A stretch of DNA of 32,000 bases. It comes from Candidatus Jordarchaeales archaeon. GTDB taxonomy: Archaea > Asgardarchaeota > Jordiarchaeia > Jordiarchaeales > Freyrarchaeaceae. Positions 1-32,000 of this stretch are shown piece after piece (within the stretch, counting starts at the first letter, position 1; each line of letters opens with the position of its first letter). A program made the position numbers and the translations under genes. The notes beneath the pieces were generated by a model. It did not search any database, was not told where the DNA came from, and worked only from the letters and a program-made list of their open reading frames with translations. The stretch spans positions 854,499 to 886,498 of the forward strand of contig JAWAHN010000001.1 in assembly GCA_038889235.1 (NCBI GenBank). Direction: 5' to 3'.

Positions 1-459
1 CGCCGGGTAGAGGGCTATGTCTGCCTCTCCAAGGTTGACTAGTTCAAGCGTTAACACGCCTGCGTATCCCGGGTTAACAAGCGTCGCTGTAGCTATGATG
101 AGACCTAGGCGACCCCATGACGAACGCCCAATCACGTAGCCCATTAAGTCTTCAGGGAGCTTGATGTATTCCAGAGTACTTCCAAGTATGAGCTGGTTGG
201 GGCGCAGTATGAGTCTTTCGCGGAAGGGGACGTGAATCTTTTCCTGGTACTGTGCTATTTCTGTTTCTATATCGTAGCGGGCTGGGTCTAACAGGGAGTA
301 CTTTGTCCTCCTCGTCACTATGAATTCGGTTCCAAGCCTAAGATCTATTGACCCCGCGGATATTTGGTTCTTCGATATTAAGGGAGTTATTACAAGTCTT
401 TCACGTGGGTTTTGTGTGAAAAGCCGCTGCAAAATTTCTCTCCTTGAGAGGACAGTCAT
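1..459 (-). CDS. dcd: dCTP deaminase (trimeric dUTPase fold), divergent variant; 3' end runs off the window
   Basis: Not in the ORF track; translated by hand from ATG at 459: MTVLSRREIL...SIDLRLGTEF...LRPNQLILGSTLEYIKLPEDLMGYVIGRSSWGRLGLIIATATLVNPGYAGVLTLELVNLG. DLRLG, GRSS.GRLGL and PG..G.LTLEL.N are Dcd motifs. The start overlaps the upstream stop codon (ATGA, 456-459). Confidence 0.9.
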   Translation of the reverse strand, partial: MTVLSRREILQRLFTQNPRERLVITPLISKNQISAGSIDLRLGTEFIVTRRTKYSLLDPARYDIETEIAQYQEKIHVPFRERLILRPNQLILGSTLEYIKLPEDLMGYVIGRSSWGRLGLIIATATLVNPGYAGVLTLELVNLGEADIALYPA

Positions 460-1574
460 GATTCCGCCTCGCGCAAGCTTCTGTGTATTACGCTTAGCTC
501 AATAGCTTTTTCAATTAGTGCATCAAGCTTTCTTTTTGCCTGATGACGATCTTCAAGGGTTTCGGCCTTTAACAACTTGTAGAAGGCGGGCATATGGTCT
601 TTCTTAACTATCCAGCCAGCGTTTACTATAGAGGGGATCTCGGCGGGAAGCGTGGTGGTGTCCGGTAAAATCACTTCGTTCGGTGGAAGTAAATCTAGGA
701 TACGGGACACTAGTTGGGGTACCTCACTTTTGAAGATTTCAGGAGGGTAGTATGCTCTCGTCTCCTTGAAGTCTTTTTCTATTTTGCGGAAAAGTTCTAC
801 TTTGGCTGGAGACATTTCTCCTAGCGGTGGAAGGAGGGGAGCAAGGAAGCGGCTCTCACAGTAACCTTCTTCGACGAGGAGGAAGACTACGCCTTGTAAG
901 CGCAAGTTGCCCTCAGGTGTAGAGGGAGATTTTGAGCTTAAGAGGGAGAAGAGATACGCGGGGCCAAACATCAGCGCGGCTAACCTGTCAGCGGCAACGG
1001 ATACCAATTCTCCTGGGAGCCCTTTGGGAGAGACAGTTTCTAAATGATTCCCCGACTTTAGCAGGTAGAGGGCGAATTCACGCGAAGCTATGCAGTATGA
1101 GAGCGGGTCGTTTTTGAGAGAGTAGGGGAGAGAAAGAAAGATGACATCTTCCTCCAACTCTTGACTCTCAGACGGGGCGATACTGGAGGACAGGGCAATC
1201 AGGTCGGATAGGCATATGTGGGACGTAGTTGAGGACTGGAAGCAGACGATTGGTATCAGCTTCTTCTCTATTCTCTCGGCGAGGTATTCAACCAGGTAAA
1301 CGGCGCTTAGGGGGGTATACTGGGTGCTTGAGCGCTCAATTTTCTCGACGAGAGCGTAGAGAAGTTGCAGAAGTAGGTGTCCCTTTTCGAGGACGCAGCC
1401 CTCCATAGAAGAAGGTAAATGAGAATCCAACGAAAAGCGCAGTTTTCTGAGAAATGTTGCGAGTAGGTTTACAGCTTTCTTTTGGGTGAATCTTGGGAAA
1501 ACACCTAGCTTAACGCTCTTTAAAGATTCTTCCACATCGAAAATTCTCTCTATGAACGTGAATAAATTATTCAT
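456..1574 (-). CDS. Uncharacterised 372-aa protein with possible degenerate zincin/metallopeptidase-like fold, coupled to dcd
   Basis: Long ORF with SD GAGGTG about 9 nt before the ATG and an ATGA overlap with dcd. Motifs: ASREFAL (HExxH-like position), ADRLAALMFGPAY, PPNE...IVNAGW, LIEKAIE. The fold call is inference. Confidence 0.75.
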   Translation of the reverse strand: MNNLFTFIERIFDVEESLKSVKLGVFPRFTQKKAVNLLATFLRKLRFSLDSHLPSSMEGCVLEKGHLLLQLLYALVEKIERSSTQYTPLSAVYLVEYLAERIEKKLIPIVCFQSSTTSHICLSDLIALSSSIAPSESQELEEDVIFLSLPYSLKNDPLSYCIASREFALYLLKSGNHLETVSPKGLPGELVSVAADRLAALMFGPAYLFSLLSSKSPSTPEGNLRLQGVVFLLVEEGYCESRFLAPLLPPLGEMSPAKVELFRKIEKDFKETRAYYPPEIFKSEVPQLVSRILDLLPPNEVILPDTTTLPAEIPSIVNAGWIVKKDHMPAFYKLLKAETLEDRHQAKRKLDALIEKAIELSVIHRSLREAES

Positions 1575-1765
1575 CTTTTAGGGCACCTCGAGGAATACCG
1601 GTTTTCGGCGGCTTTCTAAAAGTTTTCTTTCCTTGGGTAAGTATGTGAAGCGCAGATTATTTGAAACGTAGTTCCTACAAATTAAGGAAAGAGGCTATTT
1701 AGTGTTTTCGTTTCGCAATGTTCTAAAAAGGTGCCTAAAGTTTGTATTTGTGAAAGTGAGGGATG

Positions 1766-1779
1766 CAAAAGTTTAAATA
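1766..1779 (+). promoter_or_regulatory. Candidate BRE-TATA promoter for the MTase/ATP-grasp gene
   Basis: CAAAAG followed by TTTAAATA (1772-1779) in an AT-rich divergent intergenic region. Confidence 0.45.
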
Positions 1780-1907
1780 ACGATCATTAATGAAGAGGAT
1801 TTCAAAGAAACATAAAAGTAAGTATGAGGGTTCTTATAGGGGAAAACTTTTCGAATAAGAGTAGAAATGAATAGAAATGAATCTAATGGGAGGAGAAATG
1901 GATAACA

Positions 1908-3944
1908 ATGGATGATAATTATTGTGAGGAACGACATAAAACTTCTTCTGTGAATGGCAAGAAAAACGGTGACCACAAGAAGAGCAGTAAAAGTAATCAC
2001 AAGGAAAATAACCATAAATCCCGAGTGAGAACACTTGGACCAGTAGATAACTTGGAGGAGTATGTTCCACAAGACTGGTGGAGACGCATTTTCAATTCTC
2101 TCTATCTGAAAACTGACGGAGACGTGGTCAACGACCAGGAAATAACAAGGTACGAAGTGGACTTGTTCTCTTCGATATTAAACCTTAAACCTGACGATAG
2201 GATCCTAGATTTGTGCTGCGGCCACGGAAGACACTCGTTAGAGTTGGCAAGGAGAGGATTTAGGTTCGTTGAAGGACTCGACAGATCGCACTACTTGATA
2301 CAGAAGGCTAAGGAGAGAGCGAAGAAAGAGGGATTAAGCGTCCGCTTCAGGGTGGGGGACGCTAGGAAGCTACCTTATCCCCCAGACACGTTTGACGTGG
2401 TGTTGATCCTAGGAAACAGCTTTGGTTACTTTGAAACAGTGTACGACGACTTGAAAGTTTTGAAGGAAGTTTTCAGAGTTCTGAAACCCTGGGGACGGGT
2501 CCTGATAGACGTTGCAGATGGGGAATACCTTAAAGAGCACTTCCAGCCTCGTTCGTGGGAGTGGATAGACAAAAAACACTTTGTGGTTAGGGAGCGCATG
2601 CTATCCGCTGACCGCCAGCGTCTCATTTCACGTGAGATAATTACACACGTCGAAAAGGGAGTTATTGCAGACCACTTCTACGCGGAGAGGCTTTACACGA
2701 AGGAAACTCTCAAGGAATTGTTGCAACAGGCGGGTTTAAGCAATATTGCATTTCACGGAGAGCTGGAAACGCAGTCTAAGCGCAACCAAGACCTAGGAAT
2801 GATGGCGAAGCGTATAATCGTCACAGCTATAGCTAAGAAAGAGTGGACGCCGGTAAAGAGTAAGGAGAAGGAGGCGCTTTTAACTGTAGCAGTGATTCTA
2901 GGTGATCCTAGGAAGCATGACCCGCTAAAGCCAGGTGGAGTGTTCGATGACGACGACTTCTACACTATTAACATGCTCAAGGACGCTTTGAGGCAACTTA
3001 AAGGCTACAACTTCATATACCTAGACAACCACGACACGTTACTCCAAGACTTAATTAAACTTAAACCAAAAATAGACTACGTTTTCAACTTATGCGACGA
3101 AGGATTCTACAATGATCCTAGGAAAGAACTGCACATCCCAGCGCTACTTGAAATGCTGAATATACCTTACACGGGTTCAGGGCCGCAGCCTTTAGCTCAC
3201 TGCTACGATAAGTCTCTGATAAGAGGATTGGCAAAGGAAATGGGGATCCCTGTCCCCGAGGGAGTTCTAGTTAAGCCTGGAGATGAAACAATAGAGCTGC
3301 CGTTCGGCTTCCCAGCCATTGTAAAGCCAAACTTCGGTGACTCCAGCTTCGGAATAACGTGTAAATCAGTCGTTAACAATTACGACGAGCTGCTGAGCAC
3401 GATAAACGAAATGCGTGAAAGGTTTGGGTACAATAAGCCTATACTCATTGAAGAGTTCCTCACAGGAAAAGACCTTACAGTGGGCATAATAGGGAATGTG
3501 CCAGACTCCTATATGGTCCTGCCGATAACTGAAGAAGACTACTCCTGCTTACCGGACGGGTTACCGCCGATCTGCAGTTATGAAGCTAAATGGCTCCCTG
3601 ACTCACCCTACTGGAACATAAAGTCGAAGCCCGCAGAGATACCTCCTGAAACAGAGGCGTTCATAGTGAGGGCTTGCCTCAACCTGTTTGAACGCCTCGA
3701 AATTAGGGACTACTGCCGGTTCGACTGGAGACTCGACGCAAAGGGAAGGCCGAAACTCCTCGAAGTTAACCCCAACCCTGGCTGGTGCTGGGATGGACAC
3801 CTAGCAAAAATGGCGAAAATAGCTGGAATGTCTTATGCTGAAATGCTAGGGGCTATACTGAAGGCCGCTGAGCAGAGGTTAGGGATCAGGCCGAAGAACG
3901 GAGAGTACGGAGTAACGGGAAGTGTGGCGGAGGCTACAACGTAA
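1908..3944 (+). CDS. Class I SAM-dependent methyltransferase fused to a D-Ala-D-Ala-ligase-like ATP-grasp domain
   Basis: N-terminal half: ILDLCCGHGRH (motif I), GLDRS, GDARKLP, FDVVLILGNSFGYF. C-terminal half: PYTGSG..LAHCYDK, FPAIVKP..GDSSFGI, LIEEFLTG, SYEAKW, RFDWRLD, LLEVNPNPG. The first ~40 aa are K/N/H/S-rich and low complexity. Confidence 0.9.
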   Translation: MDDNYCEERHKTSSVNGKKNGDHKKSSKSNHKENNHKSRVRTLGPVDNLEEYVPQDWWRRIFNSLYLKTDGDVVNDQEITRYEVDLFSSILNLKPDDRILDLCCGHGRHSLELARRGFRFVEGLDRSHYLIQKAKERAKKEGLSVRFRVGDARKLPYPPDTFDVVLILGNSFGYFETVYDDLKVLKEVFRVLKPWGRVLIDVADGEYLKEHFQPRSWEWIDKKHFVVRERMLSADRQRLISREIITHVEKGVIADHFYAERLYTKETLKELLQQAGLSNIAFHGELETQSKRNQDLGMMAKRIIVTAIAKKEWTPVKSKEKEALLTVAVILGDPRKHDPLKPGGVFDDDDFYTINMLKDALRQLKGYNFIYLDNHDTLLQDLIKLKPKIDYVFNLCDEGFYNDPRKELHIPALLEMLNIPYTGSGPQPLAHCYDKSLIRGLAKEMGIPVPEGVLVKPGDETIELPFGFPAIVKPNFGDSSFGITCKSVVNNYDELLSTINEMRERFGYNKPILIEEFLTGKDLTVGIIGNVPDSYMVLPITEEDYSCLPDGLPPICSYEAKWLPDSPYWNIKSKPAEIPPETEAFIVRACLNLFERLEIRDYCRFDWRLDAKGRPKLLEVNPNPGWCWDGHLAKMAKIAGMSYAEMLGAILKAAEQRLGIRPKNGEYGVTGSVAEATT

Positions 3945-3949
3945 AGACA

Positions 3950-3968
3950 GGGAAAAGCCCCCTTTCCC
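3950..3968. terminator. Weak hairpin between convergent genes
   Basis: GGGAAA-(7 nt)-TTTCCC in the 34-bp gap between two stop codons. Confidence 0.3.
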
Positions 3969-3978
3969 ATCCTTAACC

Positions 3979-5148
3979 TTATTTTTTGCACACGAATACT
4001 CTAACGTCTAAGTTGCCATATTTGACCCATCTCTCCTGGACTATTGTTAAGCCCTCGTTGCTTGACAACATTTTAACTAGTTTTGTGTGAGGAGTAATTA
4101 AACACAAGGATCCATCGTCTGACAATATGTGGCGGGCAACCTTGAAAAGTGAAGAGTAAATTGTTTCTACATTTTTGGGATGACCAACCCTTAGACCATA
4201 TGGAGGGTTAACCACAATTAGATCGAAACTTCCCTGCTCATCTTTCATGTAATCCTCTAAACGCTTCACTCTGAAATCTATGGTGTCATGCACCATGACT
4301 GCCCTCGCGTGTTTTTTCGCGCTCTCTACATATTTTTCTTTAATGTCACTCCCTATTATCTGTGGCTTCTCATGGTACTTTATTTTGCTGTCTAACTCGT
4401 CGAAGATTTTTTCAAGGTCTATTTCAGGGAAAGGAGAATGTCTGACCACTTGAAGAGTTCTCTTCCTTAGATACGCTGATGGGATCCCCCTAGCCATGCA
4501 TGCTGCCTCGATGACTATGGTGCCCAGCCCGCACATGGGGTCTAAAAGCACCCTTGTTCCGTTCCAATCAACAAGTTTTAACATCGCTGCAGCTATGACG
4601 GGACTTAAAGGTGCGGGGTGGATTAGCTCTGTCCTATAGCCTCTCTTCTCCAGGGGGGTATCTCCTGTTAAGTCGAGGGCAAAATAGAAGCGATCATGTA
4701 AAACGTAGCTCCTAAATATTACGTCTGGCTCGTCTAAGTTGACCCTTTGTCTATAGTTTTTCTCTTTAAGCACGCGGTCTATTACTGCCTGTCCGACGAC
4801 GCGGGCCACATCTATCGACGTATACTCGTGTGCACCCACCCTCTTACTTCTAACTGCAAAAGAATCGTTGCTGGTTAGATAAGAAGTGAAATCTGCGGCC
4901 TGTACAGCTTCATATATGATTTTCAAGTCTTCCTTCGTTCCGCTAAGGCTTGCTTCTGCCAGTTTAAGCGTGACGCGCTTGATGAGACGCGCAAGGTAAA
5001 GCAGTTTTATGGCCTCCTCTATTTTGTCAACACTCACAGCGATTCTTCCCGGGCCATCTACGTGCGCCCTTCTGCCAGTTATTTCTTGAGCCTCCTTAGC
5101 GGCTAGATCCTCTATTCCTGCCGCTGTAGTTGCAAAAACCGTGAACAA
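3979..5148 (-). CDS. trm14: THUMP-domain tRNA (guanine-N2)-methyltransferase, Trm14-like
   Basis: THUMP segment FAVRSKRVG...VGQAV, then GYR...HPAPL...IAAAML, DPMCGLGTI.IEAA and NPPYG. TTG start. Confidence 0.88.
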   Translation of the reverse strand: MFTVFATTAAGIEDLAAKEAQEITGRRAHVDGPGRIAVSVDKIEEAIKLLYLARLIKRVTLKLAEASLSGTKEDLKIIYEAVQAADFTSYLTSNDSFAVRSKRVGAHEYTSIDVARVVGQAVIDRVLKEKNYRQRVNLDEPDVIFRSYVLHDRFYFALDLTGDTPLEKRGYRTELIHPAPLSPVIAAAMLKLVDWNGTRVLLDPMCGLGTIVIEAACMARGIPSAYLRKRTLQVVRHSPFPEIDLEKIFDELDSKIKYHEKPQIIGSDIKEKYVESAKKHARAVMVHDTIDFRVKRLEDYMKDEQGSFDLIVVNPPYGLRVGHPKNVETIYSSLFKVARHILSDDGSLCLITPHTKLVKMLSSNEGLTIVQERWVKYGNLDVRVFVCKK

Positions 5149-5154
5149 AGCAGG

Positions 5155-5931
5155 TCACTCTTCTACTTGTGGCTGTGCAGAGAGACGGTCTCTAATTTTT
5201 CTCAATACTCCTAAAAGCGTATAAATTTCTCTTCCACTAATCCAGGCCCTCGAAATTATGTTCCTGAAGGCTTTTTCCACCAGCGGGATCTTTTCTTCCC
5301 GGTATCCTAGCAGTTGGATTATCTCTCTGAAGAACTTGATTGCTTGCTCCCGTTCGACCTTGTTCGCTGTTCTAGCCTTAATCCTTTTGCTGCCAGACAA
5401 AGACTTGAACAATTCGTAAAGAACTATTGCTACAGCGTGAGAGAGGTTGAGAGTAGGATAAGTATCTGATGTTGGAATTGTGACGACAATGTCTGCCAGT
5501 TTTAGCTCTTCGTTCGTCAGCCCAATGCTTTCCCTACCGAAAAGTATTGCCACTCGTCCTCTAACGCTCTTCAAATTCTCAGCAAGTAATTGGGGGGTGA
5601 TCGCTGTCCTAAATACGTTGTATTGATCGCCGAGCTTGGCCGTGGTTGCTACAACGCAGTCTACGTTGGATACTGCCTCCTCTATGCTACTTACTATTCG
5701 AGCTTGTTCCAGCACGTCCTTTCCCCGTTTGGCTAGTATGTATGCTTCTTCAAACGATGAGAACTTCGGGTTTACTATGACTAGCTCGCCCATGAAGTTT
5801 TTTATCAACCTAGCTACCGCTCCGACGTTACTTGCATGCTCTGGTTCAACCAAAACGACCACTATTTCGCACACCGCCCTCACTCTCGCGTGAAGGTATT
5901 CATTTCGTGTAAATTTGAATCGTGTCACCAT
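5155..5931 (-). CDS. trmJ: SPOUT RNA methyltransferase, TrmJ/TrmH family
   Basis: VVLVEPEHASNVGAVARLIKNF, LFGRESIGLTNEEL, TLNLSHAVAIVLYE. The true start may lie a little downstream. Confidence 0.88.
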   Translation of the reverse strand: MVTRFKFTRNEYLHARVRAVCEIVVVLVEPEHASNVGAVARLIKNFMGELVIVNPKFSSFEEAYILAKRGKDVLEQARIVSSIEEAVSNVDCVVATTAKLGDQYNVFRTAITPQLLAENLKSVRGRVAILFGRESIGLTNEELKLADIVVTIPTSDTYPTLNLSHAVAIVLYELFKSLSGSKRIKARTANKVEREQAIKFFREIIQLLGYREEKIPLVEKAFRNIISRAWISGREIYTLLGVLRKIRDRLSAQPQVEE

Positions 5932-7060
5932 CCATTAGAACATGGTCCAAACCTACTTTTTCTCCATCATACTTCGCTGACGGACCGTAAATCTTGGCGT
6001 AGCTAAAGGTTTTAAGCATGGATGGACGTATTCGTTTGACGGCATCACGAACGGTAGCGCCCTTCTTCAACACAAGTGGCTTTTCAGACCTTTGTCCTCC
6101 GGGTTCTTTAGTGTAAACGCGTATTATGTTTAGGGAAGAGAAAAATGCTTTACTCAGCTCATCCAGACCTTTACCTGTAAGGGAAGAAACAGGGTATATC
6201 GGGAAACTTGAGGAGTAGTGTTCCTTCAAAATTTTGAAGTTCTTAGCGCTCCCCGGAGCGTCTCCTTTATTAGCAATTATCAAAGCGGGTTTGAAGCACG
6301 CGGACTCGTCCATAGCTAGCTTCACATCTTCAATGGTTACAGGCTCCTTTATGTAGACTACTGCGTTAAAAATTCGCTTGGATGCCAGAAAACCGTGTAG
6401 TTCTTCGACATCACCTTTAAAGAGGGATGAGCCCACTATTTGTATTCCTCCTTCCCCTGTTTTTTTAATTTGCACGGCTGGTCGCTGCCTATTCAGGTAG
6501 ATTTTCTGTTTTTCAAGCTCCTTGATTACGGTGGAAACTTGGAGAACGGGGTCAGCAGTCAAATCAACTACTATCGCGACGACGTCAGCTGTTCTAATTA
6601 GAGAGAATATTCTAGGTCCGTTAGCACTCTCGGCACATCCATCGAAAAGCGGGGGTGACTCAACCAATTGTATCAAAACTCCGTCAAAATTGAGAGCTCC
6701 TACTTCGGGAGAGGTGGTCGTGAATGGGTAATCGCCGACCTTTGCGTCCGCTCCCGTAAGACGGTTGAGGAGGAGACTTTTTCCACTATTAGTCAACCCG
6801 ACAAGGACTATTTGGCCGCTTCCCTCTTTCTTAACATTAAACGATGGAGCACTTCCCGCCTTGCGGGCCTTTTCTTTCTCAATCTCTTCCTTCAGTTTGG
6901 CTAAGCGCTTCTTTAAATGACGTTCTAGTTTTTCAGTACCTTTATGCTTGCTCATCTTTGAGAGGAGCTCTTCAATAGCTTTGATTTGTTCTTCCTTTGT
7001 TCTAGCCTCTTCTAGCTTCTTTAGAGCTACTTGGGCCTCCGCGCCTAAATTAGTGGGCAC
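5900..7060 (-). CDS. DRG/OBG-family GTPase with C-terminal TGS domain
   Basis: N-terminal MPTNL...KHKGTEKL, G1 GLTNSGKS, G2 YPFTT, G4 NKGD, TGS segment IRVYTK...GATVRD...A.IYG.SAK..G.KVGLDHVL.DGD. G3 is degenerate (ESPP). GTG start after GGAGG. Confidence 0.92.
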   Translation of the reverse strand: MPTNLGAEAQVALKKLEEARTKEEQIKAIEELLSKMSKHKGTEKLERHLKKRLAKLKEEIEKEKARKAGSAPSFNVKKEGSGQIVLVGLTNSGKSLLLNRLTGADAKVGDYPFTTTSPEVGALNFDGVLIQLVESPPLFDGCAESANGPRIFSLIRTADVVAIVVDLTADPVLQVSTVIKELEKQKIYLNRQRPAVQIKKTGEGGIQIVGSSLFKGDVEELHGFLASKRIFNAVVYIKEPVTIEDVKLAMDESACFKPALIIANKGDAPGSAKNFKILKEHYSSSFPIYPVSSLTGKGLDELSKAFFSSLNIIRVYTKEPGGQRSEKPLVLKKGATVRDAVKRIRPSMLKTFSYAKIYGPSAKYDGEKVGLDHVLMDGDTIQIYTK

Positions 7061-7143
7061 CGCTGTGCCCCCTCCGAGAAATTCTTTGCCGCATTTTCCC
7101 GTATTTCAGGAATAATGAGAAGAGGATAAAAAAGATGGTGGTC

Positions 7144-7734
7144 TTATCGGGAGAAAGAAATAAGAATTATTTCTTCGAAGAAGAATTTTCTCCTTGCGTC
7201 TACGCTGTACTTGAACCCGAGGAGCGAAAGCTTTCTTAAAACTTTTTCGGGTTGCATGACCGAAGATAAAATGATTTGGAACGCGGTTTGTGGGTGCAAT
7301 TTTTTAGCCATACGTACAAAGCGGTTAACAGTCTTTCGGCCTGTTTTTCCTCCACTCCATGCTAACCCCAATCTCCCCTTGTCACTGACGGGGAGATAAG
7401 GTGGGTTAAACGCCACGACATCAAAAAAGACACCGGGCTTAAGTGGAGCGATAATATCGCCCACAATTACATCTACTTTCTCTTTACAGCCATTTTTGTC
7501 GGCGTTTATAAGCGTGTTCTTAGCCGCCAGGGAGGATACATCTATTGCAACGACGCGCTTCGCTCCTTTAGCTATTGCGGCGAGCGTTATAAGACCCGTG
7601 CCGGACCCAACATCCAGCACTACGTCTCCTGGTTTCACAGCTAGGTTTTCCGCGAGCAAGAAGGAGTCTTCGGCAGGGTCGTAAACCTCATCAAAAATGA
7701 GCAGGGAGAATTTATCTATCTTCCTTTCCTTCAT
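7144..7734 (-). CDS. HemK2/PrmC-type protein methyltransferase (release-factor glutamine methyltransferase family)
   Basis: VYDPAEDSFLL, LDVGSGTG, FNPPYLP, WSGGKTGR; lies in the conserved rpl21e-rpoF-DUF655-ksgA-hemK string. Confidence 0.9.
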   Translation of the reverse strand: MKERKIDKFSLLIFDEVYDPAEDSFLLAENLAVKPGDVVLDVGSGTGLITLAAIAKGAKRVVAIDVSSLAAKNTLINADKNGCKEKVDVIVGDIIAPLKPGVFFDVVAFNPPYLPVSDKGRLGLAWSGGKTGRKTVNRFVRMAKKLHPQTAFQIILSSVMQPEKVLRKLSLLGFKYSVDARRKFFFEEIILISFSR

Positions 7735-8539
7735 AAACGACTCTCCTCACCCAAGACGTCAATTCTTTTATCTCCTCTGGGGTAAGTACCCGTGGACGCT
7801 TCTCGGAAAACGGCGATTTCTCTGCAACACTTAGAGCGCAACTTTTTGAAAAACCCGCATGCTCGAGGAGAATAGCAAGGCTGTGCTTGACCTTCCTGTT
7901 TGGCATAGTGAACAGGTAACGTGAAACCTCTGAGAATAGGGGGTCATCGATGGCGACCGGTTTAGGCGTGAGTAGGACTATTGCTGAGTTAACCTTTGGT
8001 GGAGGGTAGAAATTTTTCCTGTCGACAATTTCCAGGATTTCAACATTCAGGTATGTTTGAGCGCTCACCGAAAGGCGGCCGTAGTCCTTTGATCCTGGAG
8101 AGGCTACCAGACGGCGGGCAAATTCGAGCTGTAGTGTTAAAACAGCTTTTTCAAAACGTAAAGGGGCTATCTTGAAGATTAGTGGGGCCGAGATGGAGTA
8201 TGGTGGATTTGAAACAATCTTGTTAAACTCGGGAAGATCTAACTCTAAGAAGTCTGCATGTATCACTTCAACATTTTTGAAAGAGGAAAGGTAGTCTCGG
8301 AGGAAGAGAACTAGCCTTCTATCAGACTCTATGGCATAAACTAGCTTTGCGCGTTCGGCTAAAGCGCGCGTCAGCCACCCTAGACCTGCACCAATATCTA
8401 GTACTATATCTTTTTCTGTGACTTCGGCATAATCAACCTCTCGCCTTATTATTTGTGGATTCAGAAGGAAGTTTTGGCCGCGGCGTCTGCTGGGCTTTAT
8501 CCCGTATTTTCTCAGTACAGTTTTCACTTCATTTTCCAT
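7712..8539 (-). CDS. ksgA: 16S rRNA adenine dimethyltransferase KsgA/Dim1
   Basis: GQNFL, LDIGAGLG, VSNPPYSIS, YGRLSV, FYPPPKVNSA. Confidence 0.95.
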   Translation of the reverse strand: MENEVKTVLRKYGIKPSRRRGQNFLLNPQIIRREVDYAEVTEKDIVLDIGAGLGWLTRALAERAKLVYAIESDRRLVLFLRDYLSSFKNVEVIHADFLELDLPEFNKIVSNPPYSISAPLIFKIAPLRFEKAVLTLQLEFARRLVASPGSKDYGRLSVSAQTYLNVEILEIVDRKNFYPPPKVNSAIVLLTPKPVAIDDPLFSEVSRYLFTMPNRKVKHSLAILLEHAGFSKSCALSVAEKSPFSEKRPRVLTPEEIKELTSWVRRVVYEGKEDR

Positions 8540-9185
8540 CCTGTGATCCCTGAGCTTTGGGCTGCTTTTTAGGCTGGTGCGAAACTTCTGCTGGTTCAGG
8601 CGATAATGGTTTGGTGAAAAGGTGGTATTTGTTTTCGCCTTTTAGTTCAGAGAGTATCCTGTTGACTATGGCTTTTTTAGGCTCGTGAACTTTTCCTCTT
8701 TCGGCTAGGTCGTTGAAGTCCTTAAAAGGTTCTTTTTCCCGTTCTTCTAGAATGCGCCACATGGTCTTTTCTCCAATTCCCGGTATTAATTTGAGCTGAT
8801 GAAGGCGCGTAGAGATTGGCTGTGCGTTGTTGAAAAAGTCAACGAAACGTTTCTCGTTTTTCTCGACTATTTTCTCAATGACTATTGGCAGCTCGCTCTT
8901 GGCAACAGACGTTAGCTCGTCATAAGTGATACGCTTTTCAACGTAATCTATCTTTTTTCGTTCACCCTTACCTATGTACACGCGTTCATGAAGGGAAAAA
9001 GATGCACCCTTCTTTGGAACCAGCTCAAGCAATGTGAAGAATTCTTCTCCAACAGCCTGGACTAAGGGCTTACGTTGATGCACCGGTCTCCTATCGTCTA
9101 TCCGCCCTCGGGGCAGGTAGTCTAAAACATAAGCGTACTCCTCGTATTTCTTCTCGTGCTTCTTCCTCTCACCGGCTTTTTCCAC
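8529..9185 (-). CDS. DUF655 family putative RNA-binding protein (helix-hairpin-helix)
   Basis: YAYVLDYLPRG, FTLLEL, LIPGIGEKTMWRILEER; canonical position between rpoF and ksgA. Confidence 0.9.
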   Translation of the reverse strand: MEKAGERKKHEKKYEEYAYVLDYLPRGRIDDRRPVHQRKPLVQAVGEEFFTLLELVPKKGASFSLHERVYIGKGERKKIDYVEKRITYDELTSVAKSELPIVIEKIVEKNEKRFVDFFNNAQPISTRLHQLKLIPGIGEKTMWRILEEREKEPFKDFNDLAERGKVHEPKKAIVNRILSELKGENKYHLFTKPLSPEPAEVSHQPKKQPKAQGSQDGK

Positions 9186-9245
9186 TCCCCCAACACCCCC
9201 TCAGAGAATGCATGCACTAAAAACAAGGGTACTTCAACCAAATGG

Positions 9246-9584
9246 TCATGTTTCAAGAAATTCACGGATAATGTTCACCATGCTTTCTAACTCTTCTCTC
9301 CCGAATGTTTTAGTTTCATATGCCAGAAAAACTCTTAGCTCGTCAATTGTTTGAGGTAGCACATTAACTATTTGTGTTGCAGTTGACTCCTTTAAACCGT
9401 ACTTTTCAACCAATAAATCTACAAGTTTCCTAGATTTATCTGCGGGTAATTTCGAAAAAAGCCGCACGTAGTCTAGAGTAACCCTCTGAGTGTAATTCAA
9501 CCTTCCTTCGCTTTCTCTCTTCTCTAATAGCTCTTTGACCTCAGCTAAAGTAAGATACTTCTCTGATAGAATCTTGAGAGGCAA
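9246..9584 (-). CDS. rpoF: RNA polymerase subunit Rpo4 (RpoF)
   Basis: ILSEKYLTLAEVKELL, LDYVRLFSKL, QIVNVLPQTIDELR; follows rpl21e. Confidence 0.93.
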   Translation of the reverse strand: MPLKILSEKYLTLAEVKELLEKRESEGRLNYTQRVTLDYVRLFSKLPADKSRKLVDLLVEKYGLKESTATQIVNVLPQTIDELRVFLAYETKTFGREELESMVNIIREFLET

Positions 9585-9600
9585 AAGACGTCATCCTCCT

Positions 9601-9900
9601 TTACGTGGTTTGTAATGGGCGGAGATGTTCGGGCCTTACCGTTGCCTTCTTGACTTTGCTTCCTACCTCTAGTGCTACAACATAAGCTCTTCCTCTTTTC
9701 TCAATCACAGTACCAACTTTTCCGTGGAAACGTTTATGAGGCTGCCCTTTGTGGACACTCGGATCTATTAAAATGACCACTTTTTCACCAATTTTGTAAT
9801 CGTAAAGCAATCTGTCGGGTGGAGGGAGCCCTCTCTTCCTTGGATGCTTCTTTAAGAGTTTCCTAGTCCGAGTTCTATAACCTTTGGAGTTACGAACCAA
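9601..9900 (-). CDS. rpl21e: 50S ribosomal protein L21e
   Basis: SKGYRTRTRKLL, GEKVVILIDPSVHKGQPHKRFHGKVG, VRPEHL. TTG start with GGAGG upstream. Confidence 0.97.
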   Translation of the reverse strand: MVRNSKGYRTRTRKLLKKHPRKRGLPPPDRLLYDYKIGEKVVILIDPSVHKGQPHKRFHGKVGTVIEKRGRAYVVALEVGSKVKKATVRPEHLRPLQTT

Positions 9901-10017
9901 TGCTCTAAACCTCCATTAGAGAAATTAAGGGTTTCGAGCTAACGTTGGTTTTGACTTGAAATTATCGAGTCTTGCTTTAGGGGAAAGTCGTTTTCGAATA
10001 GTGATAACTATGCCTGG

Positions 10018-10030
10018 TATATAAATTTTT
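10018..10030 (-). promoter_or_regulatory. BRE-TATA promoter for the rpl21e-rpoF-DUF655-ksgA-hemK operon
   Basis: The minus strand reads AAAAA-TTTATATA at 10030-10018. Confidence 0.6.
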
Positions 10031-10070
10031 AGAGTTAGTGGGAGGAAAGGGTATAAAAGTAAAAACCTGT

Positions 10071-11045
10071 TCATGATGAAAAAATTACTTCACGACTGGC
10101 TCTTTTGAAAAAGAGTAGTTCTCCATCCCTTATTGCAGCTTCTATTTCTTCACCTTCTCTAAGTTGCTCTACCCCGGAGGAAAGTGTGACTTCTAGGGTA
10201 TCATATGTTTCAAGATCCATCAGCTGTATGTTGCCCCCCGCTGTTGAAATTACCATGTATTTTCTAGTCGTAAGGTTTTCTCTGGGAGGGGCTTCGGTGA
10301 CGAGTTCCGTACTTGAATGAGTTGGCGCTTTGGGTGGGAGTCTGAGTGCTATTGAGAGCACACCTTTCTTTCCGTCTCTCACACTTTTGAGCTTAAAGGT
10401 TTCCGTGGCGTCAGCGTCAAGTATGTCTTTCAGTTTGTGGGCTAAACTTCGTGCAAAACCTTGCGATGAAAACTTGACGTCAAAACCTGTCTTTTTTTCC
10501 TCAACTTTATATGAAACGTTTTTTAAGCGGGCGGATTCCTCAATTATGGAGAGGATCTTTTTACGTGTCCCTGCATCTATTTTCCCATCAAAGCTTCTGA
10601 ATTGTAAAATTGCCTCCTTAGGTTCTTTCTTTATTCTTGCGCACGTAGGGCATTTTTCAAATTTTAAGTTAAACAGAACGGTTGTTTTTTCTTCGAGGGT
10701 TAGTTCAGATTCTTTGTAAATCACACTTAGCACAAAGCGATTGCTTCCCTCTCTAATTGAGGGGTGTTCTCCTAATTGAGTTTCAAAAGTGACTGTTCCA
10801 GCAAGCTCAGAGTGCAAGGGAGCTTTAACGAAGTTCTCAATTATCTCTTTAACTACTTCTCTCAGTAATTTAGAGGTAGGCTCAAACCACTTTCCTTTAA
10901 CCCTGTATCTTAAGCAGAGAGGACATACTAACGCCTTAACATTGAACGATGCGTGGTCGATTTCCCGCCTAAAATAGCACGGTAAGCAGAGATTTTCAAT
11001 AAAGCGGCCACTTGTCTTACCGCAAAGCGCACAAAACTTAGCCAT
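10071..11045 (-). CDS. nmd3: NMD3-family ribosome biogenesis factor with C-terminal eIF5A-like OB domain
   Basis: FCALCG...LCLPCY, CPLC, CPTCAR...EAILQFR; C-terminal YMVIS...IQLMDLETYDTLEV. Confidence 0.85.
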   Translation of the reverse strand: MAKFCALCGKTSGRFIENLCLPCYFRREIDHASFNVKALVCPLCLRYRVKGKWFEPTSKLLREVVKEIIENFVKAPLHSELAGTVTFETQLGEHPSIREGSNRFVLSVIYKESELTLEEKTTVLFNLKFEKCPTCARIKKEPKEAILQFRSFDGKIDAGTRKKILSIIEESARLKNVSYKVEEKKTGFDVKFSSQGFARSLAHKLKDILDADATETFKLKSVRDGKKGVLSIALRLPPKAPTHSSTELVTEAPPRENLTTRKYMVISTAGGNIQLMDLETYDTLEVTLSSGVEQLREGEEIEAAIRDGELLFFKRASREVIFSS

Positions 11046-11077
11046 AAGTCACCCCCCTTCTTTCCAACCGTCAAACT

Positions 11078-11377
11078 CTAAAGAAGTACTTTTTGGGCAT
11101 GTGCAATTCCTTGAATTTTTATCACACCATCGGGGTGGATTAATCCAGCTTCTATAGCTTTCGAGATTATCGTGTTACCAACCAGGTTCACAATGGTCGC
11201 CCGCTCTATAGCCTTTAGCGCGTCTTCAATCGATACGAGGCGACCACCGTAAAATGATTCTTTTACCTCGAGTTTAAGGTTTCCTTCCCTAAATGTTTTA
11301 CCTATTAAGTCTTCGTCACAAACTGCAACTAGAAGTTCTCGCCCCACGTATTTCTCTGAAAGGTAGACCTTCATCAT
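11078..11377 (-). CDS. DUF424 family protein
   Basis: LVAVCDEDLIGKTF.EG.L.LEV.ESFYGG, NLVGN..I..AIEAG.I. Confidence 0.88.
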   Translation of the reverse strand: MMKVYLSEKYVGRELLVAVCDEDLIGKTFREGNLKLEVKESFYGGRLVSIEDALKAIERATIVNLVGNTIISKAIEAGLIHPDGVIKIQGIAHAQKVLL

Positions 11378-11386
11378 GTTACCTTC

Positions 11387-11800
11387 CTATATATGCTTCA
11401 CAGAGAAGCGCGCCCCACAAGCTTCACACACCAGGTAGTAAATTCGTTTTTCTTTCTCCAGCCGCGTATCCGGCCGCCCACATTCACGACATATAACATA
11501 GCCCTGCACATAACGCTCAATTATTTTGTTAAACGCGGCTTCATTAAAAACCCCTTGAAAAACTGCCTTGGTTCCTTCAATGTTTCCTGCTGTTGCCAAT
11601 TCCCTAGCTAGGAACCTCAAGAGGTGTTGAGGATCTCTGTTAAGGCGCTCGCATATCTCTTTAAAGTTTCTGAGCGTCGTTATTTTTCCATCTATCGTTA
11701 TTACGGCACGCGGAACTTCGAAACGCGGTCGTTCTGAAACATCCTTTTGAAACTGGCTCCTAGCTCTATCTAGAAGGGCTTCATACTCCGCCTCATCCAA
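11387..11800 (-). CDS. eif2b: Translation initiation factor 2 subunit beta
   Basis: YEALLDRA...RFEVP, NFKEIC..LNRDP.HL..FL.REL.TAG, zinc ribbon CRECGRPDT...CEACGA. TTG start. Confidence 0.96.
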   Translation of the reverse strand: MDEAEYEALLDRARSQFQKDVSERPRFEVPRAVITIDGKITTLRNFKEICERLNRDPQHLLRFLARELATAGNIEGTKAVFQGVFNEAAFNKIIERYVQGYVICRECGRPDTRLEKEKRIYYLVCEACGARFSVKHI

Positions 11801-11802
11801 AC

Positions 11803-12441
11803 TTATCTCTCTCCGTTACTTTCGTCTAGATTACCTAAACGCTTGTAATAACCATTGTCAGTCTCATATATTATACCTTCTCTTAGCAGCAGGTCAAGAG
11901 CGTTCTCCAATTCTTCTTCCGCCACATTTAAAAGTTTTCCTAAGGTTGACTTTGAAACACCGTTTCCAGTGTCTAGGCTGTCTATTATCTTTATAATTCC
12001 CTTAAGGAGGGCAGTTTTTCTTTGATGGGGGCGTGTTTCGCTTAAAAGCGACTGGAATACGAGTATTTCGAGTTCTCGAACCAGTTCCCAGTTGGGGTCT
12101 TCGACCTTAATTATAAGTTCTGGAACCAGGTAAACTTCGCCTTTGTAGACGCGCACCAATCCCGCTACGTCGACTATGTCTCCTATGTTTATGTTGCTAG
12201 CCACATCTTTCCCCCTCCAAACCTTTACCCTAATGGTTCCGGTACCATCGTCAAGAGTGAATGAAACATAATTGCCTATTTCGCTTCTAAACACATCAAC
12301 AACCGTTCCCATAACTCTTACTTTGCCTGTCTTAATGCCGGACTTAGTGGTAAGAACGAATTTACCCGGCTCCGGATTTTCGACGGAGCCACCGATCACT
12401 TCGGATATTCGTAGCTTTCGCGCCGGTTCCCAAAACGACAT
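11803..12441 (-). CDS. RPA2/RPA32-like single-stranded DNA-binding protein (OB fold plus C-terminal winged helix)
   Basis: KVRVMGTVV...FTLDDGTGTIRVKVW...GDIVDVAG..RVYKGE; C-terminal LENALD.LLREG.IYE. Confidence 0.85.
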   Translation of the reverse strand: MSFWEPARKLRISEVIGGSVENPEPGKFVLTTKSGIKTGKVRVMGTVVDVFRSEIGNYVSFTLDDGTGTIRVKVWRGKDVASNINIGDIVDVAGLVRVYKGEVYLVPELIIKVEDPNWELVRELEILVFQSLLSETRPHQRKTALLKGIIKIIDSLDTGNGVSKSTLGKLLNVAEEELENALDLLLREGIIYETDNGYYKRLGNLDESNGER

Positions 12442-12458
12442 TGCACAAGCCTCTAGTG

Positions 12459-13346
12459 TTAAATCTTGATTCCATTCTTAACCTGGATTTCTAAGCCATA
12501 TATCTTTTCCACATTATCTTTGCATATTTTCCAGAAGACTTCTTCGCTGACACCTTTCGAAATTAAGCGTTTAACAGTTTTCGGGGCGCTTCTTGGATCA
12601 AGGACGGCGCCGGGACGTTTAGGATCATCAATGAAGTCGGTTTCAATTAGAAAATCCGTACCGAAATCTAAGGCTTTTGCGACGTTCTTTTCTGTTGCTA
12701 ACACTGACGGGAAAATACCTCTCGCCAGGAGAGGCTTTATGTCGGGAGGCGCAAAGTGTTTTATGATACGACTGGTTTTGAAGCCTATTCTTTTAATCAT
12801 ATCTGAGAGTGCATCTATTTCTTTTTCTCCAAGTCGACCCGTATGTAGCTGGACGGGGCAGTCCACGTCTTTAGCTAGTGTTAGAGCGTATTCTAACAAC
12901 TGGTTGGACGCCGCAAGAACCTCGTCACTCACCGGATAGTGGGGGAGACCTACCTCTCCTATTGCTACGGCTTTTTGTTTACAAACCCATTCGGCCGCCT
13001 TCTCAAGTCCCTTTTTAATTAGTTCAGTAGCTTCACTTAATGGGACCCCTTCATTTAGTAGGTATGTAAGTTCCGCTGGGTGTACACCAACAACCGCGAA
13101 GGCTTGCAAACCTAAATCTAGTAGCTTTTTAACAGATGCAAAAGTTAACGTGTAACAGCGATCGAAGTCGGATGGGCTCGTTAAGTGCACGTCATAGCTC
13201 CAACTCGGCAAACTGACCACGAATAAAGCTGTCCCACCCTGAGATTTGAAGGCTTTCCCGACAGCTTCAGCACCTGAGCCTTTAATAGGGTTCACGTGTA
13301 TGTGATTATCTGTCACCGGAATCAACATAAAATCACCCCAAAGCAA
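12459..13346 (-). CDS. TatD-like metal-dependent hydrolase
   Basis: DNHIH, AIGEVGLPHY, QLHT, IKHF, ETD. The likely start is ATG 13328 after SD GGTGA. Confidence 0.85.
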   Translation of the reverse strand: MLWGDFMLIPVTDNHIHVNPIKGSGAEAVGKAFKSQGGTALFVVSLPSWSYDVHLTSPSDFDRCYTLTFASVKKLLDLGLQAFAVVGVHPAELTYLLNEGVPLSEATELIKKGLEKAAEWVCKQKAVAIGEVGLPHYPVSDEVLAASNQLLEYALTLAKDVDCPVQLHTGRLGEKEIDALSDMIKRIGFKTSRIIKHFAPPDIKPLLARGIFPSVLATEKNVAKALDFGTDFLIETDFIDDPKRPGAVLDPRSAPKTVKRLISKGVSEEVFWKICKDNVEKIYGLEIQVKNGIKI

Positions 13347-13426
13347 TCATTTAAACGAGTAACACTTAAAGAATAAAAATGTAGGGAACTGAAAGCGGTA
13401 AGGGAAAGCGATATAAGGCGCTCGAG

Positions 13427-13750
13427 GTGGTCGAGGTGGTCGTGGTAGTTTTTGTGACAGCCAAAGAGAGCGAAGCCGAGAAAATTGCTTCTGAGCTTAT
13501 TAATAGGCGTTTAGCCGCGTGCGTCAACATATTACCCGGAGCCACGTCGATTTACTGGTGGCAGGGGAAGGTTGAAAAGGATAGGGAGAGCTTACTGGTG
13601 ATCAAGTCTGATGAAAAAGTGCTGGATAAGCTTGTTGAGGCCGTTAAACAAGTGCATAGTTACACGGTGCCCGAGATAATAGCTGTGAACGTGGTTGGAG
13701 GGTCAAGGGACTACATTAAGTGGGTTGAAGAAAACTTGTCAAGAGAGTGA
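13427..13750 (+). CDS. cutA: CutA divalent-cation tolerance protein
   Basis: LINRRLAACVNI, SIYWWQGKVE, VHSYTVPEII. Confidence 0.95.
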   Translation: MVEVVVVVFVTAKESEAEKIASELINRRLAACVNILPGATSIYWWQGKVEKDRESLLVIKSDEKVLDKLVEAVKQVHSYTVPEIIAVNVVGGSRDYIKWVEENLSRE

Positions 13751-13757
13751 CCTCTAA

Positions 13758-14468
13758 TTGGCAAAGAAACCTGTTAGAAGAGGGGACAGAGTTGAGGTCG
13801 TTTATTCTGATGAAAGGTGGAGGCTCCTAGCTGAGCTTAGAAAGAGAGCAGTGCAAGTGATTAGGAAGCTTAGAGAACACGGGTTAGACGCAATAGTTCA
13901 CGGCAGTGTTGCACGAGGCGATGTCACAAAACACAGTGACGTTGATATCGTGATACCATACCAAGTTGCATCGTTTAAGGTAGAAACCGCGCTTGGAGAA
14001 TTATTTCCGACTTTCATGGAGAAATCTATAGTCCAAGCAACGCCGCAGCATGCACCCAAAGCACATATACAAGTTGACGATAAATTGACAGTTACATTTC
14101 CTTTAGCTAAACTTAGTAGACTTGAGTGTGAATTTTACGGCTTCGGTGGAGTAGTTAACCTTGAACAACTCGAAAGAGGGGAGAGGGTGCCAGGTGTAGA
14201 CAAGAGACTCATGCTTATAGAACCAACGGATAGAGGACATTTAGAAAGTCCAATCATAGGAAGAGAGAGCATCGTTGCAAAAAAATTAGGGATAAGTGTT
14301 GAAACAGTTCAACAGAGAGTTAGAGTGCTAACAAGGCGCGACGAAATAGGGAGGACTGGAGTTTATTTTAAAAGAAGCTTGGAAGACGACGAAAGCTTTG
14401 AAGACGTTCTAAAGAAAATGGCTGAACGAGACCCAGTTATAAGAGGAAGACTTAGGTGGGGTGCATGA
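13758..14468 (+). CDS. Minimal nucleotidyltransferase-fold protein (archaeal family)
   Basis: HGSVARGDV...SDVDI (pol-beta GS/DxD motif), GVDKRL.LIEP, RVRVL.RRD..GRTGV. Confidence 0.85.
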   Translation: MAKKPVRRGDRVEVVYSDERWRLLAELRKRAVQVIRKLREHGLDAIVHGSVARGDVTKHSDVDIVIPYQVASFKVETALGELFPTFMEKSIVQATPQHAPKAHIQVDDKLTVTFPLAKLSRLECEFYGFGGVVNLEQLERGERVPGVDKRLMLIEPTDRGHLESPIIGRESIVAKKLGISVETVQQRVRVLTRRDEIGRTGVYFKRSLEDDESFEDVLKKMAERDPVIRGRLRWGA

Positions 14469-15544
14469 GGGTCAGAAAGCTTCAAGACGGATGTTCATGG
14501 GTTTTGGGAAAACTACCGGAGGGGTGCAAGCTTTGTGCAAAAGGGGCAAAATTAGTCCTATTTATAACAGGAAAGTGTTTACTCCCAAAGGAGTGTTCAT
14601 GGCTTTGTCCTGTCTCTAATGAAAAGAAAGGCGTGGATGTAATATATGCGAACGAGAGACGTGTTATAAGCATCGAGGAAGTTTTAGAGGAAGCGTCATT
14701 AATGGATGCTGAGGGTACGGGAATAACCGGGGGAGAGCCTCTCCTAGTCTTAGACCGCACCATTAATTTCATTAAGTGTTTAAAGGAGAATTTTGGCGAG
14801 AAGCACCATGTACATGTTTATACTTCAGGAAAAAACCTTACAAAAGAAGAGCTTAACAAACTGGTAGACGCCGGCTTGGATGAGCTTAGGATACATATAC
14901 CAACGTTAGAAGTTTTAAGACTAGCCTTAGAATACCCCGTCAGGGTTGGTGTAGAGATACCCGTAATTCCAGGCTCAGAAGAAAATTTAGTGAAGCTTGC
15001 TTTTCAACTAGACGAGCTGGGAGTAGACTTCCTGAACTTGAACGAACTGGAGTTCTCAGAGAGCAATGCGGAGGAATTGAGGCGGAGAGGCATTTTTCCG
15101 CGGGATGACGGAATTGCCGCTGAGGGGAGTGAAGAAGCGGCGACACGATTGCTAGAAGCCGTCAAAGGCTCACTTTCGTTAAACATCCATTACTGTTCGG
15201 CACGGTTCAAAGACAGTGTACAGCTAAGGAACAGGTTTCTTAGAAGAGCACAGAGAGTTGCACGACCCTACGAGATAATATCGGATGACGGACTTCTTGT
15301 TAAAGGAGTCATACACGGTGTCCCGGTTTCAGAGTTGGATAAACTCGCCGAGTTTCTGAAGAAGAAGTTTAAAATTAAACAAGAAATGATATGGGTAAAC
15401 TATGAGAAAGAAAGGATAGAAACTTCAATCGAAATAGCATACAAAATCGCGAAGAAGCTGCGGGAGCGGAACTTCGAAATAGGGATACTTGAAGAGTACC
15501 CAACGCATCCCCCTAGGCTTGAAGTGGAATACACTCCGCTTTAA
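14456..15544 (+). CDS. Radical SAM superfamily protein (uncharacterised archaeal family), non-canonical Cys motif
   Basis: LPEGCKLC..GAKLVLFITGKC, GITGGEPL, HVYTSG, GLDELRIH, NLNELEFS, HYCS..FKD..QLRNR; overlaps the upstream gene. Confidence 0.85.
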   Translation: MGCMRVRKLQDGCSWVLGKLPEGCKLCAKGAKLVLFITGKCLLPKECSWLCPVSNEKKGVDVIYANERRVISIEEVLEEASLMDAEGTGITGGEPLLVLDRTINFIKCLKENFGEKHHVHVYTSGKNLTKEELNKLVDAGLDELRIHIPTLEVLRLALEYPVRVGVEIPVIPGSEENLVKLAFQLDELGVDFLNLNELEFSESNAEELRRRGIFPRDDGIAAEGSEEAATRLLEAVKGSLSLNIHYCSARFKDSVQLRNRFLRRAQRVARPYEIISDDGLLVKGVIHGVPVSELDKLAEFLKKKFKIKQEMIWVNYEKERIETSIEIAYKIAKKLRERNFEIGILEEYPTHPPRLEVEYTPL

Positions 15545-16450
15545 CTACTGAGTGCTCTCTCTTCCTTGAAGGACTTGGGCTTGGAATGTTTGTTTTGAGG
15601 TTAAATCCATTATGGCGTTTTCCAGTATTTTAAGGATACGGCTCCTGTAGCTAGGGTCAATGGCAACCATACCATGCGCCTTCAAACCAAGTATTTCACT
15701 TATCTTTTCTGGTGGAAGAGCATTTGGAAGGTCTTGCTTGTTTGCTATAAGTATCACTTTAGCTGGTTTTAGAAAACCTGAAATTTGGTGGAATAGCTCC
15801 TTTGCCTCATAAACCCCCTTAGGCGTTGATTCACAAACGAAAAGAATAATGTCGGCATCTCTTGTTAGTCTCTCCCAGAGAACCCTAAACCTTTCCTGTC
15901 CACCTAAATCCCAAAGTATTAGCCTGATGTTGAGCGAGGATAAGTCAAATTCCCTGATGTTTACCAGCATGGTCGGAGGGTGACTTTCCCCTATATTCTC
16001 GCCCGTGATTAGGTTTATGAGGGAGGTCTTACCCACGTTTTCCCTGCCTACTAGTGCAATTTTAATATGAGATTTCATTATGTCGTCTGCAAAGGCCTCA
16101 AATTTCTTGAAAATAGATACATTGCCGTTCCATTCCTGGAGTTCCTTCGAAAAAAGGTTTAGAAAGGTGTCTCTTAACGCCTTTAATTTCCTCTTCAAAA
16201 TATCATCTTTCTCACTCTTATCTGCACAAATCACGAAAAGTAGATCTCCATGTGTAGAGTAGACAAATTTTATGTTCCTCATAACTACGGATTCTATTTC
16301 TTCTTCAGAGTCAAAGGATTTTATGAAGGATGCAAAAGCAGTTAAAAAACCGGAAATTATACTCTCATCTACATATTGTTTGTGGTATGACTTATGGAAC
16401 AAACAAATTCCGGAAGAAGTTATGATGTAAATGTCCCAAATCAAGAGCAA
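15545..16450 (-). CDS. Longin-like domain fused to an Arf/Rab-like small GTPase
   Basis: N-terminal YIITSSGICLF...DESIISGFLTAF..F...EIESV.M...FVY...LLFVIC (longin pattern); G1 GRENVGKT, G2 PPTM, G3 WDLGGQERFR.LW, G4 NKQD. The start may be TTG 16444, given its spacing from GGAGG. Confidence 0.85.
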   Translation of the reverse strand: MLLIWDIYIITSSGICLFHKSYHKQYVDESIISGFLTAFASFIKSFDSEEEIESVVMRNIKFVYSTHGDLLFVICADKSEKDDILKRKLKALRDTFLNLFSKELQEWNGNVSIFKKFEAFADDIMKSHIKIALVGRENVGKTSLINLITGENIGESHPPTMLVNIREFDLSSLNIRLILWDLGGQERFRVLWERLTRDADIILFVCESTPKGVYEAKELFHQISGFLKPAKVILIANKQDLPNALPPEKISEILGLKAHGMVAIDPSYRSRILKILENAIMDLTSKQTFQAQVLQGRESTQ

Positions 16451-16606
16451 GCCTCCGAGAAAAACAACATTTCTTTACCAATTTTTTATTTTTAGATTTA
16501 AAAATATTTTTTGAGAAACCAATAACCATGGTCGTAGAACTATGCGAGAAAAATCTTAAAAGCGTGCGAGTGAATTTAACCTTCGACGTGAACAGGAGGA
16601 GTATGC

Positions 16607-16921
16607 ATGGACATTCTTGTGATCGGAGACAGAGACACGGTAATTGGGTTTAAACTTGCAGGAGTCTCTTCCGCTTTAGAAGTTAGAAGTCCCGAGGAGG
16701 CAAAAGTGGCCCTAAAAAATGCGTTCCAACAGCGTAATATTGGAGTAATAATGATCCCAAAAAAGTTGGCGCAAGAGATAAAGTCATTCATAAGTAAATT
16801 AACTGAGGAGGCAGATTTCCCAATAATTGTCGAGATTCCTGGAAAGGAAGGAGTGGAAGAAGAAGTTGATGCTTTGAGGGAGCTCATAAGGAAGGCGGTA
16901 GGCATAGAGATTAAGTTTTAG
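16607..16921 (+). CDS. atpF: A/V-type ATP synthase subunit F
   Basis: ILVIGDRDTVIGFKLAGV, IGVIMI, PIIVEIPGKEG, LRELIRKAVGI; SD AGGAGG. Confidence 0.93.
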   Translation: MDILVIGDRDTVIGFKLAGVSSALEVRSPEEAKVALKNAFQQRNIGVIMIPKKLAQEIKSFISKLTEEADFPIIVEIPGKEGVEEEVDALRELIRKAVGIEIKF

Positions 16922-16923
16922 CT

Positions 16924-17406
16924 TTAAAGATTCCGGAGAATCTCTTCAGCGCCCATCGACCTACCGCAGTACTCGCACCTGATCATCAAAGGACTTTGTT
17001 CTTCAACTCTAAACCGTGGAACTATGGGTTCACCACTGTTAGTGATGCAATTGGGATTAACGCACTTAGGAAAGCCCTCGATTACCTCTGGCAGCTTGAC
17101 TTTTTCTTTCTTTACGATTTTGTAGTCTCTCACAATGTTTATTGTTGCGCTGGGAGAAATTAATGCTATTTTGTGCACTTCATTGGGATCAAGCTCTTTT
17201 CCTTCAATTTTGACTATGTCTTTCTTTCCGATTTTTTCGCTCGGAACGTGCATAACTATACTTACGATGTTGTCTTCTTTCCCGCAGATTCCGAGTATCT
17301 TTAAAACCTTTAGCGCCATGCCGTTGGTTATATGATCAATTACCGTTCCATCCCGTATTTTTCTTACTCTAAGTTCTTTCTCGAAAACCTCAGCAGCCAA
17401 AACCAA
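16924..17406 (-). CDS. pyrI: Aspartate carbamoyltransferase regulatory chain
   Basis: LRVRKIRDGTVIDHI, KKDIVKIEG, IALISPSATINIVRDY, zinc site CVNPNCIT...CEYC. Confidence 0.97.
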   Translation of the reverse strand: MVLAAEVFEKELRVRKIRDGTVIDHITNGMALKVLKILGICGKEDNIVSIVMHVPSEKIGKKDIVKIEGKELDPNEVHKIALISPSATINIVRDYKIVKKEKVKLPEVIEGFPKCVNPNCITNSGEPIVPRFRVEEQSPLMIRCEYCGRSMGAEEILRNL

Positions 17407-17453
17407 CGACCTCTGTCTTTTAGTGAAAGGTCGAGTAGAGGAAAGGTTAATTT

Positions 17454-17463
17454 GTTATAAAAA
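17454..17463. promoter_or_regulatory. TATA-like element between divergent pyrI and pyrB
   Basis: GTTATAAAAA is TATA-like on both strands, near the centre of the 113-bp gap. Confidence 0.45.
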
Positions 17464-17519
17464 GGTATTCTTTTCCCGCTTAAGACTTAGGTCAGCTGCT
17501 TAAGTTCGGAGGTAAAACG

Positions 17520-18443
17520 TTGGCGAAAGGCATCCTCGGACTGAAACATGTCGTTTCAATAAAAGATTTTTCCAGGAGACATATTGAGTGGCTTAACGAA
17601 GAAGCCGAAAAAATGGAGCCAATTTTTAGGGTTGGAAGTGATGTGCTAAAAGGAAAAATACTGGCGACTTTGTTCATGGAACCCAGCACACGTACTCGTC
17701 TTTCGTTTGCAACTGCGATGTACAAGTTAGGGGGCAATGTTATAGGGTTCGAGAGCATGGAGGCTTCGTCCATGGCTAAAGGGGAGAATCTTAACGATAC
17801 AATTAAAACGGTCGAGAACTACTGCGACGCCATAGTTTTACGTCACTGGCTTGAGGGAGCTGCTAAATTCGCTTCAGAAATATCCAGCGTCCCCATTATA
17901 AACGCCGGCTCAGGGACTGAGGAGCACCCAACCCAGGCACTTCTCGACATCTTCACAATAAAAAGAGAGATGGGGACGATAGACGGTTTGAATATAGCTA
18001 TAATGGGAGATTTAAAGTACGGGCGTACTGTTAAATCTCTTTGTTACGGTCTTGCTAATTTCGACGTCGAAATATACTTAGTATCTCCCGAGAGTCTGAG
18101 GATGCCTGAAGACGTGATACGCTACTTAGAGAAAAGAGGAAAGCGAGTTGAAGAACATAACACGCTTGACAAAATAATAAACAAAATAGACGTGTTGTAC
18201 GTTACTAGGCTGCAAAAAGAAAGATTTCCGGATATTGCTGAGTACGAGAAACTTAGGGGGAGCTACAAAATAGATGTGAAAACACTTAGCAATGCAAAAA
18301 GGAACATGATAATCCTGCACCCGTTGCCTAGGATAGATGAAATAGACCCGGAAGTCGATAAAACCCATCATGCAAGATACTTTAAACAGCCTTTCTACGG
18401 GGTTCTTGTAAGAATGGCTATCCTGAAAAATTTGCTTTCATAA
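17520..18443 (+). CDS. pyrB: Aspartate carbamoyltransferase catalytic chain
   Basis: FMEPSTRTRLSF, KGENLNDT, INAGSGTEEHPTQALLD, GDLKYGRTV, YVTRLQKERF, LHPLPR. Confidence 0.98.
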   Translation: MAKGILGLKHVVSIKDFSRRHIEWLNEEAEKMEPIFRVGSDVLKGKILATLFMEPSTRTRLSFATAMYKLGGNVIGFESMEASSMAKGENLNDTIKTVENYCDAIVLRHWLEGAAKFASEISSVPIINAGSGTEEHPTQALLDIFTIKREMGTIDGLNIAIMGDLKYGRTVKSLCYGLANFDVEIYLVSPESLRMPEDVIRYLEKRGKRVEEHNTLDKIINKIDVLYVTRLQKERFPDIAEYEKLRGSYKIDVKTLSNAKRNMIILHPLPRIDEIDPEVDKTHHARYFKQPFYGVLVRMAILKNLLS

Positions 18444-18461
18444 AAGATACGTAAGGGATTA

Positions 18462-18584
18462 GTGCAAATCAGTCCTGAGTACATCGTTTTGCTTGCTTCG
18501 CCTGGGAAAAGGGAAGTATGCAAAGTTGAGGCCGAAATGGCCTTAGAAAAATTGGGTTTAAAAGGGGGAAATGCTATAAAGTGA
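18462..18584 (+). CDS. Possible 40-aa small ORF or gene remnant
   Basis: GTG...TGA encodes MQISPEYIVLLASPGKREVCKVEAEMALEKLGLKGGNAIK, with an AAGGGA SD-like motif upstream. Confidence 0.3.
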   Translation: MQISPEYIVLLASPGKREVCKVEAEMALEKLGLKGGNAIK

Positions 18585-18687
18585 GGAAGAATGTTTTCAC
18601 GAGACCGTGGTAACTTTTTAGAGTGATGATAAGTTTGCGTTAGAACGGTAGCGAGAATTTTGGGGACTCCTCTTTTAACCATCCTTG

Positions 18688-21513
18688 TTAGTTGTCCCAG
18701 AATTTTCTTGTCTTGATGTATTTTTTCTCTTCTTCGAGGATGGACAGCCAAAAGGCGTCTTCGGAGTGGTATGGTTTGCTGAGTATGCGGGTTGCCACCT
18801 TAGGTCCTATTCCCCTAGCAGCCATGCAAATGACCGCTTTTTTACCGTAAGAGGACACAAGTTTTGCTGCATCTAATCCTTTTTTAAATGCCTTGGCTTC
18901 TTCATCTGAGAGAGGGAGACCTTGCCTTTTCAGTCGAACAGCTTTGCTGATACCTGATCTATCACTTGGATGAGTTACTGCTATGAGGGAGCCGCCGCAG
19001 TTAGGGCAAATTATTCGTTCTGGCAACGTTTCGACTGTGCGTAATGCTTCCCACCCTTTGCAGCCGGGCCACATGCAGAGAAGTTTTACTTGTTCTTTGA
19101 GAAGTCGTTCTCTAACTATACTCGCTATCTGGGCTGTTGGGGCCTTAGGCTGAACAAGCTCTCTATTTACCTGTTTTAGGGCGTCGGCAGCCAGTGGTGA
19201 TGGGGAAAGTCGAACCGTGTAGTGGACAGATATTTTACCTGAACTTATTTCAGAGATTATTTGCTCGGTCTTTTGTATATCAAATTTTTCTTTTAGAATT
19301 TCGCGTAGAACCTCTTCCTCTAAAAGTGTTCCTTCAAATAGTCGAGAGACCTTTCTGAGAACGGCCCACGTGTAGTCAGCGCTTTTTTCGAGAACGCCAA
19401 AACGTCTTGCAACATGAAGGAAGTGCCAAAGGTATAGAGAGGAATTTTTAACAGAGTGAAGAGCAAGGGGGAGGACGTCTTCTTTTTTTAGGTTTTCTAC
19501 AGCGTCCTTCACGTCCCTAGCGTCAATACCATCATTAGAACTCAGGATGATGTGATATGGGGTAATACTGATAGAGGTTGAAACACCTGTTCTTGATGAG
19601 AGAATTGTTGCGATTATTCTTCCAAGAGTCTCATTTACAAGGCTACCGAAACATGCATGTATTATGACTAAAGAACCCTTGATTTTTTCAATTAGAATAT
19701 GATTTTGTGCGGGAAGAACTTCTTCTTTAACGTGTGAAGATATTACTTCCAACAAAGCTCTCTTTGATTCCTCGTCCATCGGATACTCGTCGAGCGGGCA
19801 AACCACTAGTTCTCCGGAAAGCCATTTTGCCACTTTCTCCCGTAATAGCGCCACTTCTTGGGCTACTTCGAAAGGTACAGGTATTAGCTCACCGAGCCAA
19901 GATGGTAGGCACGCTATGGGGTCTTCAAGCCTTTCTACGTTGATTCGGTCGTCCTCAATGCTCACAAGCCTCCATGGTTGTCCATTCATAACGAATGAGC
20001 CTTCAGTTTCTAGTTTTGGTATAAATGAAAAGTCAAGGGAGCCAATTTGCTTCCCGGAAACTATGTCGTAAACTGGAATCGATTTTACTTCCGGAATGGT
20101 TGAAAGATTCTCGTAGTAGTATTTTCTCGTGAGGCGGGTTTTACGGGCCACCCCATTTTTCATTTTGACTATCTTTAGTTCGGATAGAAAAGCCGAGACA
20201 TCTTCAAGGATTTTTATGGATAAGTTCCTGTACGGCCATGCTTTCTTGAAAACTTCTAGAACCTTGGAAAGAGGTGCTTCTCCGAAATCCAGTATAAAAC
20301 CGGCTAATTGGTGTGCTAAGACATCATATGGTTGCTCATATGGGATGATAGGTTCTAGTTCTCCTGCGACGGCTTTTCTTGCGATGACTATCGATTCAAG
20401 TAAATCGTCCACGCTGTCTGCCAAAATTACACCTTTAGACTTACTCTGAAAAGCATGGCCGCTACGGCCAACTCTTTGGACAAGGCGGGACACTTGGCGT
20501 GGGGAGTGGTATTGTAAGACAAGATCTACGTCCCCAATGTCTATACCTAACTCGAGAGATGACGTTGAAACTACGCCGCTTAGCTTTCCAACCTTTAACT
20601 CGTATTCCGTGGATTCTCTGACTTCTTTTGAAAGCGACCCGTGGTGAACACGGATACGTATTTCTGGGTCATATAATATTATACTGAGTCCAAGTGATTC
20701 AGCCATTTCTCGAGTATTTACAAAGACTAGGGTTTTCCTGTCACTTATCAGTCTAGCAATTTGCTCCACTTTGTTTAAAAAGTTTCCTTTTTCATTACTT
20801 TTTTCATCTGGCGGGGAAATCAATTTGACGGATATTTCCATGTCTTTATGCGTGTTAAACGTGACTACCACAACGTTTCGACCTACACCTCCGAGAAAAT
20901 TAGCTATCATTTCCGGATTGCCAACTGTTGCTGACAAGCCTATCCTCTGAAAATCCTTGCCAGTTAAAGTAACTAATCTTTCTAATGCAAGGGAGAGCTG
21001 AGCGCCTCTTTTAGAAGATGCAAGTTCATGTATTTCATCAACCACCACATACTTCACAGATTTAAGGTGCGCCCTCATTTTTGGCGCAGAGAGTATTGCT
21101 TGAAGTGTTTCAGGACATGTTATCAGGATGTCTGGAGGAGCACGCAATTGTTTCCGTCTTTCATGACTGCTGGTGTCTCCATGCCTTATTGAGACACGGA
21201 CACCGACAAACCTAGCAATTGACTGCATCCGTCTAAATAAGTCTCTGTTAAGGGCTCTTAAGGGAGTAATGTAAATGGCGCGAATGCCCGTTATCTCGTT
21301 TTTCGATTTCTCCTTTTCTTCTATTATGAAGTGTAACAAAGGGAAAAAGACGGCCTCAGTTTTTCCCCACCCAGTTGGGGCTACGAGTAACACATTGTCC
21401 CCTCGAAGTATGAGGGGAATTGCCTTTTCTTGTGGAGGAGTGGGTGTAACATATCCTTCTCTGCTTATTACCTCGCGAAGTTTGGGGTTAAGAAGATTGA
21501 AAACATTGTCCAT
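18688..21513 (-). CDS. lhr: Lhr-family SF2 DEAD/H helicase with C-terminal Cys-rich motif
   Basis: APTGWGKT, YITPLRALNRD, RHGDT, DEIH, GLSATVG, HHGSL, TSSLELGIDIG, QRVGRSGH; C-terminal C..PGC...CPNCG. Confidence 0.95.
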   Translation of the reverse strand: MDNVFNLLNPKLREVISREGYVTPTPPQEKAIPLILRGDNVLLVAPTGWGKTEAVFFPLLHFIIEEKEKSKNEITGIRAIYITPLRALNRDLFRRMQSIARFVGVRVSIRHGDTSSHERRKQLRAPPDILITCPETLQAILSAPKMRAHLKSVKYVVVDEIHELASSKRGAQLSLALERLVTLTGKDFQRIGLSATVGNPEMIANFLGGVGRNVVVVTFNTHKDMEISVKLISPPDEKSNEKGNFLNKVEQIARLISDRKTLVFVNTREMAESLGLSIILYDPEIRIRVHHGSLSKEVRESTEYELKVGKLSGVVSTSSLELGIDIGDVDLVLQYHSPRQVSRLVQRVGRSGHAFQSKSKGVILADSVDDLLESIVIARKAVAGELEPIIPYEQPYDVLAHQLAGFILDFGEAPLSKVLEVFKKAWPYRNLSIKILEDVSAFLSELKIVKMKNGVARKTRLTRKYYYENLSTIPEVKSIPVYDIVSGKQIGSLDFSFIPKLETEGSFVMNGQPWRLVSIEDDRINVERLEDPIACLPSWLGELIPVPFEVAQEVALLREKVAKWLSGELVVCPLDEYPMDEESKRALLEVISSHVKEEVLPAQNHILIEKIKGSLVIIHACFGSLVNETLGRIIATILSSRTGVSTSISITPYHIILSSNDGIDARDVKDAVENLKKEDVLPLALHSVKNSSLYLWHFLHVARRFGVLEKSADYTWAVLRKVSRLFEGTLLEEEVLREILKEKFDIQKTEQIISEISSGKISVHYTVRLSPSPLAADALKQVNRELVQPKAPTAQIASIVRERLLKEQVKLLCMWPGCKGWEALRTVETLPERIICPNCGGSLIAVTHPSDRSGISKAVRLKRQGLPLSDEEAKAFKKGLDAAKLVSSYGKKAVICMAARGIGPKVATRILSKPYHSEDAFWLSILEEEKKYIKTRKFWDN

Positions 21514-21525
21514 GAAGACACCTCT

Positions 21526-22458
21526 TCAAAAAATCCTTTGCAAATAACTCAGCTTTCCAATGTATGTAGCGTCAAGGAGCGTCAACGAGATCTGGTCGGG
21601 GTCTACTAGTCTACGTGACAAAAGGGGGCCTAGAAGCTCATTATTAACGTTTAATGGTACCCCGCCAAGCAACGGATTAAAAGCGGGCATGACAAGTAAG
21701 TTGATCACACCATCGTTTATTGAATCGTTAACTGGCGGCGTCTTCTTGCTAATGTATGATAAAAGTTTCATCCGGTCTAACTGGGTTTCCATCCAGACGG
21801 GTTTTAGCCATTTAGCTCCAGAACCATCTCTAATCTCTATTACGGGGTGGTTATGAGCGATGATCATCTGCTTTGCTTTAAGTAGTTCTGGTTTAGGCCA
21901 AGCATGGCCATGTAGAAGGGATATGCCGCACTCAGCGATAAAAATGCCCTTTGAGTCGTGCAGGGTAGCGTTTTTGGGAAGGATTTTTTCGATGCCCACA
22001 TCGTGATTTCCTTTAACTATCTCTACATCTATAAATGAGGATACTTGATTGAGGAAAGATGAGCATTCTTGAAGAGTAAACTTTGAAGGAGCCATTTCGT
22101 GCTTTACATCGCCGAGTATAATTAATTTTTTCGCGTTTAATCGTTTAACTAAATTGTAAATTTTTTCAACAAGTTTTTCTGTTTGAGACGGAACGCGGAA
22201 ACCGGCTTGTTTGAGGGCAGCCTCATAACCAACATGTACGTCTGCGACACACAATACTTTTGTGTTTTCGTAACTAAAAACTAATGCCGGCTCGTTGAGT
22301 AACTGTTTTAGATTCACTGCAGGCAAAGCGATATTCACCTTTAAATTCGCGTTAATGGTAATACCTACATAATGGGGGAGAAAGCTTATACTTTTCGGGA
22401 GAATCCTCAAAAGGTACGTTTTGACAGGAAACAGAAAAAAATCATTTTCACAATCCAA
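21526..22458 (-). CDS. Calcineurin-like metallophosphoesterase (Lhr-associated type)
   Basis: ADVHVG, LGDVKH, KGNHD, LHGH, HNHP, VMPAFN.L.GG. The true start is probably TTG 22326, after SD GGTGA. Confidence 0.9.
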   Translation of the reverse strand: MDCENDFFLFPVKTYLLRILPKSISFLPHYVGITINANLKVNIALPAVNLKQLLNEPALVFSYENTKVLCVADVHVGYEAALKQAGFRVPSQTEKLVEKIYNLVKRLNAKKLIILGDVKHEMAPSKFTLQECSSFLNQVSSFIDVEIVKGNHDVGIEKILPKNATLHDSKGIFIAECGISLLHGHAWPKPELLKAKQMIIAHNHPVIEIRDGSGAKWLKPVWMETQLDRMKLLSYISKKTPPVNDSINDGVINLLVMPAFNPLLGGVPLNVNNELLGPLLSRRLVDPDQISLTLLDATYIGKLSYLQRIF

Positions 22459-22478
22459 AGTTAAAATGGGGAGAAGAG

Positions 22479-22901
22479 TTGACTGAACTGGAAGTGCTGG
22501 AGAAAGTTAAAAAAAGCAAGTGTATTTCCGGAAGAGAGTTAGAGGAGCTGGCGGAAAAGTTCGGGGAAAGATTCTGGAAGGCTCTCAGAGCAGTAGCCGA
22601 AAGAAGAGTCAAAAAGTACGTCTTTAACCCAAGCAAGAGAATTCTCTGGGTGGTGGTCGGTAAAAGGAGGGATTACTTAATCATTTCGAATTTCTACTGT
22701 AGCTGCGATGATTTCTATTTAAACGTTGTTATACGTAGGAACGCGCCTATGTGCTATCACTTACTAAGCAAGCAGCTTGCAGAGGCTCTTTCAATATATG
22801 ATACATACTTCGTCTCAGACGAGGAATACGAACCATTAATAGAAGAGTGGAAAGGTATAGAAAGAGAGAGACAAAACGAGGTGCAAGAATATGATAGTTG
22901 A
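22479..22901 (+). CDS. SWIM zinc-finger protein
   Basis: YCSCDDF...CYHL (CxC..CxH SWIM motif); WVVVGK..DYLI. Confidence 0.85.
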   Translation: MTELEVLEKVKKSKCISGRELEELAEKFGERFWKALRAVAERRVKKYVFNPSKRILWVVVGKRRDYLIISNFYCSCDDFYLNVVIRRNAPMCYHLLSKQLAEALSIYDTYFVSDEEYEPLIEEWKGIERERQNEVQEYDS

Positions 22902-23007
22902 AATTCCAACCATTCAAAATTTAATTTTGCTTATTGGAGGATTAATTGTTGCAATCATACTAATCTACGTGGTAGTTTGTGGAAAGGAGGAGGGGGAGAG
23001 TAGCTGA
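22891..23007 (+). CDS. Unannotated 38-aa single-pass membrane protein
   Basis: MIVEIPTIQNLILLIGGLIVAIILIYVVVCGKEEGESS; SD GAGGTG at 22878-22883; overlaps the SWIM gene end, and its TGA overlaps the next ATG (TGATG). Confidence 0.65.
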   Translation: MIVEIPTIQNLILLIGGLIVAIILIYVVVCGKEEGESS

Positions 23008-23270
23008 TGAAAAATTCGAGTGAGCTTGAAGTAGTGGTATTCAACGTGTTTAAGAATGCTTTTCCCCATTTATGCGAACCCTCGAAAATTAGGGAATTAC
23101 TTGAAAAAGTGGTTAAGCAGACTGTCTCAATAGAGGAATTAATGTTTAAATTGCAAGAAGAAGAGAGACAATGCAGTTCGGCGACCTATAAAACAGACCT
23201 AAAAATCCTTCTATTCTACCTGGAAAAGGACTTAAGGAAGCTAAAACATAAAGGGAGCGATGTTTTTTGA
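23007..23270 (+). CDS. Hypothetical 87-aa helical protein
   Basis: ATG overlaps the upstream TGA; purine-rich SD GGAGG upstream; no recognisable motif. Confidence 0.7.
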   Translation: MKNSSELEVVVFNVFKNAFPHLCEPSKIRELLEKVVKQTVSIEELMFKLQEEERQCSSATYKTDLKILLFYLEKDLRKLKHKGSDVF

Positions 23271-23340
23271 AAAAACATAAAAGTGGTCTTTGCCAGATAT
23301 TTAATGGTACATTCTCCATCTAAAGGAGAAGGGGGAACCG

Positions 23341-24348
23341 TTGAGTCAGAGACAAAACCGCAAACTCGTAAAATGGGGAAATAGTAATACTGTCGTTATA
23401 AGTTTGCCTAGAGAGTGGGTGAAAAAGAGCGGGCTTGCCCCTAATGACGAAGTAGAAGTTATGGAAAACCCGGATGGAACACTTCTTATTGTACCGTCCC
23501 CCAGAGTGGTAAGTGAACAAACTTTAACAGCAACTATAGACATTCAGAAATATCCCAACTTGGAACATCTTAAGTACGCTATAGAGACAAAGTACCTTAG
23601 TGGCTACGATGTTATCAACATAGTGTCTAAACAACCGTTTACCAGTGAAAAGTATAATTTCATATCAGAGGTGGCCCATCAACTCCTAGGATTCGAAATA
23701 ACAAGCAAGACACCGAACCAAGTCACTTTGCAGGACGTTATGTCTATACAACAAACGAACATAATGCTCCTCATACGTGTCCTAAGCAGGAATGTGCTCG
23801 AATTAATGGAAGAGCTGATTAAAGCGCTACAAAAGAAGGACCTAAGAGTTATAGACGCTATTCTCCAGTCAAGAATGAACATAAACAGGTATTATCTTAG
23901 GATTACGCGGCAGCTTAGGAAGGGGCTCCAACAGTCATTTCTCCTGGTACAAATGGGTGTTACAGCACAAGATACAATAGACATGGTTATGTACGTAAAT
24001 GCACTTAACGAAATAGCAGGAAATATAGAGGCAATGTGCAGAGCCATGCAAAGACATCCTCTTCCAGATGAAGAACAGTTAAAGGAAGTGGCGGACATTC
24101 TTCAGAAAGTATATGAAGTACTTCAGCAGGCTACGCGTGCTTTTCACTTTAAGAAGGATCAAGATGCTATCGAAGTTCTAACTGTAATACCAAAACTGAT
24201 AACGGATAAAAGGACGCTTGAAGGAAAGCTGGGTGGAAAGATATCCACACTTGAAGGATTGATGATCCAAGTAGTTCTTGACGCAGGAGAAAAAATTGCA
24301 GAGGCTACTAAAAGTATAGCTCAGGCGGCCCTTAGAAGAGCGATTTGA
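23341..24348 (+). CDS. AbrB/SpoVT-type DNA-binding domain fused to PhoU-like domains (phosphate uptake regulator family)
   Basis: RKLVKWG...VISLPREWVKK.GL..NDEV (AbrB), then YLSGYD.I.I and helical PhoU-like repeats. Confidence 0.85.
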   Translation: MSQRQNRKLVKWGNSNTVVISLPREWVKKSGLAPNDEVEVMENPDGTLLIVPSPRVVSEQTLTATIDIQKYPNLEHLKYAIETKYLSGYDVINIVSKQPFTSEKYNFISEVAHQLLGFEITSKTPNQVTLQDVMSIQQTNIMLLIRVLSRNVLELMEELIKALQKKDLRVIDAILQSRMNINRYYLRITRQLRKGLQQSFLLVQMGVTAQDTIDMVMYVNALNEIAGNIEAMCRAMQRHPLPDEEQLKEVADILQKVYEVLQQATRAFHFKKDQDAIEVLTVIPKLITDKRTLEGKLGGKISTLEGLMIQVVLDAGEKIAEATKSIAQAALRRAI

Positions 24349-24378
24349 GAGAAAAACTGAGATAACTGATGAGTTAAT

Positions 24379-24393
24379 GAAAAAGTATAAATA
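24379..24393 (+). promoter_or_regulatory. BRE-TATA promoter of fwdA-fwdC-mch
   Basis: GAAAAAG-TATAAATA; SD AGGAGG at 24426-24431 before ATG 24440. Confidence 0.65.
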
Positions 24394-24439
24394 AGAAACA
24401 TTTTTAGCAGTCTTTGGCAGGCGTTAGGAGGCGGAAGAA

Positions 24440-26131
24440 ATGAACGCTTACGTACTCAAGGGAGGACACGTTTATGATCCTTTAAACAATATTGACGGAG
24501 AAAAAATGGACATATACATTGCTGGCGGTAAAATAGTAGAGGAGCCTCCAAAAGGAGCCAAGGTTATCGATGTTTCAGGAAAAGTTGTAATGCCAGGTGG
24601 AATTTGCATACATTCACACATAGCTGGAGGTAAAGTTAACTCTGGTAGAATGCTTCGACCAGAAGACCACAGAAGGGATAATATTCCGAAAAAGGGGCAG
24701 CTGAGGTCTGGGGTTGGATATACAGTTCCAACAACCTTCGTAACCGGGTACAGATTTGCAGCTATGGGGTATACTACCGTTTTTGAGCCTGCTGTCCCGC
24801 CTCTTAAAGCACGCCACACGCACGAAGAATTCCAGGATACGCCGATTTTGGACCATGGAGGCTTTGTCCTAACTGGAAACAACTGGTTTGTTCTAAACTA
24901 CGTTAAGAATAACGAAATGGACAAATTAGCGGCGTTTATAGCGTGGCTTCTATGGGCAACTAAGTGTTATGCTGTTAAGATTGTTAACCCAGGAGGGGTC
25001 GAATCCTGGGGATGGGGGAAAAACGTCAACGGGTTAGACGATAAGGTTCCATACTTTGACGTGACCCCACGCGAAATAGTGACTGCGCTAAGTTACGTTA
25101 ACGAAAAGCTTGGCTTACCTCATACGATTCACGTCCACGGGAACAACTTAGGCCAGCCAGGAAACTACGAAATTACGCTTGAAACAATGGAGGCAGTGAG
25201 AGAGATTAAAGCTTCAAAAGGAAGGCGCAGCGTGCTTCACTTTACACACATACAATTTAACGCTTATGCAGGTACAAGTTGGAAAGACTTCGCATCGGGA
25301 GCTCAGGAGATAGCAAATTACGTTAACAAACACGATCACGTAACGATTGACATAGGACAGGTTATCTTTGGAGACGCTACAACAATGACGGCTGACGGGC
25401 CTTGGGAGTTTGCACTCCGTCAAATTACGAGAGGAAACAAGTGGGTGAACAGCGATGTGGAACTGGAAACTGGATCAGGCATTGTTCCCTACGTCTTCAG
25501 ACGCACAGTTCCCGTCAATGCCGTGCAATGGGCTATAGGCTTAGAGTTAATGCTTTCAGTCAATGACTTATACAAGGTTTGTTTGACGACAGACCATCCG
25601 AATGGTGGACCGTTCTACTTCTACCCAAAGATTATCTCGTGGCTGGTAAGCCGTAAAGCCAGGAATGAAGAACTGGAGAAAGTGCACAAAGCGGCTATCG
25701 AAAAAACGACCCTGAAGGACTTAGATAAGGAGTACAACCTTTATGAAGTAGCAATAGTGACTAGGGCAGCCCAGGCTAAGATACTAGGTCTAAAGGACAG
25801 GGGCCACCTGGGCCCAGGAGCTAAGGGTGATGTGGCAGTTTACGATATTGACCCGACAAAGGTCAACCTTTCATCCAGCCCCGAGCTTGTGGAGAAAGCT
25901 TTCAGCGCGGCGGCGTACACATTCAAGGACGGAGAAATCGTTGTGAAAGACGGAGAAGTAATTGCGACGCCGCAAGGAAGCACCATATGGGTTAAAGTGA
26001 AGAAGCTTGAGGAGATGATGCCACTCATTGAGGAAGACTTGAAAGAAATGTGGAAACATTATACTATTTCGCTAAATAATTACCCGGTTCAAATGGAATA
26101 TTTGCCAAAGTCGGAAATGGTAGAAGTGTAG
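24440..26131 (+). CDS. fwdA: Formylmethanofuran dehydrogenase subunit A
   Basis: IHSHIAGGKVN.GR.LRPEDH, YTTVFEPAVPP..ARHTHEE, KIVNPGG, HVHGNNLG.PGN, HFTH.QF, TTDHPNGGPF. Confidence 0.97.
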   Translation: MNAYVLKGGHVYDPLNNIDGEKMDIYIAGGKIVEEPPKGAKVIDVSGKVVMPGGICIHSHIAGGKVNSGRMLRPEDHRRDNIPKKGQLRSGVGYTVPTTFVTGYRFAAMGYTTVFEPAVPPLKARHTHEEFQDTPILDHGGFVLTGNNWFVLNYVKNNEMDKLAAFIAWLLWATKCYAVKIVNPGGVESWGWGKNVNGLDDKVPYFDVTPREIVTALSYVNEKLGLPHTIHVHGNNLGQPGNYEITLETMEAVREIKASKGRRSVLHFTHIQFNAYAGTSWKDFASGAQEIANYVNKHDHVTIDIGQVIFGDATTMTADGPWEFALRQITRGNKWVNSDVELETGSGIVPYVFRRTVPVNAVQWAIGLELMLSVNDLYKVCLTTDHPNGGPFYFYPKIISWLVSRKARNEELEKVHKAAIEKTTLKDLDKEYNLYEVAIVTRAAQAKILGLKDRGHLGPGAKGDVAVYDIDPTKVNLSSSPELVEKAFSAAAYTFKDGEIVVKDGEVIATPQGSTIWVKVKKLEEMMPLIEEDLKEMWKHYTISLNNYPVQMEYLPKSEMVEV

Positions 26132-26137
26132 TGAAAG

Positions 26138-26968
26138 GTGGTAGCGATGGGGAAAGTGGAGCTTACACCCATTGAAAAACCTCATATTCCTATTGAGGCA
26201 GAAGTTATATCGCCCGACATTTTCGCTGGGAAAAGCTTGGAAGAAATAGGCGACCTGGAAGTGTGGCGAGGAAACAGGAAAAAGAAGCTTAAAGAAGTGT
26301 TTAAGATTTCAGGGGATGCCGGTAAAACTCCTGGCGAAACCACTATAATCGTGAATGGAGATGCCAGCTTTATTAAGCGCATAGGACAGGGAATGACTGC
26401 AGGGGAGATATTGATAAAAGGAAACGTTGGAATGCATGTTGGCGCCGAAATGAGGGGAGGAAAAATAGTTGTCGAGGGAAATGCAGACCACTGGGCAGGA
26501 GCAGGCATGAAAGCAGGAATACTTCACATTAAAGGTAATGCTGGTAATTACCTCGGCGGGAACTACAGAGGAGACATAGGGATGAGCGCGCTCCAGAAAG
26601 GGGTTTATGGGACAATAATAGTTGAGGGAAATGCGGGAGATGAAGTAGGCGCGTGGATGGCTGACGGGAAAATCATCATCAAAGGAAACGTAGGAGCTTT
26701 TGCTGGAGTTCACATGAGTGGAGGGAATATAATAGTTTACGGAGATGCAGCAGAAAGAGTAGGGGGAGAAATGAAGGGTGGAACAATAGTGATTATGGGG
26801 CAATTGTCAGAGCTGCTTCCAAGTTTCGAATATAAAGGAGAAGTCAACGAGGTTAGCATAGATGGAGAAAAAATGTTGGGTCCTTTCTTAACGTTTGTAG
26901 GAGATCTTGCAGAGGACGGTAAAGGAACACTTTACTTATTGAAGGAGAAAAATGCGCATCTAATTTGA
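26138..26968 (+). CDS. fwdC: Formylmethanofuran dehydrogenase subunit C
   Basis: IEAEVISPD.FAG, repeated Gly-rich beta-helix units (IG.GM..GEI.I.GN.G.H.GA.M.GG.I.V.GNA). The start may be ATG 26147. Confidence 0.95.
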   Translation: MVAMGKVELTPIEKPHIPIEAEVISPDIFAGKSLEEIGDLEVWRGNRKKKLKEVFKISGDAGKTPGETTIIVNGDASFIKRIGQGMTAGEILIKGNVGMHVGAEMRGGKIVVEGNADHWAGAGMKAGILHIKGNAGNYLGGNYRGDIGMSALQKGVYGTIIVEGNAGDEVGAWMADGKIIIKGNVGAFAGVHMSGGNIIVYGDAAERVGGEMKGGTIVIMGQLSELLPSFEYKGEVNEVSIDGEKMLGPFLTFVGDLAEDGKGTLYLLKEKNAHLI

Positions 26969-27942
26969 GAGGGGGGCAGTGGTTGGTTAGCGTGAACCTG
27001 CTAGCCCAAGAAATAGTTGAGGACATGATGGATTACTCCGAGGAATTACAAATTGAAGTCACTCAAACAGAAAGCGGCGCATTCATAGTGGATGCAGGAG
27101 TAAATGCCGAAGGATCTATACTCGCTGGGGAGTATGTGACGGAAATATGTCTTGGCGGGTTAGGAACAGCTATGGTGGCTTCAGCGCAATATGGAGATCT
27201 AGTTTTACCAGTAATACATGTTTCCACAAATTATCCTGCAATTTCAACGCTGGGAGCACAGTTCGCAGGATGGAGGATCACCGACGAAAATGGAAAATTC
27301 ATTGGAATGGGCTCCGGTCCAGCTAGAGCGCTCGCGCTTAAACCTAAGAAACTCTATGAGAAAATAGATTACCGAGATGATGCTGAAGTTGCTGTTTTGT
27401 TCCTTGAAGCAAATGAGCTCCCCGGGGATAATGTGGTAAAAATTGTGGCAGACGCGTGCGGTGTCGACCCATCTAATGTTTACATAGTCGTGGCACCCAC
27501 TAACAGCATAGTAGGTTCGATACAAATATCCGGGCGTGTGGTTGAAACGGGAATTCACAAAATCTCGGAAGTTGGATTCGATCCTAAAAAAATCAAATAC
27601 GCGAACGGTGTTGCGCCGATAGCTCCCATTCATCCTGACCCGACGATTGGAATGGGCATAACTAATGACATGATAATTTTCGCCGGGCATGTCAATCTAT
27701 TTGTTGAAACAGACAATGATGACGAATTAAAACAATACGTAGAAAAGACACCGTCTAGTACCTCCAAGAGCTATGGGAAACCATTCTATGAAACTTTCAA
27801 GGAAGCAAATTTCGACTTCTACAAGATCGATCCGGGAATTTTTGCGCCAGCCAGTATACTTGTTAACAACATAAAAACGGGTAAAACATTCCGCGCTGGG
27901 AAAATAGACATAAACCTCCTCAGAAAAACTATTGGTCTCTAA
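26965..27942 (+). CDS. mch: Methenyltetrahydromethanopterin cyclohydrolase
   Basis: SVN..A, D.GV..EGS..AG, CLGGLG, GMGSGPARALA, LE...LP, GSIQISGRVVETG.HK, G.TND.I, FYKIDPG.FAPA. Confidence 0.97.
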   Translation: MRGGQWLVSVNLLAQEIVEDMMDYSEELQIEVTQTESGAFIVDAGVNAEGSILAGEYVTEICLGGLGTAMVASAQYGDLVLPVIHVSTNYPAISTLGAQFAGWRITDENGKFIGMGSGPARALALKPKKLYEKIDYRDDAEVAVLFLEANELPGDNVVKIVADACGVDPSNVYIVVAPTNSIVGSIQISGRVVETGIHKISEVGFDPKKIKYANGVAPIAPIHPDPTIGMGITNDMIIFAGHVNLFVETDNDDELKQYVEKTPSSTSKSYGKPFYETFKEANFDFYKIDPGIFAPASILVNNIKTGKTFRAGKIDINLLRKTIGL

Positions 27943-27949
27943 AAACCTC

Positions 27950-27980
27950 TTTCATTCTTTACTTTCTTTCTTTTTCATTT
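27950..27980 (+). terminator. T-rich archaeal terminator after mch
   Basis: Pyrimidine tract TTTCATTCTTTACTTTCTTTCTTTTTCATTT just after the stop codon. Confidence 0.55.
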
Positions 27981-28128
27981 AACAAAGAATTTTAAAATAG
28001 GTGTTAACATTTCGGGATAAACAGAAAGAAGTACGCAACAAAGATATATTTTTGTTTGGGGAAATTCTATCATTTAGTGAAAATTTTGGCGAGAAAGACT
28101 ATCGTTTGTAAAGAGGAGGAGATGGAAA

Positions 28129-29418
28129 ATGTTTGATGTTTTAGTTGTAGGTGGAGGAGTATCTGGACTATCGGTTGGCGCCATTCTTTCTAGGAAGGGA
28201 ATTAAAACGCTTGTTGTTGAGAGAGCGTCAATACTCGGTGGAAGGGGAAAGTGCTTTGAGTATAGGGAAGGGTACATTGTAGATTATGGTGTTCACGCGC
28301 TTAGGATGGCTGATAAGGGGGCGGCAGCCAACATTTTCAGACAACTTGGAGAGAAACTCGAAATCGTTGAACCCAAAGAGTCCGGATTATATCATGAAGG
28401 GGATTGGAGCGAGTTACCGCTTAGTATTAATGCCATCACCTCGAGCCCCATTTTCACTAAGGAAGACCTAGATGAGCTGATAAGTAAATTGGGATCCGTT
28501 CTGAGCGCGAAGCCTGAGGATTACTGGAGCGTCCCTTTGAGCAAATGGATGGAAGAGAATATTAAAAGCAAAAGAGTGAAGTGGTTTATCCAAGAGATTT
28601 TGTCGAAACTCCTTTTAATAGCTGTTGACGCGAGTGAAACATCTTCTGGAGAGCTTTTCGACATTATTCAAGCATTTGTGAGGTCGGGGAAAGGAGCGGG
28701 CTTCGCCGTAGGAGGGTGGAAGAGCATAATTGACAGACTCAGGGAAATAGTGGAAGAAAATGGTAAAGTTTACACAAAGAGAAAAGTTGAGAAAATTCTA
28801 GTTGAAAATGGTGAGGTTAAAGGAGCCATCGTTAGTGGCGAAAAAGTAGACGTTAAAATAGTGGTTGCCGCTTTCCCTGTACAGAGCCTATTTAACCTAG
28901 TTGAAGAAAAGTGGTTTTCTCAAGGCTTCATTGCAAAAGCCAAAGCCATGAAACCGACTATGGGGATCTCTATAGATTACGGATTAACTACGAAGGCATG
29001 CGAATATGATACGTTTCTATGTTCAGATCCTTGGATCTACGGCGCAGCTACTTCAAACATAGATGCAACCTTAGCTCCTCAGGGTGAACAACTTCTAACG
29101 GTCTTTTCCGTTTTGAGGCCGGAAGTTGTTTTGGATAAAGAGAGAGCTAAAATGGAGATCGAGAGAATAGAAAAGAAACTTGAGGAAATGTTTCCGAAAA
29201 TTAAGGGAAACATAAAATGGAGACGGCCTATAATACACAGAGTGGTGGATGGCGCAGCGCTCACTGTCACGCAGTCACGAGATAAGAGACCTGGACCCGA
29301 AACAAGTATTAAAGGACTTTACCTTACTGGCGACACATGCAACGGACATGGAGCTGGGGGAGACATAGCGTATAACTCTGCCGTGAAGTGTGCCGACGTG
29401 ATCTTGCGTGCATTATAA
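28129..29418 (+). CDS. FAD-dependent oxidoreductase (phytoene desaturase/amine oxidase-like)
   Basis: VLVVGGGVSGL...LVVER...LGGRG (dinucleotide-binding fold), VDYGVHA, C-terminal GLYLTGD.C.G.G.G...A..SA. Confidence 0.88.
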   Translation: MFDVLVVGGGVSGLSVGAILSRKGIKTLVVERASILGGRGKCFEYREGYIVDYGVHALRMADKGAAANIFRQLGEKLEIVEPKESGLYHEGDWSELPLSINAITSSPIFTKEDLDELISKLGSVLSAKPEDYWSVPLSKWMEENIKSKRVKWFIQEILSKLLLIAVDASETSSGELFDIIQAFVRSGKGAGFAVGGWKSIIDRLREIVEENGKVYTKRKVEKILVENGEVKGAIVSGEKVDVKIVVAAFPVQSLFNLVEEKWFSQGFIAKAKAMKPTMGISIDYGLTTKACEYDTFLCSDPWIYGAATSNIDATLAPQGEQLLTVFSVLRPEVVLDKERAKMEIERIEKKLEEMFPKIKGNIKWRRPIIHRVVDGAALTVTQSRDKRPGPETSIKGLYLTGDTCNGHGAGGDIAYNSAVKCADVILRAL

Positions 29419-29469
29419 AAATTAGAGAAGAAAGGTAGTACTAGACCAGTAAAAGGAGGACACTGAACA

Positions 29470-30430
29470 ATGTTTGTTAAGCAAATGAATATTAGGGAAA
29501 AAATGAGTGCTCTAGAAATTATAGAGGAAATGGAGAAGGCGGGGGTTTTCATAGCGGGGCGTCTTGCAAAAGCGGTTAACGTGCTCGCGGAAATGATCGG
29601 TGATGACGAAGTAACAGTATTTTTTCGGAGCGGCAGGGGCTTTGGTTCCTGCTGGACTTGGAAGGATAATAGCAGAAATGATCTATGAAGGTTTCGTCGA
29701 TGTAGTTGTAACTACCGGGGCGAACATAACCCATGACTTGATAGAAGCCTTTGGCGGGAGACATAAAAGAGGACTGCGCGGAAGAGATGAAGATCTAAGA
29801 GATCAGGGAATCAGCCGCATATTTGATGCTTACATTTCAGATGACGCATTTGTCCTTTTCGAAAAAAGAATTCAGGAAATTCTGAAGGATATACCTTTTG
29901 AGAGAAGGAAGCAGGGGATACCTGTTTACGAGTTAATTAAGGAAATAGGATTACGTTTGGACTATAAGTACTCGTTTGTAAGGGCGGCCGCCGAAACCGG
30001 GATCCCCATTTTTTGTCCAGCGATAACTGACTCGATTCTAGGACTGCAAATGTGGCTTTTTTCTCAAACGAGCGCATTGAAGCTGGATGTGCTGGAAGAC
30101 CTTCACAAAATAATAAATATAGCATACGACGCAAAAAAATCGGGGGCGTTCTTCCTGGGGGGTGGTGTACCGAAAAACCACATTTTGCAGGCCATGTTGA
30201 TAACGGGCAAAGGCTTTAATTACGCAGTTCAGATAACGCTTGACAGACCGGAGACTGGGGGGTTAAGCGGAGCGACACTAAATGAAGCAAAATCTTGGGG
30301 TAAAATTGCTAAAGACGCTGTAACTGTTGATGTGATAGCGGATGTAACAATAACACTTCCTTTGATATTTTCAGCGCTCAAGGAAAAGCTGGGAGGAAAT
30401 ATCTCGCGGAAAGGAAGAAAAGTGATTTAA
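29470..30430 (+). CDS. dys: Deoxyhypusine synthase, split by a +1 frameshift at 29620-29626
   Basis: ORF 29470-29688 (AGRLAKAVNVL..M...TVFF) joins ORF 29642-30430 (GAAGALVPAG, VTTGANITHDLIE, FCPAITDS, GGGVPKNH, LSGATLNEAKSWGK) if one T of TTTTTT is skipped. Confidence 0.92.
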
Positions 30431-30436
30431 AGGTTC

Positions 30437-31756
30437 TCAGGGAAAGTGCCAAGGGTTAACCAGCGTTTTTGGAGGAGTGTTTATTTTGTTTATGCGACTG
30501 TACGGTCTTGTCAGGTGGCGTTGAGCTCTAGGTGGGGGGATGTATAGGGATTCACTTAAATTGCGGTTTAATGTAACGACTATTTTTTCAGCGAAAAATT
30601 TTTCTCCACATTTTTTACACTTAAAGCCTTGTCCTTTCCCAGCGGATGAAGCTCTTTTCCCGCAGCGCGGACAGAAAGGATTAAATGTTTTTACCAGGGG
30701 AGCCAGCTTGACTATCTCTATTTTTTCTATGTTTAATGTTTGGGGGTGAAGGGGAGAGGGGGGGCGAATGCCCCCGTAAATTCGGACAATGTCTCCCGGA
30801 ATTAGGTCTAGTACGACCTTTCTGAAATCTCCTGTCGGCTCGTATGCAGCACAATTTATTTCTCCCGTTTCGTCCCGTACTTTAAAATAGACATGCCCTC
30901 CCTGGGCTATTACAGGCTTGGATGACACTACACCTTCAATCACCGCAGACATGTAAGGGCGAAGTTCATTTACCTTGCGTTTAACACACAAGTGAGCGTC
31001 AGTTCCTTGATTCGAACGGAAGATAACCCACCGCTCTATCGGCTCGTAAACCTTTACGATAGCATGTGCCTTTAACAAAATTTCTGGGGATTCACCACGT
31101 ATCCCGTAGAGGACAGGGTCTGGGCCATGTGGTGTTATGAGAATGCGGTCTCCGTCGATGTTGTTAAACGTGTTAGGTTTCGTTAATCGATCCATCTCCC
31201 TTACCGACTCAGCGTCTACCTTTCTCGGTTTCCCCCAATTTTCAGGCTTCCTATATGTGATTAACTCGTAAGTATGGTCCCCCTCCAACTTTTCACCAAT
31301 AGCTGCAAGGGCTCCTATAATTCCACGCCCTTCACTCTTGAATGTATGAATTTCAACACCACATCTTTCAGCCGTTCGTAGGGCATCATTTAAATCAACC
31401 ACGTCGTGTAAAGCTTTCTCCGATAAATTCTTGAGTTCTGATGGAACTTCTCCAAGCAAAAAAGCAACACCCGGCTCTGTTTCGGTAGAAGAAAGGTCGG
31501 CAAGACGGCGCACTTCTTTTAGAACAAGCTCTTTAACCTTTTCAATGTTTTCTCTTTCAACGTCAAGTCTCAAGCAAACACAGCCGTTCCCTCTCGTCTT
31601 AAAAGGGATGTTTGGGTTCAATCTTATAAGAAGAGGATAATCCACAAACTTGACCCCAAACTTTGAAAGATGCTCAACTAAAACAGCACAAATATAAGTC
31701 GTGCATCCCCCCCTAAGAGAGTCCGTATCGTCGAACCCTACATGAAGCAGAACCAT
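30437..31756 (-). CDS. tiaS: tRNA(Ile2) agmatinylcytidine synthetase
   Basis: HVGFDDTDS..GGCTTY, LIRLNPNIPFKTRGNG, GRGIIGALAA, PHGPDPVLYGIRG, SNQGTDAH, AAYEPT, CPRCG...CKKC. Confidence 0.97.
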   Translation of the reverse strand: MVLLHVGFDDTDSLRGGCTTYICAVLVEHLSKFGVKFVDYPLLIRLNPNIPFKTRGNGCVCLRLDVERENIEKVKELVLKEVRRLADLSSTETEPGVAFLLGEVPSELKNLSEKALHDVVDLNDALRTAERCGVEIHTFKSEGRGIIGALAAIGEKLEGDHTYELITYRKPENWGKPRKVDAESVREMDRLTKPNTFNNIDGDRILITPHGPDPVLYGIRGESPEILLKAHAIVKVYEPIERWVIFRSNQGTDAHLCVKRKVNELRPYMSAVIEGVVSSKPVIAQGGHVYFKVRDETGEINCAAYEPTGDFRKVVLDLIPGDIVRIYGGIRPPSPLHPQTLNIEKIEIVKLAPLVKTFNPFCPRCGKRASSAGKGQGFKCKKCGEKFFAEKIVVTLNRNLSESLYIPPPRAQRHLTRPYSRINKINTPPKTLVNPWHFP

Positions 31757-31785
31757 AAAGATTCCTCTGCTAAAAAAGGAAGAGA

Positions 31786-32000
31786 TTAAGGTTTTCCTTC
31801 GGCAACTATCAAAGTTAGTGTCGAAACCACTCCTTTTATTCGCCTTATCTGCCAGATAACCGTCTCTTTCAGTTTCTCCATCGACTCGGTCTTTACTTTA
31901 ACTAAAATGTCATATACACCATAGAGAAGGTAGGCTTCAATAACACCTTCGATTTGGGAGACCGCTTTCAGGACAGTTTCTTCGTTTGCCGGTTCCGTGT
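31786..32000 (-). CDS. Lrp/AsnC ligand-binding (RAM) domain protein; 5' end outside the window
   Basis: Translated by hand: TEPANEETVLKAVSQIEGVIEAYLLYGVYDILVKVKTESMEKLKETVIWQIRRIKGVVSTLTLIVAEGKP*. The pattern V.EAY..YG.YDI..KV...I..I.GV.ST.T is typical of the family. Confidence 0.88.
   Translation of the reverse strand, partial: TEPANEETVLKAVSQIEGVIEAYLLYGVYDILVKVKTESMEKLKETVIWQIRRIKGVVSTLTLIVAEGKP

Follow-up and report, generated by a model that had tools for sequence, protein, structure and literature searches.

The window analyzed here, a 32,000-nucleotide stretch of DNA, belongs to an uncultured member of the Jordarchaeales (Asgard archaea) whose genome is represented by 2.14 Mb in 8 contigs and is 95% complete. 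The gene in this window that encodes deoxyhypusine synthase (dhs) is split in two at a run of six T residues (T6, positions 29620-29625). A Shine-Dalgarno-like AGGAGG that can be read from the sequence at 29454-29459 (+ strand) lies 10 nt 5' of the dhs ATG at 29470, and from this ATG the N-terminal part of the gene extends in frame 0 for 52 codons to Val-Phe-Phe (29470-29625, + strand) and aligns with the N-termini of intact orthologues. Frame 0 reads GTA ACA GTA TTT TTT CGG at the break and then extends past it for 20 out-of-frame codons, the first of which is CGG, before reaching a TGA at 29686-29688 (extension 29626-29688, + strand). Termination there would give a product of 72 aa, which we refer to as ORF1. 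The main part of dhs lies in the +1 frame (29624-30430, + strand), where it reads TTC GGA GCG GCA GGG GCT TTG GTT CCT from 29624 (Phe-Gly-Ala-Ala-Gly and onward) and is open to the stop codon TAA at 30428-30430. The +1 frame is shut upstream by TAA 29612-29614, so with this stop and the frame-0 stop at 29686-29688, dhs has no single continuous reading frame.

The 5' neighbor of dhs is a FAD amine oxidase-family gene (PF01593; 28129-29418, + strand) that precedes it by 51 nt in the same orientation, and the 3' neighbor is a converging tiaS gene, which encodes agmatidine synthase (30437-31756, - strand). Both neighbors relate to amine or agmatine chemistry, and the neighborhood is identical in other assemblies of the same species.

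Between them, the two frames specify a complete enzyme. The +1 part by itself matches the Pfam DS family (PF01916) with a score of 298.9 bits, compared to a cut-off of 27, and the match across both frames scores 302.6 bits and covers profile positions 4-287, which is to say the whole domain. When TTTC is taken as one step, the read-through product is 319 aa in length and aligns with its orthologues without a gap. Gly53, Gly56, and Ala57 are invariant in this alignment, and Gly53 is located directly 3' of the shift junction. The Gly-rich NAD loop that follows strand 1 is encoded in the +1 frame, along with GGGVPK and SWGK, the latter of which we take to be the catalytic-Lys motif. An earlier reading of this DNA, made from the sequence alone, had described the frame-0 sequence, its stop, the +1 continuation, and the integrity of GGGVPK and SWGK in the downstream half; the description of the frames is accurate in every detail, and both motifs are indeed present. 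The +1 part contains no further stops or frame breaks, and we found no other lesion in dhs.

The candidate +1 shift site is UUU_UUU_CGG (29620-29628, + strand). It includes the UUU_C tetranucleotide that allows for re-pairing of tRNA-Phe on UUC: the P-site codon would be UUU 29623-29625, the re-pairing codon UUC 29624-29626, and the A-site codon CGG 29626-29628. The predicted peptide across the +1 junction is ...EVTVFFGAAGALVPAGLGR, and the predicted tryptic peptide for termination in frame 0 is ...EVTVFFR. An enzyme assembled from two separately translated polypeptides was considered and rejected. The first start codon in the +1 frame after the shift site is TTG 29642, and the invariant GAAGA loop precedes it, being encoded only between the shift site and this codon. 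Therefore, only a ribosome that crosses from one frame to the other can encode the loop. A BHB micro-intron at dhs was rejected as well, because the read-through product is collinear with its orthologues without gaps and the excision of 3n+1 nt would delete conserved residues.

Distribution of the frame break in assemblies and relatives

The sequencing runs that carry this stretch are hot-spring metagenomes. None of those listed is recorded as RNA, and the approximately 3% of one metatranscriptome run that was read contained no reads on the stretch. Logan contigs from three runs and two studies contain T6 within a gapless stretch, at depths of 90 (the likely source), 26 (an independent study), and 5 (a third sample). 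ORF1, which is possible only with the frameshift, has been called on 11 contigs, including at least four NCBI MAGs and two Logan assemblies. The six loci that we retrieved are 99.6-100% identical to the window, represent two haplotypes, and have T6 in every case. Two A/G SNPs, at 29462 and 29920, separate the haplotypes among the assemblies, with G being found in the depth-26 and depth-5 Logan contigs. SNP 29462 sits between the Shine-Dalgarno-like sequence and the dhs ATG, and SNP 29920 turns an Ile codon (ATA) of the dhs +1 frame into a Met codon (ATG).

When 1.19 Mb of the congener genome G003 was compared with the source genome, approximately 18 split candidates were obtained from 1140 orthologous ORF queries. 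The split candidates that were checked are mainly genes of dispensable types: TnpB, a 1264-aa Ig-like surface protein, radical SAM, a geranylgeranyl-reductase paralogue, and hypotheticals. The exception is a NiFe-hydrogenase large-subunit-like gene that is broken without a homopolymer. This NiFe-hydrogenase/Complex1_49kDa large-subunit gene (C1:548858-550011) occupies two frames, with a gap of approximately 54 nt from one matching part to the other that may represent a micro-intron. Frame breaks that are specific to the source genome with respect to G003 were found at C2:427633, C1:920013, C3:274730, and C3:344509, in nucleotide runs of G5, C6, C6, and A7. They affect the TnpB gene, the radical SAM gene, the gene for the 1264-aa Ig-like surface protein, and a hypothetical gene, and have the appearance of common homopolymer pseudogenes or of variable genes.

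Given that T6 recurs in all 11 contigs, which derive from independent assemblies and from two studies, reach depths of 90 and 26, and represent two SNP haplotypes, and that the assembly is otherwise clean, with its few split candidates mostly in dispensable-type genes, a sequencing or assembly artefact at the homopolymer, which the sequence-only reading had put forward as an alternative and which would suit a one-base difference in a T run and runs whose library type is not on record, is very unlikely. The break is not unique to one assembly, and the T6 insertion in dhs is genuine DNA that is fixed in the species.

The picture outside of the species is different. DHS without internal stops is found in 39 of 41 Asgard relatives, and the remaining two, for which there was no match, are only 76-83% complete. 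The gene is in frame in four congeners, in five metagenome loci, and in family- and order-level relatives. Congener dhs genes read GTG TTT TTC GGA (G003), GTG TTT CTC GGT, or GTT TTT TTT GGA at the site, all of them in frame, and the family-level relatives read ACC TTC CTT GGA, likewise in frame. The source dhs has one T more than that of G003. The insertion is a derived, species-specific event that pre-dates only the 0.1-0.4% divergence found within the species. Thus, the conservation in sister taxa that the sequence-only reading had proposed to look for is absent, every relative being in frame, and because the site is unconserved, comparative genomics cannot show selection for it.

We found no sign of decay in dhs. 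A search for a second dhs paralogue, as had been suggested, returned a single PF01916 match in the 95%-complete genome. The gene for aIF5A is intact in the source genome, with the GKHG hypusine loop present. The dN/dS ratio for pairs of dhs genes that include the source genome is 0.05-0.064, which is the same as for pairs of intact genes, although this test is insensitive to inactivation younger than approximately 0.4% divergence. With a single lesion, a dN/dS ratio like that of its intact relatives, and no second copy, dhs does not have the characteristics of a decaying pseudogene.

Mevalonate kinase and the properties of UUU_CGG

The source genome contains a second gene with this type of break. 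Its mevalonate kinase gene (mvk, C1:609900-610857) begins ATG GTT GTA GCG TCA GCG CCG GGT AAA GTG ATA TTA TTT CGG TGA and resumes in the +1 frame as FGEHAVVYGE..., for a total of 306 codons; the predicted +1 junction peptide is ...VILFGEHAVVYGEPALVIAVDK. The break, which has the form GKVI(L/F) TTT CGG TGA, is present in 9 of the 10 Jordarchaeales genomes searched, the carriers being all four genus members, the family-level genome, and four of the five order-level genomes. The T run is T3 in the genus members (TTA TTT CGG) and the family-level genome. The order-level sequence is ATT TTT TTT CGG TGA, in which the UUU_UUU_CGG nonamer is identical to the dhs site. Within one order-level genus, the mvk run is T8 and frameshifted in four genomes and T7 and in frame in one, G009. 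Among the Asgard genomes searched outside of the Jordarchaeales, mvk is in frame in every one.

Upstream of the mvk site, the differences between genomes fall on the third positions of frame-0 codons (GCG/GCA/GCT/GCC, CCG/CCT/CCA/CCC, and GGT/GGC/GGA/GGG), indicating that frame 0 is translated up to the site. Downstream of it, no conserved structure was found (consensus -7.7 kcal/mol, with almost no covariation). Comparison across the order thus provides strong evidence that Jordarchaeales ribosomes move one base forward at UUU_CGG in the essential gene mvk, passing from Phe to a codon for Gly. The conservation of this UUU_CGG junction makes +1 decoding at dhs credible in the same organism.

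The A-site codon at both sites is rare. CGG is the second-rarest sense codon in the source genome, with a frequency of 3.37 per 1000 codons in 1155 long ORFs, and the UUU_CGN architecture with a rare A-site codon that had been proposed for dhs is thus borne out by the codon count. A gene for tRNA-Arg(CCG) is present on contig C6, which counts against a shift at dhs. Only 12-14 tRNA genes, many of which bear introns, are detectable in the 95%-complete genome with aragorn or Rfam RF00005, and one of the calls (C3:113954-115379) has an intron of 1333 nt. No credible case of a tRNA with an enlarged anticodon loop was found among the 12-14 detectable genes. With respect to the wyosine pathway, the loss of which was considered as a source of slipperiness in tRNA-Phe, Taw1 is present in the source genome and TYW3 was not found.

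The sequence-only reading had drawn attention to a hairpin downstream of the dhs shift site as a possible frameshift signal. The hairpin itself is exactly as had been claimed, with a 10-bp stem that includes three G-U pairs and a UUUG loop (29631-29654, + strand), and its energy is -18.3 kcal/mol (z = -3.2 relative to dinucleotide shuffles). The proposed function did not hold up. In two relatives with an intact dhs, G003 (-14.5) and G010 (-15.9), the sequence folds into a stem of this shape too, and the mvk site has no conserved structure. We therefore rejected the hairpin as a specific stimulator; it is probably incidental and appears to be a by-product of coding for GAAGALVPAG.

We also asked how the source genome treats UUU_CGG elsewhere. 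In-frame TTT_CGG pairs are observed 15 times versus 25 expected, and the resulting ratio of 0.6 equals that of the non-slippery TTC_CGG. Since TTT_CGG is not specifically avoided, a generic UUU_CGG is probably a low-efficiency site. A genome-wide scan of ORF topology for +1 sites revealed no enrichment of TTTCGG over control hexamers. The other TTTCGG +1 candidates that were inspected turned out to be ordinary gene starts or antisense frames and were rejected, and only mvk and dhs stand. Within the dhs genes of the genus there are 10-14 homopolymers of at least 5 nt, several of them longer than the run at the shift site, and an indel that struck one of the homopolymers at random would add a base to the shift-site run in only approximately 4-5% of cases.

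Interpretation of the dhs frame break

We consider it reasonably probable that expression of dhs proceeds through a +1 ribosomal frameshift, at a site that is young and was acquired recently. The insertion of one base in a T5 run converted TTT TTC GGA (Phe-Phe-Gly) to TTT TTT CGG A. According to the proposed mechanism, while peptidyl-tRNA-Phe occupies UUU 29623-29625 as the P-site codon, decoding of CGG, a rare Arg codon, would be slow in the A site, tRNA-Phe would re-pair one base forward on UUC, and Gly-tRNA would then read GGA, such that translation would go on in the +1 frame. The T6 mutation could have become fixed since it is located on a site that ribosomes could cross, with DHS still being made by the +1 shift. 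We hold this view because the site resembles the mvk signal, because an insertion at precisely this position would be a low-chance event, because CGG is rare, and because T6 has been retained in all 11 contigs although reversion of T6 to T5 is easy. Furthermore, with the UUU_CGG step conserved across the order in mvk, ribosomes of this lineage are evidently capable of it. The state of the DNA, its fixation, its lack in relatives, the intact rest of dhs, and the conserved mvk site are shown, whereas a ribosomal shift at the dhs site, and how efficient it would be, are inferred. The dhs site is then a species-specific second instance after mvk, without secondary refinement in the form of an immediate frame-0 stop or a specific RNA structure.

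The proposed step has counterparts in several known systems. +1 shifting at UUU_CGN is known from influenza PA-X (PMC3498833) and from amalgaviruses (PMC5052127). As in influenza A PA-X (UCC_UUU_CGU) and the Amalgaviridae, a C follows the P-site UUU at the dhs site and allows tRNA-Phe to re-pair to UUC, and the A site has a rare CGN codon (PMC3498833, PMC5052127), and in those systems, too, a downstream structure is not obligatory. Unlike dhs, they involve viral mRNAs, eukaryotic ribosomes, an efficiency of approximately 1%, and an accessory product, whereas the archaeal chromosomal dhs would need the shift for its only functional product and has an unconserved site. The mvk site of the Jordarchaeales (UUU_CGG_UGA) is found in the same organism, and there, too, the UUU_CGG step leads from Phe to GGN (Gly). 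In contrast to mvk, in which the site is conserved across the order and UGA comes right after CGG, the dhs site is present in one species only and is followed by 20 frame-0 codons before the stop. Re-pairing in the P site while a slow A-site codon waits is likewise a feature of the hungry-codon shift of yeast Ty1 (CUU_AGG_C) and of antizyme, both of which have connections with polyamines and eIF5A (PMC10855120). Ty1 differs from dhs in its slippery and hungry codons, and antizyme differs in shifting at a stop codon, in having a pseudoknot, and in its proven polyamine sensing.

Among cellular archaeal genes, Saccharolobus solfataricus fucA1 is the only one for which expression by frameshifting has been shown experimentally (PMC1616953, PMC8211752). 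Like dhs, fucA1 is an archaeal chromosomal gene consisting of two ORFs, yields a full-length enzyme by recoding, and is strain- or lineage-restricted. Unlike dhs, it uses a -1 shift on A_AAA_AAT, and its product is a non-essential glycosidase. We found no demonstration of a +1 programmed frameshift in a cellular archaeal gene in the open-access literature searched, a 2021 review giving only the -1 shift of fucA1 (PMC8211752). Likewise, the open-access literature yielded no report on frameshifting in Asgard archaea or on frameshifts in dhs or mvk, and Antonov et al. (2013) make no mention of mvk, dhs, or CGG.

It is also possible, though in our judgment rather unlikely, that dhs has recently been inactivated, which was the other alternative named in the sequence-only reading. 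A replication slip in the T5 run would have killed the gene and been fixed by drift or hitch-hiking in a near-clonal hot-spring population, leaving a young pseudogene in an organism that lives without (deoxy)hypusination or on residual read-through that was never selected. The break is species-specific, and strains with T6 differ from one another by only 0.1-0.4%, which is too little time for further decay, and a gene that had lost its function only recently would present the same picture; however, dhs is a single-copy gene that is near-universal in Asgard relatives, and the substrate of its product, aIF5A, is intact. The other homopolymer frame breaks in the same genome, in the G5, C6, C6, and A7 runs, show that such lesions occur, but they affect genes of dispensable types. 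The shift signal itself is an ambiguous witness. UUU_CGG arises automatically when a T is added to the ancestral TTT TTC GGA, in-frame TTT_CGG is not specifically avoided, and dhs lacks a stop such as the UGA that directly follows CGG in mvk, all of which limit the frameshift reading; yet the break occurred in one of 10-14 homopolymers and there created exactly the shift signal that is conserved in mvk across the order. The persistence of T6 in the face of easy reversion also argues against inactivation.

A special case of the +1 frameshifting that we favor is a selected shift that serves as a regulatory sensor, as the sequence-only reading had envisaged. Jordarchaeales ribosomes would use UUU_CGG before Gly as a +1 signal, and this species would have recruited the signal into its sole dhs gene as a feedback sensor for the hypusine pathway, with the shift responding to polyamines, hypusinated aIF5A, or the supply of Arg-tRNA(CCG). 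The hungry codon specifies arginine, which supplies the synthesis of agmatine and polyamines, and the T6 allele has been kept when it could easily have reverted. Moreover, the +1 shifts of OAZ1 and Ty1 in yeast depend on hypusinated eIF5A (PMC10855120), so that DHS might conceivably be linked to its own frameshift, and polyamines are sensed by antizyme (PMC8211752). We nevertheless regard a sensor as doubtful. The site is unconserved beyond one species and has neither a dedicated stimulator nor an adjacent frame-0 stop, and the features of an antizyme-like site are lacking: the A site contains CGG instead of a stop codon, and the hairpin is shared with intact relatives. In addition, the yeast data predict positive rather than homeostatic feedback.

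Finally, the reading frame could be restored at the level of RNA or DNA, either by RNA polymerase slipping on T6 to give some U5 transcripts or by phase variation of the tract, with T5 in a minority of the population. We judge such correction to be improbable. The site is a homopolymer, but efficient slippage by cellular RNA polymerases usually needs runs of about 8-9, and the T6 of dhs falls below this length. The mvk run does vary in one order-level genus, between T8 and T7, but the mvk site of the source genus is only T3, so slippage cannot explain mvk. A minority T5 would not show in Logan contigs, which lose rare variants; still, none of the 11 contigs has a length variant. Essential genes of endosymbionts provide a precedent of a kind, in that their frameshift mutations are rescued by polymerase slippage at poly(A) tracts. 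As would be the case for dhs, the cell there copes with a genuine frameshift in a gene that it needs because some of the products are corrected; unlike dhs and mvk, with just T6 and T3, endosymbiont rescue is transcriptional and takes place on long A runs.

Thus, +1 ribosomal frameshifting remains the explanation of the dhs break that we favor, and we found no earlier report of a frameshift site in dhs. If this reading is true, then a young recoding site, in dhs, exists beside an ancient one, in mvk, within one genome, and the enzyme that activates aIF5A is linked to frameshift-dependent expression, while the yeast counterpart of that factor itself influences +1 frameshifting. Annotation pipelines call both dhs and mvk as fragments in these genomes, which would wrongly suggest that the hypusination and mevalonate pathways are missing. 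If dhs is read by a +1 shift, then UUU_CGN, a motif of eukaryote viruses, would also work on the ribosomes of the archaea that are closest to eukaryotes.
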